Below are positions 1-64,000 of a stretch of 64,000 nucleotides of DNA, one piece after another. Under the pieces are notes generated by a model that worked only from the letters and a program-made list of their open reading frames with translations, was not told the DNA's origin and ran no database searches. The first letter of the stretch is position 1; each line of letters starts with the position of its first letter. This stretch comes from Patescibacteria group bacterium (GTDB lineage Bacteria; Patescibacteriota; Dojkabacteria; GCA-002793355), in the NCBI GenBank assembly GCA_016860985.1, contig BOKM01000001.1, positions 463,462-527,461 of the forward strand, written 5' to 3'. A program made the translations under genes and the position numbers.

Positions 1-1
1 A

Positions 2-697
2 GACCAACATTTGGAGCGTTTTAAAAGCAAGTCGGAGCTTGCGCAGGCTCTTTCAGAAGTTTTTAGTAACAGTAAACCTCAGTCAGTAAAATTCTGCGAC
101 AAGGAAACAATTAATTTAATTGCTCCCTATTATCCAGAAATAAAAGAGATTCGAGTGCCAGAACCACTTACAAACGCGAACATGGTATCACTCTCAGAAA
201 GTAACCAACATAACCTACGATACGCGGTTTCAATTGCAAAGGAACTCGGAGTGCCAGAGGATATACTACACTCTGCAGTACAGAACATAGAACTACCCGA
301 AAGACGGCAACAGATGACCAATCTGTTTGGATTTGAGGCCATAGACGACTCATATAACATTAGCTTTACAACGGCAACCGCAGGAATAAAGGCTGCAAAA
401 GAACTTGCACAACAAAAAAATAAAAAACTGTTAGTAATTACCGCAGGCATTCCAGAATTGGCAAAAAACGAAAAGGATAAGAACAAAGAACTTGGAGTAT
501 TACTCTCTTCACACGCCGACTTTACTATTATCCTTGCAAGTATGTTTGCACAAGAGATAGCAAAAGGGTTTTCGAAAATGGATCACTACGCCATTGTTTC
601 TACGTTGACCGAAACGATTCAATCGGTACTACCTACCTACAATAAAGACGAATGGGTACTTCTTTTGCAGCCAGAGTTGAATGACTTATATTACTAA
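2..697 (+). CDS. murF: UDP-N-acetylmuramoyl-tripeptide--D-alanyl-D-alanine ligase (MurF), C-terminal part; 5' end lies outside the window
   Basis: The frame is open to the window edge. It has a Mur-ligase C-terminal domain with the 'AIDDSYN' motif typical of MurF, and it sits next to ddl/murD/murC. Confidence 0.75.
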   Translation, partial: DQHLERFKSKSELAQALSEVFSNSKPQSVKFCDKETINLIAPYYPEIKEIRVPEPLTNANMVSLSESNQHNLRYAVSIAKELGVPEDILHSAVQNIELPERRQQMTNLFGFEAIDDSYNISFTTATAGIKAAKELAQQKNKKLLVITAGIPELAKNEKDKNKELGVLLSSHADFTIILASMFAQEIAKGFSKMDHYAIVSTLTETIQSVLPTYNKDEWVLLLQPELNDLYY

Positions 698-1842
698 CTG
701 CCTTTAATAAACTTTTCTACAATATCCGTTGTGTAGTCGATTTCGTAACTCCGTTTTGTTGCAGCATCTTTAATACTTTGCTCAATGGCATCGGTTATTT
801 GCTGCTTAAACTGAATTCCAGTTGCTTCCCACAAGTAAAAGGCAAGAGAGCCAGGAATTGGGTTAATTTCTGTTAGGTAGAGATTATCGTCTTCTGCTGC
901 CATAAAATCTATTCGAACCAAGCCTTTACATCGACATGCGACATATGCCTTTTTCGCAAAATTTTGTATGGTTGTTTTTAGTTGGTCGGAAATCTTTGCT
1001 GGCAGTTCTCTTGTCAAAGAGGCCATTCCACTTCCTCCAGTCTTTTTGGCGCCCTTTTTATATTTGTCCTCAAAGCTTAGGATTTCATCTTTTCCCATTG
1101 GCCTTTCAATTTCGCTAGTTTCAAGTACACCATTTTGCATTCGAACTGAGCAGTTATACTCTACGTATTTGGGTATGAAGGTTTCGATTACCAATTCTGA
1201 ATCAAGATATGACGCCTCAAGCAACATTCTTTTTAAATCGCCTTCGTTGTGAGCAACAGAAATACCAATACTTGAACCTAAATGAGCGGGTTTAATAATT
1301 AGCGGAAGTCCCAACAAAGCGACAGCTTCTTTAGCAATTTGAGCATATCTCTCTCGCAGCGTAAAGGTATCGACACATATTCCAGGAACAGTAGCAATTC
1401 CCGCTTCTTTTACTAACTGCTTGGTAAGTTGCTTGTTCATTGTGAGTACAGAACCTTCTACACCCGATGAGGTAAACGGAATACCGACACTTTCTAATAA
1501 TCCTTGTAAGGCACCACCTTCCCCCAATCCTCCGTGAAAAGCCAGAAAAGCTGCGATTGGATAGATCTTCTGACCAAAGATGCCGCTAAGTTGGATATAT
1601 CCTCCTTTTTCGTCTCTCCCGAACGTTGCATTCTCCCGCCTCTTTTTTAAAAAATCCTTCTTGCTTCCCAGTTCTCCAATAAAGTGGAATTCACCTTTTT
1701 TTGTTACGTAGAGCACTTGAGGAATATACTTTGATTTGTCGAGATGTTCTGCTATTTGTAAGCCAGAAATAATTGAGACTTCGTGCTCAGGAGCAATACC
1801 GCCAAACATAATAAGCACTGAATGCTTTTCTACAGACGCCAT
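694..1842 (-). CDS. ddl: D-alanine--D-alanine ligase
   Basis: 382 aa with an ATP-grasp layout. N-terminus 'FGGIAPEHEVSIISG', plus 'IIKPAHLGSSIGISV' and 'TEINPIPGS', in peptidoglycan gene context. Confidence 0.93.
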   Translation of the reverse strand: MASVEKHSVLIMFGGIAPEHEVSIISGLQIAEHLDKSKYIPQVLYVTKKGEFHFIGELGSKKDFLKKRRENATFGRDEKGGYIQLSGIFGQKIYPIAAFLAFHGGLGEGGALQGLLESVGIPFTSSGVEGSVLTMNKQLTKQLVKEAGIATVPGICVDTFTLRERYAQIAKEAVALLGLPLIIKPAHLGSSIGISVAHNEGDLKRMLLEASYLDSELVIETFIPKYVEYNCSVRMQNGVLETSEIERPMGKDEILSFEDKYKKGAKKTGGSGMASLTRELPAKISDQLKTTIQNFAKKAYVACRCKGLVRIDFMAAEDDNLYLTEINPIPGSLAFYLWEATGIQFKQQITDAIEQSIKDAATKRSYEIDYTTDIVEKFIKGS

Positions 1843-1948
1843 GGGGTGGAGATTTTAGCTTAGTATTCAAGTGTACCACACTGCACTATTTTTGAGTTCA
1901 GTACGATACATTGGGCGATTACAAGCTAATCCGCATATTTTTTCTGCA

Positions 1949-1957
1949 TGCTACAAT
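1949..1957 (+). promoter_or_regulatory. Extended -10 box TGcTACAAT, 6 nt upstream of the murD ATG (leaderless-type promoter candidate)
   Basis: TG at 1949-1950 and TACAAT at 1952-1957; the ATG is at 1964. No Shine-Dalgarno sequence lies between them. Confidence 0.4.
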
Positions 1958-1963
1958 CGAATA

Positions 1964-3355
1964 ATGAAACAATTTCCACAATATGAGGGCAAGAAAGTTC
2001 TAGTATTTGGGCTTGGCCTAAATGATGGAGGACTTGGAATGGTCGATTTTTTTGTAGAGCAAGGCGCAGAAGTAACGATAACCGATGGAAAAACCGAAGA
2101 ACAACTTGCCAGCACACTCGAAAAGCTCAAAGAAAAAGGAGGAACGCTAACCTTTCATCTTGGAGGGCATATTGAAAGTGATTTTACTGATAACGACATT
2201 ATTATTCGTAACCCGGCAATAAAACCAGACAACCCATATCTCAAAATTGCCAAAGAGGCAGGAAAAACGATAGAGATGGAAATGTCCCTCTTTTTTAAAC
2301 TCGCTCCCTGTAAAATCGTAGGAATATCCGGAACAAAGGGGAAGTCAACCACCACAACACTTACCTACCTTATGTTAAAAAAGAAATTCGGCGATTCAGT
2401 TGTACTCGCAGGAAATATAGGCAAGAGTGCGATACGGGAACTACCGAAACTGACAAAAGATAACCTTGTGGTTCTTGAAATGTCGAGTTTTCAGCTAGAT
2501 GCACTTCGTGATGCAAAACTATCTCCCCATGTTTCTCTACTTACAAATATCTACGAAGATCACTTGAATTGGCACAAAGATATGGCTGATTACATCGACT
2601 GCAAGCAGACGATGTTCACTTTTCAAAAAGCAGGCGATATTACCATTTTGAATAGTGATGACCCAAGAGTTCATAATATGGAAAACGCAGCAAAAAAAAC
2701 AGGAGCAAAAGTTGTCACTTTTTCGAGCCAAGAATCAGCCGATTACCAAAGAAAAGAAATGGTGGTTTTTGAACAAAGCAAAGAGCTACTCACACTTGAA
2801 GGAATGATCGTAAATGGCGAGCATAATTTTCAGAATGCACTTGGAGCAATTGCCCTAGCCCGACAGTTTGACGTGACTGTGCCACAAATTTTAGAGGTAC
2901 TTTCAGAATTCACCGGTGTTGACGGAAGAGAACAATTGGTACGAGAAGTAAACGGCATAAAGATTTATAATGATACCACCGCGACCGCGATGGAATCGAT
3001 GTTAGCTGCAATGAACCGCTTTGGGCCACAGTTTCCAAAAAAGATAATAATGATTGCAGGGGGAATGGATAAAGGTATGGATTATTCACAGGTTGCACCT
3101 GTATGGAATACCTACTTAAAAGCGTTAGTTTTATTGGAAGGGACAGCATCTGAAAAAATGGCAACCGTAATGGACTCGAGTACAGTTCCTGTTCACAAAT
3201 ATTTTGGAGTTTTCAAAGACGCAGTAGAAAAGGCCTACTCTCTTGCACAATCTGGGGATATGATTATCCTTTGCCCTGGAGGAACAAGTTTTAATATGTT
3301 TGCAAACGAATTTGACCGCGGCAGACAATTCAACGACTTAGTTAACGCACTCTAA
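1964..3355 (+). CDS. murD: UDP-N-acetylmuramoylalanine--D-glutamate ligase
   Basis: N-terminal Rossmann-like 'KVLVFGLGLNDGG', P-loop 'GISGTKGKSTTTTL', and Mur ligase middle and C-terminal domains. I took the start at the internal ATG 1964, not the ORF-track start at 1871. Confidence 0.88.
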   Translation: MKQFPQYEGKKVLVFGLGLNDGGLGMVDFFVEQGAEVTITDGKTEEQLASTLEKLKEKGGTLTFHLGGHIESDFTDNDIIIRNPAIKPDNPYLKIAKEAGKTIEMEMSLFFKLAPCKIVGISGTKGKSTTTTLTYLMLKKKFGDSVVLAGNIGKSAIRELPKLTKDNLVVLEMSSFQLDALRDAKLSPHVSLLTNIYEDHLNWHKDMADYIDCKQTMFTFQKAGDITILNSDDPRVHNMENAAKKTGAKVVTFSSQESADYQRKEMVVFEQSKELLTLEGMIVNGEHNFQNALGAIALARQFDVTVPQILEVLSEFTGVDGREQLVREVNGIKIYNDTTATAMESMLAAMNRFGPQFPKKIIMIAGGMDKGMDYSQVAPVWNTYLKALVLLEGTASEKMATVMDSSTVPVHKYFGVFKDAVEKAYSLAQSGDMIILCPGGTSFNMFANEFDRGRQFNDLVNAL

Positions 3356-3358
3356 ACC

Positions 3359-4726
3359 ATGCATCTAACTCAACAGCAACTATCTGATACATTTAGCAGC
3401 ATTAGAAAAGTCCACTTTATTGGGATTACATCTCCGTTCTGTAGCTTCTCGGCAAGTTACCTCCTTTCAAAAGGTATAACCGTTACCGCTTCGGAAGCGA
3501 ATCAGGATTCAGAGGCCGCACAAAAATGGATTGAAAAGGGGATACTCTTCAAAGGCGGTCATTCTGCCGAATATATTCATGAGGATATTGATTTGGTCGT
3601 TTTTCCAAATGGAATTATTCCTGGAAATCCAGAAGTTGAAAAAACGCAAGAGAGTGGACTTCCTTACGTGTTGGTACAAGAATTGCTCGGTATTATCAGT
3701 CAACAATACAAGACAATTGCAATTGCGGGAACACACGGAAAAACAACGACTACCGCACTCGTTATCTGGTTACTGCACAAAACGATAGGAACACCAAACT
3801 TTATAGTCGGAGATGCAAAAGATAAAATAGCAGAATTAGGAACGAACTGGGAATCTCACCCAGAAAGTGAATACTTAGTAATCGAAGCGTGTGAGTACAA
3901 AAAACAATTTCTTGCCAGAGCCCCCCGTCCATACATTTCGGTAATAACGCATATCGATTTGGATCATACTGATTTCTACCCTAATCAGAGCAGTTACAAT
4001 CAAGCCTTCACAGAGTTTCTATCACACACTACCAATACCATTATTATCGATGATGCAAAGAAAAACGAGAAGGAGGTACTCAGCAATCTTCCCAAGGATA
4101 TAGCGGTAGTATCAACTGCGAATTTGAAAAAAGAGCTCGGTACAATTGAGTCAACTCACTTATTTGGTCATCATAATCAAGAAAATCTTATACGGGCGGC
4201 TGGCGTGGCTAAGGTAATTGGAATCTCCAAGATAGAAGCACTCAAAGCACTTTCACAATTTCCTGGGATTTCTTCCCGTTTTGAATATAAGGGAACAACG
4301 AAACAAGGCACACTTGTTTACAAAGATTTTGCGCATAACCCGCAAAAGATAACGGCCTGTTTGCAAGGCGCCAAAGAGGCCTATCCTAACAAAAAACTTG
4401 TTGTCGTTTACCAACCGCATAACCATGAGCGAACCAAAACGTTTGAAACAGAACTTATCAATTCTCTAAAGCAAGCAGACGTTCTTATCGTCCCAAACAT
4501 TTATTCTTTACGCGAAAGCGCCGATGAACGGGCACTTATATCTGCATCTACATTTGTCCGAAACATTCAAAAAAAATATCCTAACAAAGAAGTATTTTTT
4601 ACTGATGAGTTAGGTGTTTACCCTAAAACGCTTCAAAAGCTAACCACATTCAGCAATCCAAATAATCTGATACTTATTGTAAGCGCAGGTGATGTCGACA
4701 AAATTATTCCGGATCTACTCGGCTGA
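3359..4726 (+). CDS. murC: UDP-N-acetylmuramate--L-alanine ligase (MurC-like Mur ligase)
   Basis: 'IAIAGTHGKTTTTALV' P-loop, 'DFAHNPQKI' and 'VYQPHNHERTK' resemble MurC motifs. It follows murD by 3 nt. Confidence 0.8.
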   Translation: MHLTQQQLSDTFSSIRKVHFIGITSPFCSFSASYLLSKGITVTASEANQDSEAAQKWIEKGILFKGGHSAEYIHEDIDLVVFPNGIIPGNPEVEKTQESGLPYVLVQELLGIISQQYKTIAIAGTHGKTTTTALVIWLLHKTIGTPNFIVGDAKDKIAELGTNWESHPESEYLVIEACEYKKQFLARAPRPYISVITHIDLDHTDFYPNQSSYNQAFTEFLSHTTNTIIIDDAKKNEKEVLSNLPKDIAVVSTANLKKELGTIESTHLFGHHNQENLIRAAGVAKVIGISKIEALKALSQFPGISSRFEYKGTTKQGTLVYKDFAHNPQKITACLQGAKEAYPNKKLVVVYQPHNHERTKTFETELINSLKQADVLIVPNIYSLRESADERALISASTFVRNIQKKYPNKEVFFTDELGVYPKTLQKLTTFSNPNNLILIVSAGDVDKIIPDLLG

Positions 4727-5776
4727 TTGGCGCTTAGGTAGTTCGGTTTTCGCTTTTGATTCTTTAGCCGTTGTGCTTTGTTTCTGATTTACCTCAACTT
4801 TCGTAGTTTTTGGTGCAACAGCAAGCCATATTCCTACTACAAACAATAGAAGTGCAACAACGCCTAAATACGAGCCTTGTTGAGCGATTGGAGAGCCAAG
4901 TGTTGTTTGAATAAGTTCGCTCATGGAACCTATCCCCTTACCAAAACCCAGTAAGAGTAAACTCGCAAGCCCAATCGTGCCACCTGTTGCAAAAAAAGCT
5001 GCTACACGTGGGGTAAAGAGAAGCAGAAGTAACATTATAGAGACTACAATTGCGAGCCAAACCATAAGGATTCCTTTATCTAAAAAGGACTTGAGCGAAA
5101 GAAAACGCTGCCTATCCATTTCTGTTGCATTAGAATCGGAGGTTATTCCCTTTACTAGTACTTCGTTGATTTGCGGAAGCTTCATGTACTCTTTGGCTGC
5201 TGCCTCATATGTTGCACGAGATGGAGTTCCAAATGCACAAGGGACTTCCAAAAAATCTTGGGGAGAAATTTTACCAAGCTCTTTGATTTGTGCCGGAGTA
5301 CACGCTTCCAGTGCATCGTACCGAAGTTTGAGGACTGAAACTGCGAGATCTAATTGTTCGGCTGGTGTTCCGCCTGGTTTATACTTCCAAACGAGGGTTG
5401 GAGATTCACCATCTAGCCATGTATAGAAACCCGCCGCATTTGTTTTAAGGTTTTCACCGACAGACTCGGGAGAAAGAATCTTTCTGACGGTTATTCCGAG
5501 GGGAGAACTTTTATTGGCAGCTAACTGCAACGCCTCTTTTAACATGGGGTCGTCAATCGCTGTCGAAGACGAAGCACTTTCAAGTAATCCATTTACAAAG
5601 GCTTCGACTGAGTCTTTATCAGAAGCAAACGCATTAATCCATGCAAGTCCACTCTCTTTTTTGAAGAGTTCTTGCCCTGCAATCGAAAGTGGAATCGTCA
5701 CCACTACCGCGACAATTAAGGACATTCCCAGAAACAAACCTAACAACCAACGCATAATTGCAAAAAGTGTATTCAT
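4715..5776 (-). CDS. Hypothetical integral membrane protein
   Basis: 353-aa ORF with hydrophobic segments at the N-terminus and in the C-terminal third, and a Lys-rich tail. A TGtTACACT -10 box lies 5 nt upstream of the ATG. Confidence 0.6.
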   Translation of the reverse strand: MNTLFAIMRWLLGLFLGMSLIVAVVVTIPLSIAGQELFKKESGLAWINAFASDKDSVEAFVNGLLESASSSTAIDDPMLKEALQLAANKSSPLGITVRKILSPESVGENLKTNAAGFYTWLDGESPTLVWKYKPGGTPAEQLDLAVSVLKLRYDALEACTPAQIKELGKISPQDFLEVPCAFGTPSRATYEAAAKEYMKLPQINEVLVKGITSDSNATEMDRQRFLSLKSFLDKGILMVWLAIVVSIMLLLLLFTPRVAAFFATGGTIGLASLLLLGFGKGIGSMSELIQTTLGSPIAQQGSYLGVVALLLFVVGIWLAVAPKTTKVEVNQKQSTTAKESKAKTELPKRQSAE

Positions 5777-5827
5777 GTATCAGTGTAACAAATAATCAAA
5801 AACCTGCAAATTTGTTACAATTGCAAA

Positions 5828-6559
5828 GTGGCTAAACCTCTTATCACAATAGTTACCTGCACAAAGAATCAAGGGAAATATTTACCAGAGTTATTACAAT
5901 CGCTTACCACACAGCAAAAAAAGAACTTTGAGCATGTGATCATCGACGGTTTCAGCTCAGACGATACTGTTTCCCTACTAAATAAGTATAAAAAAGAAAA
6001 CGAAACTGCTTTTCCGATACATATCCATCAATTTCCTCCGTTAGGTATTGCTGATGCTATGAACAAAGGTATTCTTCACTCACACGGCGACTGGATAATC
6101 ATAATTCACGGAGATGACTATCTTATCAGCGAGAAAGCGACTGATGTAATAGAAAAAGCAGTAAAAATGAACACTCAATCAGAATGGATTGTTGCTAATA
6201 CGACTCGAAAGTTGTGGGGAATTCGATACACGACCAAAACATTTTTACTAAAGCCAATCTTATTTCGATTGCTCCCCGTCTACAACTTTTTAAACCATCA
6301 GAACATGATTATGAGGCGTGATTTATTCCTAAAATATGGTGGATTTCGAACCGATTTCAAAATCAATATGGATTATGAGTACTACCTACGCCTTTTGCAC
6401 CACGGAGTGATGCCTGCTGCTTTTGACGGGGAGTTTTCAGTCTTTCGAAGGCATGAATCGAGTGCCTCAGCAATGCGAGAAAATCAAGCAACCGTTGTTG
6501 AAGAATTCATAAAACTAAAGCGACAGTACAAGAATACAGTGAAATGGGGCAAAAGATGA
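5828..6559 (+). CDS. Glycosyltransferase family 2
   Basis: 'ITIVTCTKNQGKYLPELLQSL...HVIIDGFSSDDT' and 'IIIHGDDY' (DxD-like) are typical of the GT2 fold. GTG start with TGtTACAAT 6 nt upstream. Confidence 0.8.
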   Translation: MAKPLITIVTCTKNQGKYLPELLQSLTTQQKKNFEHVIIDGFSSDDTVSLLNKYKKENETAFPIHIHQFPPLGIADAMNKGILHSHGDWIIIIHGDDYLISEKATDVIEKAVKMNTQSEWIVANTTRKLWGIRYTTKTFLLKPILFRLLPVYNFLNHQNMIMRRDLFLKYGGFRTDFKINMDYEYYLRLLHHGVMPAAFDGEFSVFRRHESSASAMRENQATVVEEFIKLKRQYKNTVKWGKR

Positions 6560-6572
6560 TAAGATACCGAAC

Positions 6573-7517
6573 ATGACTCACCTTTCAGGAGAAACTGTCG
6601 CTACTCCACGAGCAACTTCTCAAGAAACAATCAGCAAACGACATGCACTTCCAGATGTTGCGGCACAATTTGCCGACCTAGAAGTTTCTTACGTGCACAC
6701 TCAAAACCGCAATACGTTTGTGCAGTATCGACTTGCCGAGAGTAACCCAGCAACAGCAGAAAACGTAGTACTCGCATTAAACGGAGGTGGAAATAATCCA
6801 TTGCACAACTTTGCACCTTTCGCAAAAAATATCTTGCAATCCGATGCGAACGTCACACGCTTTGTAGCGATGTATTATCCATTACACTACGAAGAACGTA
6901 ACGACGGTAGTGTTTTTGATATTCCAAAAACCATGGAGGATTTAGCTCAAGCGCGCGAACTACTCAATTTACCGCCAAAAGCGCGTATTCATCTTACTGG
7001 TTTAAGCCTGAGTGCCGATCAACTTATTGCCAGCATTGTCGGAGGACAATTACCACAAGAACAGTTTGCCTCCGTAACGCTACTCAGCCCTCTTGCAATC
7101 TTCCCAGAAGGAGAAAAGCATACAAAAGAACTACTCGCTCACTTTGTAGGTGAATCAATGGCGGCAAGAATGCGTGACCGAATAATTGCTACTATCGATG
7201 ATGTTACAAGAGCTTTTGAACTGCCACCGAACATGAAATATTTAGCAGAAACAATAGAACAATTTTTTGAGCAAATGCATCATTACCTAGCAAACCCTAT
7301 TGAACCTGTGAGTAAGATCCCACGTATTACCATGAAATGGGCGACCAAACGGGAGATACTCACCCAAGAAAGGAGAATGCAACTCGCTGCTTTATTAACC
7401 CCATTCACAGATCAACTACAACTCTCTCAGGAATTAATCCCAGGTCGTCACGGTGCGTCTATGCAACCGAAATACTGGAACGATTATTCGAGAGCAGTTA
7501 TCGAAGGTATTAGTTGA
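6573..7517 (+). CDS. Hypothetical protein (weak alpha/beta-hydrolase-like features)
   Basis: 314-aa ORF. 'LNGGGNN' and 'HLTGLSLSA' weakly resemble an oxyanion-hole and nucleophile-elbow pattern. No firm family assignment. Confidence 0.5.
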   Translation: MTHLSGETVATPRATSQETISKRHALPDVAAQFADLEVSYVHTQNRNTFVQYRLAESNPATAENVVLALNGGGNNPLHNFAPFAKNILQSDANVTRFVAMYYPLHYEERNDGSVFDIPKTMEDLAQARELLNLPPKARIHLTGLSLSADQLIASIVGGQLPQEQFASVTLLSPLAIFPEGEKHTKELLAHFVGESMAARMRDRIIATIDDVTRAFELPPNMKYLAETIEQFFEQMHHYLANPIEPVSKIPRITMKWATKREILTQERRMQLAALLTPFTDQLQLSQELIPGRHGASMQPKYWNDYSRAVIEGIS

Positions 7518-8229
7518 TTTCGACTGGGTTTCCGGCGAAGTAGAGCTTCCCTTTTGTAATAACTAAAGCATCTTCGGGTCTAAGGGCAAAACCTTTTACC
7601 CCTTTTGGTAGAAGCTTTTCGACAGCCGGCAGCAGATTATCTTCAAAGTGAGGGTATACTTCAAAATTAACCAACCCTAATGGCTTAAAGTTCATTACCT
7701 GCGGATCACTCTCACCAATAAAGTTAGCTGCCCAATGCGTTGAAGTCGATACGCACATTGCGCCTGCGCTAAAGCCTACGAAGGGCTTACCTTTCTTAAC
7801 AATTTCTACTAAATTTTCCCGAATTCCTGCCTCATCAACTGCATGAAGTAACCTAGAAACAAGCCCTCCACTCATACATATCACATCGCACGTCTCCAAC
7901 GAGCGCAGCAGTATCTCTTTTGGCCACTTTTCTAAATCAAGTTGCTTGAGATACATGTTATTTATGGTCGTAAACTCTTGTAGGTACACATAACTCATGT
8001 CTGCACGTGCTTGATCCAGTCCACCATTCGGAATCAAGACGACTTTTTTATCATCAAGAGAACCACCAAGCATCTTCTCAAGCATTGGCTTCAAAGATTT
8101 AAATAGGTGTTCGGAAGGTAGAATCATATTGAGCGTTTCATCAGGATATGCTCCAATTTCCCTTACAGGCGAGTCTACCGAAAATACCTCTTTGAAGGCT
8201 GCTTTTCCTTTAAATTTGGAATACGACAT
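7510..8229 (-). CDS. Peptidase S51 / dipeptidase E-like (class I glutamine amidotransferase-like fold)
   Basis: 'PFVGFSAGAMCVS' matches the S51 nucleophile motif (GxSAG), and the length is about 240 aa. Confidence 0.7.
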   Translation of the reverse strand: MSYSKFKGKAAFKEVFSVDSPVREIGAYPDETLNMILPSEHLFKSLKPMLEKMLGGSLDDKKVVLIPNGGLDQARADMSYVYLQEFTTINNMYLKQLDLEKWPKEILLRSLETCDVICMSGGLVSRLLHAVDEAGIRENLVEIVKKGKPFVGFSAGAMCVSTSTHWAANFIGESDPQVMNFKPLGLVNFEVYPHFEDNLLPAVEKLLPKGVKGFALRPEDALVITKGKLYFAGNPVEIN

Positions 8230-8250
8230 ACACGAAGTATAGCATCACAA

Positions 8251-8811
8251 TTACCTATTTTCCCCAAAGCTCAATCGTTCGCTCGCATTCATATCAATAC
8301 CTTTTGCAGCATATAATTTTGCAATATCGTAATCACCAACATCTTTTCCTTGCAAACCAAGTAACGCTAACCCTTCGTTTACTTTCTCTTTAGAGTTACT
8401 TTCTATCTCTAAGTACGTTTCAAGTTTTGGCCAGGTGCACAGACTAAACTCAATGTCGTTATAGTGAAAAATATGTATTTTCTTCTCTTGATACATAGAA
8501 CGATAAAAGAAGCCAAGTTTTTCGAGAATCTCGGTCGTTTTTTTGAAATCGGAGACTTCTACTTCGATTTCTGTTGTACTTCCAACGGATTCATCATCTG
8601 CCGGTTTATATTTGTAGGTCATTTTGGTAACACCGTTTTCTTGGCGAACTCGAACCCATTTCGTGCCTTCGGTTTTCATATCAAAAAGCATTCGGTATTC
8701 TAAATATTCTGGAGTCTCCTGTGCATTAAGCTCACGCAACTTTGCAATAATTTCGGAAGGATTGATATCGAGAACTTTTGTTTCATATTCGATGTGATTC
8801 ATAATTAGCAT
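8251..8811 (-). CDS. CYTH-domain protein (triphosphatase / class IV adenylyl cyclase family)
   Basis: N-terminal 'IEYETK' matches the ExExK signature. Alternating acidic/basic beta-strand pattern ('EIEVEV') and ~186 aa. Its start overlaps the upstream stop as TAATG. Confidence 0.75.
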   Translation of the reverse strand: MLIMNHIEYETKVLDINPSEIIAKLRELNAQETPEYLEYRMLFDMKTEGTKWVRVRQENGVTKMTYKYKPADDESVGSTTEIEVEVSDFKKTTEILEKLGFFYRSMYQEKKIHIFHYNDIEFSLCTWPKLETYLEIESNSKEKVNEGLALLGLQGKDVGDYDIAKLYAAKGIDMNASERLSFGENR

Positions 8812-9164
8812 TATGATTTGTTCTTGATTTTCATCAGCGGGTGATTAGCCGCCTCTTTCATTGCCGAGAAATGTGACTCTTCGAGATCAATATCGTAATG
8901 TCGTGCAATTCGAACAAGCATTAGAAAAATATCGGAAAGTTCATCACCAATTTTACTTTTTGTTGCGTTAAACTCTTTGACTGTATCTCTTCCCGCCATA
9001 TAGTACCCTTCGGCAGCTAGGATCATTTTGCTTAATTCTCCAACCTGCTTCATAAGTTCGAGTGTCGCGCCCTCAGCTCCCCACGGTCGTTTTTCCACTT
9101 TTTCAAATGCATCTATCAACACATGTGATGCAGAAATAACCTCTTGAAATGTTTTTGATTGCAT
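8811..9164 (-). CDS. MazG-like nucleotide pyrophosphohydrolase
   Basis: 'ELMKQVGELSKMI...IGDELSDIFLMLVRIARHYDIDLEE' is a MazG/NTP-PPase helix pattern. I chose the start at ATG 9164, which has TACAAT 5 nt upstream; the ORF track extends to 9236. Confidence 0.7.
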   Translation of the reverse strand: MQSKTFQEVISASHVLIDAFEKVEKRPWGAEGATLELMKQVGELSKMILAAEGYYMAGRDTVKEFNATKSKIGDELSDIFLMLVRIARHYDIDLEESHFSAMKEAANHPLMKIKNKS

Positions 9165-9232
9165 AAAGGATTGTACTACAAACCATGAATGCAACACGAT
9201 ATTCCAACAATACCAAGTCACCGACATCAGCT

Positions 9233-10273
9233 TCAAGCCAAGCTTGGAAGTGGAATCAAATGTTTAAGTAATTTCCCTTTCTTAAATACCAATTTTCCGC
9301 TAGATGATACTACTCGATCAAAGAATGTGAATAACTCTTGAGGGAGTTTGACAGTACAGAATGGGTTTTCAATTAACACGTACTCCCTATTCCACGGTGA
9401 ATCAGGACCGATATCTTTGAAAAACAATACGGCACTAACTCGTGTTCCCTTTGACGCTGTAAAAATTGGGTCCAAACCAAAAGTCCTCTCACCAAACAGA
9501 GTTATCTTTGCTTCCATTGGCAATTCAACAGCCCAGTCCTCTAGATTAACTGCAATTATAAATGGAGCTTCGATGCTGTATGCGGAAGCTTTTGTCCGAA
9601 TGGTCTTCTGAAATCGAATAAACGGATCATTTCCTATCCAATTCGTTTCTACACCTGTCGAACAAACGAACCTTGTTCTTTTTGGTTCCGTCTTCTTTAG
9701 AAACTTGATTTCAATTTTCCAATCGTCTTGGGTGTACATTATCTGTTCGCTTCCGACATCCATAGCAGTAATACATTGTTTTCTCACTTCAGACACTTTA
9801 ATTGGTGTACTCCCTTTGTTTTGTGTTTCTAACCATCCAAAGAACAGAGTATCTTGCAATGTATTGTTGAGGTAATCAACAAGCTCGTTGAATAATTTAT
9901 CGGATAATTTTTCAGTAGAACTATCGACTGACGAGGTTGCGCACTCGATGTACACCTTTGATTTTCCTCTTGTTGCACAGAAATCAGGAGTTTGACCACT
10001 ACCGACAGAGGGTTCAACTTCAACTGCAAAACCTGTACTAATCAATAATTCTCGAACAAAGAGCTCGAAAAATGCTGGCTTCATATGAGTACGAAATTGA
10101 GAAATGAACCTCTTCTTCAAAGGTTCCGGGTATGTTGAAAACCATTTTTCGAATAGTAGTCTTCTTTGCTCAACCTCAACTCTCGATGATTGATTGTAAA
10201 ACGTGAAGAGATCTTCGGTATACTTCATTGGCCCAGTACGGATTCTAGGAATTTGATCAAAAAGGGTTGGCAT
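9233..10273 (-). CDS. Hypothetical protein (possible PD-(D/E)xK-like nuclease core, weak)
   Basis: Long ORF with no clear family. 'VEVEP...TPDF...VYIECAT' loosely resembles a restriction-endonuclease-like core. An alternative TTG start at 10291 lies 2 nt from the tmRNA 3' end. Confidence 0.55.
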   Translation of the reverse strand: MPTLFDQIPRIRTGPMKYTEDLFTFYNQSSRVEVEQRRLLFEKWFSTYPEPLKKRFISQFRTHMKPAFFELFVRELLISTGFAVEVEPSVGSGQTPDFCATRGKSKVYIECATSSVDSSTEKLSDKLFNELVDYLNNTLQDTLFFGWLETQNKGSTPIKVSEVRKQCITAMDVGSEQIMYTQDDWKIEIKFLKKTEPKRTRFVCSTGVETNWIGNDPFIRFQKTIRTKASAYSIEAPFIIAVNLEDWAVELPMEAKITLFGERTFGLDPIFTASKGTRVSAVLFFKDIGPDSPWNREYVLIENPFCTVKLPQELFTFFDRVVSSSGKLVFKKGKLLKHLIPLPSLA

Positions 10274-10293
10274 ATTGGACCAATTGTTCAAAG

Positions 10294-10699
10294 TGGAGGT
10301 GAGGGGAATCGAACCCCTGTTCAGCTATTCTAAAAAAGAAGTTTCTCCCAAAACAGTCTGAGTTGTTTACGAGATTATGCCTAAAAATCAGACAAAAAAG
10401 CATAACCCGCCCACACAAATACGATTCTGGCAACTCAGCGGAACTAGCGGCCAGTCGGCATGAACTTTCTTACTCCTGGCTCTCCGCTTGTCATGCGAAG
10501 GAGGAAAAGCCAGTTACGTCGAAATTAGACGTATGAGAATTGCATTGCTGGAGAAACAGCTTTGAGGGCTGAGTTCACGAACGATGCGATTTTCTCAGAA
10601 AGGGTTTGTTTGGCACTTTATGTGCTTTGATAGTTTAACGGGATATCAGCCCGTTTGGCTACTTCTTTCAACGAACAACCGTCTAAACCGATCACCCCC
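10294..10699 (-). ncRNA. ssrA: tmRNA (SsrA), one-piece
   Basis: The minus-strand RNA begins GGGGGUGAUCGGUUUAGACGG and ends GGGGUUCGAUUCCCCUCACCUCCA. The acceptor stem GGGGGUG/CACCUCC contains a G3:U70 pair followed by discriminator A, and CCA is not encoded. A PK1-like hairpin (ACGGG/CCCGU) is present. A TGaTATAAT box (hexamer at 10716-10721) lies upstream. Confidence 0.9.
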
Positions 10700-10772
10700 G
10701 GTTACGGAATAATGAATTATATCATTTTTCTGGGGTAAAATGCTATAATACCCATTATTTGACAACTATTAC

Positions 10773-11513
10773 ATGTCACCCTTTTGGCAAGCATTGTCGG
10801 GCATTCTCATCATCAGTTTTATACCTGTAGTTGGTGTTATAAGTCTGTGGCTCTCAAAAAAAACGCTGTCCCGTTATACGCATTTATTAGTGAGTTTTGC
10901 TGTAGGTGCACTTTTAGGAAATGCAATTATTCATCTACTCCCCGAAGTGTTTACAGAAGCAGAGAGAACCGAGATTGTACCCTTTCTCGTTATTGCTGGC
11001 ATACTTCTTTTCTATCTTTTGGAACAATTCCTGCGTTGGCACCATAGTCACGAACAACCCGAAACAGCAAAAGCACAATCAATCGCGACGATGAGCATTT
11101 TTGGCGATTCTGTTCATAACTTTCTTGATGGGCTTCTTATTGCCGGAAGTTTTATTGTTGATCCTCGTTTAGGGTGGTCTACCGTATTGGCAGTAATTCT
11201 TCACGAAATCCCACAGGAAATCGCGGACATAGGCATTCTTTTCTATGCAAAATGGCCTACTAAAAAAATACTCATTGCAAATATACTTTCAGGATTAATC
11301 GCTGGAGCCGGTGTTTTGGTCGGATTCATCGCAAATAATACATTTGAGGCGTTTGCGCCGTACTCGCTTGCTCTTACTGCAGGAGGGTTTATTTATATCG
11401 CGTGTACCGATCTTATTCCAGACCTTCACCAACACGGGGCAGAATCAACAAAAGAACGGCTAATCCAATTCTGTATGCTTCTTCTTGGATTAGGGCTTTT
11501 TGCGATACTCTAG
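10773..11513 (+). CDS. ZIP-family divalent metal (zinc) transporter
   Basis: Multi-TM protein with 'HNFLDG' and 'HEIPQEIADIGIL' ZIP signatures. TGcTATAAT at 10741-10749. Confidence 0.85.
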   Translation: MSPFWQALSGILIISFIPVVGVISLWLSKKTLSRYTHLLVSFAVGALLGNAIIHLLPEVFTEAERTEIVPFLVIAGILLFYLLEQFLRWHHSHEQPETAKAQSIATMSIFGDSVHNFLDGLLIAGSFIVDPRLGWSTVLAVILHEIPQEIADIGILFYAKWPTKKILIANILSGLIAGAGVLVGFIANNTFEAFAPYSLALTAGGFIYIACTDLIPDLHQHGAESTKERLIQFCMLLLGLGLFAIL

Positions 11514-11522
11514 CCGACAAAC

Positions 11523-14498
11523 TTATTCAGTGAGTCGGACAATCACATCTTCATTCCGTACAATGGTCTTGACCCACTTATCACCTTCCAACACAAATTC
11601 CTGCTCCCGAAGAAGCTGCTCAGAAATGAGTGAGTTATTTGCTCTCGTCACTATAACTCTAACTACTTCTGGTTCGTACCCAGATTGTTTAAAAAGCGAG
11701 AGTTGCTGTGGAATTGTAGTCATTGTGAATTCCAGAGTAACGGGCTTTGTTTCCTGAATTGCGATAACGGTTTCGCCAAGCAAATAGGGCACCTCTTTTG
11801 AGGTTTTATAAAACATTGGCTGCTTTGTATAACCTGAAGATTGCAAATAACTGAACTCTTGCGGCACATATACCCTTTGCACATTCACGTATTTACCCTC
11901 TGGATATCCCTCGCTTTTACTTTCGTTTGTATAAAGCATTGTCATTGTGGCCTTTTTGGTAACTTCATTCACAATAATATCTGTTGAGCGCTTTATATAT
12001 CGGTTAGCTTTGTTTCCTCCCCAATTCCAATCTACAGCGAACAGTGCACGCTGCTCCGGCAGAATTTTTCTGTATGTGTCGTAATAATCAAGCACGCGAG
12101 AACGAACTTCGTTGTTTGTGGAGTACACCATTATCGAACGTTGAGCGATTGCGTTCAGTAGAACTGTGATAATCTGCTGCTTTTGAGCTGCAGGAGCATT
12201 TGCCATTTTTTCCAAGAATTTTGGCATAAAGGTTGCAACTGCCTTTGTTTTTTCTTGCGATCCAGGCACAAATTCGGAATGTAAAACCCCGACCTTATCG
12301 TAAAGATTCGCTGCGTTTACCTCGCCAAGATTCTCTATCTCCACTCCTCCAATTACAGACAGAATATTTTTAACTACCTGAAAGGTCAATGAGATTGTAA
12401 CGTCATTCGCGTTTGAGACGCTCGCTTGCTTCATTAATTCGGTAACTTGAGAAGATACTTCGGACATTTCTGGACTCCAGTTACTTAGTGATGCTTTAAC
12501 TGTTTTGACACCTAGAGCTTTTTGCATATCAATCGGTGCAGGAACTCCAGAAATCAAGCCATCTACGTTATAAATGTCGTTGACGATAAGTTGTCGAACT
12601 TGCCCATTTTCGATTCCGAGCAAAGCATAGTTAGTAAACCACCCTCCAGTCGAGCGCAATTCTGTTTCGTTTTGAATCATGAGAAAGTAATTTCTTCTTT
12701 CTTTGTATCCAAGTAGGTATGGAATAAGATCGTAGGATTTTGCTACTTCTTCGATTGCAGCTGTATAGCCTGCTGATAACTCTTTAATTTTGTACACGTA
12801 ATTGCGAACAGGAGATGGAAAATCTAAAGGATTGAGGCGCTGAATTCTTGAGTTCCCAATTTTTGCATCTTGTACAGCCTGAGTAACGGCTGTTTGTTTT
12901 GCCATAATTTGGTCAATCTCTGTAAAGTAGTCGCGCGACACTGTACCAGCAGGGTTATTAGGAGAAACCTCGCTAAAGCCCTTTAAAATTGCAATCGCAG
13001 GGGCAAGAGAGTCAAGTGTGGTAGCACCACTTTCAACAAGAGATTTTGCACCATACAAGGCATTAGCGCCATTTTCGTAGAGTGCAGCTGAAGCTGGAAT
13101 ATATTTATAGTAACCAACAGCTTTATAGTCAGAAATCAAGCCATCCATCAAATCGGGTAACTCTGATGCATAGTTCTTAAGATTTTGCGATTCAAGAGAG
13201 GCAACATCTCGAGAGAGTACACTCGCGATTCTTCCCATCTTATAAATAGTCACACCAGCATGCACATATGGTGTTGCCACAAAAAATACAAGAATAAAGA
13301 CGACAAGTGCAATAATTTGCTTTGCTTTTGCATCTTTTTGAACCTGAGACTTTTTCTTTGTACGAGGTTTTGTAAACGAAAGCACAAAGAGTACAGGTTC
13401 TAATACTAATTTTTTGTAGAGCAAGGCAAAGAGACTTTCAGAAGTATTACCAAAACTCTTCGAAACGGGCTGCTGTTTTTCAGTTGCTGGCGGCTGGGGT
13501 GCTACTCCCGCTACTGGCTTCCAAGGAACATTAAGTTGCGTTGCCATTGCATCAACTGTTTCTGCTAGTGCTTGTTCTAACGGAATTTGAGGTTCCCACC
13601 CAAGGCTCAATACAGAAGGAGCTAAACAAATTTCTTTAAGATGAGCAACCTTATCATGATCAGGCAATACTTCGTTGAAAACCACTTGCTTCTCTTCTGA
13701 GGTAAGCTCGAGTAATTGGTAGGCCAAACTTAGTGAAGTAAAGGGGTGATTATACGCAGCAAGGTAAGTTTTCCCTTTTGCCTCGGGCGAAAAAGCAGCT
13801 TTCAACACGGCATATACGGCATCTTCGGTATGAACCAAAAAGTTCTGCTGCATTCCATCGCCAAAAACGTTGATTTTGCTTCGCACAAGTACTTCTCGAA
13901 CTAAGCGGGCGGTATAGGTTGGCGATGCTAAATCAGAATCGTGACCAATAAGTTCACCAATTCTAACGATTCTAGCATTTACATTGTTTCTTTCGACATA
14001 TTCTTGGACCAACGATTCTGCATATTTTTGAATTTGTATATTCGACTCAGGAATTGCCTCCAAGAACTGACTAATATATCCAGAAGTAATGAGTGTAAAC
14101 GTTGCTTCAAAAGAAACCGTTAACTTCATGTACGCATCAATTCGGTTGGACTCCCTAATAAATTCTTTATGATCAATTTTGTCGATTTCCATACTTTCTG
14201 CAAGAACTTCAGGGTACGAGCTACCAGCAGAAAGTTGGGCAAGAAAATAATAGACGTAGTCAATCTTTTTGAACTTACCAATATTCTTAAAGGTACTTTC
14301 AGAATCCATAAATAAACAATCAGACCGGTTCAACAAGTCGCCGAGTAGCTGTCGTTTTCCTGGATTCAGTTTATCGATCAACAATAGACGGCTTCCCTGT
14401 TCCAATAGAATTCGTGCCAGTTTTATTGCAACTGGGTTCGCAATATTGACCAGTACGGTAATCGGTGCAGATGATTTTGTAAATTGGTCGATTGTCAT
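11523..14498 (-). CDS. Fusion protein: degenerate NAD-epimerase/dehydratase-like domain, TM segment, DUF4012-like extracytoplasmic domain
   Basis: The N-terminal ~330 aa have an SDR/epimerase-like layout, but 'VLVNIANPVAIKLA' replaces the GxxGxxG motif. There is one TM segment ('IIALVVFILVFFVATPYV'). The C-terminal part contains 'YFLMIQNETELRSTGGW', which resembles the DUF4012 core. Confidence 0.7.
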   Translation of the reverse strand: MTIDQFTKSSAPITVLVNIANPVAIKLARILLEQGSRLLLIDKLNPGKRQLLGDLLNRSDCLFMDSESTFKNIGKFKKIDYVYYFLAQLSAGSSYPEVLAESMEIDKIDHKEFIRESNRIDAYMKLTVSFEATFTLITSGYISQFLEAIPESNIQIQKYAESLVQEYVERNNVNARIVRIGELIGHDSDLASPTYTARLVREVLVRSKINVFGDGMQQNFLVHTEDAVYAVLKAAFSPEAKGKTYLAAYNHPFTSLSLAYQLLELTSEEKQVVFNEVLPDHDKVAHLKEICLAPSVLSLGWEPQIPLEQALAETVDAMATQLNVPWKPVAGVAPQPPATEKQQPVSKSFGNTSESLFALLYKKLVLEPVLFVLSFTKPRTKKKSQVQKDAKAKQIIALVVFILVFFVATPYVHAGVTIYKMGRIASVLSRDVASLESQNLKNYASELPDLMDGLISDYKAVGYYKYIPASAALYENGANALYGAKSLVESGATTLDSLAPAIAILKGFSEVSPNNPAGTVSRDYFTEIDQIMAKQTAVTQAVQDAKIGNSRIQRLNPLDFPSPVRNYVYKIKELSAGYTAAIEEVAKSYDLIPYLLGYKERRNYFLMIQNETELRSTGGWFTNYALLGIENGQVRQLIVNDIYNVDGLISGVPAPIDMQKALGVKTVKASLSNWSPEMSEVSSQVTELMKQASVSNANDVTISLTFQVVKNILSVIGGVEIENLGEVNAANLYDKVGVLHSEFVPGSQEKTKAVATFMPKFLEKMANAPAAQKQQIITVLLNAIAQRSIMVYSTNNEVRSRVLDYYDTYRKILPEQRALFAVDWNWGGNKANRYIKRSTDIIVNEVTKKATMTMLYTNESKSEGYPEGKYVNVQRVYVPQEFSYLQSSGYTKQPMFYKTSKEVPYLLGETVIAIQETKPVTLEFTMTTIPQQLSLFKQSGYEPEVVRVIVTRANNSLISEQLLREQEFVLEGDKWVKTIVRNEDVIVRLTE

Positions 14499-15265
14499 TA
14501 TTTTTCGAGATTCAGTTGATATTGATACAATTTTGATTCGATTGTAATTAATTTGTCGTCTACGACTGTAATATCAAGGAGCACCGGTTTATAGCCCACC
14601 TTTTCAAGAAGAAGTTGGTGTACTCCGGCAGGGATATTTTCGTTTATATACGGCGTCGTTCCAACTTGCTTTCCATCTACAGATACAGATACGCCCTGTG
14701 GCAATGCTTTTACAATTAACTGAGCATCTTCGGGTGACCTGTCTTGTGCAGAAATAATTGTATAACTAAAAAGGCTTGAGTCAGGAGCAATGTTCGTTTT
14801 TATAATTGTTGTATTTCCTGGAAATATTTCAAAGCCAAGCGATTGCTCTTTAAAATAATTATTCACGTTATCAACCGCTTGGATAGTAAGCGTGTGCTTA
14901 CCTGCTGGAATATTCTCTCCAGTGAAGGGGGTCTGTCCAAGTGTTTTGCCATCTAGTTGCAGCTGCGTACGAACATATTCAGAAGACACAATCAGCGTGC
15001 CATTCCCTTCTTGAATGGGTGCGAATAATTTTCGTACCGGATCAAGCACGCCACTCACACTAACTAAAACGACGAGCGCAAAAGCAAGAAGAGCAACCTT
15101 TAAACCATATTGTACGAACTTGATACCTTTTCTTGATGCAACACGCGTGGGATAAAGCCCAGCTTCGATTGATTCTGTTACCTGCTTTTGTTGCTGAACT
15201 TTGTAGGTCATTACTCGCTGTTCAGGGACTGATTCTTTTTTTTTGCGTGAACGAAAGAGAGGCAT
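14498..15265 (-). CDS. PEGA-domain membrane-anchored protein
   Basis: One TM segment followed by two PEGA-like repeats ('LDGKTLGQTPFTGENIPAGKHTLTI' and 'VDGKQVGTTPYINENIPAGVHQLLLEKVGYKP'). Confidence 0.8.
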   Translation of the reverse strand: MPLFRSRKKKESVPEQRVMTYKVQQQKQVTESIEAGLYPTRVASRKGIKFVQYGLKVALLAFALVVLVSVSGVLDPVRKLFAPIQEGNGTLIVSSEYVRTQLQLDGKTLGQTPFTGENIPAGKHTLTIQAVDNVNNYFKEQSLGFEIFPGNTTIIKTNIAPDSSLFSYTIISAQDRSPEDAQLIVKALPQGVSVSVDGKQVGTTPYINENIPAGVHQLLLEKVGYKPVLLDITVVDDKLITIESKLYQYQLNLEK

Positions 15266-15357
15266 GAGTCAGTATAGCATTATATTGGGCAAAATATAAA
15301 GAAATCCTCTTTATAGTATAGTTGCGATTGGCCACATGTGTGCTTTGAAATGGGGAG

Positions 15358-16689
15358 TTATTTTTTAATCTGTGCACGAAAATCCTGTTCCATCACTTTC
15401 TTTCGATATTTGTTGGCAAAACGATGGGCTTCATCTCTAAGTTCACGCAAATGGAGGTAGCCAATATTTGATTTTTCAACTTTTGTGACTCGCCACTTAC
15501 CCTCGACCTTTTTTAGAAAAAAGTCATTTGGTTTAAAGATTCCTACGATAGGGACATTCTCAAATGGAGTACCTTTGACGGCATCAATAACAGCACCTAC
15601 TTGCCCCTTTCCACCATCGATCAGAAGCAAATCGGGTAATCGCCAGGCTCGCTTGATTCTTCGGCCTAGAATTTCTTTCATCATCCAAAAGTCCGAAATA
15701 CCTGTTGTATATTTAATTCTGAATTTTCGGTACTGATCTTTAGCTAGCTTTCCGCCCTCGCTCACAACCATAGAGCCTACAGTCCATTTTTCCATGATAT
15801 TTGAGATATCGTAGCATTCTATTCGTTCGGCGGAAGGAAGTTCCAAAAATTGCGCTATATCGTCAGCCCGCCGTTTGTACACATCCACCAAGAGGTTCGG
15901 GTTATCAACATACTGGTCAGGAAGAATACTCGCGGTTTCCAATTGATGTAACTTCGAAAGTGTATCTCTAATTTCTTTTGCTTTCTCGTAATCCTCGGTT
16001 TGCGCAAGCATCCTCATCTCTTTCTCTAGCTCCTCGATTGCGGTGGAATATCCTTTTTTTAGAAACATTTCTAAACCAAGAATATTCTTTCTATTTTCCT
16101 GATATTTAGCGATATCTCCACAGGCGCCGGTGCACAAACCAATATGCGCGTACATACAAGCTCGGTGCTGTTTTAATGATTGAGTAAGCTTGGTTTTAGG
16201 ATATTCACAATGAGGGTAAATTCGTCTTAAATGCTTTAGTACTTGGATGACGAGCGAACCATCAGGAAAAGGACCGTAAAAACGAGTCCTTTTCAAACTC
16301 CTTCCATGAACACCAAAAATTTTTGAAAATGTGTATTTCTTACCTTCGAATAAAACATCAAAATCTTGCACCGCAATATATTTATATGACTTATCGTCTT
16401 TTAACGAGATATTATAGTGTGGTTTATACCGTTTAATGAGCTCTGCTTCAAGTAAGAAGGCCTCGATTTCGGAGCGGACTTGAATAATATCGAGGTCAAC
16501 AATCTGCGACACAAGCGCTTCGGTTTTGGGACCTTTGTATGTATCTACGAAATAACTTGAAACACGATTTTTTAAGTTTTTTGCTTTACCAACATAAATA
16601 ATTTTCCGCTTTTCGTTGTAGTAAAGGTAACACCCTGCGGTGGTTGGAAGGTTGGCTAATTTTTTTTGGAGTTTTATTGAGAGTACCAC
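15358..16689 (-). CDS. uvrC: Excinuclease ABC subunit C, short form lacking the C-terminal (HhH)2 domain
   Basis: GIY-YIG ('GCYLYYNEKRKIIYVGKAKNLKNRVSSYF'), a UVR motif region, and a C-terminal endonuclease domain ('ECYDISN...DGGKGQ...RDEAHRFA'). The protein stops at 443 aa. GTG start with TATAAT 5 nt upstream. Confidence 0.88.
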   Translation of the reverse strand: MVLSIKLQKKLANLPTTAGCYLYYNEKRKIIYVGKAKNLKNRVSSYFVDTYKGPKTEALVSQIVDLDIIQVRSEIEAFLLEAELIKRYKPHYNISLKDDKSYKYIAVQDFDVLFEGKKYTFSKIFGVHGRSLKRTRFYGPFPDGSLVIQVLKHLRRIYPHCEYPKTKLTQSLKQHRACMYAHIGLCTGACGDIAKYQENRKNILGLEMFLKKGYSTAIEELEKEMRMLAQTEDYEKAKEIRDTLSKLHQLETASILPDQYVDNPNLLVDVYKRRADDIAQFLELPSAERIECYDISNIMEKWTVGSMVVSEGGKLAKDQYRKFRIKYTTGISDFWMMKEILGRRIKRAWRLPDLLLIDGGKGQVGAVIDAVKGTPFENVPIVGIFKPNDFFLKKVEGKWRVTKVEKSNIGYLHLRELRDEAHRFANKYRKKVMEQDFRAQIKK

Positions 16690-16715
16690 AGAGAATTATA
16701 CTATTTCTCAATTGT

Positions 16716-16994
16716 TTACGAATCTTCGAGTTCTTGCTTGGCTGCTTCCCAATCCATGTTTGGAGTGACTGTGATTTGCAGACTCGTTCCATCGGCATTC
16801 AGTTGCCTTACATCAGTGACAACTTTACAAATTCTGTGTGCAAACTGACAACCCACACATCCCTGATCAGCAAGCACTTTATCTATTGCTGCTGCTTCAT
16901 CGGGAAGAAAGGGTGGTTCTCCTATTCCGACTCGATGAGTATTTTCTTCATTCTCACACGGCATTTTTTCTAAAATTTCCCATTCAGTAGCCAT
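16716..16994 (-). CDS. Small acidic Cys-containing hypothetical protein
   Basis: 92-aa ORF that fills the uvrA-uvrC gap exactly on the same strand (3 nt after the uvrA stop). It contains 'GCVGC' plus two further Cys residues. No family recognised. Confidence 0.5.
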   Translation of the reverse strand: MATEWEILEKMPCENEENTHRVGIGEPPFLPDEAAAIDKVLADQGCVGCQFAHRICKVVTDVRQLNADGTSLQITVTPNMDWEAAKQELEDS

Positions 16995-16997
16995 GTT

Positions 16998-19900
16998 TTA
17001 CTCCGCAATATCTAACTCTTTAAGCATCTTACCCGTCCAACTCCTTGGATTTCGTCTAATGTCACCTATTGTGCCTGTCGCTACGATTTCTCCACCACCA
17101 GTTCCACCTTCGGGACCTAAATCGATGAGATAGTCAGCTTCCGCGATAAAGTCGAGGTTATGTTCAATTACAAAAACACTATTCCCTGTCGCAACTAAGG
17201 TTTTTAATACTGCTACCAGTTTCTCAATATCTGCAAAATGCAGACCAGTAGTTGGTTCATCAAGGATGTAGATTGTTTTACCTGTCGAACGCCTTCCAAG
17301 TTCTGCTGATAACTTCACTCTTTGTGCCTCTCCACCCGACAACATTGGGGCTGGCTCTCCAAGCTTCAAATAGCCAAGCCCTACTTGCTGAAGCATTTCG
17401 AATTTTTCTCGAATCATCGAGATTTCTGAAAAGAAAGCAGCAGCTTCATCTACCGACATATCCAACACATCTGCAATATTCTTTCCTTTGTACAACACTT
17501 CTAGAACCTCAGACACATATCGCTTACCGTGACAAACATCACAGTCAATATACACATCGGGCATAAACTGCATTTCGATCTTTATCTTACCCTCTCCTTT
17601 ACAGGCTTCACAACGACCACCTTTCAGGTTGAAACTAAAGCGACTTGCGGTGTAACCTCGCACTTTGGAATCCTTTGTTTGAGCAAAAAGTTCTCGAATA
17701 TCGTCGAAAACCTTTGTGTATGTTGCAGGATTACTTCTTGGTGTTCTACCAATTGGCGACTGATCAATGTAAAGGAGCTTGTCAATAACATCCGATACGT
17801 ATAGGTTTCTGTATTCTGTGTCGGGGCTATCTGTTCTCAGACCAAGAGTCTTTTTGATAGCAGGCAACAAGGTTTCCACCACAAGGGAGCTCTTTCCTGA
17901 ACCTGAAACACCAGTTATTGCAACAAATTTTCCGAGCGGAAACTTAACCGTTACATCTTTTAGATTGTGTGTTTTTGCCCCAGAAAGCTCTAAATACCGG
18001 TCAGCTACGCGCATTCGGGCATGTGACGCAAGAGCATCGTTTAATTTTTTGTTCTTACCAAGCCCTAACTTCACGAGTTTTTCGACTTCTTTTGCAATTG
18101 TTTTCTTACCAGCTAAGTACGGGCCAGTTACAGATTCGGGGTTGTCCATAATCTCTTTTGGCGTACCCATAGCAACGATTTTTCCTCCACGATCTCCTGC
18201 ACCCTTACCAAAATCAAGTACAAGATCTGCATTCATCATGGTATCTCTGTCGTGCTCAACAACGATCACAGTATTTCCCAAATCACGAAGATGCTTTAAT
18301 GTCGCGATTAATCGATGTTGATCTCGTGCATGCAGCCCAATCGAAGGTTCATCTAGTACGTAAATTACCCCCGAAAGGCCTGTTCCAATCTGACTCGCAA
18401 GGCGAATTCGCTGTGCTTCTCCACCAGAAAGCGTAGTTGCAGTTCTACTCACGGTTAAGTATTCAAGCCCCACGTCTAATAGAAATTGCGAACGAAGGAG
18501 GATTTCTCGAATTACTGGTTGTGCAATTGTCTGAGCTTTTGAATCAAATTCTTTAATAAATCCCTTGGTCTCATCTGTAAACTCTTTGATGGTTAAATCG
18601 CAAAGCTGGGAGATATTTAGATTATTAATGGTTACCGCAAGCACAATATCTTTAAGCCTTGTTCCTTTACAAGTTGGGCACGTAACCGTACTCATAAACT
18701 TCTCAATTTCGGTTCGAATAAAATCTGAATTTGTTTCTTTATACCTGCGCTCTAAGTTCGGAATTATCCCCTCGTATTTGGCATGAAGCGAGCGTTCTGT
18801 TCCGTCTTGGCTCGAAAAGTACGTTACTTTGTACTTTTGATCTCCCGTTCCGTAAAGAATCAGGTGTAATTTACCCTCAGTAAGCATACTCACTGGCGTA
18901 TGAATCGAAATAGTGTGTGCATCACAGACTAGTTCAAGCAACCTTCTAAAGTAAGAATCTCTCTCAAGCATTTTTGCGTACGGCATGATGCCACCTGCAA
19001 GTATCGAACGCTTTCCGTCGATAATTCCCTCTGTTGATATCTTCTTTATAACGCCAAGTCCATCACATTCAGGGCAGGCACCGTGTGGGGAATTAAAGGA
19101 AAAATCTCTAGGTTCAAGATCAGGAACAGAAATACCGCATTTTTTACAACTTTTGGTAACGCTATAATCGTGGGAAAGTACTGAGGTTGGACGAGCAGGT
19201 ATTCCCGGTTGTGGATCTCTTATTTCTAAAATTCGAACAAAGGTTGGTTGAATTTTAAGTGCGGCCTCAACTGATTGAAATATTCTTGAGCGCATTTCTT
19301 TTAGCGCTTCTTCTGAATCAAAGAGCGTTTTGCTCACACTTAAGGTGTCGACTACTACTTCTATTTCGTGTTGCTTGTACTTGTCGAGCTGTGGCAACAT
19401 TAATTTCAAGTCAATATATTCACCATCAACTCGAACAACATTCCACCCCTGTTTTCGCAAGTTCATAAATACCTGCTCATATTCACCTTTTCTTCCAGAA
19501 ATTGGAACTGCGGTAATCATAAAGCGGAACCCAAATTTTTGAGTATTTTTATCGTTTTCGTATTCGCGTTTTATCTTCTGCAATAAACCATCTACTACCT
19601 GGTCAATTGTTTGGGAGGTAAGTACCGCCCCACATTGTGGACAATGCGCAACACCGACTCTCGCGTACAACAATCGTAGGTAATCATAGATCTCGGTGAT
19701 TGTACCAACAGTCGAACGAGGATTATGTGATACCGTTTTCTGGTCAATAGCTATAGAGGGTGACAATCCTTCAATTTTATCGACATCTGGCTTACGTAGT
19801 TCACCCAAGAATTGCCTTGCATATGCAGATAAGCTCTCCACATATTTTCGCTGGCCTTCGGCATAAATGGTATCCATTGCAAGTGAGCTCTTGCCAGACC

Positions 19901-20000
19901 CCGACAAGCCAGTAAAAACAATCAACTTGTTTTTTGGGATATCGACGTCAATATTCTTGAGATTGTTCTCGCGCGCACCGCGAATCGAGAGAAAGTCCAT
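16998..20000 (-). CDS. uvrA: Excinuclease ABC subunit A
   Basis: 1000 aa. '[55 protein letters not shown]', two ABC modules and zinc-finger CxxC pairs. Confidence 0.97.
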   Translation of the reverse strand: [1000 protein letters not shown]

Positions 20001-20045
20001 GAAGAGTATTATACAGGATTGTTCGAAAAAATGGAACTTATAACC

Positions 20046-20666
20046 TTATTGGACTCCGGCCTTCTTTAGCTTTGTAATCACAAAATATGTTAATGGTGTT
20101 GCCACTACTTCATATACTACTTTTACGACCCATTGAGTAAGAACCATCGTTACGATTTGTGCCGATGCTAATAGTCCTCCAAATGCGATCCCCAGAAATA
20201 AGATTGTATCTACACCTTCACCGAGCACCGTTGAGGAGATAGTTCTCAACCACAAAAACCTGCCCTTGGTCAATTCCTTGATTTTGTGCATGCTCCAAGC
20301 GTTTAAAAGAGAGCCTCCCAAATAGCCGGAAAATGAAGCAACGAGGATTCTCGGTGCTACACCTAAAATAGCATCAAAGCTGAGCTGTAAATCCCAAAAA
20401 GGAGCAGCAGGCAAGGCTTGGGCAGCAGCGATGGCAAGCACCACAATAAAGTTTGCAACAAAACCAAGTAGAATTGCGAATTTTGCTTTCTGAAATCCAA
20501 ATATCTCCGTCATTACATCTCCAATGATGTAACTTAATGGGAAAACTACTATACCAGCAGGAAGAAAAACGCCACCAAGTCCCACAATTTTTACAGCAAT
20601 TATATTGGCAGCAATCAGACAGGCAATAAATAAAGAGGTCAACCCAACAAAATAACCTGAATACAT
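20046..20666 (-). CDS. yhhQ: YhhQ/VUT-family queuosine-precursor (7-deazaguanine) transporter
   Basis: Polytopic membrane protein with 'YIIGDVMTEIFGFQKAK' and 'TVLGEGVDTILF', characteristic of DUF165/YhhQ. I chose ATG 20666; an upstream TTG at 20675 is also possible. Confidence 0.8.
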   Translation of the reverse strand: MYSGYFVGLTSLFIACLIAANIIAVKIVGLGGVFLPAGIVVFPLSYIIGDVMTEIFGFQKAKFAILLGFVANFIVVLAIAAAQALPAAPFWDLQLSFDAILGVAPRILVASFSGYLGGSLLNAWSMHKIKELTKGRFLWLRTISSTVLGEGVDTILFLGIAFGGLLASAQIVTMVLTQWVVKVVYEVVATPLTYFVITKLKKAGVQ

Positions 20667-20762
20667 AATTTGCAATCAAATTTATCTTTCTACCGATGAT
20701 ACATTAAGTTAGGCCCCCCCTCAATAGCTTGACTATGGGACCGCACTTCTTTAAAATAACGC

Positions 20763-21545
20763 ATGCGCCTTGCGATTATTGCACCAAATGCATATCTGCA
20801 GGATTTTTCAGCTTTTCATAACAACTCATACCATCTTGTTCTTGCACATCGATTCAACTCCGAGCCCGAATACCGTAGTTTTTACATTGAGCAAAGAAAG
20901 AAGACTCACAGTTTTATAATTCTTGATAACGGAGCTTGCGAACTCGGAGAGTCGATTAACAATGGCACACTACTAGAAACTGCCAGTGTCCTTCGTCCTG
21001 ACGTACTTGTTCTTCCCGACGTCTTGCATCAAAGTCAAGCAACAATTGCCAGAACAGAGAAATTCATTGAGTCCTATAAACACCAGAACAAAATAAAGTG
21101 CAAATTGATGGCAGTTGTACAGGGCAAAACAAGAAAGGAGTGGCTCTCAACATTATCTTCCTTTACCTCTAATCCATATATCGATATGATTGGGATTTCG
21201 AGTACAAACGCCGTATACCCGAAGACAAAAAACTACTATACCAGAATCAAAACACTTAGGTATTTGCATCAAAGACAACTTATAGGGAAGAAAAAAATTC
21301 ATATGCTCGGGTTAGATGACTCTGGACACTTCGAATTACGTCATTTCTCAAAATATTCCTTCATCGAAGGAGCAGATTCTAGCGCTCCAGTAGTTCATGG
21401 AGCAAAAGGGATAAAAATTTACAAGAACAAGCGTTACGAAAAGATTCGAACGTATCTACCAAGCGATGCAATCCTCACGAAGGAGCAGGTATTAGCAGTA
21501 AAAGCTAATCTGCAAGTATTTTTTGACATGGCTTCACATGAATAG
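20763..21545 (+). CDS. Minimal tRNA-guanine-transglycosylase (TGT/DpdA) superfamily-like protein
   Basis: 260 aa. Its ordered motifs 'ILDNGACE', 'AVVQGKT', 'MIGISS', 'HMLGLDD' and 'GADSSAPV' parallel the TGT motifs DSGGFQ, GIVQGG, GYAIGG, LMGVGKPDD and FDCVLPT. No C-terminal zinc subdomain is present. Confidence 0.6.
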   Translation: MRLAIIAPNAYLQDFSAFHNNSYHLVLAHRFNSEPEYRSFYIEQRKKTHSFIILDNGACELGESINNGTLLETASVLRPDVLVLPDVLHQSQATIARTEKFIESYKHQNKIKCKLMAVVQGKTRKEWLSTLSSFTSNPYIDMIGISSTNAVYPKTKNYYTRIKTLRYLHQRQLIGKKKIHMLGLDDSGHFELRHFSKYSFIEGADSSAPVVHGAKGIKIYKNKRYEKIRTYLPSDAILTKEQVLAVKANLQVFFDMASHE

Positions 21546-23292
21546 AAAAATATTTGTATCGGGCGAAGGTGCTCGAGGAGCAGGAAAAACCTCTACGTTA
21601 AATGTTCTACTGCAAGAATCTACGACTCCCACTGCTGTTAACAGGGTAGCCCCAAACATACCTACAGAGCACCTTCTTCTGATTGACACTCATAAAGCGA
21701 CAAGCCCGTTTCACAAGAGAGCGCTCGAAATACATAAACAGTGGGAAGAAGCCGTCAAAACCCCAGGTGAAGGTGCAGAGCGATTATCATGGAAAAAGTT
21801 TGAGCTCGGAATACTACAGCTACGGTATGAATCCGACAGCTATCACGACGCAACTAGCAAAGCGGAGCAAATTTTTCTCGATAGAGATATTGATACAGCT
21901 GTCGTATACTCTGCAGCAGAGATTATTTTATCCAATCCTCACAAATACGATTCGGTACGTTCGCATATTGCGCTACTACACAATCTATGGCAGAAAGTAT
22001 ATTCAGTATGCCAGACAAACGACTGGGACGTGAGCACTTTTCCACACCTTGATACCGAAGATGATGTCTTATCATTAGTTGATTTTTTAAAACAACAACC
22101 CTTAAGGGATATACCCACTAATACCTTTTACTTCTTTACAAAAGATAAGACTGAATCACTAAAAAGGAGCCACACTTTACGTATAGACACTGCACTCGAA
22201 TACAATCTCACCGTAGTACAGCAAGCAACACAAGATATTATCCAACCATTGTACCTCTATTCCTTTCTCATCCGAAAACAATTATTCCCTGAGGCGCAAG
22301 TTCATTATCTCTCTTCAGATGCGCACAACATCAAAGAGCTCGCGAATTTGGTAAAACTACATGTTAATACGACGACGCTTGAGGTTCCAGGCGCAGACCA
22401 TATCCCCGTTAAGCTACGAATACCTTTTAACAAAGACCACTCCCTACCCTCATCCATTGAGACGCTTAGCCAAGTAATATTCGAAAGCACTGTTGGATCA
22501 ACCTTCCCAAGCAAACGAGAAGTACACATTAATGGAGAATCAAATTGTGTTTACAACAATAAGGCACTGTACGAATACGCATCATTACTAGGACTTGGCC
22601 ACATTGAATTCGTCCAAATTCAACGAGAGACATTCTCTGAAACTTGTCCTGTCCACTGGGCGTGTATTGAGTGGCTTACTCCCCAAAGAGATACTGCACG
22701 AATAATTGATCTGACACCTTTTAGAATTAAGCCCTACATTTCCCAACCTTGTAAAGTTACACACAATGGGGATACATACCAACTGACCTCGCTCACACAA
22801 CAGCCTATTGAATTTACTCAAGTAAAGAAAGAAACGTCATTAATTCCAGAAAGAGCCATGGAATTCGCCTATAACGTTGAATATACTTTCCAGGAAGAAT
22901 CGTTACAAGCATTAACACGTGAGGGATATGAATTGTTAGGCCAATCAAACAACGAATCGCAGAATATATTTTTAACTATTAGGTTAGGAAGATTGTTGCA
23001 GAAACAGGAACGCATCCAAGAGGCAGTCGAATTGCTTGAGCGAGCAGTGACCACTTTCCCGCAAAATCTTATACTTGCCAGGGAAGTTGCAAAGTATGTC
23101 ATTGATGGGTACATTAAATTCGTACCACCGTATTTTTATACTTACCTCAGTAACGCAAACCAGATTCTTGAACGAACTACCCAAACAATGCGAGAACATG
23201 ATATTGATGAAACTGAAATCAATGCGTATTATGAGTATAGGAAATTTATTCCACATGCACTTAAGTTAATCACCGAAGAACATGAAAGTTGA
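21538..23292 (+). CDS. Multidomain protein: TMPK/dNK-like P-loop, transglutaminase-like Cys-His-Asp core, TPR-like tail
   Basis: 'IFVSGEGARGAGKTST' and 'LDRDIDTAVVYS' resemble thymidylate kinase motifs. 'NCVYNN..LLGLG..HWACIEWL..IIDLT' resembles a transglutaminase-like core. The C-terminus is helical-repeat-like. ATG 21538 overlaps the upstream TAG by 8 nt. Confidence 0.55.
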   Translation: MNRKIFVSGEGARGAGKTSTLNVLLQESTTPTAVNRVAPNIPTEHLLLIDTHKATSPFHKRALEIHKQWEEAVKTPGEGAERLSWKKFELGILQLRYESDSYHDATSKAEQIFLDRDIDTAVVYSAAEIILSNPHKYDSVRSHIALLHNLWQKVYSVCQTNDWDVSTFPHLDTEDDVLSLVDFLKQQPLRDIPTNTFYFFTKDKTESLKRSHTLRIDTALEYNLTVVQQATQDIIQPLYLYSFLIRKQLFPEAQVHYLSSDAHNIKELANLVKLHVNTTTLEVPGADHIPVKLRIPFNKDHSLPSSIETLSQVIFESTVGSTFPSKREVHINGESNCVYNNKALYEYASLLGLGHIEFVQIQRETFSETCPVHWACIEWLTPQRDTARIIDLTPFRIKPYISQPCKVTHNGDTYQLTSLTQQPIEFTQVKKETSLIPERAMEFAYNVEYTFQEESLQALTREGYELLGQSNNESQNIFLTIRLGRLLQKQERIQEAVELLERAVTTFPQNLILAREVAKYVIDGYIKFVPPYFYTYLSNANQILERTTQTMREHDIDETEINAYYEYRKFIPHALKLITEEHES

Positions 23293-23794
23293 TCAAGCAA
23301 AACTTGGAGTAGGTACAATCTGTTACCTACACTCAAACGACTCTTACTTACTAGGCGAAAAAAAGTACGGTGGCGCACAAGGTAAAGTTAATGGGTTTGG
23401 TGGCAAGATCGAAACGACAGACCAATCAATCTATGATGCAGTTAAGAGGGAATTTCGTGAAGAAACATCAATCCAACTCAACGCACCCAAGTATTGTGGC
23501 ATTATCGAAATTTTTAAGAACGAGACGAGAAAAGCAATTTTTTATCTGTTTAAAGCAGATGACTTTATCGGCCAACCTCAAGAATCTGAGGAGATGAAAG
23601 TGTACTGGGTGAAAAATACTGAGGTCCCTTTCGAAAAAATGTGGGCATCAGATGCATTATGGCTTCCACTCTTTCTTAAAAATGACAATATACGTGTAAA
23701 ACTTTATTTTCAGGAAGGCAATGACAAAGCAGATCGAATGGAAGTAACCTTTAATGCGACTCTAGATGAAACATATCACGAAAACTTTATCTAA
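23282..23794 (+). CDS. Nudix hydrolase, MTH1/NUDT1-like
   Basis: Nudix box 'GFGGKIETTDQSIYDAVKREFREETSI'. 'NGFGGK', 'ESEEMKVYW', 'PFEKMWASDALWLPLFL' and the rest of the length align with human MTH1. It overlaps the upstream gene by 11 nt. Confidence 0.8.
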   Translation: MKVDQAKLGVGTICYLHSNDSYLLGEKKYGGAQGKVNGFGGKIETTDQSIYDAVKREFREETSIQLNAPKYCGIIEIFKNETRKAIFYLFKADDFIGQPQESEEMKVYWVKNTEVPFEKMWASDALWLPLFLKNDNIRVKLYFQEGNDKADRMEVTFNATLDETYHENFI

Positions 23795-24668
23795 GGTTCC
23801 ATCCTATTTGATAGAAACTATTGAGAAGGAATCTATTCCCTACCTCGAGCAAGTTCGTGTAAAGGAATATTCTAAACGTCTTCCACCACTTGAAGGGCAA
23901 AGAGTTGCAGTAATCCCTTGGAGTGGTGGGTTAGACTCAACAACCAGTCTTATCATGGCGATAGAAGCAGGCATCTCAATCAGGACCATATTTCTGAATT
24001 ACGGACAACCTTACATAAAGAAAGAATTGCTCGCAACCAATAAGTTAGAAAAACTGATACGCGCAAAATATCCGGAAGCAGATTGGACCGAGCATTACAT
24101 AGTCGATGTGAGCTTCATAGACCAGCTTGTGAAATCGAAATTCAACGGAGAATGGGGACATATTTTCCCAATGCGTAACTTTCTCATCCTTGAAGAATCA
24201 GCCGCGATAGCACAACCAAATAGATACACAGAAGTTTGGTTTAGCAGTGTGCAAGGAGAAATGCCTTATTCAGGAGGAGACAAGAGTGTGGTATTTCTCA
24301 CCTATATGAAAGAAATTTTTGGAAAACGGAATATTAATTTAACCACGCCGCTCGTCGGCCTCACAAAGGCAGATATGGTTCAATGGGCTATTGCCCAACT
24401 AGATAGGTTCCGTATTATTCGACATACGATATCCTGCTTCAACGGAGAAGGAGATTCCCACTGTGGTGAATGTCAAGCTTGTTTCAATCGTGCAGTAGCA
24501 TTTTTCGCTGCAAATCAACTCCCACTTAGCGGAGTCCCTTACCACAAAAACGCATTGCAAAATTTTGGAGAAAATTATATTCGTAAACTTGCTAAAGAAA
24601 GTTATTACTCCCCAACAAGAAGAAGCCAGTTACAGCAGTTCATAAACTTTATAAGCCAACAAACATGA
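23766..24668 (+). CDS. QueC-like PP-loop ATPase (7-cyano-7-deazaguanine synthase family)
   Basis: 'VAVIPWSGGLDSTTS' PP-loop, 'NYGQ', 'TTPLVGLTKADM' and the zinc motif 'SCFNG...HCGECQACFNR' parallel E. coli QueC. It carries about 45 extra N-terminal residues. It overlaps the upstream gene by 29 nt. Confidence 0.8.
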   Translation: MKHITKTLSKVPSYLIETIEKESIPYLEQVRVKEYSKRLPPLEGQRVAVIPWSGGLDSTTSLIMAIEAGISIRTIFLNYGQPYIKKELLATNKLEKLIRAKYPEADWTEHYIVDVSFIDQLVKSKFNGEWGHIFPMRNFLILEESAAIAQPNRYTEVWFSSVQGEMPYSGGDKSVVFLTYMKEIFGKRNINLTTPLVGLTKADMVQWAIAQLDRFRIIRHTISCFNGEGDSHCGECQACFNRAVAFFAANQLPLSGVPYHKNALQNFGENYIRKLAKESYYSPTRRSQLQQFINFISQQT

Positions 24669-25534
24669 TTAGCTTTGTTATACCCTCTTATCAGCGAGCA
24701 GACGGTGCAATCTTTATGATACTTAATTTGTTGCACCAAACAGTTTTCACAAAATATCCAACAGAACTAATACTGTCTATTGATGAAACTGATACCCAAA
24801 AAGAATTGTATGCAAACTACATCATTCAAGCAAAAAAAATTGCGCAAGAAATCGTACCTGCATGTAACATATCACTCCTGGTTAATCAGACAAAAGGCTT
24901 AGTCGCAGCAAAGAATAACGCTGTGCGAGCTTCTAAATACGAGTTCATCATGATGCTCGATGATGATCTTGCTGCAGTAGATAATTACGTTGAAGCCTTG
25001 TTAGCCGACATGAAGGCTGCCCCTTCAGTAGGTGCTATTTCAGGATTTATAGTTTCATACCTTTCTGCTATATCTCACACTCAACCCTCCGATTTCATTG
25101 AAGAGGTACCTAAGGAATCGCATCTACAGACACTAAAACTGGACTCCAACAATGGTGCTTGGAGAACATTTTTCGGCAAGAAAGAGCAGGTCATGGATTG
25201 GAGTAGAATCAATAAGAATATTCCTTCTACGGTTCGCTATACCATGGACTATTTTGTCAATTCGTATCTCTTTAGAAGAAGCGCATACAACAAAATAGGT
25301 GGATACTCAAATGATTTAAATTCTAAGACATCTGCCCACGAGGAGGTCGATTTCACTTATAGAATGAGAAAAGCTGGCTACCAACTTCTTTTTAATCCAT
25401 TTGTCCAGATGTGGCATATTACCGTCGGCCACGGAGGTATCTACAAAGGAGCAGATTACAATGAGAGTAAAGAAATCTTAGAAAAAGAGTATAAAGAAAG
25501 TATACCTCTATTTGTTCAGTCGATTTCCAGGTAG
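24665..25534 (+). CDS. Glycosyltransferase family 2
   Basis: 'SFVIPSYQRADG' and 'IMMLDDDL' (DxD) match a GT2 fold. The start overlaps the upstream stop as ATGA. Confidence 0.75.
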   Translation: MISFVIPSYQRADGAIFMILNLLHQTVFTKYPTELILSIDETDTQKELYANYIIQAKKIAQEIVPACNISLLVNQTKGLVAAKNNAVRASKYEFIMMLDDDLAAVDNYVEALLADMKAAPSVGAISGFIVSYLSAISHTQPSDFIEEVPKESHLQTLKLDSNNGAWRTFFGKKEQVMDWSRINKNIPSTVRYTMDYFVNSYLFRRSAYNKIGGYSNDLNSKTSAHEEVDFTYRMRKAGYQLLFNPFVQMWHITVGHGGIYKGADYNESKEILEKEYKESIPLFVQSISR

Positions 25535-25577
25535 AATCCTTGCCCTCAAGCTGTTTCCGTGTTAAACTCGCGCAAAG

Positions 25578-26372
25578 ATGAAATCCCCGTATGTTCAGGG
25601 TTTGAAACAGGGGTTCGCCGAACTTTCAGTCTACTCTCTCGATTTCCTGTTTGGGTTATTCCAAGCAGTTGCGCTTGTCGGCTTTGAAATACTCCTGTGG
25701 ACTTTTGTCCTCCCTGCTGATAACCAAACTGCCCTATTTGAACGCACCTCTTATTTTTTGCTAGCCAATGGCATTGCCTTGGTAATCGGAGGTGCCCGAT
25801 ATCGCTTTGCCAGAGATTTATCACTCGTCATCAAAGAGGGAACGTTGTCGCACTACCTTCTTAAACCGATTAATCCTGTACTTTACATCTATTCAGAACA
25901 TGTTGGAGGAAAAGGACCAGATTTTATGATCGGATTAATTTTTATAATCATGGGAACTTTGTGGATACCGACCTTTACGCTCGTTAAGCTACCATTGTTG
26001 TTGATAACGCTGGCTGCAGCTCTCATAAATACAATCTCACTAAACGTTATCGCAGGGGCTGTAGCCTTTTGGACAACCGAGGCAAACGGTATTAAGAATG
26101 CCTTTGCGCAAACAACGCGATTATTTAACGGACAGCAAGTTCCCATCAATCTTTTCATGGAAATGATCAGTCCTTTTTGGGCGCAATTCTTGTATATTCT
26201 CCCCTTCGCAAGTGTTGCATATACGCCAACGCACATAGTTATTGCCAAAACATTCGACGCAATAGATTTTAGATTTATCATCGCTTCGATTATCTGGGCG
26301 TTCATTCTCCCGTTACTCGCAACACTAATTTGGAATAGAGGACTCAAACGATATGAGGGGACTGGTCTCTAA
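25578..26372 (+). CDS. ABC-2 type transporter permease
   Basis: 264 aa with about 6 TM segments, in an ABC-2 (DUF990-like) permease pair followed by an ATPase. TGtTAAACT box at 25560-25568. Confidence 0.65.
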   Translation: MKSPYVQGLKQGFAELSVYSLDFLFGLFQAVALVGFEILLWTFVLPADNQTALFERTSYFLLANGIALVIGGARYRFARDLSLVIKEGTLSHYLLKPINPVLYIYSEHVGGKGPDFMIGLIFIIMGTLWIPTFTLVKLPLLLITLAAALINTISLNVIAGAVAFWTTEANGIKNAFAQTTRLFNGQQVPINLFMEMISPFWAQFLYILPFASVAYTPTHIVIAKTFDAIDFRFIIASIIWAFILPLLATLIWNRGLKRYEGTGL

Positions 26373-27171
26373 CCTACGATTCTACTTTCGAGTACTTGCA
26401 AAAAAGATTTTGTTTGCCTGGCAGATAGAAACGGCTTACGCAGGGAACACGATAGGTGAGCTTTTTTCAACCATTTTTTACAACATTACCTTTATTATTT
26501 TTATCGATATTGTACTGCGAAAATATAAGCTGCTCGCTGGCTACTCTTTCAACGATATGCTGGTACTTGTTTTTGTGACACAGATTGTATTCTATACAGG
26601 ACTAACTATTACTTACGATAGCATGTCAAAATTCGTACAATCTGTAAGAGATGGTATTTTTGATACGTACCTTCTCAAACCGATGTCTGTTTTCTTTCAA
26701 GTGATGACCTTAAGCATCAGGCCGTTTTCTGGGCTGTTCTTTTCTGTTCCACCATTGCTAATTTATGTAGTGCTCATCATTAAAAATCAAGCATTTCATC
26801 CCGAACCTTTTGGGCTAACGGTTGGCTTACTTGGAATGTTGGTTGGGATTCTCTACCTTCATTTTTATCGATTTACGTTTGCGATGTTCGTGTTTAAAAC
26901 AAAACAGGTAAAAAACCTACTCAAAACACTTGACCTACTTGGGGATGCTGGATCTTTTCCCTACGAGGCTTATGTTGAACCGTTTAGAACAATTGTCTTT
27001 TTTATTGCGCCATTTCTTGCTGCGGCTGCCATTCCTGCAACCTACTTCTTAAACAAAACGACTTCTCTTTGGCCATTTGTTATTCAGATTGGACTCATGC
27101 TATTTTTTATGACTACTGCACTACTTTTATGGAGAAAAGGATTAAAAGAATATGAATCAATTTCATCTTAA
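26353..27171 (+). CDS. ABC-2 type transporter permease
   Basis: 272-aa polytopic paralogue-like partner. It overlaps the upstream permease gene by 20 nt. Confidence 0.65.
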   Translation: MRGLVSNLRFYFRVLAKKILFAWQIETAYAGNTIGELFSTIFYNITFIIFIDIVLRKYKLLAGYSFNDMLVLVFVTQIVFYTGLTITYDSMSKFVQSVRDGIFDTYLLKPMSVFFQVMTLSIRPFSGLFFSVPPLLIYVVLIIKNQAFHPEPFGLTVGLLGMLVGILYLHFYRFTFAMFVFKTKQVKNLLKTLDLLGDAGSFPYEAYVEPFRTIVFFIAPFLAAAAIPATYFLNKTTSLWPFVIQIGLMLFFMTTALLLWRKGLKEYESISS

Positions 27172-27186
27172 TTATTCACCCCTATT

Positions 27187-28170
27187 ATGAAACCAGTTAT
27201 CACTACACAAAACCTCAAAAAGGATTTTCTTGTTCCTGCACGACAGTCATTTTGGCAAAGACTGTTTACTCCAAAATACGAAGAAGTCACGGCTGTCGAC
27301 AACATTTCTTTTCACATTATGGAAGGCGAATCTGTTGCACTTCTTGGACCGAATGGCGCGGGCAAAACAACAACCATGAAAATGATGACCGGCATACTTT
27401 ATCCAACAGCCGGAAGTTGCAATGTGCTTGGATACAACCCTAATAAACGCAACCCTGCGATGCTTAAAAACATTGGCTTTGTAATGGGCAATAAAAGCAC
27501 GCTTTCTATGGACCTTTCCCCTATGCAAAACTACGAGCTTAACAGAGTTATTTACGATATTGATGCCACAAGATTTTATAACACGATAGACGAACTTGGG
27601 GAACTTCTTGAGGTAAAAGATCATTTATATAAACAAACACGAAAACTCTCGCTTGGACAAAGAATGAAAGCGGAAATGATAAACTCGATACTACACAGAC
27701 CGAAGATTCTCTTTCTAGACGAACCGACCATTGGACTAGACATCTCCTCTCAGAACAATATTCGCACATTTCTTAAAAAAGTTAACAAAGAGCTAGGAAC
27801 GACGATTATCCTTACGAGCCACAATATGGAAGATATTTCACAAGTTTCTGAAAGAGTACTTATAATCAATCAAGGCAAACTCGTTTACGACAACTCTCTC
27901 GAAATGCTGAAGCGGACTTTTTCAACAAAAAAATACATCAAGGTTATTGTTACAACAAAAGGAAACTCCCGCTCCTTTGAGAAAAAGTTTAAGCCATTTG
28001 GTGACATTGTCAGCTCTGGTAAAGATTTCGTGACGCTCGAAATTGATAAAAACAGACAGGCACCCATTATTGCAGCAATACTCAACATGGAGCACGTTCA
28101 TGATATCGATATTGAGGGGGTACCACTCACAAAAATCATAGAATCGATTTTCAAGAAAAAACTTGATTAG
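27187..28170 (+). CDS. ABC transporter ATP-binding protein
   Basis: Walker A 'GPNGAGKTTT', signature 'LSLGQRMK' and Walker B 'ILFLDEPTIGLD'. Confidence 0.92.
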   Translation: MKPVITTQNLKKDFLVPARQSFWQRLFTPKYEEVTAVDNISFHIMEGESVALLGPNGAGKTTTMKMMTGILYPTAGSCNVLGYNPNKRNPAMLKNIGFVMGNKSTLSMDLSPMQNYELNRVIYDIDATRFYNTIDELGELLEVKDHLYKQTRKLSLGQRMKAEMINSILHRPKILFLDEPTIGLDISSQNNIRTFLKKVNKELGTTIILTSHNMEDISQVSERVLIINQGKLVYDNSLEMLKRTFSTKKYIKVIVTTKGNSRSFEKKFKPFGDIVSSGKDFVTLEIDKNRQAPIIAAILNMEHVHDIDIEGVPLTKIIESIFKKKLD

Positions 28171-28178
28171 GTTACGTA

Positions 28179-29060
28179 TTACTTTGTTACTTGCAGTGTT
28201 TTCATAACCGAATCACAAATGGCGATGTACGACGCATCGATTGAACAATACGCACTAAACCAAATGTCCTTATTGTAGGTTAAGGCGGGTGAAGCACAAG
28301 GCGATGTAGTCGCATCAGAAATAACAGGTTCTGTGCACTCTTTCCCACTCGAGAGAGAAGAAGGCGTCACATACGCAACAGCAAAGCTGTAGCTACCCGA
28401 ATTACCAAATACCTTTTTAGAACGAACTCTTTTTAAATCCTTAATTGATGAACTCACATTGGTTAGTGATGAGTAACCCTGAATTTCATACAACTCATAA
28501 GGGAGGTTAAACGCCATAAAGGCCTTCGTTCCCTTTCGTAAGAGAATGCCATTCCAGGTCCCAATTTTTGTTTCTGATACCGTCACATCTGCCGGCAATT
28601 TCATAGTAAAAGTGAGTGTAAAACTACCCTCCCACTCTTTAATTTTGGCCGTCTTTGTTACTGTAGATGCGGTGGCAGTCGGGGTTGGCGTTGAGGTTGC
28701 AGAAGGTGTTGGAGATTCTGTTGGTGTATCAGAAACCGAAGGAGTCACACTCTCGGTTGGGGTAGGTGTGACGGTCACAGTAGGAGTTGGAGTCAATGGT
28801 GTTGGTGTTTTTTGTTTGCCGGCATAAAAGCCCAAAGCGGAGGCGAGTGCAATAAGCGCGACTACTAGGCCAATTATCAATCCTTTTGATAATGACTGCG
28901 ATTGCACTTGAGGCTCAATCTGCGGCTGGCTATCTAACTGAACGCCTTCTGCATTTGCTTCAGGCATATTTGTTGGCTGTGAAATTTCCATAATGAAGAG
29001 TAGCGCGAATTTTCGAATCTGTAAAATGAAATGCCTCTGGCGAAAATTCGCGCAAAACAT
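28179..29060 (-). CDS. Membrane-anchored surface protein with Thr/Pro-rich linker
   Basis: TM segment 'LIIGLVVALIALASALGFYAG', then 'TPTPLTPTPTVTVTPTPTESVTPS...STPTPTATAS', then a ~150-aa globular C-terminal domain. An alternative start is ATG 28991. Confidence 0.65.
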   Translation of the reverse strand: MFCANFRQRHFILQIRKFALLFIMEISQPTNMPEANAEGVQLDSQPQIEPQVQSQSLSKGLIIGLVVALIALASALGFYAGKQKTPTPLTPTPTVTVTPTPTESVTPSVSDTPTESPTPSATSTPTPTATASTVTKTAKIKEWEGSFTLTFTMKLPADVTVSETKIGTWNGILLRKGTKAFMAFNLPYELYEIQGYSSLTNVSSSIKDLKRVRSKKVFGNSGSYSFAVAYVTPSSLSSGKECTEPVISDATTSPCASPALTYNKDIWFSAYCSIDASYIAICDSVMKTLQVTK

Positions 29061-29072
29061 GTATAATCTACC

Positions 29073-30425
29073 ATGTCAAACTTATCAGTAGACGAGCGAA
29101 TTGCTCTCATAAAATCCATCACCGAAAATGGTGGAGAGTTCATCGGCGAAGATGAACTAGAAAAGGTCCTTACCTCTGGAGAGCAACTCTATACGTACGA
29201 TGGGTTCGAACCCTCTGGCCAAATGCATATTGCACAAGGAATTATCCGCGCAATTAACGTTAATAAGATGATTGACGCTGGCTTCACTTTTAGAATGTGG
29301 GTAGCTGACTGGTTCGGTTATTTGAATAACAAAATGGGCGGCGATTTAGAGAAAATAAAAACTGTTGGTCGCTATTTTGTTGAGATTTGGAAAGCAAGCG
29401 GCATGAATCTTGATAAAACAGAATTCCTTTGGACCTCAGATTTTGTTGGCCAGCGATGGTACTGGGAATTGGTTATGAAGATAGCCAAGGCAGTTACCCT
29501 CAAACGTGCGCTTAGAACAACTGCAATTATGGGGCGGACCGAAAGTGACGATCTTTCCGCTGGTCAAATCTTTTATCCGTGCATGCAAATTGCTGACATA
29601 TTCGGTGTTATGAATGCGCAAGTTACACAACTTGGGCTTGATCAGCAAAAAGTAAACGTTCTTGCTCGAGAAATAGGAGAAGAATTAGGTTACTGGAAAC
29701 CCGTAATTGTGAGCCATGGTATGTTGCAAGGATTGCAAAAGCCAGAAGACAAAAAACGAACAGTTATCTCAACCAACAATTTTATGGCTCAAGAACTGAT
29801 TTACAAAGGGAGTAAAGCTTCTATTGTAGTTCAAGGAAGAGAAGAAAACTGCATAACCCTCAGTTTTGTTAATACAAAACAAGACGTACTACGAACCGAA
29901 GATGTGTCCACAGAAAAAAGTATAAAGTACTTCGATTTGCAGATTACATTACACACCAATGGCGAGCTCGAAATACTCGAGAATACTCCAGAAAGAATGA
30001 TATCCATGAAGATGAGTAAATCAAAACCAGACACCGCCATCTTTATGACCGACACCTCAGAAGAAGTTCAGCGCAAAATTATGAAGGCATACTGTCCAGA
30101 AGGAATAATCGACGACAATCCCGTACTTGATTATTGCAAACAAATCATTTTTAACGCTCACTATCTAAAACGCGAAAATCCACTTCTGAAAGACGGGGTG
30201 TTCGAGATTAAGCGAAAACCAGAGTTCGGTGGAGATATCACCTTTGCATCGTATCAGGTACTTGAAAAAGCATATGCAGATAAACAAGTGTACCCACTTG
30301 ATCTAAAGAATACCGTTATTGAGTACTTGAATGCATTATTGCAACCAGTACGAGATCATTTTGAAAACAATGCCGAGGCAAAAGCACTTCTTGAACAGGT
30401 GCGTAGCTTTCAAGTATCACGCTAA
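29073..30425 (+). CDS. tyrS: Tyrosyl-tRNA synthetase, archaeal/eukaryotic type, with ~90-aa insertion before KMSKS
   Basis: It aligns by eye with M. jannaschii TyrRS: 'YDGFEPSGQMHIAQG', 'IFYPCMQIADIF', 'KMSKSKP', 'KAYCPEG..DNPVL' and 'KRKPEFGGD'. TATAAT lies 5 nt upstream of the ATG. Confidence 0.9.
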   Translation: MSNLSVDERIALIKSITENGGEFIGEDELEKVLTSGEQLYTYDGFEPSGQMHIAQGIIRAINVNKMIDAGFTFRMWVADWFGYLNNKMGGDLEKIKTVGRYFVEIWKASGMNLDKTEFLWTSDFVGQRWYWELVMKIAKAVTLKRALRTTAIMGRTESDDLSAGQIFYPCMQIADIFGVMNAQVTQLGLDQQKVNVLAREIGEELGYWKPVIVSHGMLQGLQKPEDKKRTVISTNNFMAQELIYKGSKASIVVQGREENCITLSFVNTKQDVLRTEDVSTEKSIKYFDLQITLHTNGELEILENTPERMISMKMSKSKPDTAIFMTDTSEEVQRKIMKAYCPEGIIDDNPVLDYCKQIIFNAHYLKRENPLLKDGVFEIKRKPEFGGDITFASYQVLEKAYADKQVYPLDLKNTVIEYLNALLQPVRDHFENNAEAKALLEQVRSFQVSR

Positions 30426-31180
30426 TCCTGTGGATAGATGCATTCGAGTATCGTTGCAAAAAGTACTTTGGTCATGGGACTGTGCAATAAGGGAAGTACG
30501 TCTTCTAACCTGCCATTTCCAACAATAGGGCCATTATCCTCGCATAATCGGGGGTAAAGTATTTCGCACCGTTGCATTGCTGCAACTTCATCTTGCGCCA
30601 CATCTTTTTGATCGTACGCGGAGAATAGCTCCATCACATTTGATGTGCGCAAAAGATTATTAAGTCCAACTGCGAATTTGTCTCCCTGCTTTGCTTTCTC
30701 ACGTACTTCCTGTTGCAACGACTGCTGAACGAACATCGCCCGCGAACTAACAGAATCTCTTAGAGCAATCATTAATAATTTACCTTTTTTTTCGTCTACA
30801 AATCTTTTTGGGTGTTCGGGTAGAAACAACTGCCCCGCAAGTTTGTCGATATAAGCCAGAGGAGCTCCCATTATTCGTAGCTCATCTTTTAGGTTGGAAT
30901 TCCATGATTTAGGCAATAACAAGACAATATCAAACAACACTCCTACTCGTCCTCGGGTTCTTAGGAGTTTATCTAGTTCATACTTAACTCCCCAACTCAA
31001 TTTCTTCTTTTGTGTTTCCTGGCTGAAAATTCTTTGAAAACTCGTTAAGGTAGGCACAGAATCCCATTTTGTAAGTACGCCCTTTGTATCCATTTCCGCC
31101 GCAATGGTTTGAATATCACTTAAGGCGCCACAATCCGAGGCATATCCTCTTGCGCGCTCGTCTCGGTAATAATGAAACAT
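30422..31180 (-). CDS. Hypothetical protein
   Basis: 252-aa ORF filling the tyrS-uvrB gap. No recognisable motif. Confidence 0.5.
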   Translation of the reverse strand: MFHYYRDERARGYASDCGALSDIQTIAAEMDTKGVLTKWDSVPTLTSFQRIFSQETQKKKLSWGVKYELDKLLRTRGRVGVLFDIVLLLPKSWNSNLKDELRIMGAPLAYIDKLAGQLFLPEHPKRFVDEKKGKLLMIALRDSVSSRAMFVQQSLQQEVREKAKQGDKFAVGLNNLLRTSNVMELFSAYDQKDVAQDEVAAMQRCEILYPRLCEDNGPIVGNGRLEDVLPLLHSPMTKVLFATILECIYPQD

Positions 31181-31202
31181 TACACAATTATACTATAAGC
31201 CA

Positions 31203-33257
31203 CTAGCTTTTAAGATTTTTTATAAGTTCACGTAGTTCAATTGCTTTTTCAAAATTCAGGGACATCGCTTCTTTCTTCATCTCTTTTGTTAACCAATCAA
31301 TTGTGGATTTTTGCTCTTTTTTGGGCATAGTGCGGTACGAAGCAGTCATAATTTCGATATCTTTCCCAAGCATTGTATGGATCTTCTTCTCGCGTGCTAC
31401 ATCTGTTTCTTCTTCAATTTTTGGCAATATACGTTCTCTGATTGCTTTGTGGATAGATTGTGGAGTAATTCCCATCTTCTGGTTATACTCTAACTGTGCC
31501 TTTCGGCGTCTTTCTACTTCAAAGAGCGCTTCTTGCATACTGTGAGTTGTATGGTTCGCGTACAAAATGACTCGTCCTTCTACGTGCCTTGCTGCTCTCC
31601 CCATTGTTTGGATTAAACTTGTTCTGGAGCGCAAAAAACCTTCTTTATCCGCATCAAGAATTGCAACCAACGAAACTTCCGGCAAGTCCAAGCCTTCACG
31701 CAACAGGTTAATTCCTACCAAAACATCGTAATTACCTGCTCTTAGGTCAGAAAGAATATCAGTTCTGTCCATCGTATCGATATCAGAGTGCAAGTAGGTC
31801 ACCCTTACTCCACCTTCTTTTAGATACTCAGACAAGTCTTCTGCCATCCGTTTTGTCATTGTGGTAACCAGTACGCGTTCTTTTTTGGCAATTGTCGTTT
31901 TAATTTCAGTTACCAAATCCTGGATCTGATTTTCGGCAGGACGTACCTCAACAACCGGATCAACGATGCCTGTAGGTCTAATGAGTTGCTCTGCAACGTT
32001 CTCTTTTCCTGCTTTTTCCATTTCATATTCTTCCGGTGTTGCCGAGAGAAACACTGTATACCCCATTCGGTCTTCGAATTCAGGAAACCGCAAGGGTCTG
32101 TTCTCTTTTGCCGAAGGAAGGCGAAAGCCATAGTCTATAAGATTTTGCTTTCTTGCTTGGTCACCATTGTACATGCCTCTGATCTGAGGAACAGTCATAT
32201 GTGATTCATCAATAACCAGCAAGTAGTCTTTTGGAAAATAGTCCATTAGTGAATATGGCGGGTCACCAAGCTGTCGGCCATCAAAGTAATAGGAGTAGTT
32301 TTCAATGCCTTTGCAATATCCAATTTCGCGAATCATTTCTAAATCATATTGAACCTTTTGCTTTAATCGGTGAGCTTCTATCAATTTTCCTTGAGATTCG
32401 AACTCTTTAACTCGTTTTGCCGTATCTTGTTGTATCCTTTCTATTGCTTGCTGCTGAAGTGCCTCGTCCATTACATAGTGCTTCGCGGGGTACAAGACTA
32501 CTTTTTTAATCGCTTCGCCTTCTGTTTCTAGCAACATGTCGATATAGTACGAATAGTCTGTGATAACTGCTCCATCTATTGGGTTAAATAGCTCTAAAGA
32601 AGAAACCTCGTCACCCAAGTATGTGACTCGAACACCAATATCTGCATATGAAATGTAAATATCAACAGAATTACCCCTAATTCGAAAGGTTCCTCTTTTA
32701 AAGTCGATATCGTTTCGTTCATAATACAAGTTGACTAACTGTGCTTGCAGCTTTTGTGGACCATTTCCTTTTCCAACTTCAACCAGTGCCATCGCATTTT
32801 TATACGTTTTTGGTGAACCAAGGTTGTAAATTGCCGATACTGACGCGATAACAATTGCATCCTCTCTTGTCATTAATGCAGTAGTTGCAGCCAGTCGGAG
32901 TTTATCAATTTCTTCATTAATATCCGAGTCTTTTTCAATATACAAGTCACGCTGAGGAATATACGCCTCTGGTTGATAGTAGTCGTAGTAACTAACGAAG
33001 TAATGAACAGCATTTTTAGGAAAAAACTCTTTAAACTCTTGGTACAACTGCGCCGCGAGTGTCTTGTTGTGAGAAATAATCAGGGTCGGTTTTTGAACAC
33101 GCTGAATAAGATTTGCCACTGTAAAGGTTTTTCCGCTACCAGTCACTCCGAGTAATACTTGTGAATGTTGACCGTTACCGACTCCTGCAACTAGTTTTTC
33201 TATTGCCGTAGGCTGGTCACCCATCGGACTATATTGTGCAGAGAGTTGGAACTTCAT
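31203..33257 (-). CDS. uvrB: Excinuclease ABC subunit B
   Basis: 'GDQPTAIEKL', 'LLGVTGSGKTFT', helicase motifs and a C-terminal UVR motif. 684 aa. Confidence 0.97.
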   Translation of the reverse strand: MKFQLSAQYSPMGDQPTAIEKLVAGVGNGQHSQVLLGVTGSGKTFTVANLIQRVQKPTLIISHNKTLAAQLYQEFKEFFPKNAVHYFVSYYDYYQPEAYIPQRDLYIEKDSDINEEIDKLRLAATTALMTREDAIVIASVSAIYNLGSPKTYKNAMALVEVGKGNGPQKLQAQLVNLYYERNDIDFKRGTFRIRGNSVDIYISYADIGVRVTYLGDEVSSLELFNPIDGAVITDYSYYIDMLLETEGEAIKKVVLYPAKHYVMDEALQQQAIERIQQDTAKRVKEFESQGKLIEAHRLKQKVQYDLEMIREIGYCKGIENYSYYFDGRQLGDPPYSLMDYFPKDYLLVIDESHMTVPQIRGMYNGDQARKQNLIDYGFRLPSAKENRPLRFPEFEDRMGYTVFLSATPEEYEMEKAGKENVAEQLIRPTGIVDPVVEVRPAENQIQDLVTEIKTTIAKKERVLVTTMTKRMAEDLSEYLKEGGVRVTYLHSDIDTMDRTDILSDLRAGNYDVLVGINLLREGLDLPEVSLVAILDADKEGFLRSRTSLIQTMGRAARHVEGRVILYANHTTHSMQEALFEVERRRKAQLEYNQKMGITPQSIHKAIRERILPKIEEETDVAREKKIHTMLGKDIEIMTASYRTMPKKEQKSTIDWLTKEMKKEAMSLNFEKAIELRELIKNLKS

Positions 33258-33288
33258 ACTGAATTATAGCGCAAAAGTGGGAATTTCC

Positions 33289-34050
33289 CTATTTTTTGCC
33301 CGTGTACTTTACTATCTTTCCTGTTCTCCACGCTTCTTCGAGATCCTTTGCACCAGTCATGCCACTACCTATATGTGCCATCTCTTGAGCTTCTCTGTAT
33401 CCTTGACGAGCTACGAGCCCAACTGCCAATCCACCTACAATACCCAATGGATTTAAACCAGTAGCCAACCCTCCGATGATTCCAGATAACATGACAAAGT
33501 CAGTGTCTGCACGCAATTTATCATGCTGAAATAGTGTTAATACCACCACACCAAACCTCTCCACTCCTGATTCAATCCGTTCCTTAATCGTTGGACGTGG
33601 CGCACTTTTCTGGATCCGACCTGTTTTTAGTGCTCTTGCGAGCATTGTAATTCCTGAAACATTAATATCTCTATCGTCTGGCCGAGTTATTTCGCGAACA
33701 GCGTTACCAACAAGAGGAGACACAAGAATCCCAAGCGCCGCCCCAGTTATTGGATTCGACGAAATAAGCCCAAGTGCCACTGCGGAAGCGAGATCTTCAT
33801 GAACATTCCGATTCGTAAGCATAGTCAAAAAAACGGCACCCGCTTTTTCTAATTGGTCAACAATGGCTTTTCCAACTTTGGTGGAGTCTAGTTTTTTAAC
33901 CAATGGGTCCGCAAGTTCCGTCACCTTTCTCTCAAAAGCACCCATTTTCGGCTGTTTCTTGACCGGACGAGCTGCATAATGCTCGACATATTGAAATGTC
34001 CTCCCGTTCGGTGCAACCCTAACTGGTTCTTTTGAAGGTTCAGTTGCCAT
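33289..34050 (-). CDS. Hypothetical protein with internal duplication and glycine-zipper hydrophobic segments
   Basis: Two ~80-aa halves share the pattern LT(M/L)..., G-rich 'GxxxG' stretches and a terminal 'L...TG(R/K)I.K'. No family recognised. Confidence 0.5.
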   Translation of the reverse strand: MATEPSKEPVRVAPNGRTFQYVEHYAARPVKKQPKMGAFERKVTELADPLVKKLDSTKVGKAIVDQLEKAGAVFLTMLTNRNVHEDLASAVALGLISSNPITGAALGILVSPLVGNAVREITRPDDRDINVSGITMLARALKTGRIQKSAPRPTIKERIESGVERFGVVVLTLFQHDKLRADTDFVMLSGIIGGLATGLNPLGIVGGLAVGLVARQGYREAQEMAHIGSGMTGAKDLEEAWRTGKIVKYTGKK

Positions 34051-34055
34051 ATTTA

Positions 34056-34403
34056 CTATTCTTCTTTTAATGCAAGATAAATTTCATGTCCCTTTTTTAC
34101 TAACTCTTCTTCAAGTGCTTGGGCATAGGAAACCTGCTCTTCTGCAGTGAGTGTCTTGAACTTTTGTGCAAAGACCTCAGCTACTAAGGAAGTTTGTTTA
34201 TCAGTATCTTTTGTTTGTTCAAGAATCTTTTCAACTAGTTGATATTCCTGAGGTGTGTTAAAAAGCATTTTTTCTGCATAAACAAACAGATGCATAATCA
34301 AGCGCTTTGTAATTTCTTCATATTCTTCAGGAAGTAAATCAGGCAAAAGCTTTTCTAAGGCCTGTCGGATTACTTCTGCAGAAATAACAGAGGTAGTTTC
34401 CAT
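34056..34403 (-). CDS. Small acidic helical hypothetical protein
   Basis: 115-aa ORF on the same strand, 5 nt from its neighbour. No motif recognised. Confidence 0.45.
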   Translation of the reverse strand: METTSVISAEVIRQALEKLLPDLLPEEYEEITKRLIMHLFVYAEKMLFNTPQEYQLVEKILEQTKDTDKQTSLVAEVFAQKFKTLTAEEQVSYAQALEEELVKKGHEIYLALKEE

Positions 34404-34438
34404 CTGTAATTATACACCTTTAAGAGACATCGTGTCGA

Positions 34439-35812
34439 TTACCCAGCCTTCTTTGGCCTTCGAGCAACATTTACATATCGCGCTCCAACAAAAGCGAATA
34501 CTCCAATAGCATACAGCGTACCCCCAATGTATAGCAGCACATCGTCAGCAAAACCGGTTTCACTTGGAGTGTGAGTAACAGAAGGAGTTCTTGTGCCAGT
34601 TGTTGTTGGAGGTACCGTAGTTGTTGGAGGAGGGGGGAAGTTGCATGTGTAACTAGTATTGGTACAATCGTCACTTGTGTACTGACACCCAGAAGGAAGT
34701 GGAACCCTTGTACACTGAGGAGTTATCGAAGGGGTTGTTGTTCCAGTACTTGAGACTGTTGGCGTTGAGGTTGGAGTTGGGGAACCGGTGTTTGTTGGTG
34801 TCGGTGTCCTCGATGTTGTCGGAGTAGGAGTTCTTGTTGCCGTTGGACTTGGAGTACGTGTCGCTGTTGGTGAGGGAGTTCGAGTTGCTGTCGGAGTAGG
34901 AGTTCTTGTTGCGGTGGGGGTAGGGGTAACAGTATTTGTTGTTGCATCACAGTAAAAACTGCCACTCGTGCCCTTAACAACTGCTCCAGGAGCACAACAA
35001 TCTTTGATAACATCTGTAGAGGAAGCATTCAAACATTTTCTCCCAATGGCGTTAGCAACCCACTCATTTCTACAATCAAGTCCCGTCCCAAAATTTGCAC
35101 AAGAGGTATTTGAGCAAGTGTTTTTTGGATGCGAACCATAATCATTGCAATACGCCTTTGTTGGGGTTGGGACTGGGGTTGTTGGACCAATGATCACACA
35201 TGCGGTTCCGGCGCTGTTAATCACCTGCCCTGAGGGGCAACAATCAAATATTTGATCATATGTCGACCTACTTACACATTTTACATTCGATGCTCCTGAT
35301 AAAGATTTCGATGCACAATAACGGCCACTTGGGCACGTTGCATTTGTACATGAATTTTTGGCGTGATTTCCATAGCTACTGCAATACCCAGAACTTGGTG
35401 TAGGGGTGGGGGTAGGAGTTCGAGTTGGTGTTGGCGTAGCAGTTGGTGTTGTACCGGGGCAAACTCCAGAAGCAGATGGTGCTCCGTTGCGACAGCAGTC
35501 GACTATCTGATCCTGTTCTCCTATTATTCTACATTTTGTTACATACCCAGTCCCACTCAATGCACGTGATGCACATTTGTTCCCAAGATTTCCCGTTCCA
35601 AGTGCTGTAGTACACGATGTGTTATTACATGTACCTGAAGAATATGTTCCATAATTATTACAAAAGCCCGCCGCTTCCGAACCTGGCTCCCACAATTTTC
35701 TTCCTGGATCGGAAAGTAAAAAACCTGTCACGCCCAATACAATTAACCCAGCGATTGCAAAAATGATAGTTGGCAACTGTTTCATCCGATTCTTGGAGGC
35801 AAGTTTTTTCAT
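34439..35812 (-). CDS. Cys-rich repeat surface protein with Thr/Pro linkers and C-terminal membrane anchor
   Basis: N-terminal signal/TM segment, three ~65-aa modules each with 8 Cys (including a CC pair), 'TATRTPTPT' tandem repeats, a 4-Cys motif and a C-terminal TM segment 'VLLYIGGTLYAIGVFAFVG'. Confidence 0.7.
   Translation of the reverse strand: MKKLASKNRMKQLPTIIFAIAGLIVLGVTGFLLSDPGRKLWEPGSEAAGFCNNYGTYSSGTCNNTSCTTALGTGNLGNKCASRALSGTGYVTKCRIIGEQDQIVDCCRNGAPSASGVCPGTTPTATPTPTRTPTPTPTPSSGYCSSYGNHAKNSCTNATCPSGRYCASKSLSGASNVKCVSRSTYDQIFDCCPSGQVINSAGTACVIIGPTTPVPTPTKAYCNDYGSHPKNTCSNTSCANFGTGLDCRNEWVANAIGRKCLNASSTDVIKDCCAPGAVVKGTSGSFYCDATTNTVTPTPTATRTPTPTATRTPSPTATRTPSPTATRTPTPTTSRTPTPTNTGSPTPTSTPTVSSTGTTTPSITPQCTRVPLPSGCQYTSDDCTNTSYTCNFPPPPTTTVPPTTTGTRTPSVTHTPSETGFADDVLLYIGGTLYAIGVFAFVGARYVNVARRPKKAG
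34793..34925. repeat. Imperfect 24-nt coding tandem repeat (about 5 units) encoding (T/S)ATRTP(T/S)P
   Basis: The exact 24-mer tgtcggagtaggagttcttgttgc occurs at 34817-34840 and again at 34889-34912. Diverged 24-nt units lie between and flanking these copies. Confidence 0.8.
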
Positions 35813-35849
35813 ATCTACATTCTATCCCAATCGTTTTAAGACGTCAAAA

Positions 35850-37025
35850 TCATGTGCCTACCAAAATCAACTCCTCCTCCGCTCTTGTGACGCCAGTATA
35901 TAACCAGCGCCTCCATTCGTCATCGCTCATTTTAGCGAAACGTTCTTCAAAGAGAACAACACGTTTTGCTTGGCTTCCTTGGGCTTTATGCACGGTAAGC
36001 GCATAACCATAATCAAAAAGATCAAATTGTCGAGTAATAGATCGGTCTTTCGTAAAATTCATCGCTGCTGGGGCGTGAAATTGAGCTGCTAATACGTCCC
36101 CTCGGAATGGGTAATCTTCTCCGTCTAGCCGAGCTTCGATAAAATAATTACCATCGTCTCGCATATCGACTGTTTCTACAGTACCCAACATCCCATTATA
36201 AATCTGAGCAGTGTGATTATTCCGTAAACAGATGACTCTATCGCGAGGCTTTGGAATATCAGTTTCATAACCCCGCTGTTTTCGAATATATTTATTCAAA
36301 TCGACGCGCGTTTTGTTGTAACCGCAAAGAAGCATTGTTTCTGCGTTATAACTTTCAAGAATGGTACCAATTTGCTCTCTAGCCTCTGGATCATACCTAT
36401 TCACCTTCTTGACGCGTTCTCCATATTTGCCGATTGGAATATTCCCTTCTGTTCGTGCCATAAGCGAAACCATAATAATTGGATTCCCTTCATTTTGCCT
36501 ATGAATCTTTTCAAGTTTAATTTGTGGTTCTTGCATTAAGTTGAAATTTCCACGAACTGGAGGAAGTTGCCCATGGTCTCCGACTGCCACGATAGGAATA
36601 CCGTAAGATTGAATATCAAACCAAATATTTTCATCGACCATAGAGGCCTCATCTATAACGATTAAGTCGGCCTTTATCTCCTTTCTCCTTTCCCATCCTA
36701 TAATTTCTTCTGTTTTTGTGTCAGTTACGGGTGAATACATTAGGGAATGGATTGTTCCGACAGAATCGATAATTTTCAGCGCATTATGAATTTTTAACCG
36801 TTGCTGCAAAACTCTAGCTGCTTTTCCGGTGTAACTACAAAAAGCAACTTTTGTTAAGTCAGAAAGTTTTGAGAGTTCTTTTCTAAATTCTGCTAGTACA
36901 GTTGTTTTTCCTGTTCCGGCATAACCACCTACCGTAATGTAAGGTGCCCTTTGAACAGAGGTATTCCAATCTAACAAAGCCTCAAGGACTTTTCTTTGAT
37001 CTTCGGATAACTGGAATTCTGCCAT
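35850..37025 (-). CDS. RecD/Dda-like SF1 DNA helicase (short form)
   Basis: 'GGYAGTGKTTV' (Walker A), 'LIVIDEASMV', 'VGDHGQLPPV' and 'YALTVHKAQGSQAKRVVL'. I chose the start at ATG 37025, which has TATACT 5 nt upstream; the ORF track uses GTG 37064. Confidence 0.8.
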   Translation of the reverse strand: MAEFQLSEDQRKVLEALLDWNTSVQRAPYITVGGYAGTGKTTVLAEFRKELSKLSDLTKVAFCSYTGKAARVLQQRLKIHNALKIIDSVGTIHSLMYSPVTDTKTEEIIGWERRKEIKADLIVIDEASMVDENIWFDIQSYGIPIVAVGDHGQLPPVRGNFNLMQEPQIKLEKIHRQNEGNPIIMVSLMARTEGNIPIGKYGERVKKVNRYDPEAREQIGTILESYNAETMLLCGYNKTRVDLNKYIRKQRGYETDIPKPRDRVICLRNNHTAQIYNGMLGTVETVDMRDDGNYFIEARLDGEDYPFRGDVLAAQFHAPAAMNFTKDRSITRQFDLFDYGYALTVHKAQGSQAKRVVLFEERFAKMSDDEWRRWLYTGVTRAEEELILVGT

Positions 37026-37097
37026 GTGCGAGTATAGCAAGGTCGTAAAGGTATTTGGTTTCACGGACTCTCACAATATAAGCTATAATTTGCCATC

Positions 37098-38060
37098 ATG
37101 TTAACAGTTGGTAACCTCCTCAAAAAAGCTAGAGAGCACTCAGGCAAGCACATTGAAGAGATTGCACAGATTATAAAAATCAAACCCGAGTATCTTAATA
37201 AGATTGAACAGAACGACTTTTCTTCGTTTAACTCGTCAACTTTTGTAAAAGGTTTCATCAGAAGTTACGCCGCCTTTCTTGGACTTGATGCAGAGAATAT
37301 CGTGGCACTGTTTCGCAGGCAAATTGGGGAAGAAGATGTTCCTTTAAAAGCAAAAAAAACGCTAATAAAGCAGCAAAGCATCGTTATTTCTCCGACTTCA
37401 ATTATGTCGGTTGCAATTATTTTATTCTTTGTTGCAGTATTTGGATTTTTAATCAGTCAATTCTATCGATTACAACAGCCACCAGTATTAAAAATAGTAC
37501 AGCCAAGCACAGAGATCACAACATCTGACTCACCAAACTTTGAAATTAAAGGTCTCACAGAAGAAAACACTATAGTTACGGTAAATGAAACGCAACTACA
37601 ACTTCGCGAAGATAATACTTTTTCACTCGCCGTAGAATTAAAAGAAGGTGACAATACGTTTACATTCAATGCGTGGAAGAAAAATATTGAAGGCAAGCAT
37701 GCGACGCAAATTGTTACCATTCTCTATAATCCAAGGGGTAATTCATCCCCATCAGTTACACCAACTGAAGGAGCATCGACAAGTAATAACAATGGACAGG
37801 ACCTTCAAGTAGAGTTTACGCTTAGTGACCAAGCTTGGATTCAAATCGTAAGCGACGATACACAAAAGGCTGTTGGCGTAAAAAACAAAGGATATGTTCT
37901 GAACTTTACCGCAAAAAAGATGATTGAAATAACGACAGGAAAGCCAGCAGTATCTGCAATCAAACTAAACGGAAAACCAACCTCCTGGAGACTAAAGAAT
38001 GGCGTTGGCTCGCTTGTTTGCGCGTACAGTACAGAAATCAACGACTGGAAGTGTAATTAA
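37098..38060 (+). CDS. rodZ: RodZ-like cytoskeleton protein (HTH + TM + DUF4115-like domain)
   Basis: N-terminal HTH 'VGNLLKKAREHSGKHIEEIAQIIKIKPEYLNKIEQ', one TM segment, and a C-terminal 'WIQIVSDD...KLNGK' beta domain. Confidence 0.75.
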   Translation: MLTVGNLLKKAREHSGKHIEEIAQIIKIKPEYLNKIEQNDFSSFNSSTFVKGFIRSYAAFLGLDAENIVALFRRQIGEEDVPLKAKKTLIKQQSIVISPTSIMSVAIILFFVAVFGFLISQFYRLQQPPVLKIVQPSTEITTSDSPNFEIKGLTEENTIVTVNETQLQLREDNTFSLAVELKEGDNTFTFNAWKKNIEGKHATQIVTILYNPRGNSSPSVTPTEGASTSNNNGQDLQVEFTLSDQAWIQIVSDDTQKAVGVKNKGYVLNFTAKKMIEITTGKPAVSAIKLNGKPTSWRLKNGVGSLVCAYSTEINDWKCN

Positions 38061-38066
38061 CCAACG

Positions 38067-39866
38067 CTATACTGCAAAGTTTCCAACTTCTGCCTCTGTT
38101 ACTTCTGCAAGATCTTCTCCTTTCATGGTAATTGAACATGTCTGCATACCTGCGTTAAACGACACCTGTTCGAGTTGCGCAATAGCGCTATCCATGTACA
38201 CTTTCATGCCCAAAAGATTGCCAAAAGGAGGGACTCCCCCAACTTTAATACCATAGGTCGCGAGAATGTTCTCTGGCTTCTCAAACTCTGCTTTTTCTCC
38301 AATGGCGGCAGTTACTGCTTCAAAGGATATTTTTTTATCGCCTGGAATAACTACCATAACCGGAGTATTGGTCTTTTTTCCAGAAAGAATAAGCGCCTTT
38401 GCTCCATTAGAGAGAGATGTTCCTCGAAGCGCTGCGGCCTCTTCACTTGTTCGCACAGCTTCGTGTTCAGAAAATTCGTATGCAACTGCACGGCTATCAA
38501 GTATTTTTTTAATTTTTGCCACAACTTCCTTATCAGAACCAAGCTTTTCCTTGATTCTATTTGCACCTGCGATTCTCTTGAGATCAGAAGGGAATAAGGT
38601 TGCCTCTCGGATATTTTGCAAGTTGAACAACTTCATGGTTAATCGCTCAAGTCCAAAAGAAAATCCTGCCTCTGAAGGCATTCCGTATTTAAAGGCTTGG
38701 AAATAGTGCTCGTAATACGCTTCAGACAAGCCTTGCTCTTTAAATCTTTCGAAAAGCTTTTCGTATTCGTGGATACGATGGGTACCTGAAAGCATTTCAA
38801 GACCTCTAAACTCAAGGTCAAAGCTAAGAGATTCCGAAGCTTCTTCTGGGTTATCCCATGTATAAAAGTTTTTGTTGCTTTTAAAGTTTACAACCCACAG
38901 AAAATCTGAACCTTTTTCCTCTAATGCCCACTTGCTAATCTCACGCTCGTCTTCCGGATCGAGGTCTAACTCCTCTCGTTCTGCTGACTTTCCGATTCTT
39001 CTTTCTATAATCTCCAAAGCTTCTCGAACTTTTATTTTCGGAAATCGACCATTTGGTAATTTGGGAAGCTCAACCCCATACAAGGCGAACACATCTTTTG
39101 AGGTCTCCACTACACCATCAACAATATGTCGAATAACATTTTCAGCAATCTGCATGGCCTCGTCGTAATTATCAATAAAGCCCATCTCCGCATCCATTTG
39201 CGTGAGTTCCATTATGTGGCGGGTAGTATTATGCTTCTCTGCTCGAAAAACGGGACCGACACAGAAAGCGCGTTCAAAGGCTGTAACCATAATTTGCTTA
39301 TAAACCTGTGGCGACTGCGCCAAATATGCTTTTCCTTCAAAGTAGTTCACTTCAAAAACACTTGCACCACTTTCAGACGGAGCACTCATAATTACCGGTG
39401 ACTTAAATTCGGTAAAACCTTGAGAGCGTAGAGATTCCGCAAACTTTTGTAAAATAACCGCTTGTACTTTAAAAATTGCTTGTTTTTTAAGATTTCTTAG
39501 CACCAAAGGTCTGTAATCCAACTCTGTGTCGATATTGACATCAATTGATTTTTTGTTGTACGAAACCGGTGGAACTTCCTTAATTGGGACCTTTATTTCG
39601 ACCGTAGGGTTAACTACTTCAACACCAATATCTGTTGAGTCAGTTTTTTTTACCGTTCCCACAACACGAACAACACTTCCGGGTTGCAACGACGCTAATT
39701 CTTTTAACGTATCTTTATTATCAACAACTACCTGAACTAAGCCACCTCGATCACGAACAATCAAGAAACCGAGTTTGCCTAACTCACGAAAGTTATGAAG
39801 CCACCCATCAAGGCGTACTTCTTTGCTCTCATATCCAGAGAGCTCTGTTGAAATAATACGTTCCAT
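38067..39866 (-). CDS. aspS: Aspartyl-tRNA synthetase (archaeal-type class IIb) fused to a C-terminal YbaK/ProX-like aminoacyl-tRNA editing domain
   Basis: OB-fold N-terminus, 'FRAEKHNTTRHIMELTQMDAEM', 'GFSFGLERL' and the core ending 'REATLFPSDLKR'. An extra ~155 aa then follow, with 'KALIL', 'VVIPGDKKISF' and 'GIKVGGVPPFG' of the tRNA_edit family. Confidence 0.85.
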   Translation of the reverse strand: MERIISTELSGYESKEVRLDGWLHNFRELGKLGFLIVRDRGGLVQVVVDNKDTLKELASLQPGSVVRVVGTVKKTDSTDIGVEVVNPTVEIKVPIKEVPPVSYNKKSIDVNIDTELDYRPLVLRNLKKQAIFKVQAVILQKFAESLRSQGFTEFKSPVIMSAPSESGASVFEVNYFEGKAYLAQSPQVYKQIMVTAFERAFCVGPVFRAEKHNTTRHIMELTQMDAEMGFIDNYDEAMQIAENVIRHIVDGVVETSKDVFALYGVELPKLPNGRFPKIKVREALEIIERRIGKSAEREELDLDPEDEREISKWALEEKGSDFLWVVNFKSNKNFYTWDNPEEASESLSFDLEFRGLEMLSGTHRIHEYEKLFERFKEQGLSEAYYEHYFQAFKYGMPSEAGFSFGLERLTMKLFNLQNIREATLFPSDLKRIAGANRIKEKLGSDKEVVAKIKKILDSRAVAYEFSEHEAVRTSEEAAALRGTSLSNGAKALILSGKKTNTPVMVVIPGDKKISFEAVTAAIGEKAEFEKPENILATYGIKVGGVPPFGNLLGMKVYMDSAIAQLEQVSFNAGMQTCSITMKGEDLAEVTEAEVGNFAV

Positions 39867-40057
39867 GGGGAATTATAACGCAACACAATCGAGAATGAAA
39901 TAAACGTTGACCTGCCCACTGCCGCACGAAGTCGTATAATACGAGTATGGTTTATCATTCAGCAACAAAAGAGAATTGCGAACTCGTACTCCCTCCCTTA
40001 TCACTTAACTAAAAACCTTTTCAGTTGAATCAGCCAAAATTCGGTGCAAAATATAGT

Positions 40058-40765
40058 ATGGAGACAATTAAACTACACTATTTTCAAAAAGAGTTATTAA
40101 AGAAACTCACACTTTCTGCCAAAGGACTTCGGTTCAACGAACTACTGATCGAAGGACTGGAAAGTGAGCACATGAATTACCATCTACAAAAACTTATTGA
40201 GTTCGAGCTGGTACAGAAACAAGAGCAATACTATCAACTAACAGATGAAGGAAAAGACTACTCGAATCAGCTTGATGACAATGTCGACGTTGTCGAAAAA
40301 CAGCCAAAGACATCGGTTCTGCTGGTAGTTGTTCGATACAACAAAGAAAAGAAAGAGGAAGAATACCTTGTGAATAAACGACTACGCCAACCATATTACG
40401 GAAAGGTAGGATTACTCACAGGGAAAGTCCGTTTCGGTGAATCTTTGGAACAAGCAGTCAAGAGAGAACTCTACGAAGAATCAGGGCTTTCTGCCGGGTT
40501 AGTAAAACTACTCAGCATTTATCACAAAATACGAACAAAAGGTGTGGAAACCGTTCAAGATGTAATCTTTTACAGGCATTTAGTCACAGAAATTTCTGGA
40601 GACCTCATCACTAAAACTGCGTTTCAAGAAAATTTTTGGGCAACTGCAAAAGAGCTGCAACAAAGAGACGATCGATACGATACCTTTCAGTTGAAATCAA
40701 CCGAGGCATACTTACAAGATATGCTCACGTACACAGAGGACATAGGAGTTGCAAAAGATTTTTAA
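40058..40765 (+). CDS. Winged-helix (ArsR/MarR-like) N-terminal domain fused to a Nudix hydrolase domain
   Basis: 'FQKELLKKLTLSAKGLRFNELL...NYHLQKLIEFELV' is wHTH-like. The Nudix box is 'GKVRFGESLEQAVKRELYEESGL'. An alternative TTG start is at 40025. Confidence 0.7.
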   Translation: METIKLHYFQKELLKKLTLSAKGLRFNELLIEGLESEHMNYHLQKLIEFELVQKQEQYYQLTDEGKDYSNQLDDNVDVVEKQPKTSVLLVVVRYNKEKKEEEYLVNKRLRQPYYGKVGLLTGKVRFGESLEQAVKRELYEESGLSAGLVKLLSIYHKIRTKGVETVQDVIFYRHLVTEISGDLITKTAFQENFWATAKELQQRDDRYDTFQLKSTEAYLQDMLTYTEDIGVAKDF

Positions 40766-41541
40766 ATAGCTAGATCAACAAGCAATGCTTTGTGGTCACT
40801 AATTGGAACTTTGAACATTCGCTTCCGTACGATTTTCATTCCTTCTGGGATAAGTATATGATCAAGTTGCTGGTGAAATGGGTAATTGGTCGTTTTAAGG
40901 TGTGCAAAGGGATTTTGTAGGTGATAGTCTTTCACGATTTTGTTTACTTCTTTTCGCTCATCATAAAAGTAATCACCCAATGTGTAACCACATGCCCATC
41001 CGGCAATTATTTTAAACATCATGTCGCTTACAATGTTGAAATCACCACAAAAGATAGTCCTTCCGTCGGCAAAGCGCTGAAGCATCTTAGTTAACTGACT
41101 TATTCTAACTCGTGGACCGCAGGCAGTAGAAAGATGTAGGTTAACTACTCTGTATTTCTCGCCATTTCGACGAAATGTGGTCACAAGGCCCTCGTGCCGC
41201 TCGCGTAATTTTGCAACTTTTTGATAGATAAATGCCCACGGCACAGCTATAGGTGAATCATAGTATCGTGCCTTCTCAACAGAGATAATACTCTGAGCAC
41301 TTCTCACGCCGGTTGTGACAAAACCCGTTTGCCCTCCGATATGTTGATAGTCAGCAACTTGTCCAGTCTTGTATCCAAGCTTGGTAAGATGATCAATTCT
41401 TGACTGCAAAACCTCTTGCAGACAGACAATATCGGGCAATCTTCGGTGAGTCATACGTAAGGCAAGCTTCCCAAACGGATTTTTTCTTCCGACATTCAGA
41501 CTTACAATTCGTAACGGTTTTTGTTCCATAGCAATAGACAC
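40762..41541 (-). CDS. Endonuclease/exonuclease/phosphatase (EEP) family protein
   Basis: 'LRIVSLNVG', 'DIVCLQEV', 'GDFN' and 'ISDHKALLVDL' are EEP motifs. Confidence 0.8.
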   Translation of the reverse strand: MSIAMEQKPLRIVSLNVGRKNPFGKLALRMTHRRLPDIVCLQEVLQSRIDHLTKLGYKTGQVADYQHIGGQTGFVTTGVRSAQSIISVEKARYYDSPIAVPWAFIYQKVAKLRERHEGLVTTFRRNGEKYRVVNLHLSTACGPRVRISQLTKMLQRFADGRTIFCGDFNIVSDMMFKIIAGWACGYTLGDYFYDERKEVNKIVKDYHLQNPFAHLKTTNYPFHQQLDHILIPEGMKIVRKRMFKVPISDHKALLVDLAI

Positions 41542-41546
41542 CGATT

Positions 41547-42341
41547 TTACCGTGGCTGAAAGAGATTTTCCAGCTTGTTAACAAAAGACGCAGCGTTTTT
41601 TGCAGAAAAACCAAAGCGCAGCCAGATACCTATTGAAAATACGAATACCGCAAAAAGGAACTCAACCCTGCCGTACGTCCAAAGAAGAGAGATAAAGGCA
41701 AGGAACAAAAAAAAGTTCCCAAAAACGCTTAAGCCCCTAGATGAGTAATTGCCAATCAAAAAAGTACGCTTCCTCCCTCCTTGTAGTTTTCCCAACTGTT
41801 TTTCTGCATGTAAAAAGCATGCAACAAAATACATCAGCGACAAAAAAGGAAGATAAGGGAGAAGTGTTGTAATTGCAACCCCACACAAAGAAAGTGCGGT
41901 AAGGTACTTAATAGGATGAGTGAAAGAAATAAACAGCAACTCAAGATACGGAACACCTTTCATTGCCCAAGAGTAAAATATATTAATTCCAAGAAGGAGC
42001 AGCATGTATCCAAGCATTTGCAAGGAAAACCACCCAACATACCCTAATGTAACCGCAATTAATACAACTGCTGCAAACGTTGCTGTTTTTCGGTTTAATC
42101 TATTAGAAGCAATCAATCTAGACTTGTTATGGTAATCTCTTCGATCTCCTTTGTAATCGGCTATGTCATTCAGCAAATACACTGCCCCATAAAAAAGTAG
42201 ATAGGCGAAAACTGCAACCGTATGCTTCCAATCAAATTGTGAATGACTCCAAAACAGGGCGAGTCCAATAAAAAAACTGGGATGAGAAGTAAATATTCGT
42301 TCTGGCTTTAAGGCAGGAAGTAACAAACCTACTTGCGTCAT
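41547..42341 (-). CDS. UbiA-family prenyltransferase, divergent paralogue
   Basis: Polytopic protein with 'YLLNDIADYKGDRRDYHNKSRLIAS' (NDxxDxxxD). I chose the start at ATG 42341; the ORF track uses TTG 42359. Confidence 0.7.
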   Translation of the reverse strand: MTQVGLLLPALKPERIFTSHPSFFIGLALFWSHSQFDWKHTVAVFAYLLFYGAVYLLNDIADYKGDRRDYHNKSRLIASNRLNRKTATFAAVVLIAVTLGYVGWFSLQMLGYMLLLLGINIFYSWAMKGVPYLELLFISFTHPIKYLTALSLCGVAITTLLPYLPFLSLMYFVACFLHAEKQLGKLQGGRKRTFLIGNYSSRGLSVFGNFFLFLAFISLLWTYGRVEFLFAVFVFSIGIWLRFGFSAKNAASFVNKLENLFQPR

Positions 42342-42377
42342 ATTCGAACGATAACACAACCGCTATAATACGTACAT

Positions 42378-43025
42378 ATGCAAAAGGTTACCATCTACGA
42401 GCTCTACGATATTCTGGAACGCGCGACCAAAGGGTTTCCAGAACCACTTGCCGAACACGTATTTCATTGGACAAAATCACCCTTTTTCACCCTTGTATCC
42501 ACAGTACTTTCAGCTCGAACAAAAGATAGCCTTACAATTACAAAACTCCCCGATTTATGGAGCACTGCGAAAACTCCGCTCGAGTTTTCGCAGCTCACCA
42601 CAGAACGACTCGAGCCAATGCTCCGCCCCATCGGTTTTTACAAAACGAAGGCACATCATTTAATCGACCTCGGAGCGATTGTTCACCAGCAATACAACGA
42701 TGTCGTCCCTTCTAATATGGAAGATTTACTTAAACTTCCAGGAGTTGGAAGAAAAACGGCGAATTTGCAGCTTTCTGTTGTTAATAATATTCCTGCAATT
42801 TGTGTTGATACTCATGTTCACCGCATCATGAATCACATTGGGTACGTTAAAACCAATACTCCTGAACAAACGGAATTTGCGCTACGAAAAAAACTTCCTA
42901 TGGATTTATGGAACAAAACTAACTACCTTCTTGTACTCACTGGGCAAAATCTAGCAAATCACATTCAGATTAAAGATCCCAACAACATACTAAACACCTA
43001 CGAGCTTATCGAGCGAGTCCGCTAA
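42378..43025 (+). CDS. nth: Endonuclease III-like HhH-GPD DNA glycosylase lacking the Fe-S cluster motif
   Basis: 'LSARTKD', 'LPGVGRKTANL' (HhH plus catalytic Lys) and 'VDTHVHRI' (Asp). There is no C-terminal Cx6Cx2Cx5C. TATAAT lies 8 nt upstream of the ATG. Confidence 0.8.
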   Translation: MQKVTIYELYDILERATKGFPEPLAEHVFHWTKSPFFTLVSTVLSARTKDSLTITKLPDLWSTAKTPLEFSQLTTERLEPMLRPIGFYKTKAHHLIDLGAIVHQQYNDVVPSNMEDLLKLPGVGRKTANLQLSVVNNIPAICVDTHVHRIMNHIGYVKTNTPEQTEFALRKKLPMDLWNKTNYLLVLTGQNLANHIQIKDPNNILNTYELIERVR

Positions 43026-43893
43026 AAAGCGCGACTCCTGCCACCAACAACGATAACAAGAGCAAGAGAAAGAGCACAAGACCTAGCCGGTGATGCAAAA
43101 AGAAAGCAAACCCATCTTCGGCAATATCCTTTCTGTTTTCTGCAAAGCACATATATTCATGCACTACTAACAAAACGAGAAAGTACAGGACATCCGTATA
43201 GACCAAAGGCAACGCGACCACCGACATTGCAAGAAAATAAAATATTACGGATACCATCATAAAAAAAGTCATGAGAAATTTCAGTGCACGAGGTGAGTAT
43301 TTCTTAATTACAGGTCGAGCCGCAACATTATTAACCGCGACTTCGGCAAGTCGTTGAACGGTAAGTATAAAAAGGAATAGTGCCATAACCGCACCAACCA
43401 AAAACCAATTCACTGCGACTCCAAGAAGAAAAAAACCGGAAGCGGCACGAATCCCCGCAAATAATGCGACAAAAACAATATCAACATACGGAATATGCTT
43501 TATGTAGTAGGTGTAAAGCAAGTTTAACAACACATACCCAAACAAAAGAGCCGTAAATTGGACATTTGCAAGTAACCCCACTAAAACAAGAACCAAACCT
43601 GAAAGTAGTACCATAAGGCTCGCGACCTCAAAAGGAGTAAGTACACCAGAAGCGAGTGGTCGCAACTTTTTTACAGGGTGTTGTCTATCGCGTTCTATAT
43701 CGCCAAGGTCGTTAATGATGTAAACTATACTACTCGACAATGCAAACGCGATTGCTCCTGCAAGAACTAAACTAAAAGAACCTACCGATTGATGTTGCAG
43801 AAAAAGGAGAACAGAAAAGACAAGAAGGGCCTTATACCACTGATGCCAGCGAAGTTGCCTAAGAATATCGTACGTTTTTACGAAAAGTTGCAT
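43006..43893 (-). CDS. UbiA-family prenyltransferase, decaprenyl-phosphate phosphoribosyltransferase-like
   Basis: 'YIINDLGDIERDRQHPVKKLRPLASG' closely resembles the Rv3806c-type motif. Polytopic. I chose the start at ATG 43893; the ORF track extends to 43938. Confidence 0.75.
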   Translation of the reverse strand: MQLFVKTYDILRQLRWHQWYKALLVFSVLLFLQHQSVGSFSLVLAGAIAFALSSSIVYIINDLGDIERDRQHPVKKLRPLASGVLTPFEVASLMVLLSGLVLVLVGLLANVQFTALLFGYVLLNLLYTYYIKHIPYVDIVFVALFAGIRAASGFFLLGVAVNWFLVGAVMALFLFILTVQRLAEVAVNNVAARPVIKKYSPRALKFLMTFFMMVSVIFYFLAMSVVALPLVYTDVLYFLVLLVVHEYMCFAENRKDIAEDGFAFFLHHRLGLVLFLLLLLSLLVAGVALFSGLAR

Positions 43894-44385
43894 TTTATTG
43901 ATATAAAATATACTACTCTCGTTTTCACGACAGTACAAAAGTATACCTTTCTTCGCATAGCGAGTAAAGTTATTGCCGAAATCTCCAATGGGCCAGCACT
44001 TCCCTTGTTTTTAATTCTCTATTGGTTATACGGTAATCCATCTGCATTTACGTTCTCTGCGTACATAATTTTTTGGGTTCTATACCACGAATTCGGAGTA
44101 AAAGAGCTCTTTCAGCGAAGTCGCCCAGATACAGCCGGGCAGCAAAAAGGGTTTTCCTTTCCCTCTTCCCACTCTTTCGCCTCTGGATTAATACTCACCA
44201 GTTGTATCTTCTTTTCACTTCCCTACGAACCAATAATAATGGCTTTTGCGGTACTCAACGCGATTAATCGACCTGCGATTGGCGTACATTATATCGCTGA
44301 TGTAGTTGCAGGCCTCTCACTTGGGGTAATCGCGGGCTTAGGCTGGCCGTTTATCCTAGAAATTGCAAGGGTAGCTCTACCGTAA
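43843..44385 (+). CDS. PAP2-family (phosphatidic acid phosphatase type 2) membrane phosphatase
   Basis: PAP2 motifs 'FQRSRPD', 'FPSSHS' and 'GVHYIADVVAG'. The start is uncertain (ORF-track ATG 43789, ATG 43843, TTG 43888). The 5' end overlaps the divergent UbiA gene. Confidence 0.7.
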   Translation: MPAKLPKNIVRFYEKLHFIDIKYTTLVFTTVQKYTFLRIASKVIAEISNGPALPLFLILYWLYGNPSAFTFSAYIIFWVLYHEFGVKELFQRSRPDTAGQQKGFSFPSSHSFASGLILTSCIFFSLPYEPIIMAFAVLNAINRPAIGVHYIADVVAGLSLGVIAGLGWPFILEIARVALP

Positions 44386-45856
44386 TTACCTGTTTTCCAG
44401 ACTCCACTACGACTTCGTCTGCTTTGTAAGCCATAGACATCCCGACTGGATCAAAGAAAGGCATAAAAAGAACAACCGTATCCTTTGCAGATGATTCTGC
44501 GAATTTCTCAATTGTGGAAGCCAGACGTCGAGGGTCTTTCGGTTTAGCAAATAACACCCCAAAGGTTATGTCACCGCGCTCAAACACAATATCGACCTTA
44601 TGACCTGAATAATTCTGCCAATAGGTAATTTGGGGCACGTGTGCCAAAAGACTAAAGCCAGAGAGCATCGTACTTAACAGCCATGTTCCAACAATTCTTG
44701 AATAGGTATCTGGCCTGAGCATCTCTTGCATCGACGTCACATACGATAAATTGTTCAGAATTCCGGAATCAAGATAGTACATCACCACACTTTTAGTTGC
44801 ATCTTCATCCCCCCCACTTGTTAAGGGATATACCTTTTTGATCAAATAAGTGTTTTCGAGCAAATCGAGATATTTGTACAAACTTGGACGAGAAATACCA
44901 ACATCCTTGCTCACTTGATTGATATTAAGCGTAGAACCGTTTTGCTGCGCAAAAGACTGCAAACTGAGCCCAAACAATTCCAAATCAAGGTTACGGGCTA
45001 ACGTCCCAATTTCTTTTTCCATATACACGTCAATATAGTTTTTGATCATTCGAACACGTTCCTCAATAGTACTCGTAATTACGCGCGGAAGCCCACCATA
45101 AAAAAGCGTTTCGACCACACTGGCAGTTGCTTCTCTCACTATTGGTGCCAATTGTCGGTGATATTCAGGAAATTTTTGTTCGAAGTATTGCTTTATTTCA
45201 GAAAAGATTTCTTCTTTTGACTTACTCGCCGAGAGTTGCGAGAGTATTGAATCCGCAGAAGAATCAGCTGCTTCCCCACCTGAAATCGAGTCAACTTTCT
45301 GTATAAGGTCAAGAAAGAAGTGTTGCCGAACGCCTGTTTTTGCCTGCAACAACTCGCTATACACAAAGGGATAAACGTTAATATACTCCACTCTACCGGC
45401 AAGAGTTTCACTTGCAACAGAGGTAATTGATATTGCAGAAGACCCAGAGAGTACAAATTTTACATGCTCACTATTTGCATCAAAAATCTGCTTAATCCAG
45501 TCAAAAAGGGAAGGCATTTTTTGCACTTCATCTATAAAAATGAAAACTCGTTGCTCTGTCTTTTCGAGCGTTTCTCCCAACGATAATTCGATATCTTTTT
45601 GAATAAAGCGAATATCTTTTTTTAGTGCGCTTCGTAGCTGCAAATCATCCAAAATATAGGTAAAAACATTTCTGGCAAGAACAATTCCACCGGCCTCTTT
45701 GTTTTTCTCCTGCTCTTGAAGCTCAACTTTTGCCTGTGCTTGTTGCATTAAAGTCGTCTTTCCCACCTGTCGTGGACCAATTACCATTGTTATCAAGCCT
45801 GAAGAAATTGACTTTTCTAACCGTTCTTCTACAAATCGTGTGATATAACCTTTCAT
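44351..45856 (-). CDS. AAA-type ATPase (AAA_14 + DUF4143-like architecture)
   Basis: Walker A 'VIGPRQVGKTTL' and Walker B 'IFIDEVQK', with a C-terminal region resembling DUF4143. Start ATG 45856 has TGtTACATT 6 nt upstream. Confidence 0.7.
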   Translation of the reverse strand: MKGYITRFVEERLEKSISSGLITMVIGPRQVGKTTLMQQAQAKVELQEQEKNKEAGGIVLARNVFTYILDDLQLRSALKKDIRFIQKDIELSLGETLEKTEQRVFIFIDEVQKMPSLFDWIKQIFDANSEHVKFVLSGSSAISITSVASETLAGRVEYINVYPFVYSELLQAKTGVRQHFFLDLIQKVDSISGGEAADSSADSILSQLSASKSKEEIFSEIKQYFEQKFPEYHRQLAPIVREATASVVETLFYGGLPRVITSTIEERVRMIKNYIDVYMEKEIGTLARNLDLELFGLSLQSFAQQNGSTLNINQVSKDVGISRPSLYKYLDLLENTYLIKKVYPLTSGGDEDATKSVVMYYLDSGILNNLSYVTSMQEMLRPDTYSRIVGTWLLSTMLSGFSLLAHVPQITYWQNYSGHKVDIVFERGDITFGVLFAKPKDPRRLASTIEKFAESSAKDTVVLFMPFFDPVGMSMAYKADEVVVESGKQVITVELPLQFLG

Positions 45857-45899
45857 ACAAAGAATGTAACAGGTGTTTACAAATTTAGCAAGAACTTTG

Positions 45900-46382
45900 C
45901 TAGTAACCAGTACAAGGAATCTGAACACTCCGGCTTACGGTTCCACCTGCAGCAACCGCGCTACTTGCCCCAATACCCTTAGAATTTCCAACTTTTTTAC
46001 CATATGCATCGTAGGCTGTTACGGTTTGAATTGCCATTGCTCGCCCTTTGTACGTTGTTTTTAACTGGTGAGTAAAGCTACTCGGAACGGCAGTCTTTTT
46101 GAATGAGGTTGTGGAGGAACCCCATTGAACGGATGTACTATCGGCATTAACCCATTTTGAATACACGGTGTAGGAAGCTATTTTCGAATTGCATCCAGTT
46201 TTGTTCAGGGTAGGTTTAACTTGCACATTATAGTAATACGTTGTTGCAGCCTCTGGTTCTACCTCAAATAAAGGATTTTGCACCACATACACTAGTCCAA
46301 ACATAGCGACAACCGACACAAATACGCCAAGAAACAACTTCAAGCTATTTTTCTTTGTAAAAGTGAATGTTTTTGCTTTCAT
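45900..46382 (-). CDS. Small secreted/anchored hypothetical protein
   Basis: 160 aa with an N-terminal hydrophobic segment 'LKLFLGVFVSVVAMFGLVYVV' followed by a beta-rich domain. Confidence 0.55.
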   Translation of the reverse strand: MKAKTFTFTKKNSLKLFLGVFVSVVAMFGLVYVVQNPLFEVEPEAATTYYYNVQVKPTLNKTGCNSKIASYTVYSKWVNADSTSVQWGSSTTSFKKTAVPSSFTHQLKTTYKGRAMAIQTVTAYDAYGKKVGNSKGIGASSAVAAGGTVSRSVQIPCTGY

Positions 46383-46436
46383 ATATCATTATACACTTCT
46401 CTTTTAATCTCCCGTTTTTTGCATTACAATGGGCAT

Positions 46437-47972
46437 ATGAAACAGTCCCGAGCAAAAATTTTGCTCTTTTTATTACTCTCCGCAATTGCGATTCCGCTCA
46501 CAATAGTCGCATTACAACGCTTTAACATCTTTAATCCAAACGCAGCGGGTGCAACACCAGAACTTGTAATCATTTCGAACCTTACCGATGTCACTGCCTC
46601 AATTTCCTGGACTTCTGGAGAATCCGCAACACTCACAAACCTCCATTGGGGAGAGTCCACCTTACTGGGTAATGTTGAATCTGATTTGCGCGATAAACGT
46701 GACAAAACGACCAAATTGCGCACCACTCATTACGTGCAACTCACAGGATTACAGCCCAATACAACCTATTACTATCGAATAATTTCGGGCGAAACGACAT
46801 ACCCCGCAGAAGACCAGCCTCCTGCTACCTTTAAAACACTGGCTAGATCGTCAGCTACCCAACCGCTTTCGCTTACCGCCTACGGAGATATTGAAACACA
46901 AGAAGAAGACGTCGTTGTTATCGCCTATATTCCAGGAAAAACCGCCTATGCCGGAATTATTCCCCTCTCCACGGTACTCAACGACGATGGTACATGGCTA
47001 CTCAATGTTGCCTCCGCACGGAATACCGACGGAACTTATGTAGATCCAGCCGAGAATGGAGAGATTGCCCTACTTACCATTGGAGCCCAAGGAAAAGGCT
47101 CAATAAAAACATATTCAATTGCAGACAGCCCGCTCTCTTTAAACGCAACTGCAACACTAACACAAAGCGGACTAGACTCCATACTTCTTTCTGCGCCTAT
47201 CACCACGACTCCTACACCTACCAATACTCCAACCACCACGACCAAACCACGACAAGACGTTCCCCTCAGACCTCCAGGCTCAACAGTAACAGTTACACCC
47301 ACGACCTCAGGTACTGTGACTCCAACACCGACGACCACCATTCCACAATCAAATATTTCAAAGAGCCAACTCCTGGCATCTTTTGCCTCGCCTTCAGTAT
47401 CAAACGTGACCGACAGCTCACTTAGTATCATGTTTCTTACCACCACAAAAATTGTTGGAACTTTAAACTGGGGCACGAGTTCAACTTCGCTCACATCAAA
47501 CCGCCTTGATGACCGAGATACCTCGGCAGCAACCGCTCGATACATCCACCACTACACACTAACGGGACTTACAGCCAACAAACAGTACTTCTTTAAACCA
47601 ACCGCCGACCCAACAACTCGTACCTTTACAACTCCAGCCAAAATCGCGACGCCTTCGGGGCAAACCATTATTACCGGTAGTCTTACAAATGGGTCGGGAG
47701 AATGCTTAGTAAGAACTCAAATCCAGCGAAATTCGGTCTATTCTTCTGTAATAACGACCTTACCAAACTCGCTCAACTCATGGGCAGTAAATGTAATGCC
47801 TGTTCGAACTGCTGCACTTGATACCTTTATGATACCAGTCGCAACCGACACAGTACTTACAAACGCGTTTTGCTTTGAATCTAATGGCGATGTGTACTAC
47901 CAAGCAGATGCCACAACGGTACAACAAGCTGTAACAAGCGGGATTTCAATGACTTTGGTTAAACTTCAGTAG
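46437..47972 (+). CDS. Secreted protein with two fibronectin type III-like domains and a Thr/Pro linker
   Basis: Signal/TM segment 'ILLFLLLSAIAIPLTIVAL'. 'TDVTASISWTS...HYVQLTGLQPNTTYYYRI' and 'TDSSLSIMFLT...HHYTLTGLTANKQYFFKP' are FN3-like. TACAAT lies 6 nt upstream of the ATG. Confidence 0.7.
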   Translation: MKQSRAKILLFLLLSAIAIPLTIVALQRFNIFNPNAAGATPELVIISNLTDVTASISWTSGESATLTNLHWGESTLLGNVESDLRDKRDKTTKLRTTHYVQLTGLQPNTTYYYRIISGETTYPAEDQPPATFKTLARSSATQPLSLTAYGDIETQEEDVVVIAYIPGKTAYAGIIPLSTVLNDDGTWLLNVASARNTDGTYVDPAENGEIALLTIGAQGKGSIKTYSIADSPLSLNATATLTQSGLDSILLSAPITTTPTPTNTPTTTTKPRQDVPLRPPGSTVTVTPTTSGTVTPTPTTTIPQSNISKSQLLASFASPSVSNVTDSSLSIMFLTTTKIVGTLNWGTSSTSLTSNRLDDRDTSAATARYIHHYTLTGLTANKQYFFKPTADPTTRTFTTPAKIATPSGQTIITGSLTNGSGECLVRTQIQRNSVYSSVITTLPNSLNSWAVNVMPVRTAALDTFMIPVATDTVLTNAFCFESNGDVYYQADATTVQQAVTSGISMTLVKLQ

Positions 47973-48666
47973 TGGCAACAACACGCTGCTCATACTGTTT
48001 TCGAGGATAGAGATACCATCCGATACCTGCAATAACAACCGCAACACCTACAATAATTCGAGGATCAACGCCAAGATTATCTGGTGGTTTTGGAGTCGGA
48101 GTCGCAATACTGTTTACGACAGAATAAGCCCCATCTTGAGGTGCAGTCATAATAAAGGTTGGAGGGCTGTTTGAGTCTTTAATACCAGACATACCATCTG
48201 CTTCGCGACCATTAAACATAAACGAAAGATCGGCAGTACCAGTTTTTTTTGCTTTAAATGTAACACGCGCAAACATGTTTCCCGCCGTTGTGATTTCTGG
48301 GTATGGACATGAGGTTTCTCCGGTAGAAATGCCGGTAATCATCAACTGCCCTTCTTCGTTATCGGCTATGTAGTTATCTTCGTCTGTTGGGTAGTTACAA
48401 AATAGACTTCCTGCCTCTACAGCTTGCGGAATTTCGAGCATAGTTGGATCAAAAACCAGGATTGCGCGTGCGTAGCTGATTTGCTTATTCGCCGTTGCTT
48501 TAAGATTGATTACCACATCAAACGACGTGTTTTTTACGACTGTTTTTGTCTTTGGAGATAACGCAAACGTAACCGTTGCACTTTGCGCAGCCACAGGGAG
48601 TATCCCCAAAGAAGCCACATAAAGTACAAACATTAAAATTGAGAAAAATCGTATGCACCAGTTCAT
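47959..48666 (-). CDS. Cohesin-like domain surface protein with C-terminal membrane anchor
   Basis: Signal peptide, then 'VTFALSPKTKTVVKNTSFDVVINLKA...ILVFDPTMLEI' (cohesin-like beta sandwich), then a C-terminal TM segment 'IIVGVAVVIAGIGWYLY'. Confidence 0.55.
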   Translation of the reverse strand: MNWCIRFFSILMFVLYVASLGILPVAAQSATVTFALSPKTKTVVKNTSFDVVINLKATANKQISYARAILVFDPTMLEIPQAVEAGSLFCNYPTDEDNYIADNEEGQLMITGISTGETSCPYPEITTAGNMFARVTFKAKKTGTADLSFMFNGREADGMSGIKDSNSPPTFIMTAPQDGAYSVVNSIATPTPKPPDNLGVDPRIIVGVAVVIAGIGWYLYPRKQYEQRVVATTEV

Positions 48667-48713
48667 ATCTGCATTATAGTAGCACGACCACGCAATACAT
48701 GCTACATTCAGTC

Positions 48714-49565
48714 ATGCCATTTCAAATGAAGAAACAATTTGGCCAACATTTTTTGCGGCAAGTTCCCAAGGAAGTTCTTTTTCCACTTGATGTGCTCGAA
48801 CAGCGCCAGTCTCTGCAAAAGAATACCTCCATCACTATTTATGAAATTGGACCTGGAAGCGGCGTGGTCACTCAAGCCGTTGTGCAGCAACTTCTCCCCT
48901 TCTCACACCTTTCGATAACCTACGAAGTCGTTGATATCGACCTTGAAGCAATACAAACTACCAAAGAACTTATCGCCGGCATGGCTCTACCAAAACGTTT
49001 CAAATTCATTTATACCCACAAAGACGTGCTAAAGCACTCGCCAACCGCGGTTGACAAAGCAGAATTTATCTACATATTTGGTTCACTGCCTTACAATATT
49101 TCCAAGAAAATTGTAAACGCTACCAAACATTTTTCTATAAAACTCTCTCAAAAAAGTGTACTGCTGCCTTCTCGCTTTATTATTCAAAAAGAGGTTGCAG
49201 AAGATTATGTTTCGGCGCCACCGAGCGCAGCTTTTTTGGGCGCCGACCTCTCTCTTTTTGCGGATTATCGGAAAATCACAAAGAAATTACCTCCAGGAGC
49301 TTTTTTTCCACCTCCAAAGGTCGAAAGTGCCGTGCTTGAGATAGGGTGGAAGTCTCTAAAAAATACCGAAGGTGATAAAGCTCTGGAGTTAGCCAAAGTG
49401 ATTCGCCAAGGATTTATCGCAAAAAGAAAGGTTATTGGTTCTGTATTTAAAAATCGGATTAGCGAAAAAAAGAAGACGCCGACGCTTGAACATCTCATGC
49501 ACCTTCGTGCTCACGAGGTGTCTCTTGCCGAATGGGAGTTGATTTTTCACTCACTTGGTAAATAG
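48714..49565 (+). CDS. rsmA: 16S rRNA (adenine1518/1519-N6)-dimethyltransferase
   Basis: 'KKQFGQHFL' and 'IYEIGPGSGVVT' (SAM motif), with a KsgA-like C-terminus. Start ATG 48714 has TGcTACATT 5 nt upstream. Confidence 0.85.
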   Translation: MPFQMKKQFGQHFLRQVPKEVLFPLDVLEQRQSLQKNTSITIYEIGPGSGVVTQAVVQQLLPFSHLSITYEVVDIDLEAIQTTKELIAGMALPKRFKFIYTHKDVLKHSPTAVDKAEFIYIFGSLPYNISKKIVNATKHFSIKLSQKSVLLPSRFIIQKEVAEDYVSAPPSAAFLGADLSLFADYRKITKKLPPGAFFPPPKVESAVLEIGWKSLKNTEGDKALELAKVIRQGFIAKRKVIGSVFKNRISEKKKTPTLEHLMHLRAHEVSLAEWELIFHSLGK

Positions 49566-49575
49566 CCGGGATTCA

Positions 49576-50004
49576 TTATGCAATAAATTTCTTCATCACC
49601 ACGAGTGCAGCGTACACAATCTGTTCATTGTCACCATAAACCTGTAATCCTTCATGCACAACTTCGTTACGCATATGGTGAAATTGCTTAAGAACTCTGA
49701 ATTGGTCGTATGTGAGAGTGTTTCTTTCAAGGGCGGAACGCAATTGTTGCTTCACACTTGAATCTTTTAGTCCGTAATTCCACAGAATTTGAGAAAGCAC
49801 TCGGTCTGCAGAGATGGTTAACTTATGAAGTCGAAGACGTTTTTTCTCTAAATCCTTTTCGGTATGAGCAATAAAATACTCGTCGATCAAACCTTTTACT
49901 GCTACTTCAAGGTACTTTGTATTGGGGTTAAGCCTTTTGGGAATAACGACCGCTGCAAGATAAATAAACAAAAGTAACAACGCAGCAAGAATATAGTAGA
50001 ACAT
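49576..50004 (-). CDS. Hypothetical protein with N-terminal TM segment
   Basis: 142-aa ORF with TM segment 'YYILAALLLLFIYLAAVVI'. No family recognised. Confidence 0.45.
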   Translation of the reverse strand: MFYYILAALLLLFIYLAAVVIPKRLNPNTKYLEVAVKGLIDEYFIAHTEKDLEKKRLRLHKLTISADRVLSQILWNYGLKDSSVKQQLRSALERNTLTYDQFRVLKQFHHMRNEVVHEGLQVYGDNEQIVYAALVVMKKFIA

Positions 50005-50046
50005 GATTTTATTATAGCCGTCTATCCGATGTTTGTCACAAAGAGT

Positions 50047-50769
50047 CTAGCTCCCGCCAAAGCGTCGCTGCCTTTCGTAATATTCACCCACAACTTCCTT
50101 TAATTTTTGCTTCGTAAGATCTGGAAAGTTTATCGGAAGAAAACAAAGCTCTGCGTATCCCGATTGATAGGCCATAAACCCAGAAGTTCGTTGTTCTCCG
50201 GAGGTTCTGATAATAAAGTCTGGATTAGGAACTCCCTTTGTATCGAGGTATTCGGAGAACATATCTGTTGTAATGTCATCCGGCTGCAATTTACCAGCCT
50301 GAACATCCTCGATGATTTGTTTTGTTGCCCTTACCACTTCGTCTTGCCCACCGTAATCAAGCCCGACAATGTAGTGCCACTCTGTAAAATGCGCGGTGTC
50401 TTTTTCTAGCTGGGTTAAACCTTCAAGCAAATCAGGTGCGAGTCGATCCTTTCTACCAATGTGGCGAAAGTTAATCTTGTATTTGATAATGTCATCGCGT
50501 TTTTTCTTTATAAAATCTCGAAAAAGATTCATTAATTGCTCGACTTCTTCTGGACCGCGCTTCCAATTTTCCGTTGAAAATCCCCACATTGAAAGGTAGG
50601 GAATTCCGAGTTCTTGGCATGCTTCAAGTATTCCTTGGATATTTTCGGCTCCTCTGCGATGCCCCTCCCATGTTGGAAGCCCTTTCGCACGTGCCCAGCG
50701 TCTATCGCCATCGGGCATAATAACAAGGTGCTTTAAAGGAATCACCTGTTCTTCTTTATTTTCAAGCAT
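50047..50769 (-). CDS. uppS: Isoprenyl transferase (undecaprenyl diphosphate synthase)
   Basis: 'HLVIMPDGDRRWA', 'LSMWGFSTENWKR' and 'IIRTSGEQRTSGF'. The start could be ATG 50769 or 50817. Confidence 0.92.
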   Translation of the reverse strand: MLENKEEQVIPLKHLVIMPDGDRRWARAKGLPTWEGHRRGAENIQGILEACQELGIPYLSMWGFSTENWKRGPEEVEQLMNLFRDFIKKKRDDIIKYKINFRHIGRKDRLAPDLLEGLTQLEKDTAHFTEWHYIVGLDYGGQDEVVRATKQIIEDVQAGKLQPDDITTDMFSEYLDTKGVPNPDFIIRTSGEQRTSGFMAYQSGYAELCFLPINFPDLTKQKLKEVVGEYYERQRRFGGS

Positions 50770-50852
50770 GACATTTTTTGTAGATTTATACTGGATGCCA
50801 GTCAAGTAGAGTACCATATAAACGCGAAAAAGGCACCATTACCAACAGTAAG

Positions 50853-52673
50853 CTAGATTCCTTTTAACTCATCGACGGTTGTTGCCTGTTCCGCCTTCTT
50901 TTCCCTGAATTTTTTAAACCTTGGAAAGCGAAGTGCATAACCTGAAGAATGAAGGGGGCTTTTGGTTATTTCGTCTGCTTCGACTTCTACTACAAGCGAG
51001 GGCAATAAATAAACATCTGGAGTGAGCGACTTAGGAATAACTACATTATCCAGTTTTCTATCGGTCTTTACCTCGTCACAGGCTGCTTTAATGATTTTCC
51101 ATTGCTCGTGTGTAACCCCCGTGCCTATTTTTGTTACGGTTAGGTACTCATCTGTCTCTCGGTTATAAACAGCAGCAAGCAGTGCACCGATACCAAATTG
51201 GGCGAGTTTTCCTTCTCCGCGATAATAACCTACCAAAACGATATCAACCGTATCTGCGAGTTCTTTTTTCATCGCTTTTTTATATTTTAACCAATCAAAG
51301 TTACGCGTTCCTGGAGTATAAATAGATGACGTATCCTTAAAAATGACTCCCTCTAAACCCTCTGCCACATATTCAAGGAAAAGTTTTTCCGCCTCAGCAA
51401 CATCTTTTGGATAATGAATTGGAGTTTTAACAATTGTACGTTGAACCTCCTGATTTTCGTCGAGAAAAGTTAAGAGTTCTTTTCGAACTGAAAGTGATTT
51501 GTCCATCAAATTTTCATTATTTACCAAAAGAATATCAAAAGAGAAGACTTTAACAGGAACTTCGTTTGCTGCACCTTCTACCCCGTGTTTCCGCTTGCGA
51601 GTCATTGTTTGTTGGAAAGGAAGATACTCCTGAACGATATCATTGTAACCGATGACTTCACCATCGAGCACAATGGATTCAACAGAGACACCGTGCTTTT
51701 TTTCATACTGCAGTGGAAGCTTCTTTGCTGCTTCTACGACTTCGGGGAACATTTCGGTCATATTTTCGAGATTGCGGGAAAAAAGCATAACTGAGTAATC
51801 CTCTTTTTCATTCTGTTCTGGTTGAGAAAAAAGGCTAAGATTCGCTTCTTTTGACTTATCTTCGTGTGAAAAGTATGGTTGCCAAACTCTTTCTGCATAG
51901 ACGTTTTCAAGAACCTTTTCTTTGAATACGTGGAGTTGTATTCGCAAACCGTCATATTTTGGCTCTTCAATTGGCTCTGGAATTCTTTTGTAGATAGACT
52001 CGATTGAATCTTCACGTTCAACCAGCTTTGCTGAGACAGGAATTCCTGGTGAAAATACTGATCGTTCCGGGGCTGCTTCGCCATACTTTAGAGAGAGATA
52101 CACTGTATGCCCAATATCTGAACAATTCGCAAACAGCTTTTTTAGCTCGTCATTTTTTGTCCCCTGTAATGCGCCGAGTGCCTCAAGTATGGTTCTTTCG
52201 CTTGCTCCAAGCCGAAGTTTGCTGTTCACAATTCGCAGTGTATACTTGCCCGCTAGAGGTGAGCATCTTTTTAGCAGATTAATTAGTAATTCTTGTTTCT
52301 TTGCCTGTGAGCCTGTCCCTTTGGTTTTTGCAACATCCCACAAGAGAGAGTAGTAGTCGAGTAGGGTAAGGTCAGTCTCTTGTTTTGGTGCGTAGGCCTC
52401 CCATACTGAACCGATATCACCATATGTGGTTAAATCTTGCACAACATCTTTACCCAAGAGTGTTTCGACAACAGTTCGCAACGTTTTATCAGACAATTGA
52501 AACTCAACCGCAATAAATTCAGGGACAATTCTTCCTATTATCAAATATGCCGTAATTGCACCTTCTTCAGGGGTTGCCTGACGGAAATAATCAGTTAAAA
52601 GGGCCTGCATTTCGAGTCTTTTTGGTGTTTTCTCAATTGCCGAAAATAATTCCATTACTGTTGTCAGTTGCAT
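50853..52673 (-). CDS. lig: ATP-dependent DNA ligase (archaeal/eukaryotic Lig1-like, with N-terminal DNA-binding domain)
   Basis: Adenylation motif I 'EPKYDGLRIQ', 'MLFSRNLE', 'LDGEVI' and an OB domain 'VDIVLVGYYRGEGK'. Start ATG 52673 has TGgTACAAT 5 nt upstream. Confidence 0.88.
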   Translation of the reverse strand: MQLTTVMELFSAIEKTPKRLEMQALLTDYFRQATPEEGAITAYLIIGRIVPEFIAVEFQLSDKTLRTVVETLLGKDVVQDLTTYGDIGSVWEAYAPKQETDLTLLDYYSLLWDVAKTKGTGSQAKKQELLINLLKRCSPLAGKYTLRIVNSKLRLGASERTILEALGALQGTKNDELKKLFANCSDIGHTVYLSLKYGEAAPERSVFSPGIPVSAKLVEREDSIESIYKRIPEPIEEPKYDGLRIQLHVFKEKVLENVYAERVWQPYFSHEDKSKEANLSLFSQPEQNEKEDYSVMLFSRNLENMTEMFPEVVEAAKKLPLQYEKKHGVSVESIVLDGEVIGYNDIVQEYLPFQQTMTRKRKHGVEGAANEVPVKVFSFDILLVNNENLMDKSLSVRKELLTFLDENQEVQRTIVKTPIHYPKDVAEAEKLFLEYVAEGLEGVIFKDTSSIYTPGTRNFDWLKYKKAMKKELADTVDIVLVGYYRGEGKLAQFGIGALLAAVYNRETDEYLTVTKIGTGVTHEQWKIIKAACDEVKTDRKLDNVVIPKSLTPDVYLLPSLVVEVEADEITKSPLHSSGYALRFPRFKKFREKKAEQATTVDELKGI

Positions 52674-52712
52674 ACAGGATTGTACCACTAGCAGCCGAAA
52701 TTGCCGTAGTAT

Positions 52713-52741
52713 TTTACTTACACACTGCCACGTTATATAAT
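52713..52741 (+). promoter_or_regulatory. Candidate promoter for the ileS leader (-35 TTTACT, 17-nt spacer, -10 TATAAT)
   Basis: TTTACT at 52713-52718 and TATAAT at 52736-52741. It lies upstream of the T-box leader. Confidence 0.35.
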
Positions 52742-52747
52742 TACTCA

Positions 52748-52946
52748 GTACGCATTGACCCAGCAATCACTGGTGAGCGTCAGGAAGAAATGCACATTAG
52801 CATTGTAGAACCTGTCGGCGACCTCCGAACCAACTGGTTAAGCCATTTAGGCTAAGGGATACAAAAACGTATCTGAACGAGGGTGGTACCGTGAGCTAAA
52901 TCACTCACCCCTCTATAGGGATTTGCATTAATTTACTATAGAGGCC
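52748..52946 (+). promoter_or_regulatory. T-box leader (translational type) controlling ileS
   Basis: Canonical T-box core GAGGG-UGGUACC-GUGAG...CUCAC-CCCUC at 52879-52913. Stem III-like hairpin at 52857-52874. An alternative 9-bp helix (52910-52918 with 52936-52944) ends 2 nt before the AUG and has no U-tract. A candidate AUC-A specifier is at 52766-52769. Confidence 0.8.
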
Positions 52947-55883
52947 ATGGCACACAACGAATTTACACTCCCGAATGTCCGCAATTTTTACACTGACGTC
53001 GAACAACCTATTCTATCGTTTTGGAAAGAGAACAAAATCTTCGAAAAATCAGTAGATCAGCGCAGTGACAAGGATCGATTTGTATTCTACGACGGTCCTC
53101 CCTTTGTTACTGGTTTACCCCATTATGGGCACTTGCTTGCGAGCGTACTCAAAGACATCGTCCCTCGTTACCAAACAATGAAAGGCAAGAAAGTCGAGAG
53201 ACTCTGGGGTTGGGATTGTCACGGCATTCCAATTGAAGAGATGGTCGAAAGAAAATACAAAACAAAGAACCGAAGAGAAATCGAATCACGGGTTGGCATC
53301 AAAGAGTTTATAGAAGCCTGTGCGTCATATGTCACCGATGTTTCGGGAGAATGGGAGTGGTATATCGACAGAATCGCGCGCTGGGTCGATATGAAAAAAC
53401 CATACAGAACAATGGACCTTTCCTACATGGAAACAGTGATGTGGGTGTTTAAGCAATTCTACGAAAAAGGGTTAGTCTATAAAGGAAAACGCGTTTCTTT
53501 GTACTGCACCCGCTGTGGTACGCCTCTCTCAAACTTTGAAATCGCTATGGACAACTCGTACCGAGACCTTGAAGATCCTTCAGTATTTGTGAAATTCCCC
53601 GTCAAAGATGAAAAGAATACCTACATACTCGCATGGACAACAACACCATGGACTCTTCCGGCAAACAGTGCGTTGGTAGTTAATCAAGAGGCAGATTATG
53701 TAAAAGTAAAATCCGGCACCGATTCTATGTACCTTGCAAAAGCTCTCGTAGAAAAAGTCTTTAAAGATTTAGAATACACGGTAGAAGACGAAGTAAAAGG
53801 AGCAGCATTGATTGGGCTACATTACGAACCATTATTCAACTACTTTACTGCAGGGGAGCATGATTATCAGGTTTATCACGCAGATTTTGTCAGCATGGAA
53901 GAAGGTACAGGAATAATCCACATGGCTCCTGGATTTGGTGAGGACGACACTGCGCTCGGAAAGCAAATCGGGTTATCCATGCACGAAACAATCGACGACG
54001 AAGGAAGGCTTATACCCGAAGTTACTGATTATGCAGGCAAGTACTTTAAAGAAGCCGATCCATTTATCTCCGAAGACTTAACAAAGCGAGGTCTTATGCT
54101 AAAAGCGGAGCGAATCGTTCACAGTTATCCTATCTGTCACCGATGCAAAACACCTCTTGTTTATAAAGCACAGGACTCTTGGTATGTGAATATCCAGCAA
54201 ATTAAGGACCAACTCTACAAAAACAACGAAAATATCAACTGGATTCCAGAACATATCAAACACGGAAGATTTGAAGATGCGATTAAAACCTTCCCAGATT
54301 GGGGTATTTCAAGAACTCGTTATTGGGCAACTCCGATGCCAATTTGGGAATGTGACTCCTGTGACCACCAGGAAGTGTTAGGCTCAGTAGCAGAAATTGA
54401 AGAGCGATCAGGCAAAAAAGTTACAGACCTTCATCGTCCATACATAGATGAGCATACGTACGCTTGTAAAAAGTGTGAGAAAGGAACAATGAAGCGTGTC
54501 GCAGAGGTTGTTGATAGCTGGTTGGAATCAGCCTCCATGCCGTTTGCGCAATTCCACTATCCCTTTGAAAACAAAGAAAAGTTTGAAGCCAACTTCCCCG
54601 GTGATTTTATTACCGAATACGTGGGGCAAACGAGAGCTTGGTTTAACGTGATGCACGTGGTTTCAACTATACTTTTCGGTACAAATGCCTTCAACAATGT
54701 AATCTGCACAGGCGTTATCAAAGGAACCGATGGCCAAAAAATGAGTAAAAGCCTTGGCAACTACCCAGACCCTCGAGGTGTTATCGAAAAATACGGTGGC
54801 GACGCATTCAGACTCTATATTGCAGGAAGCGTATTACCATTAGGTGAGGACTTGAACGTTTCTGAAGAATCAATATCTGCCCCCGGAAAAGAGATTCTCA
54901 TGCCACTAATGAATACATACAAGTACTTTGCGTTATACGCCAATCAACATACCTTTGCTTTTGACCAAAATGCAAAATCGGAGCATGTACTCGATAGGTG
55001 GATTCTTGCACGTGTTAATTCTGTTGTTAGAACAATAGATTCAATGATTGCCGGATATACACTTCCAAAGGCAATTGCAGAGATTAAGCCCCTTGTAGAC
55101 GACATTTCCACTTGGTACATCCGAAGATCCCGAGATCGTTTTGTTGAGGGTGATAACAATGCATTGCAAACGTTATATCAAGTACTTCTTCTTGTGGTTA
55201 CCGCAATAGCACCAATCTCACCGTTTATAGCAGAGTATCTTTACCAAGAGTTAAAACGTGCGTTACCTACAGACCTTCAACAGGAATCAGTGCACCTACT
55301 CCTTTTCCCGTCACTTGCAGAGCAAACTGCAGAAGAACAATCAGTCCTAGCAACAATGGAACTTGCACGAAAGGCTGCATCGCTTGGGCAAAGTATTCGA
55401 GTAGAAAAAGCAATTGCACTCAAACAACCGCTTAGCCAAATGTTAGTTAATACAAAGGAGAAGCTCACAGCAGAATACCTAGACCTTTTATCAGAAGAGC
55501 TTAATGTTCAGGAGACACTCGCCGTGACCGAATTAACAGAAAAAGAGTTTTTGGCGGTTAAGAAAGATCAAGGAATAGAAGTCGGCTTAAATCTCGAAAT
55601 TACACCAGAACTTGCAGAAAAAGGGTTACTTCGCGAAGTGACAAGAGCGATCCAAGCCTCAAGAAAGAATGCTTCTCTCCAAATCGGGCAACATGCAAAG
55701 GTGCGAATTTTCACAGAAAGTACCGCAATCAAGGAACTTGTTGCAAAATACGGCACAGAGCTAAAGCAGGGAACACTCCTCGAAAGCATCGATACCGTTC
55801 AGCAACCACTTGGTGAAAACGCATTTACAGCAGCTGTAGGGCCACAGAAAGAGCAATTATCCATTGAAGTCACGCCACTTTAG
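52947..55883 (+). CDS. ileS: Isoleucyl-tRNA synthetase (type 2, eukaryote-like)
   Basis: 'PPFVTGLPHYGHLL' (HIGH), 'GQKMSKSLGN' (KMSKS) and a CP1 editing region. 978 aa. Confidence 0.96.
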   Translation: MAHNEFTLPNVRNFYTDVEQPILSFWKENKIFEKSVDQRSDKDRFVFYDGPPFVTGLPHYGHLLASVLKDIVPRYQTMKGKKVERLWGWDCHGIPIEEMVERKYKTKNRREIESRVGIKEFIEACASYVTDVSGEWEWYIDRIARWVDMKKPYRTMDLSYMETVMWVFKQFYEKGLVYKGKRVSLYCTRCGTPLSNFEIAMDNSYRDLEDPSVFVKFPVKDEKNTYILAWTTTPWTLPANSALVVNQEADYVKVKSGTDSMYLAKALVEKVFKDLEYTVEDEVKGAALIGLHYEPLFNYFTAGEHDYQVYHADFVSMEEGTGIIHMAPGFGEDDTALGKQIGLSMHETIDDEGRLIPEVTDYAGKYFKEADPFISEDLTKRGLMLKAERIVHSYPICHRCKTPLVYKAQDSWYVNIQQIKDQLYKNNENINWIPEHIKHGRFEDAIKTFPDWGISRTRYWATPMPIWECDSCDHQEVLGSVAEIEERSGKKVTDLHRPYIDEHTYACKKCEKGTMKRVAEVVDSWLESASMPFAQFHYPFENKEKFEANFPGDFITEYVGQTRAWFNVMHVVSTILFGTNAFNNVICTGVIKGTDGQKMSKSLGNYPDPRGVIEKYGGDAFRLYIAGSVLPLGEDLNVSEESISAPGKEILMPLMNTYKYFALYANQHTFAFDQNAKSEHVLDRWILARVNSVVRTIDSMIAGYTLPKAIAEIKPLVDDISTWYIRRSRDRFVEGDNNALQTLYQVLLLVVTAIAPISPFIAEYLYQELKRALPTDLQQESVHLLLFPSLAEQTAEEQSVLATMELARKAASLGQSIRVEKAIALKQPLSQMLVNTKEKLTAEYLDLLSEELNVQETLAVTELTEKEFLAVKKDQGIEVGLNLEITPELAEKGLLREVTRAIQASRKNASLQIGQHAKVRIFTESTAIKELVAKYGTELKQGTLLESIDTVQQPLGENAFTAAVGPQKEQLSIEVTPL

Positions 55884-56700
55884 CGAAAGAGAACCGAAAA
55901 AGGGGTACTGAAGCTAAAAATAAGCGAACCGACTGATCTTTTGACAACGTATCAAGCATTACGGTTGTTGTTGCTCCGGTTGTAATTACATCATCTACGA
56001 CAATCACTACCTCTGGAGCGAGTGAGATGAGGTTGGGGACTTGAAAAGCATTGAGGGAATATTCACTGTTTAGCGTTAACAACCGCTGTTGTCGGGTTTT
56101 TTTTGCTTGCGCTATGCTGCCTTCACGTTTTTTCAGAATTTCTTGCGAAATATAACAATTACATGCAAAGTTATCGCGAAGATATCTTCCGAGCAGAATC
56201 GCTAATTCTCGCGCGGGCGAAAAACCTCGTTCAGTATATTTATTGCGTGACATAGGGACCGGAAGGAGCAGTATTCTCAAGTCTTTCCATTTTTCGAAGC
56301 ATGAAACAATGTAATTAAACGGATCTAGCCGAAAGTACGACTGAATCATCAAGGCAATCTCATTAAAAAGATGATAACAACCCTTGTATTTATAGGTGGA
56401 GAGAAGATATTTTACAGTTTTTGCATACTCAAAGCAAGAAATCGTCTGGGCATAAGTTAATCGTTTTGTCTGACATATCGAATGAAGCAACCCTTTTTCC
56501 GAGAATTGATTGCATTCAGCACAGGAGGGAGTGGAAAAAAGAAATTGCTCTGCGCATGTACAACAAAGAGGGTACACTTCGTGGTTACAAGCAGCACAAG
56601 TAAAAAGCCCACAGTTTCGTGAAACAAAATACGATATTCGAGAAAAAAGATTTTCTGTGTACAAATTGTATTCAGACAGCAGGGCAAAATCTTTTCTCAC
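55870..56700 (-). CDS. comF: ComF-family protein (phosphoribosyltransferase domain with N-terminal Cys-rich region)
   Basis: N-terminal CxxC pairs ('CAACNHEV', 'CAECNQ') and a C-terminal PRTase motif 'VVIVVDDVITTGATT'. Confidence 0.8.
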   Translation of the reverse strand: MRKDFALLSEYNLYTENLFSRISYFVSRNCGLFTCAACNHEVYPLCCTCAEQFLFSTPSCAECNQFSEKGLLHSICQTKRLTYAQTISCFEYAKTVKYLLSTYKYKGCYHLFNEIALMIQSYFRLDPFNYIVSCFEKWKDLRILLLPVPMSRNKYTERGFSPARELAILLGRYLRDNFACNCYISQEILKKREGSIAQAKKTRQQRLLTLNSEYSLNAFQVPNLISLAPEVVIVVDDVITTGATTTVMLDTLSKDQSVRLFLASVPLFRFSFAKVA

Positions 56701-56727
56701 ACAAAGAATATATAGCCCAAATTATGA

Positions 56728-57408
56728 CTATGTTCTCTTTTTTAGCAAAAAATACTGAAAACTCCTCCCTTTTCGAATCCATTTTTGGTGAAAATGCGTG
56801 ATAGGGAGCCCAAACTTGGGCGCTTCATACACACCATCCTCGACAGAGTATTTCGTGGTGACTTCATTCGCCTGACTGGCTATAAACTTGCTGTAATCGT
56901 CCCAATCTGTGGCAATAAGTATTTCACCATTTGATTTGAGATAGGGATATACTTTTTCAAAAAATTCTTTGGTAATTGGTCTTCGTTTGGCATGCTTTTT
57001 CTTGTGCCAAGGGTCGGGAAAGAGAATCACAATTCGAGAAATTGAATCCGGAGCATAATGCAAATCGAGTGACTCGTATCCGCTTCCTTTATAGACAAAA
57101 ACGTCAGAGCGTTTACGAATTTTACGTTTTGTAAGCAAGTAAAAACGTGCCTTAATTTCATACCCGACAGTAACGGACCTTGCAGAATCATTTGCTAAAA
57201 GCACCTCTCCGTGTCCTGAGCCAATTTCAACTTGCAGTGACCTCCCTTGAGCTATTGCACTCCAGTTTACTGGCGAAGGAAGTTTTTGATACTCAATATT
57301 CTTAAGTTTTTCAACAGTTGGTCTAAAGAAAAAGCTTTGAATTCTCTTGGTGATACGTTTAAACACATCTCTACTTGTTTTTTTGAGTAACCACCAATTT
57401 CTTTTCAC
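56728..57408 (-). CDS. trmB: tRNA (guanine46-N7)-methyltransferase
   Basis: 'VEIGSGHGEVLL' and 'ILFPDPWHKKKHAKRR' are TrmB signatures. GTG start. Confidence 0.9.
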   Translation of the reverse strand: MKRNWWLLKKTSRDVFKRITKRIQSFFFRPTVEKLKNIEYQKLPSPVNWSAIAQGRSLQVEIGSGHGEVLLANDSARSVTVGYEIKARFYLLTKRKIRKRSDVFVYKGSGYESLDLHYAPDSISRIVILFPDPWHKKKHAKRRPITKEFFEKVYPYLKSNGEILIATDWDDYSKFIASQANEVTTKYSVEDGVYEAPKFGLPITHFHQKWIRKGRSFQYFLLKKRT

Positions 57409-57459
57409 AATATCGTGCTATAATTGAATTGTTAGATTATATCGCATTATTGGGCAACA

Positions 57460-58665
57460 ATGAATAACCGACGCGAAGATTTTCCCTTACTAAAACGGCA
57501 CCTTAATGGTTTTCCACTTATTTACTTTGATAATGCTGCGACCTCACTAAAACCAAAACAAGTGATTTCTGCGATAAGCTCCCATTACGAAACACTTGGC
57601 GGAAATCCAGGCAGAGGAACACACGAGCTGGCATTTGAAACTTCGAAAAAAATAGCGCAAACCAGGCAACTCATTCTCCGCTTCCTAAATGCAGATGACT
57701 CTTATACGGTACTTTTTACAAAAAACGCGACAGAAGGGTTTAACCTTGTCGCACAATCTATAGGCAAAGATCCTGCGATTAATGCTGTAATCACGACCGA
57801 ACTTGAGCACCATTCTAACCTCGTTCCTTGGCTGCAATATGTAAAAGACAAAAAGATAGTTGTGGTTCCCATAAGTTCCGATGGACTCCTGAAAGAAGAA
57901 ATTATTGAACAAACACTTAAAAATGAAAAAGGTAGCGACCTGCTTGCAATAACACTCGCCTCCAACGTAACTGGTCAAACGATCTCATTCGACAAAATCC
58001 TTCCCATGGCACGTGCAAAAAACGATGTCGTCCTTGTTGACGCAACACAGGCTATTGGGCATAAGAAAATTAGCTTAAACGATACCCCTTTCGATTTTCT
58101 TGTTGCTTCAGGTCATAAAATGTTTGGACCAGAGGGGATTGGTTTTGTGGTTCTAAAAAAACTGCATCTCCCCCGTATGATTCCGCTTTTATATGGTGGA
58201 GGAGCAATTAAAACAGTGTCTACTCAAAGCTTTAAACTCCTCGAGGACTTAGAGAAATTTGAAGCAGGGACTCCCCACTCAGCGGGTATAAGCGGACTTC
58301 ATGCTGCCATTACCTACATTCAAGAGATTGGGATAGACGCTATATATGCCTACGAATCTGAACTAAAAGAATACCTTATCCAAAAGCTTACAAAGCTTCC
58401 GAGTTGTCGCGTTTTAGGAGAAAACGTACCACATGGAAGCCCAATATGTAGCTTTGTTCACGAAACACTCCACCCACACGATATTGCAGAATATCTGAAT
58501 GAACACGGCGTTGCTGTAAGGGCAGGGCTACACTGTGCAGAACCATTACATAAAGCACTCAAGGTGCAGGGAAGTACCAGATTAAGTCTTTCTATCGCAA
58601 ATACAAAAGAAGAAATTGATTATGTTATTTCATTGTTAACAGCATGCTTTCAGAAATACGCATAA
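57460..58665 (+). CDS. sufS: Cysteine desulfurase (class V aminotransferase, SufS-like)
   Basis: 'IYFDNAATSLKP', PLP-Lys 'SGHKMFGPEGIG' and catalytic Cys 'RAGLHCAEP'. Confidence 0.88.
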   Translation: MNNRREDFPLLKRHLNGFPLIYFDNAATSLKPKQVISAISSHYETLGGNPGRGTHELAFETSKKIAQTRQLILRFLNADDSYTVLFTKNATEGFNLVAQSIGKDPAINAVITTELEHHSNLVPWLQYVKDKKIVVVPISSDGLLKEEIIEQTLKNEKGSDLLAITLASNVTGQTISFDKILPMARAKNDVVLVDATQAIGHKKISLNDTPFDFLVASGHKMFGPEGIGFVVLKKLHLPRMIPLLYGGGAIKTVSTQSFKLLEDLEKFEAGTPHSAGISGLHAAITYIQEIGIDAIYAYESELKEYLIQKLTKLPSCRVLGENVPHGSPICSFVHETLHPHDIAEYLNEHGVAVRAGLHCAEPLHKALKVQGSTRLSLSIANTKEEIDYVISLLTACFQKYA

Positions 58666-59267
58666 AACCACGCCTCCCGAGGATGATAACAAAATCAATT
58701 AAAGAGGTAATTGGTTTAATCGTCCTTTTTATAATTGGTAGTATATTGCTACTCCAGCTTCCTACCCAACAGCCTGCACCTTACGAGGATACCTACAAAT
58801 ATTTAAGCAGTACAGGCCAACTATACCAAGATGTCGCGATTGCAAAGGAAAAGAACTTAGAAAAAGTGTATGTAGAAGAAATTACAGACGGAGACACTAT
58901 AAAAGTTACTCGAGCAGATGGTTCCAAAGCAATAATCAGATATATCGGCATTGATACCCCAGAGATTAAACACAGAGAAGGTGAAATAAATGAGAAGTAC
59001 GGGCAAGAAGCAACTAGTGTCAATGCGTGGTTGGTATATAACAAAGAAGTATATCTGCAAAAGGATGCTGCAGAAACGGACAAATATGGAAGACTACTTC
59101 GTTATGTTTACCTTGAAGACGGCACTATGGTTAACTACGTGTTAATTCGTTTGGGCTATGCAACTATCATGACCATTCCACCGAATGTTGCTTTTCAGCA
59201 ACAATTTTATGCAGCACAGGAGCTTGCAAAAACGGAAGGGCGCAACCTTTTCGCACCAACAGAATAA
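58644..59267 (+). CDS. Membrane-anchored thermonuclease (staphylococcal nuclease/SNase-like)
   Basis: TM segment 'VIGLIVLFIIGSILLL'. 'DGDTIKV', 'IRYIGIDTPE', 'YGQEAT' and 'DKYGRLLRYVY' are SNase motifs. An alternative start is ATG 58683. Confidence 0.82.
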   Translation: MLSEIRIKPRLPRMITKSIKEVIGLIVLFIIGSILLLQLPTQQPAPYEDTYKYLSSTGQLYQDVAIAKEKNLEKVYVEEITDGDTIKVTRADGSKAIIRYIGIDTPEIKHREGEINEKYGQEATSVNAWLVYNKEVYLQKDAAETDKYGRLLRYVYLEDGTMVNYVLIRLGYATIMTIPPNVAFQQQFYAAQELAKTEGRNLFAPTE

Positions 59268-59289
59268 CCAGCTGAGTCGATGAAAATAG

Positions 59290-59298
59290 TGTTATAAT
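59290..59298 (+). promoter_or_regulatory. Extended -10 box TGtTATAAT, 8 nt upstream of the small ORF preceding murJ
   Basis: TG at 59290-59291 and TATAAT at 59293-59298; the ATG is at 59307. Confidence 0.4.
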
Positions 59299-59306
59299 GA
59301 TTCAAA

Positions 59307-59453
59307 ATGCTCGGATTTTTGAGAAAAAATGATGTATTGCTCTTCTGGACTGCGTTTGTGATACTTTCATTCATTTGTTACGGAGGGTTCACTTACATGT
59401 TTAGCAGGTATTCACCTCCAACCGAAGCGGAACTTATTTTGAAAATCAAATAA
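59307..59453 (+). CDS. Small hydrophobic protein (48 aa) translationally coupled to murJ
   Basis: This ORF is too short for the ORF track. It encodes MLGFLRKNDVLLFWTAFVILSFICYGGFTYMFSRYSPPTEAELILKIK with one predicted TM segment. Its stop overlaps the murJ start as TAATG. Confidence 0.4.
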   Translation: MLGFLRKNDVLLFWTAFVILSFICYGGFTYMFSRYSPPTEAELILKIK

Positions 59454-61225
59454 TGACTATCGCCTCACTTAAAGAGAAAATATCACACTTTGAATCCAAG
59501 CTGATTTCAATTTCTATTTTGATCGGGAGCTTGTCAATTATTAGTAAACTCCTTGGTTTCTTTAAAGTTCACCTTATTGCCCGACTTTTTGGTACAAGCA
59601 AAGAGAGTGACATTTTCTATGCCGCCTTTGCTCTCCCTGATCTTGTTTTTGCATTGCTTGTTGTTGGAACAGTTAACGCAGCGCTTGTGCCGATTTTCAT
59701 CAAAATTATTAAAAAGAAAGAAGATAAAACGTTACATACAACCCTAAATACCGTTATTACACTGCTTTTTGTAACAATGTTGGTGCTTTTGGGGACGCTT
59801 TATTTTCTAATGCCCTCGATAACTTCTTGGATATTTTCCAGCAAAGAAGTATTAAAAGCTTTTGACCTAAGCTTAGATCTTCCTAGAGGGAGCAACGAGT
59901 ACTATCAAAACCTATTTGTTAACCTTTCACGATTAATGTTGGTTTCGCCCTTACTCCTTTCGGTAAGCAGTGTATTTGGGGCATATTTGCAAGCCCATAA
60001 ACGCTTTATTTCCACCGCGATAGCCCCTTTAATGTATAACATTGGAATTGTTATCGGCATTGCCTTTTTCGTGAAGTTCGCGCCACAGTATGGAGTATAT
60101 GCGTTAAGTTATTCAGTTCTTATCGGCACAATGCTGCACTTTATTACGCAGTTAATCGGAGTATTAAACCTGCACGATAACGATTTTTCCTGGTCTTTTT
60201 CAGTCAATTCCTACGTCAAAGATATTGCGAAACTTTCTCTTCCTAGAATTTTTGGCTTAGCAGTCGAGCAAACTGCTATTATGTTCAACACCTTTTGGGG
60301 TTTTACTCTTGGAACTGGGGCGCTTTCTGTGTTCAAATTTGCAAGTACCCTTTATCTAGTACCGGTAGACCTGTTGTCTGGTACCTTTTTGCAATTGGTT
60401 TTTCCACGATTAAACGAGCGAGCGCACGAAGATGACAATTACCGCTCGCTTAACAAGCTCTACTGGAGGACTCTTATATTGTTAGTGCTTATTGCACTGC
60501 CAATTATTATTCTTTTTATTGTACTTCGACTCCCTATTGTACGTCTTGTGCTTGGGGCAGGTCGTTTTACATGGACCGCAACACTCGTAACTAGTTTTAC
60601 ACTCGCGTTCTTTACACCGGCAATTCTTTTACAAGCGTTAGCTGCCCTAAACATTAGGACTTTTTATGCAATTAACAACACTAAAACACCGCTTGTCATC
60701 AGTATTGTTGGAGTAGTATTAAATATTCTTTTTAGCATTGGCTTTACAAACTTCTTCTCGCATTCAACTCAGATAAAAGCTCTTTCTTTAGGGAATCTTG
60801 TAAACCTTCAATCCATTGAACAGTTGTTAAGCTGGTTTACCACAAGAGGCGACTCGTTTGGTGCAGTTGCAGGTTTAGCTTTTGGTATTTCTGTGGGCCT
60901 GTTTGTTGAGGTTGCAGTGAGTTTTTGGCTCCTTTCTCGTAAAACAAAATTGTGGCAACACGCAAAAGCAGAACAAAAGCCAATTACTTCGATTAAGACG
61001 ATGGTATTTGCATCGATTGTGACGCTGCTTATTACCTACGGAATGTATAAGATTGCAGATATTGGCATTGACACAAGTAGAGCGCTGGGCGTCTTAACCG
61101 TCGGTGCCTTTACCAGTATTCCTTGTTTAATTGTCTATGGCTACCTTACACGCTATGTGTGGAATGATTATGTGCACATATCAAAGATAAAAGAAAAGGT
61201 TTCGAAAATTTTCAAGAGAAAATAA
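59453..61225 (+). CDS. murJ: Lipid II flippase MurJ (MviN family)
   Basis: 'SKLLGFFKVHLIARLFGTSKESDIFYAAFALPD' and a 14-TM-like topology. 590 aa. Confidence 0.9.
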   Translation: MTIASLKEKISHFESKLISISILIGSLSIISKLLGFFKVHLIARLFGTSKESDIFYAAFALPDLVFALLVVGTVNAALVPIFIKIIKKKEDKTLHTTLNTVITLLFVTMLVLLGTLYFLMPSITSWIFSSKEVLKAFDLSLDLPRGSNEYYQNLFVNLSRLMLVSPLLLSVSSVFGAYLQAHKRFISTAIAPLMYNIGIVIGIAFFVKFAPQYGVYALSYSVLIGTMLHFITQLIGVLNLHDNDFSWSFSVNSYVKDIAKLSLPRIFGLAVEQTAIMFNTFWGFTLGTGALSVFKFASTLYLVPVDLLSGTFLQLVFPRLNERAHEDDNYRSLNKLYWRTLILLVLIALPIIILFIVLRLPIVRLVLGAGRFTWTATLVTSFTLAFFTPAILLQALAALNIRTFYAINNTKTPLVISIVGVVLNILFSIGFTNFFSHSTQIKALSLGNLVNLQSIEQLLSWFTTRGDSFGAVAGLAFGISVGLFVEVAVSFWLLSRKTKLWQHAKAEQKPITSIKTMVFASIVTLLITYGMYKIADIGIDTSRALGVLTVGAFTSIPCLIVYGYLTRYVWNDYVHISKIKEKVSKIFKRK

Positions 61226-61258
61226 ACTGATCACTGAACGGCACACTCTTTTGGTAAC

Positions 61259-62413
61259 TTAGAAACAATCCGAGTAAATCGCCCTCATCTGTTCTTCGTT
61301 CAGTGGAATTTCTCCCATTGGGTCACGATTAACGGCCTTTTCCACAAGCTTCGCAACCTCAGTAGAGGAGATTCCCCATTCAGAAAAGGTCATTTTGACA
61401 CCCAAACTCTCAAAAAATTCACTTGTCTTGTTTATGGCTTGTTGCGCTACTTCCTCGTTTGTACCTGACAATCCCCATACACGACGCCCATATTGTGCCA
61501 TTTTAGCGAGTTTTTGAGTCAACCCAATATGCTTCATCCACCGTGGCGTAATTACCGCTAAACCAGCTGCATGGGGAATATCATAAAAGCCACTAACAAC
61601 ATGCTCTAATTCGTGCGTAGCCCAGTCTTGGCCAACACCAGAGCCGATCAGATTATTAAGCGCCATTGAAGCAGCAAACGCAATATTCGCACGTGCGGAA
61701 TAGGAGGTAGGTTCTTTCAGCACTACTGGCCCCCATTCGATTAGGGTTAACATGAGCCCTTCTGCGAACCTGTCCTGCACTGTTGCATGTTCAGTTTGAT
61801 TAATATATTGCTCCAATATATGTGAAAACGTATCAATTACCCCATATGCAGATTGATCGACAGGCAGAGAATACTGAAACTCAGGATTCACAATTGAAAA
61901 GACGGGATTGACCTTTACAGTGGAAAAATAGTCTTTCTCGTTTGTTTCCCATTTTGTAATAACCGAACCGCCGTTTACCTCAGAAGCCGTTGCAGAAATC
62001 GTAAGTACTGTTGCCAAAGGAATAATTTTTGCTGCAATTTTTTCGCCTTTTGTCGCGATTACATCCCATGCGTCACCATCATAATAGGTAGCTGCAGCAA
62101 TAAGTTTAGAGCCATCTATCGTACTTCCTCCACCAACAGCAAGAATAATATCTGGCTGAAATTCTTTTGCTTGGGCGATAGCTTTTCGCAAGGTCTCAAC
62201 ACGTGGATTTGGCTCAATTCCGCCAAACTCTTGTACGTCAAAATCAGTGAGTTGCTGCATCACTTTGTCGTAGATACCATTCTTTTTAATACTTCCACCA
62301 CCGTAGGTTACAAAAACTTTTTTGCCAATCTTTGCTGTCTCGCTTGCTAATGAGTCGAGTGCGTTTTTACCAAAAATGTAATTTGTTGGATTATAAAATG
62401 AGAAATCTTCCAT
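61259..62413 (-). CDS. Iron-containing (group III) alcohol dehydrogenase, YqhD/butanol dehydrogenase-like
   Basis: 'ILAVGGGSTIDGSK' and histidine-rich metal site motifs ('DTFSHILEQ', 'ATHELEH'). 384 aa. Confidence 0.88.
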   Translation of the reverse strand: MEDFSFYNPTNYIFGKNALDSLASETAKIGKKVFVTYGGGSIKKNGIYDKVMQQLTDFDVQEFGGIEPNPRVETLRKAIAQAKEFQPDIILAVGGGSTIDGSKLIAAATYYDGDAWDVIATKGEKIAAKIIPLATVLTISATASEVNGGSVITKWETNEKDYFSTVKVNPVFSIVNPEFQYSLPVDQSAYGVIDTFSHILEQYINQTEHATVQDRFAEGLMLTLIEWGPVVLKEPTSYSARANIAFAASMALNNLIGSGVGQDWATHELEHVVSGFYDIPHAAGLAVITPRWMKHIGLTQKLAKMAQYGRRVWGLSGTNEEVAQQAINKTSEFFESLGVKMTFSEWGISSTEVAKLVEKAVNRDPMGEIPLNEEQMRAIYSDCF

Positions 62414-62434
62414 TATTCGTATGAATAAGTTTAT

Positions 62435-64000
62435 TTATGACTCATCAAAAGCATCGACTTCATCAATACTTGTAACGAGGACCTCTCGTGGTTTACTCCC
62501 ATTTGGACCACCCACGACTCCAATTTTTTCCATTAAGTCGATATAACGCGCAGCTCGATTAAAACCAATCTGCAAAAAACGCTGAATAGTTGAAGCAGAA
62601 CCTTTTTGTTGCTGAATTACGAGCTCAACCGCTCTTCTGAATAAAGGGTCGCTCTTTATCTCTGCGCCATAATCTCCGTCGCCTTGGCCACCCGCGCCGC
62701 CGCCTGCAGCATTAAAGTTCTCGATACCAGCGAGATACCATGTCTCTTGCCCTGGATCGAGTAATCTTGCTTGATCACGAATAGCTTTTGTAACCTTATT
62801 TACCTCATCTGTACCTACAAAAGCGCCTTGTAACCTTCGGATTTTTGCGTTATCAGGTGTTTTTACCAACATATCACCCTTTCCAATAAGTGTTTCTGCA
62901 CCTTGTTGGTCAATGATTACACGAGAATCAACCCCTTGTGATACAGCAAGAGAAATTCGTGCGGGAATGTTTGCCTTAATAAGTCCGGTAATAACATTTA
63001 CGCTTGGCCTTTGCGTTGCAAGAATCAAGTGAATTCCGGTCGCACGTGCAAGCTGGGCAAGTCGAACAATCTTGTTTTCTACCTCTTGCTTTTTGGTCAT
63101 CATAAGGTCAGCCATTTCATCTACCACAATAATTATGGTTGGAAGTTTATAACTCGCTTTTTCGTTGAACTCTTCTAGATTTCGCACAACATTATCCTTA
63201 AACAGCTGCAAACGCTTGGTCATTTCTGTAATTGCCCAGTCGAGAGCGTGAACAACGTTGTCCATTTCGTCGATTGCAGGGGTAAGTAAATGCGGGATTC
63301 CATTATATGGCGTCATTTCAACACGCTTTGGGTCAACAAGAATCAAGCGAAGCTCGTCTGGAGTGAACTTCATGAGTAAACCTACCAAAATGGTGTTAAT
63401 TGCTGCAGATTTACCTGTTCCTGTTGCACCCGCTACAAGCACGTGAGGCATACTATAGAGGTCGATAACTACCGATTCATTGCGAATATCGGCACCCAAC
63501 GCCAGTGGAATCTTTTTAGTTTTTCGGGACATTTCGGCAGATTGGATAATTTCGCTAGCTCGAACCATTCTGCCTTTTGTCTTTGGAACTTCAATACCAA
63601 CATACGATGTGTTTGCGATAGATTCAATACGAATATAGTCTGCGGACGCAGATTCTAAGGCAACACCAATATCTCTTGCTAAGCCCTTAACTTTCGAAAG
63701 TCTTGTTCCGGTGGCAAGATTTAACGCGTACTGAACAACCGAAGGACCAGGAAAGACTTTAACAACCCTTGCCTGTATATTGAAACTCGCAAGTGTTTGC
63801 TCGATTTTTTTACTCTTTTCAATCAAATCCGCCTTATCATCAGTACCCGCAACTGGTGGTTCTAAAAGGGAGAGTGGAGGGAGAGCCCAGTTTTCAAAAC
63901 GAGTTGGATACTTCGAGCGAAATTCTTGTTCCAAGTCAGATACCTGAACATTTCCTTCTTCGCCACTTTCAGGGTTACCTTGTAAATCTTTACCATAAGA
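62435..64000 (-). CDS. ftsK: DNA translocase FtsK/SpoIIIE, C-terminal motor and gamma domain; N-terminus lies outside the window
   Basis: 'LVAGATGTGKSA' (Walker A), 'IIVVDEMADLM', 'ATQRPSV' and a gamma winged helix 'ASTIQRFLQIGFNRAARYIDLME'. The frame stays open upstream of 63934 to the window end. Confidence 0.92.
   Translation of the reverse strand, partial: SYGKDLQGNPESGEEGNVQVSDLEQEFRSKYPTRFENWALPPLSLLEPPVAGTDDKADLIEKSKKIEQTLASFNIQARVVKVFPGPSVVQYALNLATGTRLSKVKGLARDIGVALESASADYIRIESIANTSYVGIEVPKTKGRMVRASEIIQSAEMSRKTKKIPLALGADIRNESVVIDLYSMPHVLVAGATGTGKSAAINTILVGLLMKFTPDELRLILVDPKRVEMTPYNGIPHLLTPAIDEMDNVVHALDWAITEMTKRLQLFKDNVVRNLEEFNEKASYKLPTIIIVVDEMADLMMTKKQEVENKIVRLAQLARATGIHLILATQRPSVNVITGLIKANIPARISLAVSQGVDSRVIIDQQGAETLIGKGDMLVKTPDNAKIRRLQGAFVGTDEVNKVTKAIRDQARLLDPGQETWYLAGIENFNAAGGGAGGQGDGDYGAEIKSDPLFRRAVELVIQQQKGSASTIQRFLQIGFNRAARYIDLMEKIGVVGGPNGSKPREVLVTSIDEVDAFDES

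Follow-up and report, generated by a model that had tools for sequence, protein, structure and literature searches.

Does the region directly upstream of ileS in this patescibacterial genome form a T-box riboswitch and, if so, at which level would it control the expression of the gene? The region was identified in the window, i.e. the whole stretch of 64,000 nt (64 kb) that was analysed. An earlier note, made from the letters of the window, had read it as a T-box of the translational class and had remarked that T-boxes are not usually discussed in this kind of lineage. According to the TBDB preprint, T-boxes have their ancestral range in Firmicutes, Actinobacteria, Chloroflexi and Deinococcus-Thermus, and the translational model is restricted to Actinobacteria. 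The remark about the lineage holds: the nearest relatives are Patescibacteria/Saccharibacteria, and searches of the literature available as searchable full text yielded no paper that connects T-boxes with Saccharibacteria, Patescibacteria or the candidate phyla radiation.

The locus is organised around a promoter-like site, a leader and the ileS coding sequence:

52713–52741, plus strand: promoter-like site, with a -35 box TTTACT (52713-18), a 17-nt spacer and a -10 box TATAAT (52736-41).
52748–52946, plus strand: ileS leader (the T-box), directly 5' of the AUG at 52947.
52947–55883, plus strand: ileS coding sequence, 978 aa, a class I aaRS with DUF5915 as its C-terminal domain.

The open reading frame at 52947-55883 encodes a class I synthetase of the IleRS type, with domain matches to tRNA-synt_1, Anticodon_1 and DUF5915, and its homologues are named isoleucine--tRNA ligase by their sources. 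The promoter-like sequence TTTACT-17-TATAAT has 10/12 matches and places the predicted transcript start at about 52748; its -10 box is invariant across the close-clade alignment (alignment A5, see below). Upstream of the leader, on the minus strand, lies a divergent ATP-dependent DNA ligase gene; it truly begins with the ATG at 52673, and its protein has 606 aa, as called in relatives. The 273-nt intergenic region therefore holds both promoters and the leader, and the leader does not overlap any coding sequence. A short open reading frame that overlaps the leader (52556-52855, plus strand, 99 aa) was dismissed, being antisense to the 5' end of the ligase gene and inside the structured RNA. No intrinsic terminator was found in 52500-53100. 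ARAGORN detected no tRNA gene in the 64-kb window, and its scan of 60 related loci (L001-L060) was likewise negative for tRNA-Ile.

At the Rfam gathering threshold, tmRNA was the sole match in the window and the T-box was not reported. In E-value mode, on the 401 nt at 52600-53000, RF00230 matched 52746-52915 with E=8e-7 and a score of 37 bits, below the gathering score of 93 bits; the RF00230 search that the earlier note had suggested was thus positive by E-value, at a score that Rfam does not report. The alignment covers the K-turn, Stem II, the F-box region, Stem III and the T-box/antiterminator, and 74 distal positions of Stem I are deleted.

To place the element among its homologues, an IleRS protein query was run against species-representative genomes and metagenomes, and it retrieved 160 loci. 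Nearly all of these loci are labelled Patescibacteria, Saccharibacteria, Microgenomates or Parcubacteria. Several MAG taxon labels (e.g. 'Gammaproteobacteria') conflict with the affinities of their IleRS, and the labels were not relied on. The sequence GGNUGGNACC is present close 5' of ileS in many of the 160 loci. A MAFFT alignment (alignment A1) folded with RNAalifold recovered Stem II and the antiterminator alone; it was replaced by a trimmed alignment for which the structure was drawn by hand, and model R1 was built from these. R1 matched 38/80 genome loci and 33/80 metagenome loci, all of these matches being 5' of ileS and on its strand, and matched the window exactly once. In an alignment of 71 Patescibacteria leaders fitted to R1, 93.8% of the cells pair, compared with 65.4% in shuffled alignments and at most 48% with slid partners; both sides have changed in 26 of the 29 pairs, and the covariation score is 0.694 vs 0.217. 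A second model, R2, was built from 40 other Patescibacteria leaders, the window being left out to remove circularity. R2 matched the window at 52751-52915 with 65.7 bits (E=1.7e-14), on the ileS strand and 5' of ileS, and this was its sole match in the 64 kb. With RF00230, the Patescibacteria relatives themselves score 35–54 bits, and no match at all was reported for two of the seven that were tested; because these scores are below the gathering score of 93, T-box leaders of Patescibacteria go unannotated.

Closer relatives were obtained from a large protein collection, with IleRS identities of 96, 87, 87, 77, 75, 74, 74, 60 and 59%. The gene order is kept in these relatives, the ligase gene being divergent from ileS. 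Six of them (L161-L166) carry the T-box, with scores of 47–70 bits with R2. The leaders of L162 and L163 are identical, which leaves five distinct sequences, and the close-clade sample therefore consists of six sequences (the window, L161, L162, L164, L165 and L166). In this sample 95.6% of the cells pair, compared with at most 41% with slid partners, and double changes affect 13 pairs vs 5.5 ± 1.6 in shuffles. The compensatory changes fall in the K-turn C-stem, Stem II, the IIB pseudoknot, the linker hairpin, Stem III and A2. Two independent models (RF00230 and R2) and the covariation in 71 leaders and in the close clade uphold the T-box call of the earlier note, which had named absence of the element upstream of ileS in relatives as a refuting condition; every coordinate it gave is exact on the sequence. 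As judged from sequence comparison, the ileS leader 52748-52946 is a genuine T-box.

Other relatives lack it. In the closest species representatives (L001 and L081, 63–64% IleRS identity), there is no T-box and TATAAT lies 5–6 nt before the ATG. L167 (74%) and L168 and L169 (59–60%) have a leaderless TATAAT-ATG ileS with no T-box platform, the upstream sequence of L167 being limited to 38 nt before the contig end. The leaderless ileS genes of these five relatives indicate that the T-box is dispensable in the wider clade.

The 5' part of the leader comprises the following elements:

52751–52779, plus strand: ultrashort Stem I, with the C-stem CGC/GCG (52751-53/52777-79).
52781–52814, plus strand: Stem II, with a lower helix CAGG/CCUG, an S-turn-type internal loop AAGA/GUAGAA, and an upper helix with its loop.
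52816–52839, plus strand: Stem IIA and IIB pseudoknot, with IIA CGG/CCG (52816-18/52825-27) and IIB GACC (52820-23) paired with GGUU (52836-39).
52841–52853, plus strand: extra linker hairpin AGCC-AUUUA-GGCU, between the pseudoknot and Stem III.

Stem I carries the GA motifs of a K-turn at 52757-58 and 52775-76, and its layout, CGC-AUU-GA...GA-GCG, aligns to the Rfam GA motif, which predicts a kink. Above the K-turn, the helix CCAG/CUGG (52760-63/52770-73) ends in the terminal loop CAAUCA, which contains the specifier AUC (52766-68) followed by A52769. AUC-A is invariant in the close clade and present in nearly all of the 71 Patescibacteria relatives, and the downstream gene encodes IleRS. The C-stem covaries CG/AU/GC in the close clade. 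Counted with the G-C pair closed, the loop has 6 nt; most relatives have 7 nt (YUAUCAN), and L132, L044 and L036 have a 6-nt loop of the AUAUCA type, as in the window. The earlier note had placed the AUC and its A in a small hairpin at 52757-52781; they do lie in a hairpin loop, which is better drawn as a Stem I spanning 52751-52779 with its K-turn and C-stem. A short Stem I like those that it had mentioned for actinobacterial ileS T-boxes agrees with the deletion of 74 distal RF00230 positions and with the location of the specifier in the terminal loop.

The S-turn signature of Stem II, GAA...UAGA, is invariant in alignments A2 and A5, and the lower helix of Stem II shows compensatory changes both in the 71 leaders and in the close clade. 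Stem IIA is invariant in the alignments of relatives, and an F-box-like CCGAAC is found at 52825-30. The IIB pseudoknot covaries in the close clade (AU to GC, CG to UA), and in distant relatives it occurs at the same place with a different sequence. A crude shuffle test of IIB on the 71 leaders was weakly positive (4.2 vs 3.8 contiguous pairs); as this result is marginal, the covariation in the clade was used as support for IIB instead. The linker hairpin shows compensatory GC/CG/AU and CG/UA changes in the close clade. It is missing from most Patescibacteria relatives, and L132 has an analogous insertion.

The decoding module is followed by Stem III and the antisequestrator:

52854–52878, plus strand: Stem III region, GGAUAC-AAAAAC-GUAUCU (52857-74), flanked by AAGGG (52854-58) and AA (52876-77).
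52879–52913, plus strand: antisequestrator, made of A1 (52879-83/52909-13), the T-box bulge (52884-90) and A2 (52891-95/52904-08).

The discriminator purine motif RRRxG-Stem III-AA was defined in PMC7583486; AAGGG fits RRRxG, and UAAGGGAU is invariant in close-clade alignment A5. Stem III covaries in L165 and L166. In the antisequestrator, A1 pairs GAGGG (52879-83) with CCCUC (52909-13) over 5 bp, A2 pairs GUGAG (52891-95) with CUCAC (52904-08) over 5 bp, and the 7-nt bulge UGGUACC (52884-90) lies between them. AGGGUGGUACCGUG (52880-93) matches the T-box consensus AGGGUGGNACCGCG, quoted in PMC11297988, at 13/14 positions. Both A1 and A2 covary across the 71 relatives, and A2 is also compensated in the close clade. 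The UGGU of the bulge predicts, by base pairing, A73 in the tRNA-Ile.

According to PMC7583486, the 3'-aminoacyl group is sensed sterically, mainly by a G.U wobble that closes A2. In the window this pair is G52891-C52908, and it is G-C, not G.U, in 6/6 clade members; across the 71 Patescibacteria leaders it is GU in 22, AU in 17, UA in 16 and GC in 15. With A2 closed by G-C instead of G.U, charge discrimination may therefore differ from that of G.U-closed T-boxes.

The 3' strand of A1 is shared with a second, mutually exclusive helix that lies against the start codon:

52910–52944, plus strand: sequestrator hairpin, CCUCUAUAG (52910-18) paired with CUAUAGAGG (52936-44), with an inner helix GAUU/AAUU.

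This hairpin ends 2 nt (CC) 5' of the AUG at 52947 and has 52910-13 (CCUC) in common with A1. The CCUCUAUAG/CUAUAGAGG helix has a calculated energy of -12.8 kcal/mol, vs -2.8 ± 1.7 for shuffled sequences, none of 5000 of which reached the observed value. When 52854-52965 was folded, the OFF form (sequestrator) was at -27.6 kcal/mol and the ON form (antisequestrator enforced) at -21.3 kcal/mol. Five other clade leaders were folded; the gap is similar in four of them (5.6–6.7 kcal/mol) and smaller in L164 (2.1 kcal/mol). An OFF form that is more stable than the ON form by about 6 kcal/mol in these calculations is as expected for a switch stabilised by tRNA. The ON fold frees exactly GAGG, CC and AUG; what remains of the structure is a weak hairpin of about -3.5 kcal/mol, 6 nt 5' of the AUG.

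All but one of the 71 aligned leaders (70/71) have a U-run 6–43 nt after A1, the sole exception being the window; the U-run of L012 was missed by the automatic scan, was found by eye and is counted among the 70. The six close relatives (74–96% IleRS identity), which are outside the 71 aligned leaders, are also devoid of a U-tract. They (L161-L166) keep a helix CUCUAUAG/CUAUAGAG, which shares CCUC with A1 and ends 2–4 nt 5' of the AUG. Both strands of the sequestrator are conserved in these relatives, and the loop and the inner helix diverge. No compensatory change was found in the sequestrator among the clade leaders, so that the evidence from these sequences is one of conservation. In L165 a G.G mismatch in the middle of the helix is offset by a 7-bp inner helix. 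The alternative helix that the earlier note had described (52910-18/52936-44, ending 2 nt before the AUG and not followed by a U-tract) is thus exact on the sequence, and its assignment of the element to the translational class agrees with the lack of a terminator or U-tract, with the retention of an A1-overlapping helix at the AUG in six relatives and with the fold energies, which it had advised to compute with and without constraints.

A different answer was obtained for what this helix would mask. The earlier note implied sequestration of a Shine-Dalgarno (SD) sequence by pointing to a GAGG in the helix. Just 2 nt separate this GAGG from the AUG, and the motif reads GAGA in 4/6 close relatives, i.e. 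in three of the five distinct leaders. A motif scan of the window's genes for SD sequences yielded a few scattered matches with no preferred spacing. By comparison, 19 of the 52 genes of the window have a TATAAT-like box (at least 5/6 positions) 5–9 nt 5' of the start; 15 of these 19 boxes lie at 5–6 nt, and every other offset is found in at most two genes. TATAAT boxes placed 5–9 nt before starts are a signature of leaderless mRNAs and, as read from these positions, the genome is SD-poor and mostly leaderless. It follows from these boxes that ileS is among the few leadered genes of the window. SD masking by the sequestrator was rejected, because the GAGG is not conserved and the window's genes have no consistent SD. 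In such a genome, and with a GAGG that is not conserved, the output is most likely occlusion of the start region; the switch probably acts on the start region itself rather than on an SD.

We consider it likely that ileS is transcribed from about 52748 as an mRNA with a T-box leader of about 200 nt, which would read the charging of tRNA-Ile(GAU) and gate the start region accordingly. The AUC in the terminal loop of the ultrashort K-turn Stem I would pair with the anticodon of tRNA-Ile, and the free 3' NCCA of the uncharged tRNA would pair with the UGGU of the bulge. The NCCA-UGGU pairing, together with Stem III and the purine string, would lock A1 and A2 in the antisequestrator. When this lock is not set, CCUC of A1 would pair with GAGG in the hairpin of 9+4 bp at 52910-52944, 2 nt before the AUG, and the sequestrator hairpin would keep the ribosome off the start region. 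With the antisequestrator formed, 52941-46 and the AUG would be free, apart from a weak residual hairpin. We infer tRNA binding, the discrimination between charged and uncharged tRNA and the effect on translation from the architecture of the leader. Several observations count against this reading: the RF00230 score below the gathering score, a sequestrator that is conserved without compensatory change and has a G.G mismatch in L165, the G-C pair closing A2, the 6-nt loop of Stem I, the leaderless ileS genes of five relatives and the small hairpin left near the AUG in the ON fold.

Other readings of the locus have to be weighed against tRNA-dependent gating of the start region. The leader might be a decaying relic, i.e. 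an inherited T-box that no longer regulates, with an effectively constitutive ileS in a lineage heading to the leaderless form. T-box-less, leaderless ileS genes (TATAAT, 5 nt, ATG) in L001, L081, L167, L168 and L169, the preference of the window's genome for leaderless genes, and the G-C instead of G.U pair closing A2 would fit such a decay. However, the core motifs are all intact (K-turn GA, AUC-A, S-turn, IIA, RRRxG...AA and 13/14 T-box bases), compensatory changes maintain the helices across 74–96% IleRS identity, and conservation extends to the -10 box of the promoter and to the two strands of the alternative helix; we regard a loss of function as quite unlikely. Even harder to sustain is transcriptional attenuation, a reading in which the hairpin at 52910-52944 would serve as a terminator or would make the nascent RNA accessible to Rho. 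The terminator-like site is absent, the hairpin being followed by CCAUGGCAC and not by a U-run; the first U-run is located 72 nt after A1, within the coding sequence and with no strong hairpin 5' of it, and the U-less layout is kept in six relatives. Attenuation has in its favour that 70 distant relatives use a hairpin and a U-tract, and that the terminators of these relatives have a 3' end (AAGGGAUUUUU) similar to GGGAUUU at 52919-25; we regard it as very unlikely.

The last alternative keeps the T-box and adds a second input to it: a T-box leadered mRNA would coexist with a leaderless basal ileS mRNA made from a weak internal promoter, TACTAT at 52934-39, in which case CUAUAGAG would be conserved in part as a promoter. 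TACTAT is 7 nt before the ATG, the hexamer-ATG distance of 6–8 nt in the clade resembles the peak of the genome (mainly 5–6, few 7–9), and T-box-less relatives have TATAAT at exactly the place of TACTAT. Yet this hexamer is a 4/6 match with no TG extension and no -35 box at 17 nt, it is replaced by GACTAT in L164 and AACTAG in L165, and its 5' partner UAUAG (52914-18) is also conserved, which a promoter does not explain. A dual input of this kind, with the share in conservation that it would imply, is unlikely; TACTAT may act as an internal promoter, or it may be an intermediate in evolution, and would then be a minor rival of, or an add-on to, the T-box that gates the start region, which is the reading that we prefer.

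Translational ileS T-boxes were reportedly described in the actinobacteria Mycobacterium tuberculosis, Mycobacterium smegmatis and Nocardia farcinica, in work said to be that of Sherwood et al. in 2015. Structures of actinobacterial ileS T-boxes are available as PDB 6UFG and 6UFM (cited in PMC7583486). Compared with them on the basis of published descriptions, the window element has the same gene, ileS, and the same specifier, AUC. It also shares with them an ultrashort Stem I that lacks the platform for the tRNA elbow and carries the specifier in its terminal loop above a K-turn; in the actinobacterial elements, Stems II and IIA/B compensate for the short Stem I. The order of the elements is the same (S-turn Stem II, IIA/B, linker, Stem III with its purines, then A1, 7-nt bulge and A2), and in both cases there is no terminator and the 3' strand of A1 takes part in an alternative helix placed to block the ribosome-binding region. 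Even the size up to the end of A1 is similar, 165 nt in the window vs 166 nt in the M. tuberculosis construct. The window element differs from the actinobacterial ones by its host, a member of Patescibacteria, by the extra covarying linker hairpin, by a sequestered segment with no conserved SD in an SD-poor and leaderless genome, by the G-C closing pair of A2 and by the 6-nt specifier loop. With the canonical transcriptional T-boxes (RF00230; Bacillus tyrS/glyQS), it shares 13/14 bases of the T-box 14-mer, the UGGN bulge, A1 and A2, Stem III, the K-turn, Stem II, the F-box region and an exclusive downstream helix using the 3' strand of A1, whereas it has no long Stem I (74 positions missing) and no U-tract, and scores 37 vs 93 bits. 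From these comparisons, the element is built, and would work, like the actinobacterial translational ileS T-boxes, with some variant features, in a phylum where such elements are undocumented.

The T-box leaders of other Patescibacteria (e.g. L031, L022, L132 and L044, and those included in R1 and R2) have the same decoding module and discriminator as the window. Their output is different: the distant leaders end in a hairpin and a U-tract (70/70), whereas those of the window's clade have no U-tract and a helix against the AUG. In about 43 of the 70 distant leaders, the terminator pairs the 3' strand of Stem III with a segment after A1, the antiterminator being nested inside. L132, L044 and L036 share with the window GGGUGGUA and the canonical overlap between the alternative helix and A1. 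It is quite possible, although we would stop short of calling it probable, that the regulation of ileS by T-boxes is ancestral and widespread across Patescibacteria/CPR and has been overlooked because the elements score below the Rfam threshold, with two outputs that seem undescribed, namely SD-free occlusion of the start in the window's clade and a nested terminator in most Saccharibacteria relatives. As part of the same tentative proposal, the decision in the latter would be between Stem III and the terminator, and not between the antiterminator and the terminator.

A T-box lies upstream of ileS in about 44% of the 160 Patescibacteria loci sampled, and the family is thereby extended to a radiation of phylum level, made up of ultrasmall bacteria with tiny genomes and few known regulators; the current gathering score of Rfam misses all these T-boxes. 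Patescibacteria are described in the literature as obtaining critical nutrients from host bacteria, and a sensor of uncharged tRNA-Ile would be among their few direct read-outs of nutrient supply. The window's clade would represent a switch from transcriptional to translational output within one family, in an SD-poor genome, and would offer a natural test of regulation by the structure of the start site alone. The wider clade is mixed, with a T-box leader in some species and a leaderless TATAAT-ATG ileS in others.

The genome to which the window belongs appears to be leaderless for a large part and poor in Shine-Dalgarno (SD) sequences. Over the whole window, 19 of the 52 genes carry a TATAAT-like -10 box 5-9 nt 5' of the start codon, the spacing of this box peaking sharply at 5-6 nt. 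SD-like motifs were rare in the window genes scanned, and had no favoured spacing; typical Saccharibacteria relatives differ from this genome in that AAGGAG is present 5' of ileS. Window genes that exemplify the leaderless, SD-poor organization are:

16998-20000 (-), putatively leaderless gene
29073-30425 (+), putatively leaderless gene
31203-33257 (-), putatively leaderless gene
38067-39866 (-), class II Asp/Lys/Asn-type synthetase with a fused C-terminal YbaK-like aminoacyl-tRNA editing domain (PF04073)
45900-46382 (-), putatively leaderless gene

The synthetase gene is leaderless (TATAAT, 5 nt, ATG), and no T-box was found at it.

A leaderless arrangement (TATAAT or TAAAAT, 5-6 nt, ATG) was observed at ileS in the nearest relatives that lack a T-box, at the following starts:

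L001, 2985-3005, leaderless ileS start
L081, 2488-2504, leaderless ileS start
L167, 24-41, leaderless ileS start
L168 and L169, just 5' of position 1501, leaderless ileS starts

Therefore, T-box-led and leaderless ileS genes both exist inside one family-level clade. In the window, TACTAT (52934-52939) occupies the place of the TATAAT of these relatives.

The sister clade that includes the T-box-less locus L001 also differs in its IleRS. The proteins of this clade (P0008-P0014, P0016 and others) are about 1120-1135 aa long and, as exemplified by the L001 gene (3001-6399), have an extra NUDIX domain (PF00293) that is probably C-terminal, whereas the window IleRS is 978 aa long and lacks this domain.

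Most Saccharibacteria-type ileS T-boxes (L031, L024, L057 and about 40 other related loci, all outside the window) have an unusual terminator topology. The strand directly 5' of the U-tract pairs with the loop and 3' strand of Stem III, adjoining A1 on its 5' side; the A1/bulge/A2 'antiterminator' is therefore nested within the terminator hairpin. The contest in most such T-boxes would be between Stem III and the terminator. Cognate pairing of the nested-terminator strands gave -13.6 kcal/mol, versus -7.1 in non-cognate combinations. Examples are:

L031, 2845-2939, nested terminator
L024, 2845-2935, nested terminator
L057, 1931-2027, nested terminator

About 12 further loci (L044, L036 and L132 among them) have a canonical, A1-overlapping terminator.

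Several metagenome-assembled genomes with Patescibacteria-like IleRS genes (L004, L007, L011, L014, L016, L018 and others) are labelled 'uncultured Gammaproteobacteria' or 'Bdellovibrionales'. These labels are probably wrong; L011 and L018 have Patescibacteria-type ileS T-boxes too.

Two other window genes were noted:

10291-10699 (-), tmRNA gene (RF00023, 92 bits)
50853-52673 (-), ATP-dependent DNA ligase, 606 aa, with the three-domain organization (DNA_ligase_A_N/M/C) of the archaeal/eukaryotic type

The tmRNA is absent from the ARAGORN output for the window; in its alignment to RF00023, the region of the tag reading frame holds a large insertion. The ligase gene is divergent from ileS, and this order is kept in every close relative with upstream sequence.
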